A stretch of 61,543 nucleotides of DNA, the filler included, from Choristocarpus tenellus KU-1152 (Eukaryota; Protista; Phaeophyceae), in NCBI GenBank assembly GCA_964200185.2. It is 10 parts of 10 records of this genome, joined end to end, with 100 filler letters (N's around TTAATTAATTAA, not from the genome) between each part and the next. Parts side by side here need not be neighbours in the genome. Positions count along the whole stretch, not along the records: positions 1 to 17,181 come from CAXNAD020000707.1; 9 more parts are not named here. One strand, given 5' to 3'. Within the stretch, counting starts at the first letter, position 1. Each line of letters starts with the position of its first letter. Positions 1 to 61,543 of the stretch are shown piece after piece. The position numbers and the translations under genes are program-made. Under the pieces are notes generated by a model, which was not told the origin of the DNA, did not search any database, and saw only the letters and a list, made by a program, of their open reading frames with translations.

Positions 1-1832
1 TATGTCATTACCATAGTGCATTCATAAGCTGTTGTTGTTGATCGTGAATATAATAGAAGACTATTTGCATGCCGGTGTTCACTTTCTGGTAACCTTGAAG
101 ATAATCTTCACTGTCCCCCATTGACCTCTGCTCACTACTGTCTGTCCCTCACAAACCCCAACTGTCCCAGATGCTGGCCTTGGATACTTCAGAAAGTCGT
201 GGCGCTTGAGATTAGCAATGTTCATGCATCAACATCATGCTGTTTCTCACTAGTTTTAACATGTTCTATAAAGATGTTCGTGCTTTTGCTATGACAAGGG
301 GAGAATTTGTATTGGCATTTAGTGTTAGCCACTGGCACTCGTGGGTGTTCTATTTTTAGAAGATAGCATGTGTGCCTTTGGCTGTGTTGTGACCTGGCTA
401 TATATAGGGTGCTCCTCACGTTTGAGCACTGATGCAGGATCACTGACTTTGTGTAGTTTAATGGTTTTGGGACCTGTGGATAGCGGTTTTTCTTGTATTC
501 TCCATTCATTTGCACGGTGTGCTTTTGAGCGCTCCATGTACGTGCTTGCTTATTGTGGACCATGCTGACTTCTTAGGTAATGATTGATTTAATACTTGAG
601 GACTGAGGTCATCTCAACTTTACGTCCGATAGTCAAATAGAAGATGAGTAGGGAAGGTCATCACCATGACTTCATTTTTGTGCTTCTTTTCTTGCTAATA
701 ATTTTGTTATTTATGTTTTTGTTGTGGAAATGGAGGTGTAGCGACACTATCAGCAGGAGTTGGGGTTTGGGGGGAGCAGGTTGGAGAGTGAGTATACCAC
801 ACTTAGACAAGACCGTATTGTCAAATTGCTTTGCTGTGACAAGTGTGTGTAGTATGTGCAATCATGGTGTGGTGTTGATGCGTTTCTCAGATTGAAGCAC
901 CATTCTCTTTTCTGGTTGTTCATTATGATTTACTATTATTGGATTATAGTGGTATTACCTTCAGATTGATGTCCCATACTTTGTCATTTCCTGTTTGTAT
1001 TATTAAGACCGCTGTAGTATCAGTACTTTAAACATATGTCAACTTTAGTCAGAACTATAGTGTTTTTTTAATTGCTCCTACTGCTGATCTTCTAATCAGT
1101 ATATATAATCAGAGCAGATGACAAAAGTTTGCATGTATTGAACAGGACATTGATTGGAGGGACTGTGTGTGGCATACAATAACAAACAGCAACAGTCCCT
1201 CCAAAGCTCGCTCTCATCTCACATAATCATACATGGGCAGGCCATGCACCCATCATGAATCCAGGCATGCGATCCATCATGCTACACACTGACGAAATAT
1301 TTTTGGAGGTAAGAAAACATATTTTCAGAGGAAGAGGAGCAAACACAGAAAGCACGACAAGAAATATGTCAATATCGCAGACCAAGAGCAACAGAGCACT
1401 TCGACAGACAACAGTTGTTGACCCCAGACGTCACCAACCAAAGTAAAAAGAGGGTTCCCTTTTAAGGACGGTGTAACAAAGGTGCAAAGTTCGGCTTGTC
1501 GTACAATTGTGTCTACAGACAGGAACTTTTCTGAATCATGTCCGAAATATTTACATAATAAGAATCAACTATATGGAGTCAAATCTTAGCATATATACAA
1601 CTAAGAAGGGCGGAATTGCAAAATGGCTCGAAATGTAAAATTACCAAAACCTGGGTACCTCTCGTTGACTTTGGCTCACTACTATCATCGGTAAATCACC
1701 CATGAGTTGTTGCACAATATACGTCCATCATTATTAGCCAACTACTCAACACCTACCCAACAAGCCAAAGGAGGCATGTGTAGTGAACGTACATTTACAT
1801 AGAATGATGAACTGATCTCTATCCATCTATAT

Positions 1833-1868
1833 TACTACTACTACTACTACTACTACTACTATTACTAC
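1833..1868. repeat. (TAC)n microsatellite
   Basis: Run of tac units with one tat interruption. Confidence 0.9.
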
Positions 1869-4800
1869 CACCACCTCTACTACATTAGTATTGGTGCTAT
1901 AGTGGAGTGCATGTTGCAAAATAAAAATTTATGTATATCCTATTCGTCCCTCTTAATGCTAAGTTTCCGTCGGTCCTCCTGCCTGTGCATTACAGATAAT
2001 CATCATAGAAGAGAGGAACTAAGCCTTTGCCATAATGGTGCCGACTTCGATCGCTCGCCCTGTCTGTGGCTAGAGCAAGTGGGGATCAAAGCACAGGCTG
2101 GGGAACGGATATGACTGGTCGAACGGGTTTTGATGCATTGCTTTTTGGAACGAACAAGGTGCCGCATTTCCCAGGAACGGAAGAACGTTGGGTATTTAAG
2201 GCAGCACAGACAGCGGGCGAGGAGTTCCGGGTTCAACAGGTTGAAGCATTGCCGCAAGGGTGCCAGTACACGGTTGACAACCTCTCGGTATAACAGTGAA
2301 GTTTGGCTTGATACCTCTTCGTGCATGGACTTTCTGTTGTTGTGGCGGCGATATAGTTTCAATTTCTCCCTGACGATCGGGGTTTTGACTGACGATATAT
2401 ACAGCGTTGTAATGTCAGAAAAGGGCAAGGCTATCATCCACACGTACCTCCTGCCTGCTGTGTGGTCATGACTCAGGAAGAAGGGCACTTTTCGCGAGAA
2501 TTTTTTACGCGCGCGCCAAACTCGCGTGAATATATCCCCGATTCTGTACGAGGTCGCCCGAATACGAGAATTCCGGTACAAAATCCTATTTTTTGTGTAT
2601 GTCGAAAAAGCAGTATAAAATGGGTTTGGTACATAATATTTGGTATAAAATCGATGTAGGTACTGTATGGACAAAACTAGGCAAAAACTCTCCTTCAATC
2701 ATCCATAGATCCGTTTTTGGTCTTGACCAAACTATTTTTAGATTTGAATGACCTTTATCACGACTTTTGGAACACTTTCAAAATGTCTACATACATGTGA
2801 TGTTTACCTCGCATTGTTTGCTTACATAATAAATAGTGCCAAGATATGCCTGATAGATATGGTCGTATCCTATATCAGTCTATACTTCCAGAATTTCAAA
2901 ACTGTGTATGGGTGCCTTCACCCATCAAATTCCTAGTGGTTCATTCACAAGTTTATGATCACCCACACATTTAGAACCAAAGCAAATCAATTGGCAAAAA
3001 AGAAACAACAAATAGGGGAAAAGACACCTATAGAACCATTATGAAAAGTTTTTGGTGAAAAATGCAGTTCAAACCCTTTCCATTACGGATCTTGGAGCTT
3101 TTTAGACTCATAATGATATCATTTCTAATTTCAGCAAACATTTGCAGATGATGTCGGTAGGAATAATATCCACTATTGTCTCACTCCTTCGATCTCCTTG
3201 TATATTAAATATTGCTATGATTTTGACATTTTGGAGATGTATCATATTGTATGTATTGCATACATAGTTGTAGATAAAGATATCACTTCATGGAAATTCC
3301 ACTTTTGGCAAATACCTTCAACATTATACTAGTATTTGGAAAATGTTTGTGGCAAAATATTTTTAGTGGGACATAGTTCATCCTACCAAATCCATGAATT
3401 GTTAGGAGGATACAATAAAATATCAGAGGGTATAATAATATGATGTATCTACGACTATTAGATTTGGTAGAGGTGGAGGAATATATTGCGTAATAGCGAG
3501 GGTGGTCAAACCTCAATGGTTTGAATGGTAGGACGAGTTTAGGTCTTTGAACTTCAACCCAGTTCCACTAATGCATTAACCACCTCTTAATTATATGCTC
3601 CAAACGTTCTATCCTGGCGATTGCTAGCTATACCACAGGAAAAATCTAGGAAAAGGGCAGCAAATTGGTGAAATCATAGACAAATTACCTGGCAACAGCT
3701 CAAGGGACTATAGTATTCTTCCAGAAAGATCTGAATCGTGTTACAAATATATACTACAAAGAGAGAGAGAGTACATATTAGGTTTGTGAGAAGCGGAGGG
3801 ATGAGGAGTTGAACGGGTGAACCCAAAATACAAGAGTAAACACACGTCAATGAATTAGTTAGTGTAACAAGTAGTTTGATGGGTAGAAAAGAATCACACA
3901 GTGTGTACTGCCATCTCACCACGGCCCAAAGGGCTAGGTAGGGTAGATGTAGTTAGTGGATAAGTTCCAGCAAAAAAATAAATAAATCTGCACCTACACA
4001 ACAAAATTCAAATAGAATAGTGAACAACGAGTGGTGGGATACCATGTTGTGTATGAGGTATAGTAGGGACTACCACTACCCAACAAGATTCCAGGGACGA
4101 GATGGATTGACGAATGAATGGTGGGACAGCTGAGAGACAAAGTAAACGACAGTACCCAAAAGTTACATTTTAAGGATGCTGAGATGTACAACTTACACCT
4201 TTTGTTACAATATGTGTAGAAGATACTTTTTGAATTGTATTGTAGAAGTTTGTAACAATAGAGAAATAAACGTTGTCAAGTCAAATATAGAACAAAATTA
4301 ATAGAAATATGTATGAATTGCAAAGATTGAAAACCAGACATATAGTAGAAAACAATCGAAACCTGGGTACTTTCGTTTACTTCATCTTTGAATCCATGGC
4401 AGATTACGAATGCAATGGACAACCAGCGGTGGGTTATCAAAGTGAAAAGCCTATTGGACAACAAGAATCAAGGAAGGCGGACCAAGGAATATGGTTGAGA
4501 TAGCTGAATCTGACCGATGAGGCAGATTAGTTTTACTTGTAGTTAGAGCTTCATAATAACATGCAGATGAGAAAATGACAAGAGGGGAAAAGCAAGTCAT
4601 GGATGGGGTTAGAGTAGTTCATTTTTGTAATAGTAATATTCATACTGCATAGGTGAATAAGCCAAATTTCGTTAGTTACACCTCCATACAGAGCCCACTA
4701 ATATTAATAGTAGGTTAGTGTGTAGTGGATCTCACCAAATGCCACCCTAGTCCCCACGTTGACCATACTGATTTGATACACATGTTTTTCTGTTTTATGT

Positions 4801-5191
4801 AGGAACCTACAGGTTACACCGATTGCTGTAGAAGATGGATTGTATCAGAAAGTATTTCCCATTTCTTGTTTCGTCCCATCAGTAAAAAATATACACATCC
4901 TTCTTTGTTGTCCCCTTTTTCGGTCGAACTTTTTCTTCCTCGGAGAAGTTGTTACCCGGTACAAGAAGGTACAGTGAAACTACTCTATGTGGTTGACCTT
5001 ATGTGGGAGAGTTACACAACAACAAAACAGCCGCAGCAGTAGTTACTGCACGTAACACCGGTCGCTCTCCCGTCCAGCCAACTTGAATATCGCAACCTCT
5101 ACTCCTCCAGTAACCACTCCACGTCCTCGCTTTACCGTGGACTGGGCAGATTGGATCAAGAGGGTTGGGCAGTGGAGGGGCTGCACGCAAG

Positions 5192-8100
5192 ATGTTTCGC
5201 CTATCGTTGGTGGTGGGCGCCTTTGCCCTACTCTCAACGGTTATGAGCCAAGTCTCAGTGGATATGCAGCCTTGCATTCTTGCTTCAGACGCATTGGTAA
5301 GGGGATATTGGGACACAACAGCTTCCATCTATTCCTCTGCGACCTTGCCTGGTATTTGGTGGTAGTCAAGTTTGAGAGTCTTCGTGTTCTCCAGTGATAT
5401 CTCGATATCCAGCACACTTCCGTATACGTTTGGAGTCACAATGCTTCGTGCAAAACATAGTCGATCTAGATACCATCCAACTAAAACGTCCTCATTACAT
5501 ACCCTCAATAACAGGGTCCCTCGACGGCACCTGTAGGAGATGCATACTTGATCTCGCAGTGGTACAAGGGCTTTTGGTCTGCAGCCCAGGTTTGTGTTAA
5601 GGATTTATGCGGGGTTTGCTATTAAATTACCAAGTATGCGCATGTAAAGCTCCAATATGCTGGCTCATTTTATACCTCTGCTCTGGATCCGTCCTTGCTG
5701 GCATCTACTTCTGATACGATCATCATTGCGTTTCATACGCGCGCAGAACGTGATCGTTGCTCCCACAGGCAACTTGGGCCTTACCAACGCCGACGGTAGT
5801 GGCAAGTGCGATGTGATATACGTGGGTATAGTTCCAACTGAAGCACAGAAGACGGAGCTTCAGGACTATGCTCGTGCTTTCAAGGTTAGCAGGACAATTT
5901 GCAATGATTGCAAGTGTATTCAAGACTCGCAAACAAAGATGTCGATTGATCGAAGTTCCCATTCCCTGGTACCACAACCTAGACTTGATGCGTATAGTTT
6001 AAGTGTCATAACCTGAAATCATGAACAAAACAAGGTTACTTGAGTTTCTCCTTTGAGTGAAGCCATATGTAATTAATCTCTATAATCATCTTAAGTTATG
6101 TGCCACACCCTCTAGACAACATCATATTCTGATATTGCAACCTCTCTTCTACACCCCGCCAGCTCTGGATGCCTAGTTGAGTCCTACAATCCTGTCGGTC
6201 ATAGCTTCAGTGGAAGGACATCACCTCACCTGTTACACCCTCTCCGAGAAAATTTGTGTTCGCAGCCTGTCAACTTCACGCAGGAATTGATTGATGACCC
6301 ATTGATGAATTCAGGTGCGACTGGTATGGTTCGAAAGCTCAGATGCTGCTAACAATCTTGAAGTAAACTTGAGGATGAAAGTCAGTCAGACATTTGCACC
6401 TCCTCTCTGGACACTCGCTGCACCTACTCCTCCAGCGCTGAAGCTTACAAGTAAGTGTGTGATCCATTATTTCTATGACTCCAGGCTCAACGTATCTGGG
6501 GGGGGGGGGGGGGGGGGGGGGTCTTTACCAGGGTGTTCGTTCGGGTCCTGACCAGCAGAAGTGCACTTACATTATCCATCCGACACATGTAATCAAATCA
6601 ACCAAAAATTGTGACAAGGAAAAATGGGCCCCGAATGGACAGCTGCCACCCCCTCCTAGACACTTCGAGCCTCCAGAGAGCCAAATTCTACATGTCCTCT
6701 CATGCTGAACATATTTTGGGTTGTCAATACTAGAGTGGAAAATTGACACAATGAGTGGAGGCTGGGATTAGATTATGTGACACCATTGACCCAATCGACC
6801 TTCCATAGTGATTGGACCTGAAAAGACTCCTAGTTTATTGGCGCTCTGCTCCAATGGAATATTCAATTATAGGTGATGTTTGATTTGATAGATACTGGTC
6901 TGTCAGATTTGATCGACTGATAATTTTGCGGTCTTATCATTGAGAGAAGTCATACATGAAGCAGATAACATGTATGAACTAAAAAAATCGACAAATATTG
7001 TTAAAGCTATCTACTGGAGGTTCAAGTTGGAGAATTCCCCCTAACACGACTCCACCCCTCGATGTGTTGACGTTAGATATGCCGTTAACCACTATCGTTC
7101 CAACTGTTATCTTTGCAGCGGCGGGGAACGCAATTTCTTCGGTGATTGCAGATGGTATGATGACAAATCCTCAGAAGAACAACATGTTCACTCGTCCTCT
7201 ACACCAGTACGAATCCACGTTCGACAATGGAACAGCCAATATCCTTGGTTCGTAAGTACATATCTCCAAACCCAAACAGTGTTTCTTCAACACAACAGTG
7301 TGAACTTCAACTGGTGCCAAGCTAGATTTTCATGTCTATGAACGTTGAAGAATAGTTGACTTTGAGCAGAATGGAAACATTCCGACTATCCAGTGCCAAT
7401 GCTTGTAACTCTATCAATTTCAGTTACACAGTTGACTTTGGTTTGAACACACTATTTGTGATATGCTCATTTGCTCAGGTATGCGGATATGACCGGAACG
7501 TTTTTGGTGAGTGTTGATAACTTTCCTTCAGCAGCAGTAGTGGAGTGGATTGGAACAGATGGGCTGGAAGAACTCTACATCTTCTTCACCATCGCGTGGT
7601 TTGACATGGGCTCCTGGGCATGGGGACATTTTGCGGCGGACTGGGCGACCAAAGGAATCTTCCAGGCACGTAAAAGGCTAGTCTTTGGTAACTCTGGGCG
7701 GTGAGGTGAACAGAAAGTATTTTTTGTTCATGGGGTAATATAAGTGTTTGTCTTAGGAGAATGGTAAATGAGTTTGTACTATTCCATATATCATTGAAAT
7801 CACAGGAGGAGGGACTGAGGAGTCAGCATGTGGTGTGCTCAGTGTTGTTGACGATACATCTCTGCAATCCCGTCCTTTGTTCAAACTCGAAACACTGCGA
7901 ATATAGGGTGAAAGGCGCTTCTACCTTGGCCCTGTGGTGGATGACCTTTTTCTGACAACTGAGCAGTTTGTGTACGATGGCGCAGATAATAAGGGTCCGG
8001 TAAGCTTGCCAGCTGGGTTATCTCATAATTTGCTTTGAAACAAGATATCCAAAAAGAAAAATATGACAAAGGCTCTCTTGGTTGGAACTTCTTGTGCTGA

Positions 8101-11100
8101 ACTTTCAGAGAACTTCGCTGGACGAGTTTTTAATGCTATCACTAGTATTGTCGAAATCGAACCATTCACTTCTTTATATCTCTCTTTGACTGACGTATGC
8201 ATGGTCGAACTGCTTCAGGAGGTGCGGCTGACTGGAGCAGAGCTGAATACCTTTCAGAGTTTCCAGAACACACTCAACTCTCTATATGGTTCTGATATTA
8301 TTGTGGAGTTTGCCTACAATGGAAACGGGGTCCTCGAGAAGGTTAGTGCGTACTACAAACTCAACTCAGATGTATTGTATTTAAGAGGGCGACTTTCAAT
8401 GATCCAGTAATACTTGCAATATTAACTGCGAGAAAAGAAGTCGCTATCACAAACGTGCCTTTCGTCTAAAAGTTCCTTCGAGATTTGTTCTAGGAAGCTC
8501 TACATGTGCAGTGCGTAAGCCAGGTTCTTTCTCGTTTTCAGTCTCACTGCGTAAGGTTCCAAATGCCGAAAACAGGTCATCTCCCCATTAGCACTGAGCT
8601 TCGAAAATGCTGATGCTGGACTCCTGCCCAAGGGTCAAAAGATTGAAGGGAATGGTAAGGACAAGAGAAGTAATTAGTGGTCTAAGTGGTCTTGGAGGGT
8701 GTAAGGAGAGGAACGTTTCTTTTATATTTATCCATAATAATTTCCAATGCACCAGAAGTGCATTCCATTGACATCATGTGGGACTACGTTATTGTGAGAA
8801 CATCCTCCATGTTAGGTTGAAGGTGCCGTTTTTATTGAACTTGACCCAACACAGCAATTTGGAGGAGTGACTATCTTGTACAAATATGGATATAGTGTGT
8901 TTCAAAATTTCGGAAGAGGTGTGGGGTACATGTAGTGTGGACTAGTTGTTCCAATTCCCTTCGAGAAACCTTCAAGTGCGGTGACCCTCTCTGTATAACA
9001 CAGGTATTCCCCCTGTTCTTGATACCACCTGGTTGTCGAGGGCTGTACCTGGGATGGCAACCGAGTTTGCTTCTGGACTCTGGATTGCTAATGATGATCT
9101 TCTGAGAGAAACATTGACAACAATGAGGAATGAGTTCTACTGGCAGTCCCATACCTTGACCCACCTTTCAAGAGACAACCTTGGCACATCAGACTGCACC
9201 ATCGAGGACGAGGGTAAGGTTTTGAAATGGTGCAAGATACAACATATCCTTCAGGGAACACAAGAGTATTCTAGGGAATAGATTTGTGCATGCAGACCCA
9301 ATTCAGCTTGGTTCACCCAGAATATTTTTTTCCGGGAAATTGTTTTCCGGTGTAACAAGAGTCAGTGGATACTTTAGCACCATTTAACCTGAGTGCTTGT
9401 CCCTTTGCATTGCCAGGCCCAACTATCCCCTCTGTTTGGGAGGAAATTGTCTCAAAAGCAAACATATTGATTAATCACCTTTTTTTCTAATCTGGGAAAG
9501 TCGGTTTCACAATATAGACGTGATGGGGTCGTAAGTCGGGTAGTGATGGGGAAAGTGACATGACCATGCTTCACTGAAGTCTGTTGCTATCCAAAATTCC
9601 TCTTTGCTCCTTCCTTTGTCTATGCTGAAGTTTCTTTCCGTCGATCGCATTGCTATTCAGGCAACATCCAGTTCGCCAAGGCAATGAACTGGTACTTCAC
9701 GAACGACAACTTCAACTGGTATTCTATGGTATCTCCTGGTATCACTGGTCTCTTCAACGAGTTCTGCCTAGCGTGAGTCACCATGAGAAATCTTCTGCAT
9801 CTCTCCTTTGAGAGACTACATGTTGAGTCCAGTCCAGCACTCCATACATTGCAAGCAATGAACTTGCTAATCACTGATTTGTTCCATCATTTCAAAGCAA
9901 CAGTGAACACAATTGTTTCTTAAGAAAACCTTTGGGCTGGTACATTGAGGTTGTCTTAGCTCTTGTAGTATATTTTCCCTCCTCAATATTCGACCTTTGT
10001 AAAAAATGTGCTTCGTTGAAGTACCTTGACATGATGCGGCGACCTTTGTTATCCTTAAATGTAATCTTATTTACTCTAGTAATACAATATATTGAGAAAA
10101 GGGTTATAACATTTCTAGGCAGTTTCTTTCATTATCTCAGCATTAGTTCCTTCTTTCAATTGTCCCTGCGCTTGCTCTAAACTTTGAGTTTACAAAATTA
10201 ACTCTTTAGGAGCGGCGCTGCTCAGCTGATGACCTGCTACCCTGGTGACAACACCTTCATTGGTGTTGGAAGCGCCACTCTTGTTAATGAGAACAATCGT
10301 TTCCACCCTCTGACGACAACTGTTGCTACCAATGGTGAGTCTGGTGTCAAGTGTCTTTGCTTAGGTGGAGCATTACCCACCTCTTTTTTGCCATTCCTGA
10401 CTTCATGACAACTGATATGTTGCTTAGTTGTTACCGTAACCCTGTTTATTTTCTAAGGAGTCAAGAAACAAGTTGATCTTTGTTTGCTGCTATATCGGAT
10501 TAAGGACAGAATGGTTGATTTGTTCACATGGTTCCAGGGGTGTTTCTTGAACATCAACTCATTGTCGGTCTCGACAATTTTTTTTTTATGAAAGTCTTAA
10601 AACGATCATACTGTGTAGGATCGCCTAGAATTCTTCTTCCACGAAAGTGTTAATTGACTCTACGTTCGAAAATTTGGGTGCGTGTGTCAGGTTACGCTGG
10701 AGTTACCATCGCCCCACGGTTTGCTACCTTTGTCTACTTCAACTGTGTCACAGCCGATGTGAGTGAATATTTTTCTTCACCCTCTGCTGTGCTCAGTTAA
10801 GACCATGGAGGAATAGTCAGTGTGTCACTGAAGTATTATAGTGATCGCCCTTAGCTGGTTCAAAGTATCTTAGAGGGTATAGTCATGTCCATTTGGGGAC
10901 CAAAACCCAAGGTTGCGATTTTGATGTAATTTTGGCTACGTGTTTGTTAGGAAGTGTTAACATCCTTGTTCCAGACACATCATAACATACACATTTTACC
11001 TACTCCAGAACGTTTCGGAGTAGGTAAAATGTCATAAAAAGCCCGTGGGAAGCCAAGCCCACAGCGGACAAACAGGGCAAAACCTGTACCCTCTAAGATT

Positions 11101-14100
11101 CTTTCACTCAGCTATTGACAAGTCATTTGAGAAAAATGTGTAACAATGATAAGTATTTTTTGAGTGTTCATATAGACGTAGAAGTGATTTGTATTCAGCG
11201 ACTCTTACAATGCTGGTGGTTGTAATTATTGTACTTGGTGTACAAAAGCCTTTCAAGTGGTGAGAAGTGGGTAGCCTCTTGCCTTACAAGAATCGCATAT
11301 GATAGGCACCTTGCCTGACATGTTTCAGTCTCCTCTAACCGTTGTTTGATGCAGTGTCTTATCAAGGAGAACGAGTTTATCAGGCGCACTGTGTGTGGAT
11401 GCTCCAACCTTGACCCAACCGGAGATAAGGGGGTAAGTTGGGCTACGTTGGGTAAATGCTATGTATAAAAAACTATGGTATCTGCTAATATATGTTTTCA
11501 GATGTTTTCCATTCTCCACGTATTTGAATCCTACGTATCACATATCAACTGTGTTTTAGAGACCAGTCCACGAAAAGTTTAGTACCCCTAGTATTATATA
11601 TAGTTTTGTCGTACTATCAACGTCTACGCATTATATTGGGAGTCGTACGATTATACATGCATACCTGCGTGTCTTGTCTTACGTCCTTGTTCATTAACTC
11701 TCTACACTGTTCCTGAGTTTGTTTCTTTATTTTATGCCTGGCACTGCTGTTGCTGTTCTTAACCAGTAGCAAATCAACCCTGGACTTGTGACTTTAATCT
11801 AATCACTGTCCTTCACCAATCCTGTAATTTTATGTCGGACGCACTTTGTTCACAGACTTGCAGTCTATGCGGCGACGACATCCAGTCCTTCGGAAGTCTG
11901 GCCAACCTCATCAATTGGGAAAAGGAAGCGACTACGAGGCAGATTCTAAGCGGTTTCCGCGACAAGTACATGTTCCATCAGGTGTGTGTCTGTGTGTGAA
12001 TATATGGACTCTCCTTAACTCGGAACCCATAGGCACTAGGCATGTGGTTTGTACCCAGTAGATACCAGAGATGAAGCACAAGCAATGTTGTCGTTTCTTG
12101 ATGTTCCTATTTTGGATCCTGGCTTTGGATTGTTGATTTAAGAGCGTGTGGGGGGAAGATTAGTTCATGTAGTCTAGTTGAGGACTTGGATACAGGCACA
12201 TTTGCAGTACACTTGAATTTTTCACATTCACCTTTCACTATTTCACCCTTTTGGTGCAAGTTCTCTGAAACATATGCAACGCCATTTTGTTTTTGTTCTA
12301 TTGTTTGATTATCCCTACAGGCCAATGTGATCCCCACAACTGACATAGATGGAACCACCAGCAAGTCACTACTGGAGTTTTGGATGGAGGAGATTATGTT
12401 GGAGCTCACCTCTTTCATCAGCTTCCCGATCAAGGTCTTGAAGTACCTGAATTGATGCAAAACGCTTGGTTGAATCTTATGAATGGAGTGTAAGATGATT
12501 AATTGCTCATACAAAGTATCATCATGAGAGAAGTGTAAATTGCACTGGTATTGACTTGTCCAGTTCCCTCGGGTAGATCGAACTGGACAAGTCAATGCCT
12601 AGACATTTGCAAGGTGCATGTTATCGACCTTACTTAATCTTTATACACCACTTTAATGCCATTTACCCTTCGTGACGAACTATATTCACCCCTCTATCGC
12701 TAGAGGGTACACTGTATCGGTTCTACCAGCATGTATTCTCTATACCCTTGTTTTGCGGTTGTGCCTTGCCCTCGAGTACCTTCCCATCTTGTTTATTGCT
12801 ATCGACTTGTCAATCAGACTCTCAAGTTCGATCACTTGTGCGATAACTTCAACCTCCACGAGGCTTTGGATGGTGCAGAACCTCTCCTCAGGGCAAATAA
12901 GAACACCGCAGGTAAAATGTAGCCTCTTGTACAACCCCTTTTTTGCTCTCCGTCCTTGGTGAGATTCGATTTGAGTATATCAAGTCGAAAGCTCTCTGGA
13001 GAATTGATGAAAATACTTCAACGAGTGCAGTCTTTGTAGTCGGTCTCTTTTTTGTTTGTGCTGTACTTCGCATTATTCTCTGTCAACTGTAATTGATTTA
13101 CATTGTCTCATGAAATGAAATGAAGCAATCTTCTTGTTTAAAATGTCTTGGACAGCATGCTAAAAACTCAGTAGGGACACCTGTGCTGAACAACTGTGTG
13201 TTTGATGAATAATCTTTCTCCTTGCCTTAATGACACAAATTGTATTCGAAGGTGTGGTCACTAGCATTGAGCTGGCTTCAGCTTCGGGTACCACCGGATA
13301 TATCCCTGTCACCGTTCCCAGCACTGTGTCGGTGAGAAGTGCTGTTGCGGGGACAACACGGATTTAGAAGTGCGCTATCTACACAAAATTTGGATTGAGC
13401 TTTCCTTTTCCTTTCTTTTGACAGTTAGAGGTAGCGCCTTCCAAGTAGAGATGTACTCTCTCGACTATTGTGGTAAGAGAATACTCCGGAGTAGTTTGTT
13501 TTTTATGATTTTTGAAGGAGTACTACCCATTATTGAGTGTGCCAAATCGCGGAAGAGGAGGAGATACAGATATTTCCACCTTGTTGGAGGAAGCTAACCT
13601 GAAGAAACTACTTGTTGAGAGGGCTTACAGTCTCCCCTCTTCCGCCCAAAGTCTAGAACTACTTAGATTTTGGAAAAAAGGTTGGGTTCTCCTTGAATAC
13701 CCACCTGATTCAATTTTGTTGTTTCACTTTCTCTTTTAGCTTTGAGCTGGCTGTGGTGTTATAATGGTTCTACTGCCATTTTCTGTAACCTCTCGATGCA
13801 TACTTTGTATCAATATATCGATCATATTGCGTACAATTGCTCCCCCAAGTATAATGAACTTCAACGAGCTGATTTGGGGATATAATTCTGTAGTAAACCT
13901 CTGACCTACCAAGGAGGTAGTCAGCTATCTCCGCGGTAGCTCAGAGGTTTGCTAAAGGTTCAAATATATCATAATCGTCATGTCAGCACTATATTTCCCA
14001 TTTCCTCCATTTTTTCTTCATTTTTAGTTTAAGGATATATTGACTGGTGGCCAAAGGAACCACACACTACTTCTCATACGCCGGGAACATACCTACTGAG

Positions 14101-14760
14101 TACTTCGAAGTATGATGCTTGGACTTAGAACCATGCCACGTACTTCTTTCTATATTACTTGAACTTAGAAATAAGTCAAACTAATAGTTGCACTGCATCC
14201 ATTTCTGCCTTGATCAATTTTGTTGAGTTCAGTTATCCCACCGCTCATTGCTCCTCCCTCAAATCTAGCGCCGGACCCGCCTCGGTGTCGTTCGGCAATG
14301 AAACTTGCCACTCGTAACCCGGCGTTTTTTCGTCGTATAGTGACAGAGAGGACTTTGGATAATCGAAATTCGATGTTTGTAGAAAGAAGGCCAGGCTCGA
14401 CACAGTTCGGACCCCAAAAATGCAGCAGGTTCCTTAACTATGAGAGCCATGAAGTACCTCCCAGACTCAGATACAAGATAATTAAAATTATCTTGTTGTC
14501 ACGATCAGGGTGCATGGGTGAGGTCCTAACAAAGCCATGCGTTTGCTTCTTTGAAGTATTATTTAAATGGGCCCCAAATGGACAGCCCCCCCCCCCCCAT
14601 TTACTTTGAGCCAACACTTCCATTATTTCACCTTTCTTTGCAGGTGGATGTCTCCAGTGTTGCTGGTGGAAGAACTGAGACGTACGGCACTGACAAGACA
14701 TATTATCTTGCCACTGCTGCAAGTGCAATCACTACACCCCGTTCAGCCCCAGGAGTATGA
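5192..14760 (+). CDS. agd3: Secreted Agd3-like polysaccharide de-N-acetylase (carbohydrate esterase family CE18), 19 exons, ~730 aa
   Basis: Exons 5192-5296, 5515-5589, 5747-5884, 6315-6450, 7119-7251, 7479-7665, 7907-7999, 8219-8341, 8576-8654, 9004-9213, 9661-9772, 10210-10334, 10691-10758, 11355-11432, 11856-11981, 12321-12434, 12818-12911, 13252-13331 and 14644-14760 join phase-compatibly into one 2193-nt ORF. Signal peptide MFRLSLVVGAFALLSTVMS. Motifs WATKGIFQGERRFYLGPVVDDLFL, FAYNGNG, FYWQSHTLTH, SMVSPGITGLFN, GDN, PRFATFVYFNC, YMFHQAN and ETYGTD occur in the order known from fungal Agd3. The last exon could alternatively splice on at GTATGA. Confidence 0.88.
6484..6671. mobile_element. 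Sola-like MITE family B (188 bp), intronic
   Basis: Termini GGCTCAACGTATCT...AGACACTTCGAGCC, with a perfect 4-bp TSD TCCA at 6480-6483 and 6672-6675. Confidence 0.8.
10857..11109. mobile_element. Sola-like MITE family A (253 bp), intronic
   Basis: Termini GGTTCAAAGTATCTTAGAGGGTA...TACCCTCTAAGATTCTTTCACTC; TSD AGCT on both sides; homologous to copies at 39081, 56937, 58311 and 59925. Confidence 0.85.
13891..13954. ncRNA. Candidate intronic pre-miRNA-like hairpin
   Basis: Two 30-nt arms (TAGTAAACCTCTGACCTACCAAGGAGGTAG / CTATCTCCGCGGTAGCTCAGAGGTTTGCTA) give 25 Watson-Crick pairs plus 2 G:U pairs around a 4-nt loop. No expression evidence. Confidence 0.3.
14565..14612. mobile_element. Right end of Sola-like MITE family B
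   Basis: GCCCCAAATGGACAG-Cn-ATTTACTTTGAGCC; left end not clearly recognisable. Confidence 0.55.
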
Positions 14761-17129
14761 GTCAACCATGAATTTTAATGGATATGATTGTAGACTGACA
14801 TAAAAGCTCAGTAGGATGCTGATTTGTTATTTCCTCTGAAACAGTAATCCTTCAGGCGCAGTAGTGTTGGGATAACAAGTGTGAGCTAGCTCGTAGATCA
14901 AAATGTTGTAATACTTGACGCGGACCTAGTGCTGAGGAAGTTTTATTTGTTAGTGAAATTTAGTGTCCTTTTCGCGCATAAGGTATTGGAAAAGACTACA
15001 TTAATGCAAGCAGTTGATCGGATTTATCCAATCAGGGGTGGAGGTAGCTCTTCAGTTGAAGCATCTAGTTGTACTTTTCAAGATAATTTGTCTCGTCAAG
15101 AAGGGGACATGAAAGTGTTGTATTTTTCGTAGGGCAGAAATAATTTTTAGGGGGCCGGCCCATGTTATCTCCCAAGTATTTTGAGGCCAGGGGAATTTGT
15201 CACATCTTGTTTTGTGTCAATAGATTTAAGCTGGTATATGTCTATGTGTGTTTCAGGGTCAAGAGGGGTTAACATCTTGTGAAAGTACAGCGATTTTTCC
15301 TCGGGGGTGAGTTGCGTTCTGTGTCTCGTCGATTTGCTGGATGTGCACCACGTATTTCGTGGACCATGGAGGTTTTTGAGCTAGCAGATACGCACAAAAC
15401 CACACTACAAAGAGCACATTTGCTTCACGATAGATTGATGGGAGGTATGTTGGGGCCACCCTTCTAATGTATATATATAACATAGTTCATTTGATTGTTT
15501 ACGGGTTGAAATGTTAAAGGAAGTTGAATAAGCTGTGTAAGGTTGTTGAGGGGCGGTAGAAGTCGGAATAGCAGGGATAGCTGTAAGGGAAAATTATATT
15601 CTTTGTATTCATTATACATCATCATGAACACCGATGACTGAAAGTGGGATTTAAATTGTGTGTGAGAAAAATAAATGCGTTTCTTAGTGCATCTTCTGAG
15701 CAGGAGAGGACAGAATGGAGGAAAGATCAACTAGGTATTTGCTGAGGTAGGTGGTAGAACCTTCTGTGGAATAGTGGTGTCAATAGGTGTCATGATTTCG
15801 TTTTCTGAGTATTTTCTGATCAAGCTTTAATCTCATGCATCTTTCATTGACATATTTTGGTAGTGTGGTCCACAAAGTTTAATGATGCTGCGGATCTGGC
15901 AACTCTCTCTCGGTTTTATTTTTTTTTCTAGGCTATTTCGTTTTTTGAGGCTCAGAGGGAGATGCACTGTGCGGGTTATTGGTAGAGGTGTCAATCGTTT
16001 GTACTCCAGGGTAAGACATGTTTGTCAATATCTTTTCAATTCAATGCTCAACACTTGCAGTCATGGCGCATTGAGATTGTCCGTAATATAGCAGAGGGAT
16101 AAAATGTTGCTGCTTTGGTGAGAGTGTTTTAGATGTGCCGTAGAGGTGGAGAATCTCTTCAGACGATAATGATCAGGAGGCCAAACTAGAACTCTTTGTA
16201 CAAGGAGTTGTGATATGTTCTTAGAAGGATTTTTTTCTGAATTTTTCTGGTCGCGCTGAGTTCCATCTCTGGAGGTGCTTGTTTACCCTCGTCAATGCCT
16301 TGCATACTCTACATGCAGCTTTGAGACTAATCAGAGGGATTATGCCCATTTTTTTTGGCTATCGGTTATGACTAGGGTCAGAACTAGAATGTACCGGAGT
16401 ACTATGTAGTACTGTAGAGTATATACAATTCCAGCGAATTTATAAAAGATCCAGAGTGTGCAGTAGCAAGGCACTACATCGACGTAGAGTACACGATTCT
16501 GATAGTTCTCTCACAAGAGTAGTTGTACTATTGTGCCATTATTGAACTTTGGGATTTCACTCAGCCACACTACGTTTGGTAAGACCTTTAGTAGAGGGAT
16601 CTGTCTTTTTTTGTGCTTTCTTTTGGGTAACTAATTTCATTCCTAACATGCACCCGTTCTTTTGGCTTAGCAATACCTTACAACCGAAACATCATACTGC
16701 TGAAGGTACCAAGCAACACTGTTTTATTGGTATAGTATTGTTGGGGAATATTTATGTGTATACATATATATATATATATATATGTTTGGCACCCATCTGA
16801 ACAAAAAAATGAGTATTAAACACACAAACCAGCTTTGAGGGCCAACATTACATTTTTTTCTATACATACACACAATCACATAATACGTTCTCCTACTACT
16901 ACTACACAAACATACACAAGAGGTACAAAAGCATTTTCAATCGGTAGGTGGTATCGTAATTCATATTATAATATCGTCGATCTGTAGTTAGTACTTCGAA
17001 ATATTACAATTCATTTCCTATTCCTATATTCTTCCACCTCTGAATTTGTACGGCCATCACAAACAGCAGCAACACCGTCCATATTTTATCAATTTAGTAG
17101 GAAAAACAGTTTATCTGCTAGCAGCAGTA

Positions 17130-17181
17130 AACAGCCGATTTCAAAAATTGAGGATGGAGCTTTTCATTGAGGATGGGCTTG
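17130..17181. repeat. Dispersed repeat family C (probable DNA-transposon terminus) at a contig end
   Basis: AACAGCCGATTTCAAAAATTGAGGATGGAGCTTTTCATTGAGGATGGGCTTG recurs almost identically at 41133-41199, and as a diverged inverted copy at about 41375-41435. Confidence 0.75.
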
Positions 17182-17281
17182 NNNNNNNNNNNNNNNNNNN
17201 NNNNNNNNNNNNNNNNNNNNNNNNNTTAATTAATTAANNNNNNNNNNNNNNNNNNNNNNNNNNNNNNNNNNNNNNNNNNNN
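17182..17281. other. Artificial contig-joining linker (first of nine)
   Basis: N44-TTAATTAATTAA-N44, which places stops in all six frames. Also at 19945-20044, 22872-22971, 29829-29928, 32739-32838, 41200-41299, 49166-49265, 52173-52272 and 56023-56122. Confidence 0.97.
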
Positions 17282-17351
17282 CCCAAAATCGCGACATGAA
17301 AAAATTGACCCCAAATGGACAGCTGCTACCCCCTCCCAGATACTTTGAGCC
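17282..17351. mobile_element. Right end of Sola-like MITE family B, truncated by the contig start
   Basis: CCCCAAATGGACAGCTGCTACCCCCTCCCAGATACTTTGAGCC matches the 6484 and 52614 copies. Confidence 0.75.
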
Positions 17352-17414
17352 AAACAAGTCACTGCAGGATAAGCAAGGTGCCCAAATAGGTGCCCAAGGA
17401 ATTACCCTCTACAG

Positions 17415-19896
17415 GGTGTCACACATGCGTCAAGGAGCTATCAGCAACATCTATGCAATTGTCTCTCTTGTGCAAGTATTGCATTTTCCCAGGAACTTGA
17501 TTCAATGTGGTGGTGCCCCTGTTGATAACGAACCTAACCGTGGTAGCTTTTTGTTGGAATTCACAGCTCATCTTTGAAAAGCTCCATCTTCAACTGGCAT
17601 CAAGATACGCATGTATGTGTCCAACATAATACAGGTGGAGGCAAGTGAGATGGAGTGGGATCACCTCTACTACACAAAGTTAGACAAGGAGGACATCTCT
17701 AGGATACTCAACCTCCCTTCACAAATTCAGGCAAGCTCCCTGCTCACACAATGCGTTTTGGGGTGAAGAATGGGTTGCAGATGTGAGCAAAATGTTGTCA
17801 TTAGAGTTGGATACTTTCCTTTGAATGGGAGGGTTGGCTTCCTCCTCAGGGTATGGGGTGGGATTGGTGTTCGCATGAGTCTAGGCTTTATTGATTCAGA
17901 GGATACTTTCACCACCTCCATTTTCACTTGCTGTATTTTTAACTGCGAATATTCACCTCCCTCTCCTCACTTGCACGCCCTGTTGCATGTATGTCCCCCA
18001 ATGCCCACCATTCCGCCACCAAACACTCACTTCACTGTCTGCTTCCATTTCAACACCTGGTCTCCTTGTCCTCCCATCGCCCTAGACCTGCTCCGCGGGT
18101 ATTGGCACAGTTTTCCCCTCCCCCAATCAGTCACTTGTACATTGCCACCTTGCCCTTCACTACGACTCAGTCCCTTGGCGGCAGCATTGGCTCTGTCATC
18201 CGACAAAACCCCTCACACCTCTCTTTCAACTTCTCGCCCTTAACCCCCCATGAACTCTCCTGTATCATTTCCCCCCATGCAGCTGGCCCTGCCCTTCCTA
18301 CACACGAACGACGAAATAAAGTCCCACGAGCTCCTCAACACTTTCACCAAGAACATAGATCCCAAGAGCTTTGCCAACAGCGACATGTCAAGTCAGAGCA
18401 GCTGTGCATACACCGAAGCATTAGCACCAAGAGCAGAAACTGTTGGCAATAGTGAGGAGTTGAGGACGTCGGAGGCTTCCGTTGAGTCCAGAGTGGTGAG
18501 CGGTGTCGAGGTTCTGGAGAAATTAAGGGGGAGGTGGGGGGACATGCACACAATATGGGAAAGGGTGGTGGTGTGAGTGAGGAACGACTAGAGAGAGATC
18601 AGAGGATGGGGGAGAGAGGGGGGGAGAGGAGGCGGGGGAGTACATGGATGAGAGTAGGTTCGGCACAGTTTATATGGGAACCATGAGGAACTTCAAGAAT
18701 ATTCTGTGCATCACTCCATATTATCCATCCCACTATGAGAACGCCTTCCTTGACAGGATTCTACGGCGCCACTTCTCATCCTCTACTTTTGAACCGTTTT
18801 TCACCAATAGCTAGCTCTACACAAAGATCATTGTCTTCATCACATACTGTGAGTCAAACCAATCGAGAGGTAGGCAGTATTGGACCCTTTTGTACTCTAG
18901 GCCGTGTATCTTACCCTGTGCAATACACTCTACTTCCATTGCTTTGTGTGCAAAATGGTGTGGGCAATATTGATATTCCCCTTTCCATGCACAGAGTGAC
19001 ATCACAATAATGCAAACACTGTTTCTGCTATTGTACAAAGTTGCGTCTTTTTGCCCTTTCTCGGGACCCTTGAAATGCAACTCGGCCTGCCTCTCAATTG
19101 GTTCAGCTCTGGTCTGGAGCATTTTGTAGTATACTGTGCTCATTTGGTTGTGCTGATTTTTTTCGAATCTGGGGGGTAAATATAATGTGTTGAGCCTATC
19201 GAGGCAAAAACATGTTCTCACAAAATGTGGAAGCGATTTTGTAGTATACTTCAAAAGGGGAGAGCAAGTGGTTTGGTGCTCATTCCAGAGGGAAAAAATG
19301 TAAAATAAAACGATGCACAACACTTGTCACAGGATTTTTTTTAATCCTATACTATAATTCCCTTGACCGATGAAACAGGGTATGGTTCATGCCTCCACCT
19401 TGACTAGGCAGTTCAGGGCAGCACTTGCTCAGGTGAAGACTCCTGCCGAGAGGAGCGAAGAAGAGGCAATCTGGTTCTTAGTAGATAAGGCTCTAAGGCC
19501 AAACCTTTACCACAGCCTGGATGAGGCCGAGGGAGACAAGGTACACTCAATTGCAGTAGACTCAAGAAGAGAGCAACACTTCCCCCTGTTCTATCTCGCC
19601 TCATCTCATTTCCTTCTTATCTCAACTTCCTACTCACTCTCCACTCTTCCCTTCAACCCCTGACGTTTTCTCCCTGGAGTTTCTGTTAACGATAGCCATC
19701 ATAACAAATGGAGATAAGAAAAGTAAGGGTCAGGGGATAATTTTTTTGTTCGTCGAAGGAGAGACTGATTATCCCTTTTGAACTTTTGGGAGGCAGCTAG
19801 TCAGCGATCCTCTCTACCCGAATATTGCTATCAGCCCCAGTTTCTTCCTCACAGATATATTGCTTGGGATTGATATCAGACATAACAACACTAGAG
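17415..19896 (+). CDS. Internal fragment of a multi-exon gene, unknown product
   Basis: Phase-compatible exons 17415-17475, 17635-17730 (GC donor), 18283-18495, 19379-19540 and 19797-19896 read VSHMRQGAISNIYAIVSLVQ-VEASEMEWDHLYYTKLDKEDISRILNLPSQIQ-LALPFLHTNDEIKSHELLNTFTKNID...-GMVHASTLTRQFRAALAQV...-LVSDPLYPNIAISPSFFLTDILLGIDIRH. No family recognised. Confidence 0.55.
18851..19109. mobile_element. GAG...CTC-terminated MITE family D (Sola-like)
   Basis: TIR GAGTCAAACCAATCGAGAGGTAGGC...GCCTGCCTCTCAATTGGTTCAGCTC; second copy at 37351-37618; TSD decayed. Confidence 0.7.
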
Positions 19897-20378
19897 GTAG
19901 GTGTCTTTTTGCAGTCTTGCTTTGGGGGGAGGGCAGGGGGGGGGNNNNNNNNNNNNNNNNNNNNNNNNNNNNNNNNNNNNNNNNNNNNTTAATTAATTAA
20001 NNNNNNNNNNNNNNNNNNNNNNNNNNNNNNNNNNNNNNNNNNNNTATCTTGTAGTATTGCTTACTTGCCCCCCCCCCCTCCCCCCTGAAGTTTTGTAGGG
20101 CTTAGAAGACGATGTCGAGATACTGTGCTACTATACTGTACTATAGGATAGTATTATGTAGGCATGGCTGGGTTCAAACGGGGATAGGAATAGCCCCAAA
20201 TATAGATGATTGAGATATCTATTATAGGATTTCTGGGGGTCTAGTGTCTTTTAGGAACTTGGTGTCCATCAGCAATAAACATTTCCTAATATTTCCTGGA
20301 AACCACTGTTTCATCAATGTGAAAAAACGCCAGAGTCAATCAGTAAGTAGCCTTCAACTAATTCAATCCACAGTAATA

Positions 20379-22073
20379 CTTCCTCTGTCCCATAAGTCTG
20401 GACTGTTAAGTTGTAGCTCTTCAGGATGACCTCTGATTACAAAGTTGACCTTTGCGTTGGATTCCTTGCAATAAATTATATTCTAAAACTACGTCTCGCC
20501 TTTATTCGACACCATCAACCCACCAATCCAGGGCCGCCACAAAGCCCGCTCAATCTACTTTGACTAATCTAGCCAACCTGTCCTCCCACTCTCTTCTTTT
20601 GGTGCTGATGTGCTCTACCTCGAAATTGTTCCCCCCAACACCCTTAACACCTTTTTGTACCTGTTGAACAGACTCTACCACACCCTCTCGAGCTTGTCTG
20701 CGTCATAAGCGTGGAATATGCTTGAAACCCCCTCCATAAGTTCATCAACGGTGCCGTAACACGCCACCTGAACCCTGCTCTTCAGAGATACAAAAAAACC
20801 CCAATTGATTGATGTCGAGATCCGATGACTGCACTGACTGCATCATGAGCTTGATATTCCATCCCTCCTCCATCCCTGCTGCGTTCAGCTTCTGCACCTT
20901 GCCCTTGCCTGTATGTGGGGTCGCGCCATCCTGCAGTATATAGCCCCCCCCAATTCCAGCCACGGCATTTTTCCTTGATTGCTGGCAACAGCTACTCCAT
21001 GTACCACCCCAGGTACCACTCGACATCGACGGTGACGTTGACTTTGTACTCCTTGCCCTTCTTGTGCTGCACTGTAGTCCTTTGCGCCTCCTTCGTGACA
21101 CAAACCCACCAGATCCCAATCTTGCCGTCGAAATCATGTGAAGGATCTAGGCGCAAAATGGCGGAGATGAAGATCACTTTGGGAATATGACTCTTGTGCT
21201 ACACCTCTGTCGAGCCCACCTTTTCCTCCCCTAGGAACATGCGCGTCATCTCTCATTCGTGGATGAGGTAGAACCATGCCTCATCGATGTGAATGGTGTT
21301 AGGTCAGTCCTGTAGGTTTTGGAGTTGTGGAAGATCTGGCTGAGGATGAAGTTCACCCTGTTCTTCTTGTGAAAAACGAAAGGCTAGGGATGACACGCCA
21401 CTGAACCCTTGTTGCCCCCATGACTTCGAGCCAGCCTTGAAGCTGTGAGCTGCTGACTGCAAGGTCCACTTCGGCAAGCTTGGCGGAAAGTTGGTCAATA
21501 ATCAGCGTGCCATTACTGGTGTTGATTTCCCGGATCTTTGCTTGTTTCGTTGATGTAAAGTCCAACAGCCACCCAGATCGTGCTTGTGATTTCAGGGAGA
21601 TGGTATTCCCCCTGTCTAACTGTTCTTTGATGTGCGCCCACACCCGTCGAGGGTGTCTCCTCCCAGTCCAAACTCTTTCGGCTCTTTAGACCCCACACCC
21701 CTCAGGAATCTCTCGTGACCTGGAGGGTGGGCCAATGCGTAGTGCAGAGCAAGTGCGGTTCGACCTTCCTTGGTCAGCTTGCAGTTCTTTCCCTGAGACG
21801 GTGGGGTTCGTCCTGGGGATGACGGGCTGTGGGGGCTCGCTATGGGGGCCGTTAGAGTGTTGCAAGAACATTAGAAATGGTAAGAATGTGCCCCATTATG
21901 TTTTCCATTCCTTCGGAACCATTTCAGAACAGAATTCTTTGTATAATTCTTAGAAATTTTAGTTTTTTTGGTCTAACATATTCTAAGGAATCCAACGCAA
22001 AGGTCTGTTTTGTAATCGGAGGTCATCCCGAAGAGCTACAACTTAACGGCCTAGACCTACGAGACAGAGGGAG
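20379..22073 (-). mobile_element. Full-length decayed Tc1/mariner element of the DD39D (PlantMar/Stowaway-related) type
   Basis: About 89-bp imperfect TIRs (20379-20467 and 21985-22073) starting CT(T/C)CCTCTGTC, with TA on both sides and internal transposase remnants. Confidence 0.88.
20580..21820 (-). pseudogene. DD39D-type mariner transposase pseudogene
   Basis: Fragments IHIDEAWFYL, HKSHIPKVIFISAI, FDGKIGIW, LQDGATPH, SSDLDINQLGFF and LGGNNFEVEH, broken by stops and frameshifts. Boundaries approximate. Confidence 0.85.
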
Positions 22074-22733
22074 TAAAGTATATTTTTAATAATGGGCATT
22101 TTCCCTGATACACCTCCAAAATATCAGAGAGCACAATAATACAATTTTAATGAGATTAGCAACAAAAATAATATGGTAGGTTGGAGGGGTGGGTAATGAG
22201 CCAATGATGAACCAGTAGGTAAACCCAAGACTTCAAAAAAAGTTAAGGGTGCCCATATTCGAGTCACTGAGGCTAAGAGAAGTAAATGCCTTGGGCAGGC
22301 AGTTCTCGTAACAAAAAGAAATCCCTATCTGACCCATTATTTCGACCAATAAGAAGGATTAAGCGATTGCAATCATTTTAACCCTTTCGATTTGCTACAT
22401 TCTATGTTCTACATTCCGTAGTGGGGGTCAAATTCTCTCCGTCTGATGATGCGACCCAAACCAGGGTGGAGTAGTACTACTCAAATGAACAAGTTATTAT
22501 GCATATAGCGGGGACCGGAGTATTTATTTCCTTATTTTATTTTGTGCTTTGTTCTGGCACCGCTGCCTACAATGCCCTACTTGCGTCTTGTAACACAATT
22601 CGAGAACACCCTGGAGTATTGATATTTGTATAATTGATCTTTATTGTAGCTTAGTCGAGTGTGCAACCCCTACTCTCTGAACCGTTTTATTTTATCTCAT
22701 CCACCTCTTGTATAGTGAGTGCTCCAGAAGATC

Positions 22734-22797
22734 ATGGCCGCACGCGTCGAAGGCCAGTTTGCGGAGGTGTTCTTCACTCCTATCAATCTTGGAGGAG
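22734..22797 (+). CDS. Possible first coding exon of a gene truncated by the contig end
   Basis: ATCATGG context, MAARVEGQFAEVFFTPINLGG, then a G|GTACGT donor. Too short to identify. Confidence 0.3.
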
Positions 22798-22971
22798 GTA
22801 CGTACTGTGGAGTATCGTAAGAGCTAATCAGCAGGTAGTAGTGGAGATCGCAGACATGTACATCAACCGTANNNNNNNNNNNNNNNNNNNNNNNNNNNNN
22901 NNNNNNNNNNNNNNNTTAATTAATTAANNNNNNNNNNNNNNNNNNNNNNNNNNNNNNNNNNNNNNNNNNNN

Positions 22972-23034
22972 GGGAAGCCAAGCCCCAAATGGACAAACAG
23001 GGCAAAACTCGTACCCTCTAAGATACTTTCACTC
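22972..23034. mobile_element. End of Sola-like MITE family A at a contig start
   Basis: GCCCCAAATGGACAAACAGGGCAAAACTCGTACCCTCTAAGATACTTTCACTC. Confidence 0.8.
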
Positions 23035-25175
23035 TTTATTTCCAGTTTAACTCTACCCCCAGGTAATGTATTGTAGGGACCTGGTATTAGATCATCCGTT
23101 CATGTATCAAATGGTATTTGCGATCCAGTGATAGAATTCTTTTCTGGATATATCCATGTGGACGTTGCAAATCTCACATGGTAATCTGCACCTGTCTCAC
23201 CCAACTGCTTCAGTCAATGGAATCGAGACAACAAGCCCCTTGTAACACCAACATTTTATATTCTCACTAAGCCACATATCGTCCTGTGCTAAGGCAATTT
23301 ATTCATCATCTTAACCGCCAGTCCAGTGTTGAATACTTCAACATGGACTTCAATATCACGTGAACTCTAAACAAGCTCTTAAGTGACGTCAAAATAACCA
23401 ACCCAAAAAGAAAATTCCTTCGTATTGTGTGATACTAAAAGGGAGCGGTTCCGGGCAGTTGACCAGAGCTATGCGAGATTCCTCATGGATGAGATAGGCC
23501 TGCAGCAGCATCGGTCATTAGGCAGACCACAAATTTCGTGTTTGAAGAGAGGATGCAAGTACTCTTTTGATGTACTTGTGCATTTATCTACTCAGACTAT
23601 TTTGTTGCTGTTTTTTTCTCCAAAATTACTGTTGCATTTTATATAATCAAACTTTGACCAGATAAATATATTTTGTCTACATTTCTGCACTCTTGTTGTA
23701 CTGCCCTTCCGACCACGGGTTGGAGAACGTTGCATAGTTGCAAAGTGTTTGAGCATCATTGCAGCATGCATTGTACAAAAGATGAGATAAATCAATCAAC
23801 CTAATCAAGCGCACCCTCCGAAAAAACGATGCCCTTACCTTGGTAGGTAAGATGCTAGAAAAAGAATACAAAGACTGGGGCTGGTTTGGACACCTTACAT
23901 CCCAGACAATTTCGGGAAGGAAACAAAAGAATGAATTTCGAATGGCTGCCTGTCTTCTTCACCTCGCAAGTATCCACGCTTACGTTTCTGGTGTGTGTTA
24001 CGTTCTGATTGAGGGGTACAACTACCCTACAATGCTTGTTCGTAGCTTTTCGCATGCCATGCTTGTCATTCGTTTAGTTCAGCCAACACCCTACTTCTCA
24101 TATAATGACCACCTTCCATAATCGAATCTGGTGTGTATTCTTCTGGCAGCATCACTCCATAATTAATATGCCACAATTTCTTTCACACTTGGCAAGTGTT
24201 CGCTGGGTATAATGCTAATACTGGCGTAGAGGTTACATTGCTTCCACACATGGGATTTTCAAAATAAGAATCAGACGCTTCAAACTAAGCACGACTTTTG
24301 AGGAGTGTTGGATGGCGTTTAGCCAATACAATATGGTTGCTATTAATAAAAATAGTAAATGGTGTACCTAGCTGGAGATCTCAAGGGCACTCACTGAAAA
24401 TCTTGATTGGCACAGACCATAAATGCAAGAGCAAATACATCTACGGATGCGGATTAGTCTGCTGTACATCTGGATTCAGACCTGTCATTATAGCACACTT
24501 CCATAACACAACATTGCACTGTACAGGGGGATTATACTCGGCATATACATTGATTGAAGATGTGAAATCTGGTTTGATATCTCCGCCATCCTGGCAACAT
24601 TTTAACCGCAGAACCCAGAGTTTACTTCTAACTAGGTTCCTCTCCTCTCTCTACCTTCTGTGTCTCCTGCAACATTTGAACCTTCACCCTTTGCCTCTAT
24701 TTGCGCATCTCCAAAAGACAAAAGTCATAGCCACACATCTCCAGAAACTACAAAATTTCTCGGGTACTTCTTGAGTTCTTCTGCACACGACCAAGACATC
24801 CACTCATGAACACCCCACAGCACCAGGGCACTATTGCATCTGAAAGAGGTTAGTTGGTGGTGGAATCACGTTCACTGTGGTAAACAAAGTGGAATGTAGA
24901 AATATGAGGGGCCCAGACTCTTGACTCTCGATAGCCCATTTGTGTGTGAGCAGGCGCGAGGTGGGGTTGAGTAGTATCGGCAGCTTCCATATCTCCCTCC
25001 AAATTGAACCCATTGAGGATGAAACAAAGATATCGCCACAAGCAAGTCAACCTTGTGGTGCCTGCCACATAGATAGCACCTTTCCTTTAGCCATCACGCC
25101 TCTCAGTGCATATATTCATACAGACAAGGTACTGTAATCAAGGTGCAAGATGCACAAAAAATAACTATCCTGTTG

Positions 25176-27337
25176 CTATTGGTCGTCATGGTACAACGCC
25201 TTGTAGACATCAGGTAGGTAGTCACTTTCTGCTGCGCTGGCCACCTCGACCACAGACATACTAAGTTCCGCCCCATCCGAGTCCTCAACTTCCAACAGCC
25301 CGGAGGGGCTGTCGAAGTCAGTGAGAAATATCCTCACCTGTCCATTGACAGGAGTCGGGCTCGAGACAGCTCCAGGGACCTGCAAGAATAACAGAAATGG
25401 AGGTCAGTCAAGCTTTTTCTCCATGTTACCTACCACAATAGATTTGGAACATCCTGTGGCTTGGACAGAGCCAGCCCGTGCATTATCAATGCTCAGCTAG
25501 ATTACATCCCTATCTGGTTCTATTCTGCTTTCCGTGTTCATGCATCTATCCATGTTTTCAAGGAAAGAAAGGGCAGACACTTGGAAGCAATAAAATTGCC
25601 TTCTGAATGGCAAGGATGGAGGTATTCAGCAATCATGTTGGCTGAATAAAAACCGACCTCATGCACATCTTTTGAAGTACGAAGCAAGACATGGCAGAAT
25701 GTCTTCTGTGGTGAGTTGAGCTTAGCGATTTTAAGCACCTACCTGAGCCACAAGGAAATGGAACCCCTCTCCAATCTCTACTCCTTCGGGTGGGTCTGCC
25801 AGAGCACCCACAATGGCTGTGCGAGATTGTGGGAGGTCAAACAGCAATGGTGTGAATGGCAAGGATATTGGGAAATATGATCCAACTCCTTACAATCATT
25901 GGAAAGTGTGCAGGAGTAGCTCCTCAACAGAATCATGGTATCAACGACTGTCCAAACCACTATGCAAAATACTGTACAGTTTGAAGTGGTACTTGAATGC
26001 AGTGGGCATAACGCTTAAGTGAACGCTCTTTAGTGGTGCATGTGATCCCAAATAAGGTGATATTATATGCACTCATCCACCTGTAATGGCATCCGCAATC
26101 CCTCGCTTCTCTTCTATGGCGTACCACATGCTGCTTCCCACACCTTCCTTCACATTACGACTTGCGTACATCGAGAGGGTCAATTGTCCCCCCAAAGTGC
26201 CCCCAATATGCTGCCAGCTGTGGGCCACCGGAAAGCTATTCATACCCCTGTTGCGCCAACTATGCCCACCTTTCGACACGGAAACGTCCATTGCAGGCAT
26301 GAGGTACCTGAGGTGAAAAGAGAGGCACATCCTCGGTTGCTTAAAGTTATCTTTTCAATTAAAATGATCTATACTAGTTGCCGTAGCATATCTCATGGCT
26401 GGATCGGCTCTCTCCTTGAGCTAAGATGCATGAGACAACAGGATCACGGCTGTCTCCTAAGGGCGACTTAGGGAGCCAGAGGTTTAGAGGGTTGTTAAGC
26501 GTGATGGTTAGATGCAAGCCAAAGGCAGTTTTCCTGCATCAAAGGAGGTGGTGATATTTTTGGTTTTAATGTACCTTATGGTGCAGATGGTGTGCGAGAA
26601 TATCGAGAAACTGGGCTTCAGGGTGGGGAAGATCGGCAAACAATTGTGACGTGTTGCCATCTGTCACCAATAGTAAAAATATGCATACCTGGGGTTCCCA
26701 TCTTTGATGAGCATGCCGAGGCTGAGCGTCATTTGTGGCGTTGGACTACCAGAGGGAATCCACAGTTCGTTGAAGCTGTGAATGAGGCGAATCGGGAAAA
26801 ATGAGAGGGCGATGGCATTTGCGGGGGCATCGGACTTTTCCCTGCGATCAACAATTCAAATGTAAACATTGAATAAGGTCATTGTAGGGTAATTCCCAGT
26901 ACCACAAGAACACGTATGGCTGAAGGGGCACCTGAGTGGATCTACCCAACCGACTTGGTCGTTACTTTGAGGAACGCCTGTTAGTGTTTTCTGACCCTTT
27001 TCCGTTTCCCCCACAATCCACATCGGAAATCGCTGGACTGAGGCTATGGGAAGCATCTCTGAGCGTGAACCCTGCAGGGAGACAGGAACACGAACGTTAG
27101 GACGAGGGTATACGTACGACCAGATCTATTGAGGGTGAACGTACGGAGCAATTTACCGTGCGTTCATGTTGCGGAGGATCAATGGGCCACAGTTACCCAA
27201 CTCACCCCTGCGATACTAACAAACTTGCGGTCGCTAGCATTATCCTGCTGGGTGAGACCTTTCAATGGCTGCGCAAACGGGCTAGAACCGGGGAGCAGTA
27301 CAAGGAACAGTAGAGGAGTCGATATTTTCATTGACAT
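25176..27337 (-). CDS. Plastid-targeted protein of unknown function, 6 exons, 287 aa
   Basis: Exons 27337-27206, 27071-26932, 26775-26689, 26307-26081, 25816-25743 and 25379-25176 join in frame (864 nt). Signal peptide MSMKISTPLLFLVLLPGSSP followed by FAQP (ASAFAP-like). Body includes WVDPLSFNELWIP, KDGNPRYLMPAMD, WRNRGMNSFPVA and ESDYLPDVYKALY. Confidence 0.8.
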
Positions 27338-27632
27338 GTTAGGAAGAACTCCCTGCTAAGTGCAAGACAGAGCAAACTTGAAGGTGATTTCAAGTTAGAG
27401 TGGGTGTATTTTGAACTGGGTTTTAACAACAAAGGAAGCGTGTTTTCGATCAACCAACCTCTTTACCCCAAACCATCATCCAACAATTCTCCAAATTTAC
27501 CACGTACTCCCTATCTAACAACACTCCAGCCCTATATAGTCTTATTCATACAGCTCTGAAACGGGGGTGAGAAAAAACGTAGGATTGAAGGACGGGAAAT
27601 ACAAGGAGTCTGCAGGTCTGCATGTTTGGGCT

Positions 27633-29384
27633 ATGAAAACTTCAACATTGTCAAACTTGATCAAGTTGTTCGCCTTGCGGGCTTCCGCCCACGGTATCCT
27701 ACAAAAAGCCACGTCGGGTGCTCGGTAAGAATCCGAACTATACTTCATACGTCTTCTCATCTCTGCCAGTTGGTTGATGTGAGTTGCATGACGTTTGTTG
27801 CACGGATTCGATCTTCCCTTCGACTGTGTTCCTCACTAGGAACTTAAGCATGGCCAACCCCTCACTGACGGATGGGGGTTTGCCCTTCAGTACATCACTC
27901 CTCACAGCCTCCAACTCAGCGGCATTAGATGCGGAACTTATGTCGACGCCAGGATTCTCTGTGGACCAGGTAAGGTACTTGGCATTTTGGTTTGATATAA
28001 GAAGAATCCTTTCTTGCCACCACCAAAGTTTTGAAAAGATCATCTGAAGGGAAGGAGTCCAACATCTCAGGTGAATAGCTAAGACCACCTCTGCCCATAT
28101 GTTCTTGCCTCCACAATGCCACCTTCCCTCCATTTCGATGACTTCCATACCTGTTGCCACTACACACCCCTTCAATCAGCTCATGGAGCTTGCTGGACTC
28201 AGTGTTGCCTGTGCAATCGCAAAAGTTTACCCTCCCCCGGGCCGAGTTCTGGTCGTGGCCGGCCCAGGAAACAATGGAGGTGAGCTAGTACAAAGCCCGG
28301 AATGCCTTAAACTGCCGCAGTACTTCATCGCGGTGGCAGGGCACAGGAGTGAGACACTTCGACATGGATATGACCACAATGTTGCCGCCTGTCACAGTCG
28401 TTTCGCACGTTGTCATCCAGGAGATCATGGCCAAAACTAACCACTATCCACAACCTTTCCGTTCCTGATGCCCTTTGTGGTGTCTCTAGGCGACGGCCTT
28501 GTAGCAGCTCGGCATCTCTGGCACTTCGGATACCGACCAGACTGTCTATACCCAAAACCAACGCAAAAGCTGCTCTACACGAACTTAGTGACTCAGTGCA
28601 CGGACCTGGGTATCCCATTTCTACCCGCAATGCCATCCCCTGAGGGCCTAGGTGAGTTTTGTTGCATCCTCATGCTCATGAGGGTCACATAATCTACAGG
28701 CCGTTTCTGCTATCGGTAATCGTGGTGTCTAGGTGAATGGATTGGTGTGTCCTTTTTACCCTACTGCTGCAGCAAGCCTTGACAACATCCTTCGGGTTTT
28801 GCATAGTCTTAGGATAAGAGTTCAAAGACAGCATACATGAAGTACCATACGTGTCAAACTGCAGCCTGGCTATAGAGTTTTGGTAAAAGGTCCAAAGAGC
28901 AGATATAGCCTGTTTTGTCCAATTGCAAACATGCGTTTAAGGGCAGATCAGCTGTGCAGAGTGATCTGTAACTATGATATGGACCCTAAATAGAAGTGCA
29001 AGTGCCTTCCTGTTTTATATGTCAAGCATGACAAACTATACAATCCTGTGATCTGGAAGGTGTACTTGTATGGGATACACATGAGCACTAACTATCAGTT
29101 CTCCACTTCTGAACAGTGCTCATAAATAAGGCTTTTTCAAAGTTTACAAAGCACACGTGGGTAACCATACCCCCCGGCCCCCTGTTCACACACCTTCCCC
29201 TTCAATGTCCTTCCGTGACTTACGGGGACTACCTTCGATACAAGGTGAGTATGATTTGATTATCGATGCTATCTTTGGGTTCAGTTTTTCAGGGACACCC
29301 CGGCCACCATTCGACACAATTCTGCACGATCTCCAAAGGTCAACTGCTCCCATCGCTTCAGTGGATGTGCCATCAGGATGGTCG
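27633..29384 (+). CDS. NAXE: NAD(P)H-hydrate epimerase (YjeF_N family), 3'-partial
   Basis: Exons 27633-27724, 27840-27969, 28180-28279, 28490-28651 and 29245-29384. Motifs [51 protein letters not shown] and SVDVPSGW. The final exon(s) lie beyond the contig end. Confidence 0.93.
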
Positions 29385-29693
29385 GTGAGTGCCTCATACA
29401 GTCTCAGCAGCTCTGCTGATGTATCTCTCTCTTGGAGAGTTTCAGGTGCACATGACACCTCAATCCCATCAACCTCGTGGTACTGACCTTTGTCCCATGA
29501 TGTGTCCTGGTTACTTCAGTCGTAATTGCGATGTCAAGCAATGAGACACAACTGTTCCACCGGGGGAGAGAGTTGTGGATTTCTTGCAGAGATCACACGG
29601 TTAGTGGGGCGATGACTCTCATATTATGCTGGGTAGGTTCCCAGCTTCTGATTTTGTCGACATTGAGGTGCCACTGTTCCACCAGGTCGGACA

Positions 29694-29828
29694 GTGGTGG
29701 AATAACACCTGTTGTGGTGGAATAACACCTGTTGTGGTGGAATAACACCTGTTGTGGTGGAATAACACCTGTTGTGGTGGAATAACACCTGTTGTGGTGA
29801 ATTAACACCTGTTGTGATGGAATAACAC
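29694..29828. repeat. 20-bp minisatellite (GTGGTGGAATAACACCTGTT)n
   Basis: About 6.7 head-to-tail units running into the contig end, with no spacers. Confidence 0.92.
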
Positions 29829-29928
29829 NNNNNNNNNNNNNNNNNNNNNNNNNNNNNNNNNNNNNNNNNNNNTTAATTAATTAANNNNNNNNNNNNNNNN
29901 NNNNNNNNNNNNNNNNNNNNNNNNNNNN

Positions 29929-30420
29929 GCGCGTATACTGCTCGCGCCAGTCAAAGCGTGGGAAGAAATACTCGCGTTACTCGCCTGTAACAGCAGCTAT
30001 CCTGAGAATAATCTGCCTTAAAAGTGATATTACAGCTCTCGTTTTGCTGAGACCGCCTGTCTCCTTACCTCCTTTAAGATGATTCGCTATTGCTCATCCA
30101 GAAACAGCTGTGCCTGTGTCCCAAGACGCCCAAAGCTTTCTACGGCGAAGGTGCTGAGGTTAGAACTACTAGGGCCAAAAGATCCCTCATAGTTGTCACG
30201 CTTACGGGCCTTTGCTGCAGCAGCGGTGAGTTCGTTTCTTTTTTGATGAGGGGAAGAGGTGGAAGTCCGCTTGTAGTTCACAAAGGTCATATCAACGAGT
30301 AGGTCCCTTTTCCTTGTAGGGGTATGTAACTGTACTGGAGAGAGGAAGACGACCACATCCACTGAGAAAAAGTAGTTGATGGTGAAGAGGCTCTCGTCAT
30401 CCCAGGTGCCGAGGACACCA
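29929..30420 (-). mobile_element. C-terminal restriction-like endonuclease remnant of an RLE (CRE/R2-like) non-LTR retrotransposon
   Basis: LLVDMTFVN...AAAAKARKRDNYEGSF...FAVESFGRLGTQAQLFL fits the D..K..Y..E.GR pattern of RLE domains. Confidence 0.65.
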
Positions 30421-31110
30421 ATTTCCCTTCAGATACTATCTATCCAGTTCCTCGTCCAACGTACATCAATTTGTGTCATTTTTTTTTTATTTTCCAAATT
30501 GTTGATTTCAATAAGAACAGGAATTTCGAACTCAAAATAATGGAACAATTTCAATTTATCTACAAATTATCCACTATTTATCACTGTTGAACTTTAGAAT
30601 AAATAGTTGTTTTATCAAGACAGAGATTGAGTGGCTTTTCCCCGAATACATCTAGAAAGTGTCAATGGTCACAATAATAGAATAGAGCCGATATAGTTTT
30701 CAATCGGAGATATATATATATATATTTGCACAGTGGATGAATGCGAGTGGTTCATAGGTTATACTTTGCTCCGATTTTTTCCTCCGCATTTTTTTTCATT
30801 CCAAGATAAGATTTGAAGATGAAGATAAGGTGGAACTGTGGATGTTCAAGTATTCGGTAATTAAAAACGTTCTGGTAGGTAAGGACGTGACGCACACATT
30901 GTAACTGGTAACTACTACTACTACTACTCTGTGTTTCCAAAGTTCCTATCTCAAGTTCCACAAGCACAGAACCACAGAAGTCTGTCCTTGGTGCAAGCCA
31001 TTTTCTTAGCAAGGAAGCACCAACTAGTTCCTCGAGAGTAGAGTAGGGTAGTGTGGAAACCCAAAGAGTTGATATTTCGCCTGGCGAGATACTTCGCTCT
31101 GTGGTAGGGC

Positions 31111-32611
31111 ATGAGGTATGTTTGTACACTCGTGATGGCGGCATATTTAACCGGCCTTGCCGCTGGATTTAAGACCTTAACTGCTTGTCCTGCAGACTCC
31201 TTGAAACCAACTTACCGATGGTTGATGGCGGGGACACGGATGTATGTGGAGGGGGGTGGATGCGTGACACTGCCCGAGATTTTTGCTGGAGCTCCTAATC
31301 CACCCATAGTTCCTTACTCCGCGGATGGGTTAGAGGACACAGTAGACACGGGTACAGGGTGAGTCATAATGTGCCGAGTGATGTGCGCCTTGTCCAGGAT
31401 CTCAGGTTCGATTGTGCGTTTTCTTCTTTTCTGGCGATGGATCACATGTCCTGTATTACATTTCAGTATACAGATCGTACTGTCATTAGGGGGACCATAT
31501 TATGATGCTAGTGCCACGGGCCATTGTGGATGCCCTGCCGTAGAAAATGAAGTGGATAGAAAAGGCAACCATTGATATGGAGCTGGTTTTACAACCCCCC
31601 TGCCATAGTTGTTTTTTCATATACGAATGGTTGTAGAGCAGTCGTGGAAACGCCGCGAATAGATCGTAATCTGCTCAATATAGTAGAACATTCTTTATTG
31701 GTCACTTATCTTGGATAATGTGGGTCAGATCCTGCCGTAGATGTAGACATTCGAGGAGAAGAAATGTAGTTCATCACCTTGCTAATTCAAACTGTCTCAG
31801 ACTGTACGCAATTTCGTGTCAGGGAAGGCAATTGCAAAGCCCTTCCCCCCAAGAGTCAACATGGTTTTAGCAGTCTGCCCTGGAGCAGTGTCATTATTAG
31901 TATTATTGACTTGTCCTATTCATCTCCCCATCCTCAAATTTCGCCCTTCTGATGAGCTTCGTCTACCCCTGACTGTGTGTTGACCTTGGGTGATGTCTGC
32001 ATTCGAAGAATTTGGCTTCTCACGCATACTCTTTACATTGAGAGCGGGGTGACCCTACTTCTTCATGATGACCAAGGCTGTAAGGTATCGATGATTTTCC
32101 CCATTCATCTCAACATCTTAGTCTCTTGAACATCTGCTCCCTTGTATTTTGGTTGGGATAATCGATTCCTCCTACATGTTGGAAGCGCCATTCCTATTTG
32201 TTCCCCTTTGCTTCCTGGTTCTCTTCAAGTAATAGATAAAAAAGAATTTCCACAGCCTGTAAGGTCCTTTGAAGTTGCTTGACTTGCAGGGGCAGTGCCA
32301 AGAGGCAAAAATCCTACAAGGTAAAACCTTGATGGTGAGGTGATGGTATGTATGACTTTGGCGTGTTTGACTTTCAACAGGCACAAGGAGGGATTATTTC
32401 CCAGCTATATATATATATATTTATTGCTTTTATATCATTCCTTTCCCCGAAATACGCCCCCACTATACCCCATTCCCCGCCCCCCAACCCACCACAATCT
32501 CTCTGTTCCCACTTGTCATTTGCTGTGTAGGAGCTGCGGTTGGCCAATAATGGAAAAAATGTGATCCAGCTGAGGGCACATGGGGCGTACCTGTCACTTT
32601 TGCGAACAAAG
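31111..32611 (+). CDS. Mannuronan C5-epimerase (alginate-modifying), first three exons, 3'-partial
   Basis: Exons 31111-31358, 32009-32084 and 32531-32611 join in phase. Signal peptide, then RMYVEGGGCVTLPEIF...TGIWLLTHTLYIESGVTL...CKELRLANNGKNVIQLRAHGAYLSLLRTK, matching the N-terminus of the brown algal ManC5-E catalytic region. Confidence 0.8.
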
Positions 32612-33585
32612 GTTCGCTCACCACACTTTGATTTGGTTTGGGATGGAACTCAAGTACATCGAGGAGGTGTAGAGGTGGTGTAGAGGGGGGCAGATGTGTA
32701 TTTCTGGCCCCGCGGTCACTGTGTTGTTGTAGTCCCCCNNNNNNNNNNNNNNNNNNNNNNNNNNNNNNNNNNNNNNNNNNNNTTAATTAATTAANNNNNN
32801 NNNNNNNNNNNNNNNNNNNNNNNNNNNNNNNNNNNNNNGAAGTTGTTTTGCATGAAGATTCTAAAATTGGAACTGTCTATTAAGTTATCTGCATACGAAG
32901 GAACACCCCCCCAAGTCCCTTCACTCAGGTAACTAGTTCTAATGACGCACCATGACCGCTTGATTTCTGACAGAAGAACCTCTCTGTCGGCCTCCTTTTT
33001 TCATCCTTGCTTCATGCTGTCCTTCAATGTATGATAAATAGAGTGGAGGACATACACACAAGAATTCAAGTGCATGACCAAGTAGCATTAACTATGCATA
33101 CCAAATTGTGCTGCTAAAACGAATCACTCCCACCATCACACACACATGATTGTCCGTCCATACCATATGAAAATGTAGTATTTCATCATTTATTGTTTAA
33201 TATTTTTTTCTGTCCCTCCAATACAATTAAGTAATCAAACGTGCGTTGATTGCGTTCATTTTTCGATGTTTGGGGCACCTTATTTTCGTGTGGTAGGACT
33301 GATGGCAAACTTCACTATTTATCGCTCCTCTTCATCGGAGAAGTCGTCTGTACGTTGGTGCGTTTTTTGTCCCTATGTAGTACAAGAAACAACATTTAGT
33401 ACAAGAAACAACATACACATATTATGTAGTATGTAGTACGAGAAACATACATATATTAGTGAGGTCATCACATGTAAGAAGAGTAGCACGGAGGTCATGC
33501 CCGCGGATCGCGAGAATGATATTTTGCGCGATAGGTTGCTTATGTACAATAGGGATACAGCGCATCGATCAGGAAACCTAGGAAG

Positions 33586-34303
33586 ATGCTCGTGTGGCGA
33601 ACACTGCTGGCGGCAAAGAATGTGGGGGTTTCCAGGCCATTAATGTCCTGGAGAGATGTACTGCGAGACTTCGTTGGCACTCTGCCACGATGGCAGCGAG
33701 ATTCACCTAGTCTGATGCCTTCTCTGGCTACTGGGGGTATGGATGCTCTTAGTGGATGGGAACCTTTTGGTGCGCTTTGGTTTGCGGTTCCAAAGAAACG
33801 GGTGAGAGCACTGGCAAGGAACATCCCCTCAAAACCAGGAATATGATCGTGGCCATTGCTAAATTGGCGAGACATTGCGAGAATCGATCATCATTCTTCT
33901 ACTTTGAGAAGCACCAGCCACACCTTGTCTTTCCAGTCGTCTGATCCGAGGACCCTGCGTGCATGTGCTCTTTGTATGGAGTTTTTCGAACGAAAACAAT
34001 ACTTTCAACACCAGACAAACTGTAATGATCCTGAGCAATAGTTGGTGGACAAAGCAACCCATACCATATCCTAACATTTGCAATACAATCTTGATGCCCC
34101 CCCACCTTCGGCTTTCCTGTTTTCAGACCACTAGTGGAAGAAAGCGGATGCGGACAGCGGATCGTACACCCAAGAGGATAACAAATTATTATATATGTGA
34201 CAAATGTGGTATGCCGAAACTTATGCACAAATTCTGCGACAACATCGAAATGTGTGCGGCTGATCACAGGAGAAAGAAACCAGCTGCAGGGAAACAAACA
34301 TGA
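33586..34303 (+). CDS. MRPL32: Mitochondrial ribosomal protein bL32m, 2 exons, 130 aa
   Basis: Exons 33586-33801 and 34127-34303. Long presequence, then WFAVPKKRTTSGRKRMR and the CDKC...HKFC zinc motif. Confidence 0.9.
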
Positions 34304-37300
34304 GATGGCGACAACAGCTGCTGAATATTTTCTGGAGAGTTTCGGATGCGCTGTGGGTATTTGCACGAGATGGGCCTCCTGATTATGACCATGTTCACAC
34401 AATAATAACAATCCTAATGTTGACTTTGAATTTCCCCCCCATATTGTGTTGCATGACCTGCCATTGTAGGTACTCCCTTGTTGTTCCAGTAATTGTCAGT
34501 TGCAGAAGTAGTATGGATATGTATGGTCATAGTGAGAGATAGAAGTGAAGTTGTGCGTGTACTTAGCCTGAGTCCGATAGGTTATCAAGGTCCCCTGTGC
34601 TTAAAACAGACCAAAACCAATCCGACGTACGAAACTCTGAACCGAGATAGACACGAGGTGCTAAATGAAGCGCATCTGCCACTTCTGTAAAATCTTTGAA
34701 TCCAAACAGTATGCACACAGATAACTCAGGGGCAGGAGTATAGAAGTCATCTGCATTGTTCAAGTGGCAGCATGCTTCTCTTCCCCTTCCAAGTTTTTAC
34801 TTTCCAAGTTTGGAAATATTTTCGATGCGTTTTCTGTTCTGTTAGGTAGACTGGATAGGACCCTTGAATTTGCACTTTAATTTGTGTGGTGCTGATTCGT
34901 TCCCAAGTAAGACTGAACCTAATATTTAGCCTCTTCCTCCAGCACAGCATGCTCAGGGTATGGGCCATATGATAAGTTCTCTTTGCTGTTGATGGATGAA
35001 GATGGAGGAATAGTGGTTTGGTTGTGTGTGGTTGTGGTTCTTTGGCTGATCCTAATCTTGCCTTGGACAATTCTTTTGTGAGACAATTCACAGCGGCGCT
35101 CATGACCCCTCCTCCATATGAGTGGTACCACTGAAACTAATTATTCGTTTCATTGGAGTTCTTGTTAGTGGTTAAATTCTTTGCCCTTCCTTGCAAAATG
35201 TGTGTCTAGATTGCAGATGGAACAGGATTCAATGCAATGACAAAAAAGTGCCGATTGTATGCCATTGACCCTATATAGAGAGGAATGGAGAGGAATGGCA
35301 AGATGCACAGAGAGCATTTGGATTGATTGTGTGGGGGTGGAGAGGGGGAGTGCAGTGTAGTCTTTGGAGGTCTGAGAATCACCTAGGCAATGCATAAATG
35401 CAATTCATAGATCGTGTTGCATGCATGCACAAGCAGGTTTTGCAAGATCCTTGTATCATTGTCTGTATCATTGTCTGTGAATGATCCACTAAGATAAATT
35501 GATAGTGTGGACTTGGTGTAGTCCACTCAACTTCATGAATGTAAAAGCAGTTAGCCCTAGCGCTGACACTCTAATGGGCTTTGTATCTGTCTCCATGGAT
35601 TGGAAGTTCGGAATATCTGCAACCACCTCCCTCGAATCCTATCTGGTGTTAAGAGGATGAGATTCCCTTCTGTCACAGTGCCCTCTCCTGTGATGAAAGT
35701 CACATTAGAGGCAACAATTTTTTGTCTTTTTGTGGGGAGTTCAAAACAAGCAACAGCACAGCAAGTGACTTGTCTCCACATGCGTATCGATCCTGGCACG
35801 CTGATTGTTTCTAAGGGATTTTGCAACAACAGTTTATCATGTGCAGTCTCATATAAAAAATTCTTTCTTAGACTGCCTAGTTCCTACTCCCCCCTCCCTG
35901 AATCAGGTGACCAGAAGTACTGCTTGGGGCATGGATCGATACACATTTAATCCACAATATTTGAGAGAAGAAAATGCTCCTTTGTATATTTTTATGTTTC
36001 TATATTTGTGTAAAATATTTAATTCTTTTTCAGAGGTGGGAGGAGTCTACCTTCAAAGTTACAGTCACTCTCCTCAAAGTGCTGTTGATAAAGAGCTCAA
36101 AAATCCTAAGTTTGGTGTATGGTGTTTGTTCCCTGATGAAATGAGATGCTTGGGTATTTGCTTGTGTGGTGTTCATTGTGAATCAAAGCCTAGGTGTAGC
36201 CTTTACTGTTCCCAATATTTGCACATGATGTATGATGTATGATGTAACGAAGGAGAGTTTTGTTAGCAATTTTTACAGTTGTATTTATATTTATTTTTTG
36301 ATAAACACACACACAAATATGAGCGATAGAGAGTTATCCCAAACATGCTGTTGAGACTGGCTAGCTGGGCTGTTGATTGTGTGTATGCAACAATTTGTAA
36401 TGATTAGGTCAACTACAGCATTTCCAGAATGGAAAGACCTTAAGGTCCTTATTTTCATTTTCCCCCTCCTTTTTGCAGTTGCTTCTAATGGCTGACTGGG
36501 CTTATACAGGGTAGTTTAGAACAAATTTATTTTTGGCAAGTGGCAAGAACAGTGTGCGTGGTCAGAGATAAGTGAAGTGATTCTTGTGCTTGTGGTGACC
36601 ACAGCAAAGCATAATGAGAGACCTATGAAATGACACTAGGAAGAAATTGTTGAGTGGAAGGAAAATCACCTCAAGTGGGAGCAAAAAGGATCCCTCAGAA
36701 GCTCAGACAAAAGAGAGATAATCTGTACTCGTCAGTTACCATGTCAAGAACAGGATTACCTATTGAGTGTTTTTTTATCCAAGTTGAGAGGAAGAAGGTG
36801 ACAGCTATAACTAATGAAGACTCCACCTAATGAAGACATGGTTATACAGTGGACTTACGACTTGGCCTCACATTTATCCCTGAAATACCCGAAATGTGTC
36901 CCCATGCCCCCCATTGAAGCTTAATGCTCTATTAATGGGAAGCAGGGGTTACAGCGCCTGTGATAGGAGGTCCTTCTGAGCTGTAACTGGCCAATGACTG
37001 TGCACAAATCCCAAAGGCAGACATGGTGACCTTTCCCAACTACTAATAGTAGCTATGGTGCTCCAGCAGCACAAGGAGGGAGAGGTGGTGCCTACACCTA
37101 GACACTTAAGTGTTTACCATAATTAGTGGACAATACAAAAAAGCATTTGGAGACATCATGGAAATATGTGCCAAAATGATGGGACCGTTACTTATAGCTC
37201 GTGTGATAAGGGAAGGAGTGTCTGACAAAAGCAGAACTATCCGCAGAGCTTCACTTCCGGCAAGAGTGCAGCTATCCTATCATCAACAGCGCTGTTTGTA

Positions 37301-37350
37301 GTATTAACAAATAGTTCATTTGACTTAGAAGTACTATTGCGGAGGCTTCT

Positions 37351-37618
37351 GAGCCAAACCAATCGAGAGGTAGGCAGGTTTGGACCCTCTTGCATTTAAA
37401 GTAATCATTCTTACCCTGTGCAATACACTATCTTATTTTATTTCATTTCCTTATGTGTAAAATAGTGTGTGTAAAGTTGATGTTCCCCTTTCCACAAACA
37501 CCAAGCGACACTGCAATTCAGCAAAGACTCTTTCTGCAATAATATCGAATGACATTTTTTTGCCCTTTCTTGGGATCCTTAAAATGTAACCTTGCCTACC
37601 TCTTGCTTGGTTCGACTC
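37351..37618. mobile_element. MITE family D, second copy
   Basis: GAGCCAAACCAATCGAGAGGTAGGC...GCCTACCTCTTGCTTGGTTCGACTC; collinear with 18851-19109. Confidence 0.7.
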
Positions 37619-37756
37619 TTGCTTCCTATGGTGTATGGTGCAGTATATTGTAGTCAGGTTTGGTGTCAAAATAGATGAGAAGGATGAGAATGGCAGACAA
37701 GTGATGTCATGGCAACACCACACAAACAGCAGCCACAAGACGTTATCGGGTGTGTC

Positions 37757-37860
37757 AAAATGTAGACTTTGGATGTGAAAATGTAGACTTTGGATATGAA
37801 AATGTAGACTTTGGATGTGAAAATGTAGACTTTGGATGTGAAAATGTAGACTTGGATGTG
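37757..37860. repeat. 21-bp minisatellite (AAAATGTAGACTTTGGATGTG)5
   Basis: Five near-identical tandem units. Confidence 0.92.
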
Positions 37861-39080
37861 CCGAGTCAAGGAAGTATAGTCAAAAGTGCACAATTGTGTG
37901 ATAAGGTACTGTGATATTGTTTGAAGACACTCTCCAGAGTTGGTTAATCATTCATTGCCTGGTCCCCTTTAATGGCAATGGAGTACCATCTCAAGTGTTG
38001 CATGAAGAGATGGTACAGATATGCATGTTGGTGACAGACTTTGGACAGGTGGATAAATTCCTACCAGGTACGCATCGTGTCTTAAAGGGGGTTGATGTTG
38101 GAACTGGGAGATATGTAAGTCTCATCATTTTCTATTACTTAGATAGTCCCCAACAAACGAAATACTTTACCATCTAGCATCCAAGATCAAAATATACCCA
38201 ACGAGGTGAGGAGGAACGATTCAGTGTTGAAATCACAAGTTAACCCAAACTACTCACACTAGTGTTGTATTAGTGAACTTTCATATATGCCTCCTTCACT
38301 ATACTGCTGTAGTCGATGGAATGTACCAATGTACCAACTGTAGTCGATGGAATGTACCAACAACTCCCTCTGGGTGCGATGCTGCACCATTAGGTTACCA
38401 AAGTAATTGAGAGTTACCCAGGTTTGGCCGTTCCGCCATTTCAGCCACACTGTTCATCTTTTGCTATTCACTCTTATTTCTATGGATTAAGCTTGCTAAG
38501 GTTTGGCTTGAGAGCGTTGATTTCTCTAATGTTTGAAAATATTCACAGAATTCAGAAAATTTTCCGAACGCATTTGTACAAAAATCCGAATTTTGCACAC
38601 TTCTCTGCATCCTTAAAATGCAACCATGGATACTCCTCTTTTACTTTTATTCAATGTACAGAACCACTTGGTATTCAATGTCCTCCGAGTTGGGTGGCAT
38701 GTGCTCTCACGTTAGTTCTAACTGAAGGAAATATACACGGTCCCAATTTTTCGATCATCATGCTTCAGCGGTTGAAGATTGTATATCTTAGAGCTCATTC
38801 ACTGCGTTTGCACACATTCATACCAAACTCCGGTTAGCTGAGAGGCTGGCCTCTGGGCCTTTTTTTCTACTCCACTGTGGGAGAATATCATCTAGACTCA
38901 ACAGTCAATACCAACAACAGAGAGGGAAATAATGGCGATGACCTAACCAGCGACCAGTAGGTCATTTTCCTGATGGTTGGGGGGGCACCACCAACCGCGC
39001 ATAAAAATAGGAAATCCCCTAATTTCCTCCAACAAATTAGAGGTATGCTATTATCTTCCATCAACGTACCCCTCTCATTT

Positions 39081-39337
39081 GAGTCAAAGTATCTCAGAGG
39101 GTAGAGCCACGTCCGTTTGGGACCAAAATCCAATATTGCGGTTTTGATGTAATTTTGGCTTTTGTGTTTGTTAGGAAGTGTCAATATCCTTGTTCTGAAT
39201 ACACCTTTTCATAACGTATACATCTTACCTACTCTGAGACATTGCGGATTAGGAAAATGTAATAAAAAACATGTGGGAAGCCAAGCTCCAAATGGACACA
39301 CAGGACAAAACTTGTACCCTCTAAGATTCTTTCACTC
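39081..39337. mobile_element. Sola-like MITE family A (257 bp)
   Basis: GAGTCAAAGTATCTCAGAGGGTA...TACCCTCTAAGATTCTTTCACTC; TSD ATTT on both sides. Confidence 0.88.
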
Positions 39338-41132
39338 ATTTCCTTCCAGGTCGACACTTGCAAAAGGGATATTCTTTGGTGACAGAAGCATGGATGAGTG
39401 GGGACTCTGCACCAGACTTGTTTTCCCAATTGCTTGGCATTGTTCGTAGCATAACATGCTCTTCTCCACAGGCTGGTCTTGTTGGAATTGGGTAAATTGG
39501 AATACTGTAGATATTACTGGTATTTAGTACAGTCATAGTGAGTCCAAAGACTCCCGATTAGCTTTCTCTATAGTAGGGAATATACAGTACTCGCTGTATA
39601 TTTGATCGTGGCAAGCACGGATCTAGATACACATATTGTTCTATTTGGTGCTTTGCGTGCCTTGTTCTATGTCCTGTGTGCACATTTAGAGTACAACCAA
39701 GTATTTGGACCAGGTTAAATTTATACTCACTTCAACCTCTAGATTCACAACACCAAATATGTGTATGTGTGAAACAGATGGAAACAGGAATGTGTCGTCC
39801 CCTTGATCGAACTATTTGCCGTCAGAGTGGTGGGGTATACGTATACAGGGTAAGTGTGGTCCTCAAAGTACGGGTAATGTACTAAGAGTGTCCCCCAAAG
39901 TACTGTTTAAGTACTAGCCCACTTCAGAAGAGCTGTCGTCGCCACTGTGAAACAGATGGAAACAGGAAGGCAGGTTCTTCAGACTGAAGGGGAGCTGGAA
40001 GACTCACAGGAGGAATGGAGAGAGACAAGGCAGGAGAGTGAGTAATTCCCTCAGCAGATCAGTCAGGGAGGAGTGAATAGGCAAATTTGAACGAGGGGGG
40101 TTTGCAAGGTCCACACAAACTACCCGATATTTACTTCGACAAGCAAATGCAGATGCCATATGAGGCAACACACCCTGAAGTATATCTTCTGAAGTAAGGT
40201 CACATTAAAGGTATACCTTAGTTGGAAGATGACTATCACAGATGAAAAATAATAATAATAATGTTTTCTACTTTGCTGTACGTTTCTTGGAAAATCTACT
40301 ACAATACGCATGTCCAAATCGAAAAACATTTCATCGTTGTTTTCAACTCCATGAAACGTATTTTGAAATAGAATCTGGACTCCATCATTCTACAATAAAT
40401 TAGAAAAAGTCCCAGATGGGTGATCCAATGCAGTAGCCTCCCCACCTGCAGTCCATGCTTCAGCTAATCGAGTAAACAGTGAACTGTAAACATCATGTCC
40501 CCCACGTCAATATTCGGAGAAGTAAAACAGACAAGCCTTCCGTCCAGTTTACCCACCTCATCCATAGTGTGATTTGGTGGTATTACTAGTATATAGTAAG
40601 CGATCTAATAATAGTATTCAACTGTAGCTGTATCTCAAGATGTTCCTTCCTATACAACACACAGTACTTGCATGTTCATGGACATTGCTTTGGATACTAA
40701 GCTTAGAGACGAGAAACACCTTACGTAGATCCGCACAGAATATCCACTTCTGTTGAAATCAACAGTACTTGGGCTCTTCTAATATTGCAGTGATAACGTT
40801 TCAATATACATATTTGGAGTGGGTAATCTTTTCAACAATTGACAGGATGACACACTTTGTTTTGCATGTCAGGTAATATGTCACCAGAACTCTGCTGTAG
40901 ATGAACTGTTCGATACACTAAAGATACACCGAACCCAATCGCTATCTCTGCCTAAATGAGAGAAAAAAAAACATTGTTATTATCGGAACTGTATTTGGCA
41001 GTAGATAGTAATGTGTAAAATAAAAAATTCAAAGCGAGGGAAAATAGAATAATGAATCTTTAAAAACCCATTCTGTACAAGTCTGTGGATACCTTGGGTT
41101 GACAGCCCAAAACGTATCTATTGGTAAGATGT

Positions 41133-41199
41133 AACAGCCGATTTCAAAAATTGAGGATGGAGCTTTTCATTGAGGACGGGCTTGACCCAAAATTGACTG
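41133..41199. repeat. Dispersed repeat family C at a contig end
   Basis: Near-identical to 17130-17181. Confidence 0.75.
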
Positions 41200-41900
41200 N
41201 NNNNNNNNNNNNNNNNNNNNNNNNNNNNNNNNNNNNNNNNNNNTTAATTAATTAANNNNNNNNNNNNNNNNNNNNNNNNNNNNNNNNNNNNNNNNNNNNA
41301 CACACTGTACTACTACTACCACCTTGGGCACAGATTCCCATTCAAAAAGGGGCCCTTAAAAAGTGCCGCAACATTTTCGGTCAAACCCATCCTCAATGGT
41401 ACGCGCCCCATCCTCAATTTTTAAAGTCCACTGTTCGATGGAGACAATACTCTACACCAGGGAGATGGGCAAGGAGGGGCTTGTTAGATTCGTAGGATGT
41501 CTCCCTAGCCCCTCACCCTGGAGTACAGGGCTAACCAAGGTTAGAGACACAGGAAGGAAAGTTGTAGCATAACTCGTAGTGAAATAGCGAATACATGAAC
41601 GTTTTCCGCATTATTTATGACAACTGTTATTCTTTTTTTTGGGTTTATTCTGACATGATACTAGTTTTTGTTGATTTTTCTGTCACACTTTTGTAAGGTG
41701 TCATAGGGCATGATAATAAAATATTGCCATTGTCTCTGTGACCTATGACTCTGGGCGCCCAGAGCCCATATCCTCTTTTAACAAACACTCCTATTTTACT
41801 AACGCAATTATTTGTTGTCCCGCTGATTGTCTCTACCGATCTGAAGAGTTGAACCCCCTTGACCTGGGTACTTGAGGGCAAAAAGGATCAGAGTGGTGCT

Positions 41901-44900
41901 ATGGACATCAGTGAAGACCGTGAAGGTGGAGATGCTGTTGTACCAACAGAGTCACAGTCGCCACCTTCGAGCAGCTTAGGGAATAGTACCTATCAATCAA
42001 TCACAATGTCTCCAGTTGCTAATCATAGGCGATACAGACCAAAGGTGGCGCCAACAGCGACTCTGGACCCTTCAGATCCACAGGTATAAGATTTTACCCC
42101 ATCCCTTGAACCTCTCAACACATTTCTGACACCAATATGCAGGTACTCGTCATAATAATTATCAACCTGGAAGCTTTCATGGAATCCCCTTTCCTTGTCT
42201 ACATCTGTGTGCCGTTTCCAGTTCATGCTTACTCCTACCCATACTTACCACATCACTATCCAACCTATTTTCATATTTGATCTTTCTCTGGCCTTTCGAA
42301 ATCCGTCGGTCTACCCTTCACATCTCCAATTTCCTCTTTCCTTCTCTAGCAGATACACATGTTCACATGCCTACTTCCTGTTATTTAATCTGTACTCAAT
42401 TCTGCTCGTATCATTTGTGGAATACTTGCTAGACTTGTCTTTCAACCTTCCGATCCTAGCCCATCCTCGGTAACCTCCTAACCAATCAGTCCACCCTCGA
42501 CCATCGTATACGTTTATAGAACATTCCAGGCTTTCCTCGACCGTGTCCATAGTCCACTTTCATCCTACCTCGCTGCTCCTGGATGACATCGCTTTGTTCT
42601 CCACTCGCCTCCCCCTCTTCTCACTTCTATGATCGTCTTGTGCAGAATAGTGACTACAATGTATCTGGCTGATTTCCTCCATTATGTCCGTGTCCTCGAT
42701 TGTGTCCTCATGATACTATCACCTCCCATTCCATACATGTTGACCACAATGCTACAATTATACCCTCACCCTACTAAGATTGAGCCCCAACTTGATTACC
42801 ACTCGCATCATCTCACTGACTTCCTTCTTCTAAAAACTACAGTCATAGTTCAAATCTGCTGTCAGTATGGCTTGGCACTAGTCATCCCTCCCATCAATGT
42901 CCTTTCCACCATGTAGTGTCGAAATGCGGCTACAGATGACCTCTTTGCCAGCGCAAAACTCAATGAAGCAGGCAATGACCTTCCATGCAACCACAAATAT
43001 AACTCCTATTCCTCTTGCCCCCACGCCCCACTGACCACCCTGCTCGCCAGCTCCACCCTGAATGAACCCTACTCTGTACCCTACTGCACCTGTGCCTCAT
43101 GATGGTGTGAAGTAGTATATATATTGTACACATACATACATGTGCATGATGTGGTCCCTTTCAGTGAGTCCCGCCTATTCTTAGTAGTCTACTTTGTGCG
43201 TTTTGTTGATAATGTCGCTAACGCCCTTCCCTCTCCTCCCCTCTCCATCTTTAGCAACCCTGATGACCACAGTGTTGAGTGCAATTTACCCTGCCCTAAC
43301 CCGACAAAAATCAGATCAAGCAGGACCTGCTGAGCTTGATAGTGCAGTACCTACGCGATCAGAAGCTGTTCATGTCTGCTGTTGTCATTCAAGACGAGGC
43401 TAACTTAAAGACAGCTGAGCAACAGGTGTGCTTTGATTTATATCGTTCAATGGCAGGAGAGAATGTGCAGATAATTGACATGTTTGAAATAAATAATGTA
43501 TATGTTTAGCATACCACTTTGCTCTCAACTGCACAAATAGTTGTCAGCATGGGTTGCTGGATGGCGGCTTAATGGGGTGAAGTGCCTTCCCATGTCGATC
43601 TCTTCGAAGATGATGATTTGAAGTATAGTGTTGATATTCTTGCAGGTGCATGGTTGTTTTTGTCACATGATTGGAGCATTTTGCTGTGCTGGCTTATTTT
43701 CATTGACTTTCTGAGGGGTCACAGTTGGCATGCTGCATGTGGCACACTGCCTCCGTGGAGTGAAGACCCCGTTAAGTTATTATTTCCACTCTTTATGCTT
43801 GTCAATGATCAAGGAACACTGTTATCTCTTTCCATGATGTTTTTTCTAGCTCCTGCACTTCAGAGTATCGTATTTTATTAGATGAGGTGCCATAGATCTC
43901 AAACTTGTGCACGCAATGTCATAACGTTTCCTAATTTGATGGACAAGCTGAATATGCGCAAATATCATCTACAGTAGTAATTAATGAATACTCTTCATAT
44001 CATTGTTGTGTGCAATATCTTAGAATACTTTCAAGCACCCCTACAGTATTTCTTCCATCATTCTTGAAAACTCATGTTCTGAATTTTTTTACCTCTAGAA
44101 AGACACTATACAATCACCGACACACAGTTGTGAATGGTAACCTGTTCTTATCGAGAGGGTGTGTATACATATGTGATTTTTTTCGTGTGTGGCATTTGAA
44201 AGATACAGTTCTGAGCCCCATTGCAAGGCTTGGAAGCCGCTTTCTGAAGGTTTGATTCCTTGTGGATCTCTTTCAGTACACTTTTGTGTGAATCTGTCAA
44301 GATAGTGAGACTGAAAACATGAATGTTGCACTGTTGAACTGTTTGCCTTTAGTGAAGCTGCTGCACCTCGATATTCTTGACAAAGTCAGAGACTGGTGGT
44401 TTGATCCCTGACCTGAGGTGGGTTACTCTCTCCACTCCCTAAAGTGGGAGGAGAGAGGCCGTGTGATGGGTGCCCAGTAGGTGGGGAAAGCGAAGATTGA
44501 GATGACCTTGGGGAGACTTTGCAGAGTTTGATGGGATGATGGCCCATGTGTTTTGCTGAGCAGCACCCCAGCCTTTAACTTTGTGAAAATGCTGAAGTTT
44601 TGCAGTTTCTTGAGGGGCTTGCATCTTGGTGTAACACAGGCACCTCAACACCTTGACAGCCTCTCACAATACACATGCACACGTAGGTAGACCCCTCTCT
44701 GGATAGAGTCGCACCATGATGTGTGCGCGGTTGTATCTAGGTCAGTACCACAGTGGGGTAACCCTAACCCTTTTGTCTGGAGTGGTAAATGATGGATGGC
44801 GATTTTATACCTTTGTGTGGGTTCTATGGGTATTCCACGGAGCGCCACAGATCCTGAACGTGAAAGAGGAGCGATAATGTGGTTGGGACACCTCTCACCC

Positions 44901-47900
44901 ATTTATAAAACTCGAGTTTTGCAAATGCCTGTCTTGGTTGCTGCAGGCGAGGCGCGCCCAGGGTAAACGCCTACGTAAGAGTACACTTGAGGGCGACTGG
45001 GCGCTGGCAGCGACGTTGATAACTAAGAACGTTCACCGAAGGCACCACAAGCATTACCTGTATGCCCTGTACAGGCAGGTGAGGAGATACGTGTATGAGA
45101 GTGGTGAGATCACATGTTGCGTTTTGTTGTTGTTGATGCTGCAGTGCTGTTTGGGGTTTTGTTGTCGCTTGCGTGTGCGTTAATGTCTTGTTTGCGTTTG
45201 AAACAGTGTGAGGATTGTCTCTTGTGACTTTGTGTATTCTCATGTCGTGATGTATGGTATGGTGCGGTTTTGAAGTTGTGCACCAAGTGATGGTCTCTTG
45301 TTGATGTGTTTTCTGGAATAGCCGAGACCACCCCTGACCCTCTGATCTCAACCATCCTCTCACCGTTTGCACTCCTCCTTTAATAGCGTTAGTAGTAAAT
45401 CAGTATAATTACATACATTCCGACTTTTAAGGTGTATTGTATTTCTGGTAGTCCATCCACCATACTTCACTGTGTGGCACATACCCTGCACTAAATGGTA
45501 GTATGTTTGTATGCTGCATACTTTGAGTGATTTGTTCCTCAATACCCTTTCTTGTCTCTACATCCCACGTATATGTAGTTGAAGAGACTCCTCTACTCTT
45601 GCGTGAAGGTTAGAATATGCTGAGCTGACCAGAGTGTTAAGATTTTTTTTTAAGGCTGAGAAGTATAATGGTACAGGTGGGCTCTTAACTAGGCGGGGTG
45701 GGACTAGATGTAACTGCCAAATGAGTTGGGGGTTCTACTACGCCATGGACATTGTAATAGGGGGCAGGGGGATGGGCAAGGGGTGTTGTACAGCACTCTC
45801 TTTATTGGTGCAGTATATATGTATTTATGTACTTCAACAACCTCCAATGAGTTGTATTATTGCACCTATTTAGTGTATGAATGAACTGCAGCTGTAACGT
45901 TAATATATCATTTTCAGGACGATTTTGTTCCTTAGGTAATTTCCACGCAATGTAATTTTTGTCTAACCACCACTACATAACCTTCTCACTTGTTTTTAGC
46001 AAAGTGATTAGGGTTAGGGTTAGGGTTAGGGTTAGGGTTTAAATTGATTAGTTTCATCCTGTCCATGGTTGGTGGATCAGAGGCAATTAAGATCATAGTT
46101 TGAAGGGGGGTGCATTCTCTGGAGGAGTTAATGAATAAATCCATTTTGTGTGTGTGGTAGGAAAGTTGCACATATTGTGTGACTTGTTTTTCGATGGGTT
46201 CAAGAATTTTTTTATTTTATTTTTTGCTATCGTACAAGCACATACGTGCTTGCATAAGTCTGCACAGGGATAGGGAGGGGATAGAGCTGAGAACCACCTG
46301 CTCAGGTGTCTATGCCACCGAACTTAAGAGATGACAGAGTCGAGGTGATGGTCTTAAGGGTGATGGAGGAGAAGGTCCTTCCTTCACCTCCCTTCCAATT
46401 TCTCCAGATGAATGTGAAAGTGAAAGAGTGAACTTACTTTCAGTACAATCAACCCAATAGAGCCAGCGCTACTATTCAACACCGTGTTGACACTGGAGAG
46501 GCTAAGGAGTCTGTAGAGATGTGGTTCTGACAGAGGAGGCGTGTTCTGTGTTGTGCTTGACAGGAGGAGGTGGGTAGTGATGTCAAGTCCGTTATTTGTT
46601 GCGACTGTAAGTCAGTCAAGTACAGTTCCTGACACTTCCCAGCTCCTCCCCCCTCACACACCCTAACCCTAACCCTAACCCTTCCATATTTTCCCTAGTC
46701 GTGAAGCAGTCATCTGTCTAAAACTCTTATCCCCAAACTTACCGCCTCTATATATTTGATCGCAACTAAAGCCCTAACCCTATCCAGCTTCTTACAGCCT
46801 TAATCCTAGTCACAAATCCATGTCTGTCCCTACCCTGTCCCTCTCTCTCTCTCCACAACAACATTCAGGAATACTTGGAGTTGATCGAGCAGCAGGAGTA
46901 CCAAAAGGCGTTTTCATATCTCAATCGACGCCTCAAGCCCATGGAAGCCACAGCTGCCTCCACCCCCAACGAGTTCCTCAACCTTTGCTACTTGCTCACT
47001 TGCAAATCTGTGGCCAATGCACCCCACTTTAATTCATGGGGAGGGGTGTTAGGGGGCCGTGAGATGCTGGCAGATGAACTCGCAAGGTGTGAAGTACGGC
47101 AGTTGGGGGGTTGAGGTGGGGGTGGGGAGTGCTGCCCCTTTCTGTACTCTAGTGTGACTCAGCAGATAGTGAATGGCCTTAGTTTTCATCCACCTCCTTC
47201 TAACCTCTTGACCCTACAGCTCGAGTCACTGATTGAACAAAAGTTGCTCTCCTGATAGTTAGAAAATCTTTTGCAAATAAAAAAAAATCTGGACTTGGGT
47301 AACAAACTTGTGATGAAGGCTGAAAGAGGTCGAAACCTGTTTGAAATGCCATTTTGACAAGAAGCTGAGGCCAGGGTTAGGGTTAGGGTTAGGGTTAATC
47401 TGTTCGCCGTTCCCCCACTATTCTCGTGCTCTCGCTTAACACTCATCTCAATCTTTGTGTTTCCCCTCCTTTAGAGCATTACCTGGACCCCCCCTCTTTC
47501 ACTCTATCTCAATCTTCCCATCAGTGAGTCAGCCAAAAAAACGATAAAGGTACGAGTTCAATCAAACAACCTCTGATTTTTGTAGAGTGTGGAGATACCA
47601 ATTTTCATTCTGCGCAGACTTTTGCACATTCCTCAACTGTACCACTGGGGCATATTGTTGAGCGACTTTCGGCTGTGGCACATGGATTGTGCCTGCCCTG
47701 GGTTGTGTAGTGGTATCTAGATGTTTGACAAAAGATTGCATCTCAGAAAAATGCTAGGACTTGATTTATTTTTTTTGCCTGTATTTGGCCGTTAGGGTTA
47801 GGGGGAGTTGGTGTTTAAGAAAAGCGAAATCAAATCGTTTTATCTCTTTTCTTCTTATTCGATTTTGTATCCTGTCCCTTCTCTGATTGGACTTACATGT

Positions 47901-49165
47901 TTATTTTAATGACCTCAAAATGCGTTTCACGTCCACCCTCCCACTCCCCTTCCCCTTCCCCATCCCCATCCCCAGCAATCGCTGGATTGGACCCAAGAGT
48001 CTAGAATTTGGACTTAGATACTGTCGCCAGTTGATCTGTGCTGTAATGTAAAAAATCTGGTGTTATTGTTGGGACGTACCATCTCCCACAAATTCTTGGG
48101 GGTTGCAATTTTGCTTCATGTTGCGACTCTTTTTCTGCACTTCACGCCATGGTAATTTAGACTCACATTAGAGTATGGTATACGTTGAACCCTGTCCCAA
48201 TATCCATAACCCTAACCTTAATTCCGTTCTCTTTACTTTAGGCTGGTGGAAGTGGAGTCTGGCGTGGCTGTTTCTCAAGCGGCAATGCCCCCAAACCGAC
48301 TGGTGACTCTGCTGCAGCAGGCTGTAGCGTACCAGGTTGAGTTCAATCGATATCATCCCAAGGTTAGTTTCCGTTATATCCTTCCCCTCTTCCTCCCCAA
48401 CTCCCTTGGTAGAGAGTTTGCTGGACAGTATTATGCAGCAAGAGAGAGAGTGAAAAAAACTCTGAACGTGTTGAAAGGAAATACTAGTTGAGCTCTTCGC
48501 CATTATTGTTAAAAAAATTCAGACAGGAACGGTATTTTCCATCACTAGACACAACTACTTTATCGCGTGGATACAGTAGTATGATAATGATACCCCCCCC
48601 CCCCAAAAAACCATATTCTTCACTCCTTCAATGTATGTTATCCACTGAGGCTTTTTTTTGCACACCTCTCACCCCCAATAATCTCACTTCCATATTGTGC
48701 CTCCTTGTCACGTTGAAAACCCTTTGCTTTGTTGCATTGATGCTTTCTGCTGCCACTGCTAATGCTACTGCTGCTACTGCTGCTGGTGCTGCTGCCATGG
48801 GTGCTGTCAAAAAAGGTAACACCTCTGGTGGGCTCGCTTTTTCGGGACTTTCGCTGCACTGCTGTCCCAAACACCTGTCGTGACTCCTATGCCGGGCACT
48901 CTCTTGGAGCCAGGTGTGTGTGCTTTGTTGGATCTGAGGGTTTGCTGCTTGCCTCGGGCGGGGGAGAGGGAGGTGTTCATGTTTGGTCTGCAAACCCAGG
49001 CAACGGCACAATGAGCGAGTCAGGGGGGTCTTGTGGGGAGGGGGTTGAACAAGAAGCGGAGGCCAGGGAAGAAGAGGAGGAGGAGCAGGGCATGGAGAGG
49101 GAAAGGGACAGGTTGGAGGGTCAGGGTGCTAGTGGTGGGTCAGATACCATCATCAGCCCTTTGGG
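41901..49165 (+). CDS. CTLH-domain WD40-repeat protein (WDR26/GID7-like architecture), 3'-partial
   Basis: Exons 41901-42083, 44947-45078, 46869-47086, 48242-48362 and 48816-contig end join in phase. Motifs LEGDWALA...YLYALYRQEYLELIEQQEYQKAFSYLNRRLKP (CTLH), MPPNRLVTLLQQAVAYQ, and a first WD repeat GHSLGARCVCFVGSEGLLLASGGGEGGVHVW. Confidence 0.8.
42100..43080 (-). mobile_element. Possible highly decayed LINE remnant in intron 1 of the CTLH gene
   Basis: Purine-rich minus strand with fragments such as QMIRAELS and YDEYLHIGV, reminiscent of the post-RT region of LINEs; many stops. Confidence 0.3.
46008..46037 (+). repeat. Interstitial telomere-like repeat (TTAGGG)5
   Basis: Direct reading. 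Further tracts at 46661-46682 (CCCTAA strand) and 47373-47397. Confidence 0.9.
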
Positions 49166-49450
49166 NNNNNNNNNNNNNNNNNNNNNNNNNNNNNNNNNNN
49201 NNNNNNNNNTTAATTAATTAANNNNNNNNNNNNNNNNNNNNNNNNNNNNNNNNNNNNNNNNNNNNGGGGGGGGGGAGGGAATCATACCCATCAGACCCAG
49301 TGAGTGTCCCCAACACCCGCGCCCAATACCCAATGAAACACTGTAGCCCTCAAGCAGCTTCACGGTGGAGTAAGTTTTATACCCCTACTTCAATAGGTCT
49401 GTATCTGCATCCAAATTGCAACGGTAAACAGTAAATACATTCGAATCGAT

Positions 49451-50969
49451 TCACCTTTTGAGAGCAGATCCTACACTTCGGAAGGCGTTCTTGGTTTTCT
49501 CGCGAATGTTAAATTCGTCATCCACTCTTTGCGCTGCCTCCTTAGCTTTCTGAGCTGCACGGCTCGCCTTCTGCCTCACATTGTACTCCCTGTCAACCCG
49601 TTGTGCTGCTGTTACTGCTTTGCGGGCAGCCTGTCCCGCTCTCTCTGAAACGCTGTATTCCCTTTCGAGTTGGCTGAGGTAGGGGGGAGAGGGGGGGTGA
49701 CGTGAGTGAGAAGTTCGAGACGTCGGTTTGGGTACTTTGGTGTATATGCAATCTTCAACTATCTCTAAGGAGGACAGAGGGATGAAGGAGGGGGTGGGGG
49801 GTGGGGGGTGGGTAGGGGTGAATAATCCAAAGGCGAAAAATTGTGGTCACATCTGAAAAAGATTAAACTGATAGCATACCTATCATTATAGAAAGTGGCA
49901 TGAATGCATTGTATATCGTGACTGCTTTATTAAGCACAAGATGAGGGGGCTCGATGATCTAACAAGGAATAATAGTAGTTGTGGTCAACTGTAACAAACT
50001 CAGAAATATCACGACACAACAGAGTTGATTAATGCACATGGGACCACCTTAAACACATGGCGCGATTTAGTACCCTCATAGCAGCGGCCTGCACTCAATC
50101 GCGAGAATGTTCCATTCCCTCTCAGTCCTTGTTCACTCTTTTACTTCTCACCGAGCCTTTTCCAAGGCCGCGTCGGCCACAGCCCCAGCGCTCTTCGCCA
50201 CCTCTCCCACTGTGTCATCTCGTCCCGCAGCCGCTGAGCCAGCCAAGCTCCCCATGAGTGCACCAAAGGGACCTCCCAAGAGTGCACCGACCACAGCACC
50301 AGCTACCGCTGGGCCCGGCGTGCCTCTCTTATCGTTGTGTACAATGCGGGGTTTAGTGGGGTCCGCACTGGGCAAGTTCACACCTTCCATATCCCCTGTG
50401 ACAACCTCAGCGAAGAGGGCAGGTCCATCGCTGACGTCGGCTGGGACATCGAGAAACTCACGGAGGATGGGGTCGGCAACCACACGAGGTGTTTTGAGGA
50501 GACGTCTCAAGTAGTACTCTAGGGCACTGGCCCTCTGCGAGGGAAGTGGCGGCAATAATCCACTGCCGAACTCATTCACGAGGATACCATTAAGGGTATC
50601 GAACTCATAATCGGTCCGATGGACAGTCCATGCGCGACGGAGTCCGGTTGTGGGAGAGATAAGGCTTGCTTCGACACGATAACCGCCAAATGAAGACCCA
50701 GCACTAACGCAAACAGTGATATCATCCGCAAATAATGACATGCAAGGACACAACGATTGCCTGTTAGTCTTCTTTGCACCAAGCTGTGGGATCAACCGAA
50801 CCGGAAATCTTTCAATCCCCGTCGGCTCGCGTCGCACACCAAATACTCGACATCGCTGTATCACGCGACTATAGTCGTGATGACCTGGCAGAAAAGCATC
50901 ACTTGAATAAAGATTCAAGGCAAGTGCGACTACCCAGGCGGTTGCGGCGGCCCCTCGATGATGGATCAT
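49451..50969 (-). CDS. Plastid-targeted PX-domain protein with a glycine zipper and amphipathic repeat tail, ~346 aa
   Basis: Exons 50969-50152 and 49673-49451 join in phase. Signal peptide ending SSDA-FLP. PX-like core YRVEASL...WTVHRTDYEFDTLNGILVNEFGSGLLPPLPS...LEYYLRRLLKTPRVVADPILREFLD, then GAVVGALLGGPFGALMGSLAG and repeats of RVDREYNVRQKA. The end AGGTGA could be a stop or a splice donor. Confidence 0.78.
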
Positions 50970-51139
50970 CTCAAAGGGTAGAAAAGCTGACAAAGGAGAA
51001 GTGAAACATCAACACAATAATATACTATTTTAATATTTGTTAGTTACTTCCAATAATTTGGAAGGCGGTGATTTTACGATTTTCCTAAGTAGTGCAACCC
51101 TGAACAGAAAAAAGATACCTTGAAACAAACTCTGTGAAG

Positions 51140-51951
51140 ATGTCGTACCTTCTACCTCACCTTCGGACGGGCTGGGCAGTTGATCAAGCGATCATGAACG
51201 AGGAGGACCGCGTAGTGTGCCTGCGTTTCGGTCATGATCACGACGTTACATGCATGCAAATGGATGAGATTCTGGCGGGGATTGCAGAAGACGTGAAGAA
51301 CTTCTGTGCCATTTACGTTGTCGATCTCTCCGAGGTATATACAATGGACATACCTGTAGTAGATATGATGGTAATCGGATGGTATCCTCTACATTATTCA
51401 GCTGAGAGGGAACAATTTTTTATTTCTGTGGTGCGATAAAATGCCGAATGGAACCTCCCCTGGTATTTATTTGTTTTCAGACGAAACGGAGGCTCCTCCC
51501 TATCCAAACAAATAATTCTAAGTAGTGGCCCAGGAACCGAAGCATATTTCCGATGGTACTCTACGATTGATCCTGGTGAGTGGTATACTCCGAACACCGC
51601 TTAATCATGGAGTACCATTGTACCCAAGATTGGTATTGTGATGGGTGATTGACCTAAGTCTTCCCAATGAGGAGACTAAATGGCCTCACTGATATTTAAA
51701 ATCCTCGCTAATAAAATCCACTGGTGAACCCCCCATTGCACCATGTCTGCTGAGCCGTTCTTTCGTGCTTCTACCCAACCTGTCCTACCTGCTCACTGTT
51801 GCCGTTGCAACAGGTTCCTGACTTCAACGACATGTACGAGCTGTATGACCCCTGCACCGTGATGTTTTTCTTCCGTAACAAGCACATAATGATTGACTTG
51901 GGCACCGGTAACAACAACAAGATCTCGTGGGCTTTCAACAACAAGCAGGAG
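51140..51951 (+). CDS. DIM1: U5 snRNP thioredoxin-like protein Dim1 (TXNL4A), 3'-partial
   Basis: Exons 51140-51334 and 51814-51951: MSYLLPHLRTGWAVDQAI...RFGHD...VPDFNDMYELYDPCTVMFFFRNKHIMIDLGTGNNNKI. Confidence 0.97.
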
Positions 51952-52095
51952 GTGATATATTCAGACATACGATCTTGACGAGTTGTTTCTCCCCTATGCA
52001 ATCCGGGGGAGGGGACTCCTACACCGAAGCCACGATTCACTACCCCATGTACACTAGATGCACTTAACAGCTCGGTGTGAAAATGCCTTACCCCC

Positions 52096-52126
<31 letters not shown>

Positions 52127-52399
52127 AAAACCCCGCGGAACCAATAAAAAAACGAAACACCAAAGGGGGGGGNNNNNNNNNNNNNNNNNNNNNNNNNNNN
52201 NNNNNNNNNNNNNNNNTTAATTAATTAANNNNNNNNNNNNNNNNNNNNNNNNNNNNNNNNNNNNNNNNNNNNGGCAGCGTTGGGGATCCAGCGGAGGAGA
52301 TAACCTGGAGGAAAACCCCCCTTCCAACGTTTGCCCTGACGACAGATATGTTAGCGCGACACTCGCACCTCACGGCACTCACTCTGCATTTGAATCAAC

Positions 52400-53450
52400 G
52401 TTCAAAAGAAAAACTCCTACACCAGAGTCTCATACACACGTCAAAAGTAGGGTACTGTCTAAAAAGACTCCACCCCTTCCAAGATAAACAAAAGCAAATA
52501 CAGACACAAAACCATAGTAGCACTGAACTTGGGTATTGCCAATGGTGTTCAAAAGAAAACCTCCTACGCCAGAGTCTCATACACATATTAAAAGTAGGGT
52601 ACTGTCTAAAAAGGACCCAAAGTATCTGGGAGGGAGAGGTGGGTCTACACCAGGGTGTCCATTTGGGGCAAAATCAGGAAAAGCGCATTTACAGTAACCA
52701 TCCGAAGTATGCAACCAAATTACCCAAAAATCGCAACATGAAAAAGTTGACCTTAAATGGACAGCCACCACCCCCTCCCAGATAATTTGAGCCAAGACTC
52801 CACCCCTTCCAAGATAAACAAACGCAAATACAGACACAAACCCGTAGTAGCACTGAACTTGGGTATTGCCATGGACTCTCCCGCTTCAGAACTAAAACAC
52901 AGCAACGACAGGACACTAAGACCCATGAGTCACAATCACAAAAGAGATTGGGCGCTATCATGGAAAGGCTTGCCTTTGCTAGGAACTATGAATATATACC
53001 ATAAAAAATAACAATAGAGAGTATCTCAGCAAGTCTTTCCCTCTTCACAACTATCAGCAAAAATTAATACAGGCGCAAAATTACAATAGCACTGAAATAG
53101 GGTACTACTTAGACTGTCCCCCTTCACAGCTATAAACACAAATTATTGGACACCAAGATGTCTCACAGTCACAAAGAAAAACAAGGTCCTGCCATATAAA
53201 GGGTTGCTCTACCCACAAACAAAGAACATTCAACAAAAAGACCCAGCGAAATAGGGAGTGTCATAGTAAGACCCTCCCTCCTCACAAATGTCAGCACAAA
53301 TGAATATGGATACAAAATGGCAATAGTGCTGAAATAAGGTGTTTTCATAGACTCTTCCCTCTTCAGAACTATAAACACAAACAATAGAAGACAGGAATCA
53401 TGTCTCAAATACAAACAAAAATGTCTAAGAACCACATAAGATAACAAAAC
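52400..53450. repeat. Degenerate tandem array of ~140-240-bp units
   Basis: A TAGCACTGAA(C/A)T(T/A)GGGTA-type motif recurs at about 52518, 52848, 53087 and 53323; the first two units are clearly collinear. Confidence 0.65.
52614..52793. mobile_element. Sola-like MITE family B (180 bp) inserted in the tandem array
   Basis: GACCCAAAGTATCTGGG...CCCAGATAATTTGAGCC. The preceding array unit shows the empty site CTAAAAAGACTCC. Confidence 0.8.
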
Positions 53451-53654
53451 ATCATAACAAGGCTACTCACACTGGTTGGAATGCGAAAAGGCAGACATGC
53501 TATTCGCCTGTAACATACCACCCATCGTGAACTAGGAATACATGCTTCACGCTTACCGCAGGTGGTTATCACAGGTCAGGACAATAAATATCATCTATCA
53601 CCTCGAATCGTGCTGTGGCAGCATGTATTAATTGCCATATGGCGACATCATGGG

Positions 53655-53872
53655 GGCTCCAGTTCCGACTCTGCCAGTTTTTTTGCAACCTAGGGACTCC
53701 AGTTCCGACTCCGTTCCCACTCTGCCAGTTGCTTCCAACATAGGGACTCCAGTTCCGACTCTGTTCCGACTCCGTTCCCACTCTGCCAATTGTTTTGCAA
53801 CCTAGGGACTCCAGTTCCGACTCCGGTCCCACTCTGCCAGTTGTTTCCAAGATAGGGACTCCAGTTCCAACT
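53655..53872. repeat. Minisatellite with core GGGACTCCAGTTCCGACTCCGTTCCCACTCTGCCAGTT
   Basis: About five variable-length tandem units. Confidence 0.85.
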
Positions 53873-54769
53873 AAATCTGTGGATTCCAACAATGGTCAAC
53901 ATATCTCCTCCTTTCTCTTGAGACTGTGGAAAGGGGTTGAGTTATTGATGCATGGACGCGGTGCATAGACAGGTTGATCCGTCACGACTGCTGCAAGAGA
54001 TCTCGCAAGTCTGGCCTTGGACAGGAACATCTCAGAACCATTGATTTCTAGCGGAACCTGTGAAGTAAAAGAACAGTGCGATACACGAAAAGCAGATCGG
54101 GAATGTGAGAGTACGAATGACGAGGAAGAACTACCTAGGCAACGTCTATACCATGGCGGTCAGAAGCCACTCATTTTAAGACTATAGGCGAGTGATGTGG
54201 AGATCAGAGGCCACTCGTTTTACGGCCAGAGAAGGGCGATTCCCTCGGAGCCACAGAAGCCCTCACACCCGTGAAGATGACGAGCCCAAGGAGGGAATCC
54301 CGTAGATGACGAATGAAGACCACAAACCCAGGTGGAACAAGAAAATAATCCAGGCGGGCGTGGGAAGCTACAGGGAATCCTATGAGTTGAGGTGAACAAT
54401 GAGTCTTCCCTCCAGTTTGATTAGAGGCGGCAGGACCTCCATGTTACAGGGCGCCCCCCGAAAGCTCACCTCCACAGGATGTATAGCTCCAATCTACGGG
54501 CTTATAGATGATACTGATGTACGTAAAGGACTCCTGATACGCAAGTCGTCAAGTATGCTGGATCTCTCACTTGGATTATTATCAATATCATGGTTAAAAA
54601 GGGAACTGATCAACTATGTCTTACCACAATCGGGGAACATAATGACCAAATAATAAATAAATAATCACGAAGTACAAATATATCAAATCTAAAACTTTAA
54701 TGTCATAATGGTGTTTATGAAACCGCCATCAAGACATATCGCCTGTGACAAGTGAACTTACATTACCCA

Positions 54770-54864
54770 TCTGACGCATGCAACCAAATCACACAATAAT
54801 CGCGACATGGAAAAATAGGCCCCGAATGGACAGCTGTCACCCCCCCCCCCAAATACTTTGAGCG
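54770..54864. mobile_element. Right part of Sola-like MITE family B
   Basis: CCCCGAATGGACAGCTGTCA-Cn-AAATACTTTGAGCG. Confidence 0.65.
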
Positions 54865-55300
54865 GCAGCTTGCCACCTGATCAACTCATTCACCAGAAAA
54901 TAGTGTCATTAGTCCAGCAGCCGAGGTGCAAAATCAAACCCACTACAGGGAATCCATTGATACTCATAGTTTTATCTCAACACCGTCATGGTGGACAGTT
55001 TTGGCGGCCCAGTAAGCAAGCAGAGAGTTTCCCCCAATGTGATCACCATAGATGTGGTAGAGTGGAGAGAGGTTAGGGGTTATAGCAGGAAAGGTGCTGT
55101 GAAGACTCGTTTGAGACTGGTAGTGACAGCTCTCAAGGAGTGAGCCAAAGTGAACAAGAGATGTCCATTTTTTGGTCGTTTGCTTTATGAAGTAGTATAT
55201 TTTCATCTTTTGCGAATCACCCATATTTTCTATGGATGAAGTGCTAAGTTTGACTTGAGGGGGATGATTTCTCTCATATTTGAAACTCTTACATAGGTAT

Positions 55301-56022
55301 GGGTCAAAGTATCTGGGGGGGGGGGGTGCCGGCGTCCGTTTTTGACCCTACAATTCGGAAAACATTTATAAAAATCCCAAATTTTGCTCATATCTCCAAT
55401 TATAATTAAAAAGGACAGGCTTGAGTTGATCGAAAATTCTGTCGATTTCCCGAATGAATGCAGGCCAGGAGAAAGTCTTCATCAACTTTATACATCTAAC
55501 CCTTAGTCCAGGAACAAAAGGGGTTGTACAGCATCTTGCAAGAAGTGGGAGACACCAAAGCATTGGTGTGAAAATAGTCTCAATCTCACCTCCTCTTCTT
55601 CTCAAGGCGTCCTCGTGGATGGCTACCTCCACCTGCTTCGCGACCTCTTTTAAGTAAAGGATTTGGTGGTATCGAAACATCTCCACGGCTGCCTTTGTTA
55701 CGATCGCTTTCTCCTCCGCCTTGCGAGCCCTCTTGACCTTCTTTCAGGCTACAGAGCCCTTATACCCCAACCCTAACACCTTCTTTCTCGTATCCTTAAG
55801 CCACTCCGGCTTGCATAGCTTCCAAATAGAAGGGCCTGCTACAATTGTCGACTACTAAGATATTCTACACCCGATTTTTCGCTTAGGCATTTCCTGAACG
55901 CAATGGCATGCAGTCGTACTTCTTTCTGTTAAAGTATCCCCAAAATCATCAAAGAGGGTAAAGGTGATAAACTCGGCGAGATTGCTTGCTGCCTGTAGAG
56001 TGATTGATTAAATTTAGGTGGG
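55301..56022. mobile_element. Longer Sola-like element, one TIR present, truncated by the contig end
   Basis: GGGTCAAAGTATCTGGGG...GTCCGTTTTTG terminus at 55301, no partner TIR before the linker, and a coding-like minus-strand remnant inside. Confidence 0.4.
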
Positions 56023-56122
56023 NNNNNNNNNNNNNNNNNNNNNNNNNNNNNNNNNNNNNNNNNNNNTTAATTAATTAANNNNNNNNNNNNNNNNNNNNNN
56101 NNNNNNNNNNNNNNNNNNNNNN

Positions 56123-56670
56123 GTATAAGCTGACGAGGTTATTGGGATTGGCGTGGGTTGGGGTCCCTGGTGGGGGAGGCTGGCCTTGGAAGCCCCGTAA
56201 TATCTCTTATCACCGCCTCTCCTGCCCCTCCTCCTCCTCCTTGTAGCCGTGTAGGGGCGGTCCCCTCTCCCTGCTACCATCGTCGTGTGCCTCTACCACC
56301 TCTCTGGCCCCATCCCCTTGTGTGCTCGTTCGGTTTACCATCTAGGCTTCGCCATCCTGCAGAGACGAAACGTGTATACCTAATCCCGAAGAGGAGTCGT
56401 GTGCTCTGCTTATGTTCTCCCCTTGCCCGTGCCCATCTCGTGGGCCTCCATTCCCATCTTCGAACACCTCCACCTCGTCCCCATGTGGGCCCATTCCGTT
56501 CTCTGTCCACCCTTCTCCGTTCTGCGAGATCAAAACCTGTGTGTCTATTCCCGGAGCTGGGTTAACCCTCCACTAGTATTTGTTCCTTGCCCCTGCCTGT
56601 CTTGTGTACCGTCACCGCCTTCCTCCATCACCTCCACAACCCCATCCCCTTCTCCTTTTATTATCAATAG
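56123..56670 (+). repeat. ~550-bp repeat, copy 1 (inverted relative to 59363-59910)
   Basis: Collinear reverse complement of 59363-59910, including a 77-nt identical stretch at 56150-56226. Confidence 0.9.
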
Positions 56671-56936
56671 TAATATAGTGATATTGGGCAATACCCAGTA
56701 GACAATGTTATAATTCAGTGTTTGCTTTACTATATAACTCAACTACTAGCTTTCAGCGACGAGCCTTACATGCGCCAAGCTTCTCAGCACGCTTAAGTGC
56801 CCTAATCCAAACTTTAACCAGGGGAAGCGCAGCCGGACTGGTTCGGTTTGAGGGTATTGCATCACTCATGACCCCTGATGGGACCCACACCAAACTCCTT
56901 CAACTTACAGATAACAACTATGCCGATTGGTTTGCT

Positions 56937-57199
56937 GAGCTAAAGTATCCTAGAGGGTAGAGTCGCGTCCATTTGGGAGCCAAAATCCAATGTTGCGATT
57001 TTGATGTAATTTTGGCTATCGTATTTGTTAGGAAGTGTCAATATCCTTCTTCTGGACACACCTTTTCATAACGTATACATTTTACCTACTCCGAAACATT
57101 TTTGGAGTAGGAAAATGTAATAAAAAACCCATGGGAAGCCAAAGCTCCAAATAATGGACAGGCAGGGAAAAACTCGTACCCTCTAAGATACTTTCACTC
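56937..57199. mobile_element. Sola-like MITE family A inserted in Copia gag
   Basis: TSD TGCT. Removing the element and one TSD restores the gag frame DWFATTRAFWGVKG. Confidence 0.92.
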
Positions 57200-58310
57200 T
57201 GCTACAACCCGGGCATTTTGGGGTGTGAAGGGGGATATTGACGACGAGGCATTGGAGCACAGAGAAAAACCCATCAGATTGGGTGACATTGGATTCACTA
57301 AGGAGGAAGATGTCAGTGAAGGTGAGGTCACCAAGGCCAAGAAAGCATACGGCGTCCTGCTGAGGAGTACCAGCGGGTTTTACAGGTGCATTGTACGCCA
57401 TGCAGCATCACCCTCAGAGGCTTGGAGGCAACTGAAGGAGAATTTTCTAATTTGCTCAGATGAAGAAGTAGCACGGCTCCAGAAATAACTTATGAACATC
57501 AAAATGCCACGGGGGTCAGACCCCAAGAATACCTTCACTATGATGTTATATTGGTTTGGGCAGATGGCAATGATGGGGCATGCAATGTCCGAACCAGTAC
57601 TATAAACTTGCATGCTGGACTGTTTGGATGACGACTATCAAATCACCAAGCATTACCTACAACATCATAATAAGGGTGAGCGTACGAGGGTGGTGACTCA
57701 AAACACCGCTCACATGAGATACTTCTCGTTCCAATGGGAAGTTGCTGATCGCAGGGAGCCAGGGAGCGCTCTAGCTGCTGGGACCATAAGCTCAATGAGG
57801 AGCTTCCAGATGGCCAGCCGAGGAGGCGGCCTGAGTACGACTGGTCATCGTACAGCTCCTGGTTCGACAGGATCCCGTGCCAGGGGCCAGACCAAGGCAC
57901 TTGATAGATATCACAAGTGTGGATTGTCTAGACACACAGATCCTTGCACATACCGAGGACTGTGCTACAGCTGCGGGAGCAGAGGCCACCAGCAAGCTGT
58001 TTGCCTTCAGAGGAGGGTGGTACCACCAAAAGGGGTGGGAAGTTTTAGTCGCCAGAGGGCGACCCCGCCAAAGTCGGTGGAAGAACTAGCTGGATCAGAG
58101 GAACCGACAAGGACAGGAAGAAAGTTCAACATCATGTTGACCGCTGTATCTGACAGTGGTAAGGTGACCCGATGTGATTTCGAGAGATGATATTTTGATT
58201 CTGGGGCATCCAATAGTGTGACTAGAGATCCAACGTATCTATATGAGATCACCACATGTCCACAAGGTCGTAGCATGACCGTGACTGACGTTACATCAAT
58301 ATCCATTGTA

Positions 58311-58568
58311 GAGTGAAAGTATGTGAGAGGGTACGAGTTTTGCTCTGTTTGTCCATTTGGGGTTTGGTTTCCCATGTTTTTTTAATGAAATTTCCCTACT
58401 ACAAAATGTTTGGGAGTAGATAGAATGTTTTCATTACGAAAAGATGTGTCCGAAACATAGATGTTGTCACTTCCTAACAAACACGATAGTCAAGATAATA
58501 TCAAAATCGCAACATTGGATTTTGACCCCCAAATGGACGCGGCGCTACTCTCTAAGATACTTTGGCTC
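58311..58568. mobile_element. Sola-like MITE family A, opposite orientation, no TSD
   Basis: GAGTGAAAGTATGTGAGAGGGTA...TCTAAGATACTTTGGCTC; flanks TGTA and TAAT do not match. Confidence 0.88.
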
Positions 58569-59362
58569 TAATCTCAAAATCATGCATTGGCGTGCAGTTA
58601 AGTGTATTTTAGCATATTTGAATACGTGTCCCAGTGTTGGATTGAGTTTTGGTGGTTTTGATACTGAGTGTGAGTTGAGTGCATATGCTGATGCTAGTTA
58701 TGCTGGAGACTGCAATGATTGTAGATCAGTGACTGGAGGAGCAATAATGTTTGCAGGAGGAGCAATATCTTGGTTGTCAAAGATACAAAGAGTTGTAGCC
58801 CTGTCTTCCACGGAGAGCGAGTACATAGCTCTTAGCGGTGTGGCACAGGAAATACTTTTCTTGAGAAGTATTTTAAAGTATATTCAGCCACAGTTTTCTA
58901 GGCGTTGCATTGACATGTTTGAGGATAACGATGATGCATGCAAACTAGTACGAAATGCCACAAACTCTACTAGAACAAAGTACATTGATGTTCGACACCA
59001 TTTTCTGAGGGACTTAGCTAGAATAGGAGAGATTCGTGTTGTTTTTGTTGGAACTGCAAATCAGAGGGCAGATGCGTTGACCAAGAATTTGCCAGTTCGA
59101 GTTTTTAGACAGCGTGTGAAGTTTTTGATGAACATGTAAGATAACATGTGTTTTATTTTGTTGTTCGTTAATGATTGATTGATTGAGAATTTATACTTAT
59201 TTTCAGCAAGGGGAGGATGTCGAATAATCTAGTGTTATCCTTAGGTTGTTTGTGCTGATACAAGTATATAACATAGGTTTCATATGTACGTTTATCTTTA
59301 GTTCGGTACAATGTAAAGTAGTGATGTGCATAGCAGAACGACATGGTACAATACAAAACTTT

Positions 59363-59910
59363 CTATTGTATAAACGAGGAGGGAGGGAATGGAATTGTGG
59401 AGGTGATGGAGGAAGGGGACGACGGTACGGGAGGCAGGCAGGGGCAAGAAACTAGTATATGTGGAGGGTTTAACCCAGCTCCGGGAATAGACGCACAGGT
59501 TTCGATCTCGCAGAACGGAGAAGGATAGACGGAGAATGGAATGGGCTGACATGTGGACGATGTGGAGGTGATGGAAGATGGGAATGGCGGCCCACGAGAT
59601 AGGCACGGGCAATGGAGGAATATAAGCAGAGTACACCACTCCTCTTCGGGAATAGGCGATCAGCTCTTGTCTTTGCAGGATGGCGAAGCCTGGACGGTAA
59701 ACCGAACGAGCATATAGGGGGATGGGGCTAGAGAGGTGTTAGAGGCACACGATGATGATAGCAAAGAGAGCGGACCGCCCCTACACGGCTACGAGTAGGA
59801 GGAGGAGGCAGGAGAGGCGGTGATAAGAGATATTACGGGGCTTCCAAGGCCAGCCTCCCCCACCAGGGACCCCAACCCACGCCCATCCCAACAACCACAT
59901 AAGCTTACAC
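59363..59910 (-). repeat. ~550-bp repeat, copy 2
   Basis: Reverse complement of 56123-56670. Confidence 0.9.
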
Positions 59911-59924
59911 CGGAACACTGTGCA

Positions 59925-60284
59925 GAGCGAAAGTATCTTAGAGGGTACGAGTTTTGTCCTGTTTGTCCATTTGGGGCTTGGCTTCCCATGGGTTTTTTAT
60001 TACATTTTCGTCCAAAATGTTTCGGAGTAGGAAAAATATCTTAGAACATACGAGTTTTGCCCTGTTTGTCCATTTGGGGCTTGGCTTCCCATGTTTTTTT
60101 TAATGAAATTTTCCTACCCCAAAATATTTGAAATAGGTAAAATTATACGTTATGAAAAGGTGTGTCTGGAACAAGGACATAGAGATTTCCTCACCAACAC
60201 GATAGCCAAAACTACGTCAAAATCGCAACATTGGATAGTGGCTCCCAAATGGACCCCGATCTACCCTCTAAGATACTTTGGCTC
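59925..60284. mobile_element. Composite MITE family A (360 bp) with an internal ~90-bp duplication
   Basis: Both TIRs present; ACGAGTTTTG.CCTGTTTGTCCATTTGGGGCTTGGCTTCCCATG occurs twice; flanks TGCA and TCCC do not match. Confidence 0.85.
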
Positions 60285-61493
60285 TCCCGCAATCTTCTTT
60301 CCCCCTGGATAAGGCAGGGACGAAGATCCTGCCATCAAGACCTGGGGTACAACAGGGAGACCCACTGGGCTCCCTCTTATATTGCATGGCAACACACAAG
60401 GCCTTGCAACAGGTCCAATCAGGTTTTGGACCCAAGGGATCCCCTCCCGGAGCTATCTGGACGACATGTCCATATCTGCAAGGGGGATCGGCCCTAACAC
60501 CGTAGCTGCTATCGAGTAGTTAAAAACTGACCTCCATGAGGTAGGCATTGATCTAATATGGACAAGACCTTTGCTGCACCTCCTCAGGGCCACCAACCCA
60601 CGCCCTCGGAACTGGAGCTTCTCTCTGTGGCGGGAATCAACTGAGCCCCGAACCCCAATGGTTTTGTCACATTAGGGGCTCCAGTGGGAACAGATGGTTT
60701 TATTCAAGCACATATGGCCGAGGTGATCGAGAGCTCTGGGACACAAGCTTTGGTCACACACCTCAGCGAGATGGAGGACAAACAAGTGGCCTGGCTCCTC
60801 AACTCCTGGTCTCTCTCCTCCCAGCTAGGCTATCTTGCGAGGGTCACTCCCCCCCTCCTGGCACGCTCCACCATGGAGCAGGCAGATAACACCTCACTAT
60901 GGACACTCGAGAGGATAATGGAGGTGGAAGACTCAACTGAGGATGCAGATTTCTTTGAAGGAGGGTGCAACAATGGGTCTCTCCGCCTAGAGAGCCACAC
61001 CAACAAATATAGGTACAGATTCTTACAAGTGCAGGAGGTCTGGGCCTCTCCTCTCTATGAAACACCGCAAACATGCTGCTTTCGTAGGATAACTGGTAGA
61101 TACTCTCCCCACCCTCCTCGCAAGGCAGCAAGGGCCTCATGGTGAGTCCTTCTCGCAAGCTATCTGCACGAGCCCCACCGTACAGGCCTTAGGAACATCC
61201 ATTCACTCTCTCCTAGTCACAGGTGTCCCCCCAGAAGACCTTGCCAAAATCATTGGCCAAGACTGGGTAACCTGGGGGGGAACAACATCCCCTGCACCTA
61301 CCCCAGAGGTACGTATTCTAACTGCCCATGACACCAGGATATCAAGGAGGGCTCAACACGAGATCACACGCCTCCTGAACAAGATTCGTTTTGACTCCTT
61401 CAGGACACAACTGGCCGGCCTTCCAAATGAGGCACACCAAGGGAGGGAAAGCTCCTCGTTAGCCCTAGCGCGCCACCGGAGCCAGTGTGGACA
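60285..61493 (+). mobile_element. Frameshifted reverse transcriptase remnant of a CRE-like (RLE) non-LTR retrotransposon
   Basis: GVQQGDPLGSLLYC, SYLDDM, TLGAPVGTDGFI, QVAWLL...LGYLARVTPP and GGLGL. Confidence 0.8.
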
Positions 61494-61543
61494 GGGTCAA
61501 AGTATCTGGGGGGGGGGGTGGTTTGTGAGGGGGCGTCCGTTTC
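61494..61543. mobile_element. Left terminus of a Sola-like element, cut by the window end
   Basis: GGGTCAAAGTATCTGGGG...GCGTCCGTTTC, the same terminus as at 55301. Confidence 0.65.

Follow-up and report, generated by a model that had tools for sequence, protein, structure and literature searches.

An intron-rich gene of the CE18 (Agd3-type) carbohydrate esterase family in the brown alga Choristocarpus tenellus, with relatives throughout brown algae and on phaeovirus-like contigs

Does a brown alga possess its own enzyme for deacetylation of an amino-sugar exopolysaccharide? The question was raised by a locus within a joined stretch of 61,543 nucleotides of Choristocarpus tenellus DNA (the window), for which an earlier note, made from the sequence, had proposed an intact, secreted de-N-acetylase of the Agd3/CE18 type and, consequently, a hint of an unrecognised amino-sugar pathway. 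The contig in question (C707) belongs to the 164-Mb assembly of C. tenellus, an early-branching brown alga of the order Discosporangiales. An independent reconstruction, based on splice sites, continuity of the reading frame and homologues, resulted in a gene of 19 exons and 18 introns at 5192-14760 on the plus strand, with a coding sequence of 2193 nt for 730 amino acids and no internal stops, in agreement with the spliced reading frame of ~730 residues and 19 exons proposed before (Table 1). The exons were 68-210 nt and the introns 157-1312 nt long, with a GC content of 50.5% and 41.1%, respectively. The model aligned end to end with full-length homologues from Discosporangium (P0075, 58% identity, residues 1-728) and Scytosiphon (P0079, 50%), and with P0026. 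No other recognisable genes were found in the window.

Table 1. Features of the CE18-family gene and its introns in the window.
Feature	Position	Strand	Content and basis
Exon 1	5192-5296	+	Start codon; segment resembling a signal peptide (aa 1 to ~20); conserved 'DxQPC' mature start; P0026 N-terminus aligns, hydropathy, same exon in paralogue C969
Exon 2	5515-5589	+	75 nt; intron position at aa 60 common to Scytosiphon, Ectocarpus, Pylaiella
Exon 3	5747-5884	+	138 nt; within N-terminal CBM87-like domain
Exon 4	6315-6450	+	136 nt
MITE-like interspersed repeat, intron 4	6482-6677	none	Terminal inverted repeats and poly-G run
Exon 5	7119-7251	+	133 nt
Exon 6	7479-7665	+	187 nt; followed by non-canonical GC donor 7666-7667
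Exon 7	7907-7999	+	CM1 'VVDD' 7934-7945: D270 putative catalytic base, D271 putative metal ligand
Exon 8	8219-8341	+	Matches Agd3_CE profile positions 20-65
Exon 9	8576-8654	+	Splice/frame model
Exon 10	9004-9213	+	210 nt, longest; CM2 'SHTLTH' 9147-9164: putative metal ligands H406, H410
Exon 11	9661-9772	+	Splice/frame model
Exon 12	10210-10334	+	Agd3_CE profile and splice/frame model
Exon 13	10691-10758	+	68 nt, shortest; CM3 'PRFAT' 10714-10728: R515, predicted to position the catalytic base
Exon 14	11355-11432	+	First half of Cys-rich insertion (C542, C544); gap in 6NWZ
Exon 15	11856-11981	+	Second half of Cys-rich insertion (C556, C559); CM4 'YMFHQ' 11967-11981: M593, putative catalytic acid H595
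Exon 16	12321-12434	+	Opens with 'AN', completing YMFHQAN
Exon 17	12818-12911	+	C-terminal beta-rich domain begins
Exon 18	13252-13331	+	Splice/frame model and homology
Partial second copy of intron-4 repeat, intron 18	~14565-14612		Shared arms 6484-6510 / 14586-14612
Exon 19	14644-14760	+	Stop 14758-14760; without the Pro-rich tail seen in paralogue P0001 and orthologue P0075

The four motifs named in the earlier note were all present in the 730-aa protein: VVDD (aa 268-271), SHTLTH (405-410), PRFAT (514-518) and YMFHQAN (592-598, split by intron 15 into YMFHQ/AN). In Agd3 of Aspergillus fumigatus the residues D377, D378, H510, H514, R613, M666 and H668 are essential (PMC7229062), and alignment with fungal orthologues demonstrated that every one of them is conserved in the algal model. 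D270/D271 in 'GPVVDDLFL' (CM1) aligned with the fungal 'IDDMFL' and, through the closest paralogue P0001, with the Agd3 structure 6NWZ; H406/H410 of SHTLTH (CM2) correspond to the HxxxH metal-ligand motif (H510/H514 in Agd3); R515 in 'APRFAT' (CM3) aligned with 'PRFAT' or 'PRWAT', while M593/H595 of YMFHQAN (CM4) were the same as in the fungal motif (M666/H668). In CE18 the CM2 is located more than 120 residues past CM1 owing to the beta2 insertion, and this spacing was 136 residues in the algal protein versus 133 in Agd3 (PMC7229062). Five exons matched collinear segments of the Pfam family Agd3_CE (PF25115; positions 20-65, 125-157, 213-238, 229-256 and 267-299), each of them scoring 13-24 bits, under the cut-off of 27.6 bits, with a sum of ~88 bits; the paralogue P0001 reached 169 bits (E 1.9e-49) and the orthologues 138-170 bits. 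P0001 also matched 6NWZ over residues 50-580 (E 3.2e-33).

The structural comparison, named beforehand as a check that might have revealed a fold other than CE18, pointed to the same family. An AF2 model of residues 1-740 of the orthologue P0075 (pLDDT 92, pTM 0.91) had Agd3 as its best PDB match (Foldseek E 1e-41, TM 0.74/0.81), and its superposition on 6NWZ covered all three domains (Z 42.9, rmsd 2.7 Å; residues 24-725 of the model on 142-794 of Agd3, with 612 of 665 residues superposed). An assignment to CE4 (NodB/Polysacc_deac_1) was tried and rejected: no CE4 Pfam family was matched by the exons or by the full-length homologues, the structural similarity was much lower (Z 11-14 versus 42.9 for Agd3) and the CM1-CM2 spacing of 136 residues differed from the short MT1-MT2 distance. 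Membership of the gene in the CE18 family, as proposed before, is thus close to certain, and, judging from the model of its 58%-identical orthologue, the protein most probably has the three-domain CE18 fold. It is also predicted to be secreted, in line with the earlier proposal, its sole hydrophobic stretch in the hydropathy profile being a signal-peptide-like segment at the N-terminus. The Pfam profiles CBM87_Agd3 and Agd3_C (PF25116, PF25117), however, did not match the full-length algal proteins, so that the cleft residues and, hence, the specificity may differ; in the alignment of P0001 with 6NWZ, W292 of Agd3 is replaced by a histidine.

Relatives of the gene proved to be numerous. The exon with the HxxxH motif was present on 10 contigs of the C. 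tenellus genome, making the gene one of about ten paralogues, among which the copy on contig C969 matched the Choristocarpus protein CAM9244706.1 (P0001) at 91-98% in the majority of its exons; this protein was the sister of the gene analysed here. Homologues were detected in every brown-algal order represented among the named matches. The brown-algal proteins annotated as 'Agd3 deacetylase domain-containing' or 'WSC domain-containing', which comprise conserved unknown proteins of Ectocarpus siliculosus and unnamed Phaeoexplorer products of Choristocarpus, Discosporangium, Pylaiella, Scytosiphon, Undaria, Sphacelaria and Hapterophycus, belong to the same family, with an identity of 40-73% and most intron positions in common, and CE18 copies form tandem arrays at brown-algal loci. 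In Ectocarpales, the paralogues carry fused WSC domains or extensin-like tails. The protein from the window is without such WSC domains and also lacks the Pro-rich, extensin-like tail found in P0001 and P0075. The family is already known to the databases, UniProt/Pfam labelling the Ectocarpus relatives 'Agd3 deacetylase domain-containing protein', but no paper on this domain was found. This is a large, unstudied brown-algal family, which is also present on phaeovirus-like contigs.

The nearest characterised relatives of the protein are fungal and intronless copies occur on phaeovirus-like contigs, which might indicate fungal or bacterial contamination or a recent viral insertion. This explanation is effectively refuted. 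The contig is a part of the C. tenellus assembly and carries two interspersed repeats that occur in high copy number in this genome, which excludes contamination; the one in intron 4 had more than 2800 first-look candidate copies genome-wide, the best 39 of which on other contigs were 81-90% identical. At least 13 of the 18 spliceosomal intron positions were common to the genes of Scytosiphon, Ectocarpus and Pylaiella, the identity to fungal proteins was only ~25-30%, the protein was placed within a Choristocarpus and Discosporangium clade in the tree, and no viral genes were found in the window. The gene is a native nuclear gene of C. tenellus and an old one, as had been suggested, and the dN/dS of 0.16 against its closest paralogue (C969, 715 codons) indicates at the sequence level that it has been under purifying selection.

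Whether this particular copy is also intact depends on a single splice site. The introns were of the GT-AG type in 17 of 18 cases, while the donor of intron 6 reads CAG/GCACGT versus CAG/GT at the same site in five paralogues (C969, L002, L003, L004, L006). Joining exons 6 and 7 through this GC donor was the sole option that kept the frame and was consistent with homology; reading through intron 6 would lead to a stop after 12 codons, upstream of every catalytic motif. The gene is intact, therefore, only if the GC-AG intron 6 is spliced, and its removal from the transcript is probable. A recently disabled pseudogene, in which the T-to-C change blocks splicing and other family members remain functional, is quite improbable, although working GC donors usually have an A at position +4, which is a C here, none of the Choristocarpus protein entries listed matched the gene, and about ten paralogues would provide high redundancy. 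GC-AG introns make up a regular minority of eukaryotic introns, and all other introns are canonical, with neither stop nor frameshift in 2193 nt and with the catalytic residues all kept, to which the low dN/dS has to be added; moreover, a base error is possible in a fragmented draft with an N50 of 6.6 kb (PMC11468063).

Intronless CE18 copies were found on phaeovirus-like metagenomic contigs (IMG/VR UViG_3300031695_000013 and _001136, JGI Ga0308010_1000518 and ENA scaffolds), in contrast to the 18-intron gene of the alga. They were 43-47% identical over the full length to the model or to its orthologue P0075 and kept the Agd3_CE domain (129 bits in the ORF of L024) as well as the signal-like N-terminal start. 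Their neighbours included VLTF3, a D5 helicase-primase (62% identical to that of Feldmannia species virus), an A22 resolvase and a hybrid histidine kinase, and in a quick tree these copies nested inside the algal sequences. A compact intronless metagenome contig (L021) had a related CE18 copy 4 kb from a GH135-like gene; the GH135-like homologue on the viral contig matched Sph3 (structures 5C5G and 5D6T, E 3e-5) and, at 34-57%, the algal exons. This distribution on phaeovirus-like contigs suggests that the polymer acted upon is the host's own.

The search for partners of a potential amino-sugar pathway, likewise proposed beforehand, was successful only in part. Spherulin4/GH135-like exons (PF12138) from multi-exon algal genes were present on 6 C. 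tenellus contigs, 3 of them over the Pfam cut-off, and GH114 was represented by one marginal exon on C15787 (27.5 bits, the cut-off being 27), which gains independent support from the ~5 GH114 genes per genome reported for brown algae; these also have ~16 GT4 genes (PMC11468063). The characterised activities of GH114 and GH135 are only on alpha-1,4-GalN/GalNAc polymers. A synthase of the Gtb3/PelF type was not found in the C. tenellus genome with either the NCBIfam PelF profile (NF038011) or 2563 aa of Aspergillus nidulans Gtb3 (L027), using an exon-by-exon search that is insensitive in a fragmented, intron-rich genome. Clustering of CE18 with GH114, GH135 or GT genes was also absent within 10 kb at the Ectocarpus, Scytosiphon and Pylaiella loci, which had no neighbours other than CE18 copies in tandem or unrelated genes, while the full gene cluster was recovered from the A. 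nidulans control locus. No report of a GalN/GalNAc polymer in brown-algal walls was found in the literature searched. As a result, the idea of an unrecognised amino-sugar pathway gained possible modifying and degrading members but neither a synthase nor a cluster; the hint of a GalNAc/GalN-type polymer in brown algae is strengthened by the GH135-like and GH114 exons of the same genome and by CE18 on phaeovirus-like contigs, and the family may point to an amino-sugar polymer so far undescribed in brown seaweeds.

We tentatively favor the following mechanism, in its complete form with somewhat more doubt than confidence. The signal peptide would route the protein to the extracellular matrix, where the (beta/alpha)7 esterase domain would build, together with a CBM87-like domain at the N-terminus, a long polysaccharide cleft. 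A divalent metal may be held by D271, H406 and H410, with D270, placed by R515, acting as the base and H595 as the acid in the removal of acetyl from an N-acetyl-hexosamine polymer, which would become cationic. The most likely substrate would be an alpha-1,4-GalNAc-type glycan, similar to galactosaminogalactan or Pel, of the alga's own making, remodelled jointly with the GH114 and GH135-like enzymes that this genome also encodes. Secretion, activity and substrate of this enzyme are all predictions.

The same set of enzymes might instead serve as a surface defence, attacking Pel or galactosaminogalactan of epiphytic bacteria and fungi: CE18 would turn GalNAc into GalN, and the deacetylated stretches would be cut by endo-alpha-1,4-galactosaminidases of the Ega3-type GH114. 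Defence families often expand into paralogues and tandem arrays, as this one has; the genome holds those members of the galactosaminogalactan set that modify and degrade the polymer, while the synthase was not found, a GalN polymer is not known for brown algae, and recombinant Sph3, Ega3 and PelA hydrolase domains disrupt biofilms (PMC10485009, PMC7229062). Nevertheless, we regard this as unlikely: the missing synthase match is weak evidence, CE18 on phaeovirus-like contigs, once together with a GH135-like gene on a compact contig, is explained more easily by a host substrate, and an architecture and intron positions kept since the base of the brown algae, with a dN/dS of 0.16, suggest a housekeeping role in the matrix rather than an arms race. 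Equally low is the probability that the fold and chemistry are the same but the substrate is another one, such as O-acetyl groups on fucose-containing sulfated polysaccharides, a chitin-like or heparosan-like GlcNAc glycan, or glycans of glycoproteins. Brown-algal fucoidans carry both acetyl and sulfate groups, and the cleft appears to have diverged, judging from the profiles missing the algal domains and from the Cys-rich insertion between CM3 and CM4; the second-best structural relative, human heparan-sulfate NDST1 (N-deacetylase domain, Z 21.8), acts on GlcNAc in the pathway of a sulfated polymer. The sister family CE4 includes N- and O-deacetylases (PMC10967932), so that the acetyl removed need not sit on nitrogen. 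All characterised CE18 members, however, act on alpha-1,4-GalNAc (PMC7229062), and the co-occurring GH114 and GH135-like genes, with their known activities, also favor a polymer of the GalN/GalNAc type.

Among the known systems, the closest to the favored GalNAc-polymer deacetylase is Agd3 of A. fumigatus, the CE18 founder with CBM87 (6NWZ; PMC7229062). The two proteins would have the same three domains in common, a CBM87-like domain, a (beta/alpha)7 esterase domain bearing the long beta2 insertion and, at the C-terminus, a beta domain, together with the four catalytic motifs and all residues found essential by mutagenesis; Agd3 is secreted, and the algal protein is predicted to be. The identity, however, is only ~22-28%, and the algal protein has no N-terminal Ser-rich region but a four-Cys insertion of ~22 residues between CM3 and CM4, which is absent in Agd3. 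Furthermore, agd3 is a single gene in a cluster with uge3, sph3, ega3 and gtb3, in contrast to the unclustered algal gene with its about ten paralogues. The deacetylase domain of Pseudomonas PelA and the Bacillus cereus PelA-DA are also metal-dependent de-N-acetylases of alpha-1,4-GalNAc polymers, with a distant common fold (PelA 9CGY, Z 12.9), but the likeness of the P0075 model to PelA was far weaker than to Agd3, and PelA lacks the CM3 arginine, forming a separate CE family (bioRxiv 10.1101/2024.06.28.601253), while the algal protein keeps the arginine of CE18. The N-deacetylase domain of human NDST1 (8CCY, 9F6Z) matched at Z ~20-22 over ~410-460 residues, a stretch that spans the N-terminal and the esterase domain, with an identity of only 12-13%; similarly to the function proposed here, it de-N-acetylates HexNAc in a polymer, but NDST1 resides in the Golgi membrane, is fused to a sulfotransferase and has GlcNAc in heparosan as its substrate.

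The plus strand at 5192–14760 of the window held short open stretches. Their translations shared 55–85% identity with segments of exon size in at least nine further contigs of the Choristocarpus tenellus assembly, and the sequence between these exon cores was not conserved in the other contigs. Junctions were placed from the conserved cores and from full-length homologues, with frame continuity and absence of stop codons required. The resulting model consisted of 19 exons (68–210 nt) separated by introns of 157–1312 nt, with a coding sequence of 2193 nt (730 codons); it reproduced the exon number, exon sizes and protein length (about 730 residues) claimed in the earlier note, and all four motifs named there (VVDD, SHTLTH, PRFAT and YMFHQAN) were found in the translation. 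The GC content was 50.5% in the exons (55.7% at third codon positions) versus 41.1% in the introns, 17 of which were of the GT-AG type with good consensus. Both ends of the model and its N-terminal exons were supported by end-to-end alignment: residues 1–728 aligned with the Discosporangium orthologue P0075 (58% identity) and likewise with proteins from Scytosiphon, Pylaiella and metagenomes. Joining an exon 1 ending at 5351 to position 5537 was rejected as a splice choice, as was a hidden C-terminal extension 3' of 14760. The N-terminus was compatible with a predicted, cleaved signal peptide, also proposed by the earlier note: the first ~17 residues formed the only strongly hydrophobic segment of the protein, and residues 1–20 were the only low-confidence stretch in the structure model of P0075.

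The earlier description of the gene as intact held for its 19 exons, its 730 codons without a stop and its motifs, with a caveat for the donor of intron 6 (7666–7667), which was GC (CAG/GCACGT), compared to CAG/GT at the same site in five paralogues. No GT alternative to this donor preserved the frame; a GT at 7670 was rejected for want of a frame-compatible acceptor, and several other GC donors were rejected as having good scores by chance only. If left unspliced, intron 6 would introduce a stop 12 codons on, upstream of every catalytic motif. Since introns of the GC-AG type occur normally as a minority, the gene was considered apparently intact and, with the GC donor taken into account, is likely to be a functional copy.

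Choristocarpus tenellus belongs to the Discosporangiales, the earliest-branching order of the brown algae, and was thus correctly described as an alginate-making alga. Its assembly comprises 164 Mb in 27,310 contigs, among them the gene-bearing contig C707, with an N50 of 6.6 kb (PMC11468063). Contamination, already argued against in the earlier note from the 18 introns and the MITEs common to other contigs, was excluded by the MITE-like repeat in intron 4, by a second interspersed repeat upstream of the gene and by the intron positions, at least 13 of 18 of which coincided with those of homologues in Scytosiphon, Ectocarpus and Pylaiella. A first look at the genome gave over 2800 candidates for the MITE-like element, whose best 39 copies on other contigs were 81–90% identical, and at least 674 for the upstream repeat (82–86% identity). 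The locus is, practically beyond doubt, a native and old algal gene. The upstream repeat underlay a 231-aa minus-strand open reading frame at 2003–2698 without Pfam match. No other recognizable genes were present in the window, the ten longest open reading frames chosen from flanks and introns having no Pfam match, and neither Rfam families nor tRNAs were found in it.

Database searches were run exon by exon; for Pfam, PDB and AlphaFold the closest paralogue P0001 (CAM9244706.1) and P0075 stood in for the window protein, and the joined 730-aa model was used only in local alignment, tree and dN/dS calculations. Five exon-bearing stretches matched the Pfam family Agd3_CE (PF25115) collinearly with 13–24 bits each. 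Single exons, searched with phmmer in the PDB, had chance matches only (a ribonuclease inhibitor and Tako8 designed propellers). From 1.84 billion representatives, a profile built on the HxxxH exon of five paralogues retrieved no more than 71 proteins, and the full-length ones were brown-algal with PF25115 scores of 138–170 bits. P0001, which is 73% identical to the window model, matched the sequence of the Agd3 crystal structure 6NWZ over 530 residues (E 3.2e-33). A local alignment to fungal orthologues of Agd3, one of them Aspergillus nidulans AN2954, demonstrated that D270/D271, H406/H410, R515 and M593/H595 are kept in the window protein; they correspond to Agd3 D377, D378, H510, H514, R613, M666 and H668, each of which is essential (PMC7229062). 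The long spacing between the first two catalytic motifs, a mark of CE18 as opposed to CE4, was also retained (136 residues versus 133 in Agd3). Membership of CE18, of the Agd3 type, is very probable, and the locus represents a new member of a family already labelled by UniProt and Pfam in Ectocarpus.

The HxxxH exon was present on ten contigs of the assembly, some pairs of which may be haplotigs. Named relatives, frequently in tandem, were found in Discosporangium, Sphacelaria, Ectocarpus, Pylaiella, Scytosiphon, Hapterophycus and Undaria. The exons of contig C969 matched P0001 mostly at 91–98% identity. The NCBI model of P0001 (721 aa) looks N-terminally truncated: upstream exons matching window exons 1–4, including the signal peptide, are located at C969 12024–13253 and absent from the product. 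The domain accretion in the family varied by lineage: the Ectocarpales copies (P0091, P0104, P0108, P0054, P0095, P0099) carried N-terminal WSC domains or Extensin_1 matches, the Discosporangiales proteins P0001 and P0075 had Pro/Val-rich C-terminal tails, terminating in P0001 in GYYYYDDD repeats, and the window protein had none of these.

The next relatives after the brown algae were fungal Agd3 orthologues (28–30% identity) and a single Physarum protein. No proteins of sister lineages or other stramenopiles were among the matches of a word-based search, which restricts this negative, and a related-locus search of bacterial and archaeal genomes found no relative. In a quick maximum likelihood tree with SH-aLRT support only, composed without bacterial CE18 sequences and with fungi and Physarum as the root, the window gene was sister to P0001 in a Choristocarpus clade joined by Discosporangium (SH-aLRT 95–97). 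The dN/dS against the C969 paralogue was 0.16, with dS saturated. From the family distribution, the tree and the dN/dS it follows that the gene is old, was duplicated within the Discosporangiales and is under purifying selection. The Agd3-type deacetylase family as a whole is conserved, expanded and selectively constrained from Discosporangiales to Laminariales.

Unnamed metagenomic CE18 homologues were intronless and located on giant-virus contigs; the genes on L022–L026 in the table below are of this kind. P0085 and the CE18 genes of three IMG/VR contigs had as neighbours genes for VLTF3 (E 6e-52), for a D5 helicase-primase, for an A22 resolvase and for a hybrid histidine kinase with CHASE domain. 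Identity of the D5 protein was 62% with Feldmannia species virus, 57% with FirrV-1 and 55% with the integrated copies of Pylaiella and Ectocarpus, and the contigs are thus phaeovirus-like genomes. In the quick tree, the copies from viral contigs and the related metagenomic ones fell into two groups within the intron-bearing genes of algae, in a clade excluding the Discosporangiales, and this nesting, with SH-aLRT support only, favours a capture of CE18 by the virus from its host. Phaeoviruses and fungi have earlier been proposed to exchange genes for chitin synthase (PMC5122149), so that a link to the fungal family by way of viruses is, by analogy, conceivable. On L021, a separate compact and intronless metagenome contig of 65.7 kb, a CE18 gene was located 4 kb from a Spherulin4/GH135-like gene, whose product resembled Sph3 structures (E 3e-5) and was 34–57% identical to the algal exons; no giant-virus hallmark genes were present in the 14 kb read.

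Coordinates of repeats, insertion and related genes
Feature	Location	Remark
MITE-like element, ~190 bp	window 6482–6677 (intron 4)	poly-G run and terminal inverted repeats
Partial copy of MITE-like element	window about 14565–14612 (intron 18)	
Second interspersed repeat, ~370 bp	window 2020–2392	upstream of CE18 gene
(TAC)17 microsatellite	window 1833–1883	
Four-Cys insertion	window exons 14–15, aa 542–559	P0001 residues about 408–437
Intronless CE18 (Agd3_CE) gene	L022 9699–12245	
Intronless CE18 (Agd3_CE) gene	L023 10001–12547	
Intronless CE18 (Agd3_CE) gene	L024 9944–12235	
Intronless CE18 (Agd3_CE) gene	L025 9824–12370	
Intronless CE18 (Agd3_CE) gene	L026 6714–8297	
CE18 and Spherulin4/GH135-like gene pair	L021 4804–5709 and 10001–11524	
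Spherulin4/GH135-like multi-exon genes	C16659, C1220, C417, C713, C602, C2768, C8596	L013–L016

The hint of the earlier note at an amino-sugar pathway was strengthened in part. Published expert annotation places GH114, the alpha-1,4-galactosaminidase family of Ega3, with the most populated glycoside hydrolase families of brown algae, at ~5 genes per genome (PMC11468063); that paper did not interpret this abundance further nor discuss CE18, and the text tables of its supplement contain no CE18, GH114, GH135 or CBM87 tokens. In the Choristocarpus genome a GH114 exon was detected just over threshold on contig C15787 (L012), and exons of multi-exon Spherulin4/GH135-like genes on six contigs. The Spherulin4 gene of C1220 begins with MGACSSS, which looks like an N-acylation site and not like a signal peptide. 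Of the five protein families encoded by the galactosaminogalactan (GAG) cluster of fungi, three are thus present, namely CE18, GH114 and the GH135-like one. The hint gained no backing from a synthase or from clustering: neither the PelF family nor A. nidulans Gtb3 gave a match in an exon-by-exon search of the genome, which is not evidence of absence, and no partner genes were located within 10 kb of the CE18 genes of Ectocarpus, Scytosiphon and Pylaiella. Among fungi, AN2954 sits in the canonical GAG cluster, and the Agd3 locus of Hyaloscypha lies outside any such cluster. No paper tying CE18, GH135 or a galactosamine polymer to brown algae was found among those searched.

The extracellular matrix of brown algae is described as consisting of alginate, fucose-containing sulfated polysaccharides, cellulose, phlorotannins and proteins. 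The CE18 family together with the accompanying GH114 and GH135-like genes implies either a missing amino-sugar polymer of this matrix or a system dedicated to countering microbial Pel/GAG biofilms at the seaweed surface. That the window enzyme acts on an endogenous GalNAc-type polymer is possible, at slightly short of an even chance; an anti-biofilm role of the CE18 enzyme, which would draw on the same genes, is improbable, and so, to the same degree, is action on another acetylated glycan. In the endogenous-polymer reading, the CE18, GH114 and GH135-like enzymes with a synthase would make and remodel a cationic GalN/GalNAc polymer of the extracellular matrix. It may pair with alginate and fucans, which are anionic, and might serve in adhesion or in assembly of the wall; phaeoviruses may have acquired host genes for the modifying enzymes as a means of manipulating this polymer. 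Such a complete GAG/Pel-like system, extending from the earliest-branching order through the brown algae to the phaeoviruses infecting them, is proposed tentatively and is rather doubtful in its entirety. Either answer, matrix polymer or anti-biofilm system, is relevant to adhesion, biofouling, seaweed aquaculture and marine carbon chemistry, and the two are testable with existing probes and enzymes. CE18 on the phaeovirus-like contigs, with the related copy near a GH135-like gene on L021, adds a further case of enzymes for the host matrix carried by giant viruses, and these genes, being intronless, are easily expressed. Because databases already label the CE18 family in Ectocarpus, the value of the results lies in the family-level hypothesis, strengthened here, and in the viral copies rather than in the single locus.

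The fold was modelled on the Discosporangium orthologue (P0075:1–740) from an alignment of 53 sequences (pLDDT 92, pTM 0.91). A fold other than CE18, which according to the earlier note would speak against the assignment, was not the best match: the top PDB hit of the model was Agd3 itself (Foldseek E 1e-41), superimposed by VIA-align with Z 42.9 and an rmsd of 2.7 Å over 612 of 665 residues. Model residues 24–725 lay on Agd3 142–794, and the match therefore spans the CBM87-like, esterase and C-terminal beta domains; the Pfam CBM87 and Agd3_C models had no sequence match in the algal proteins. The next structural relatives were the N-deacetylase domains of human heparan-sulfate NDST1 (Z about 22; range 19.5–21.8 over ~410–460 residues), well above the CE4 enzymes (11–14) and PelA (12.9). 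In comparison with Agd3, the window protein lacks the Ser-rich N-terminus, the cleft residue W292 is replaced by His in the algal protein, and the brown-algal and viral-contig proteins insert ~22 residues with a CxC...CxxC pattern between the third and fourth catalytic motifs, where Agd3 has a gap.
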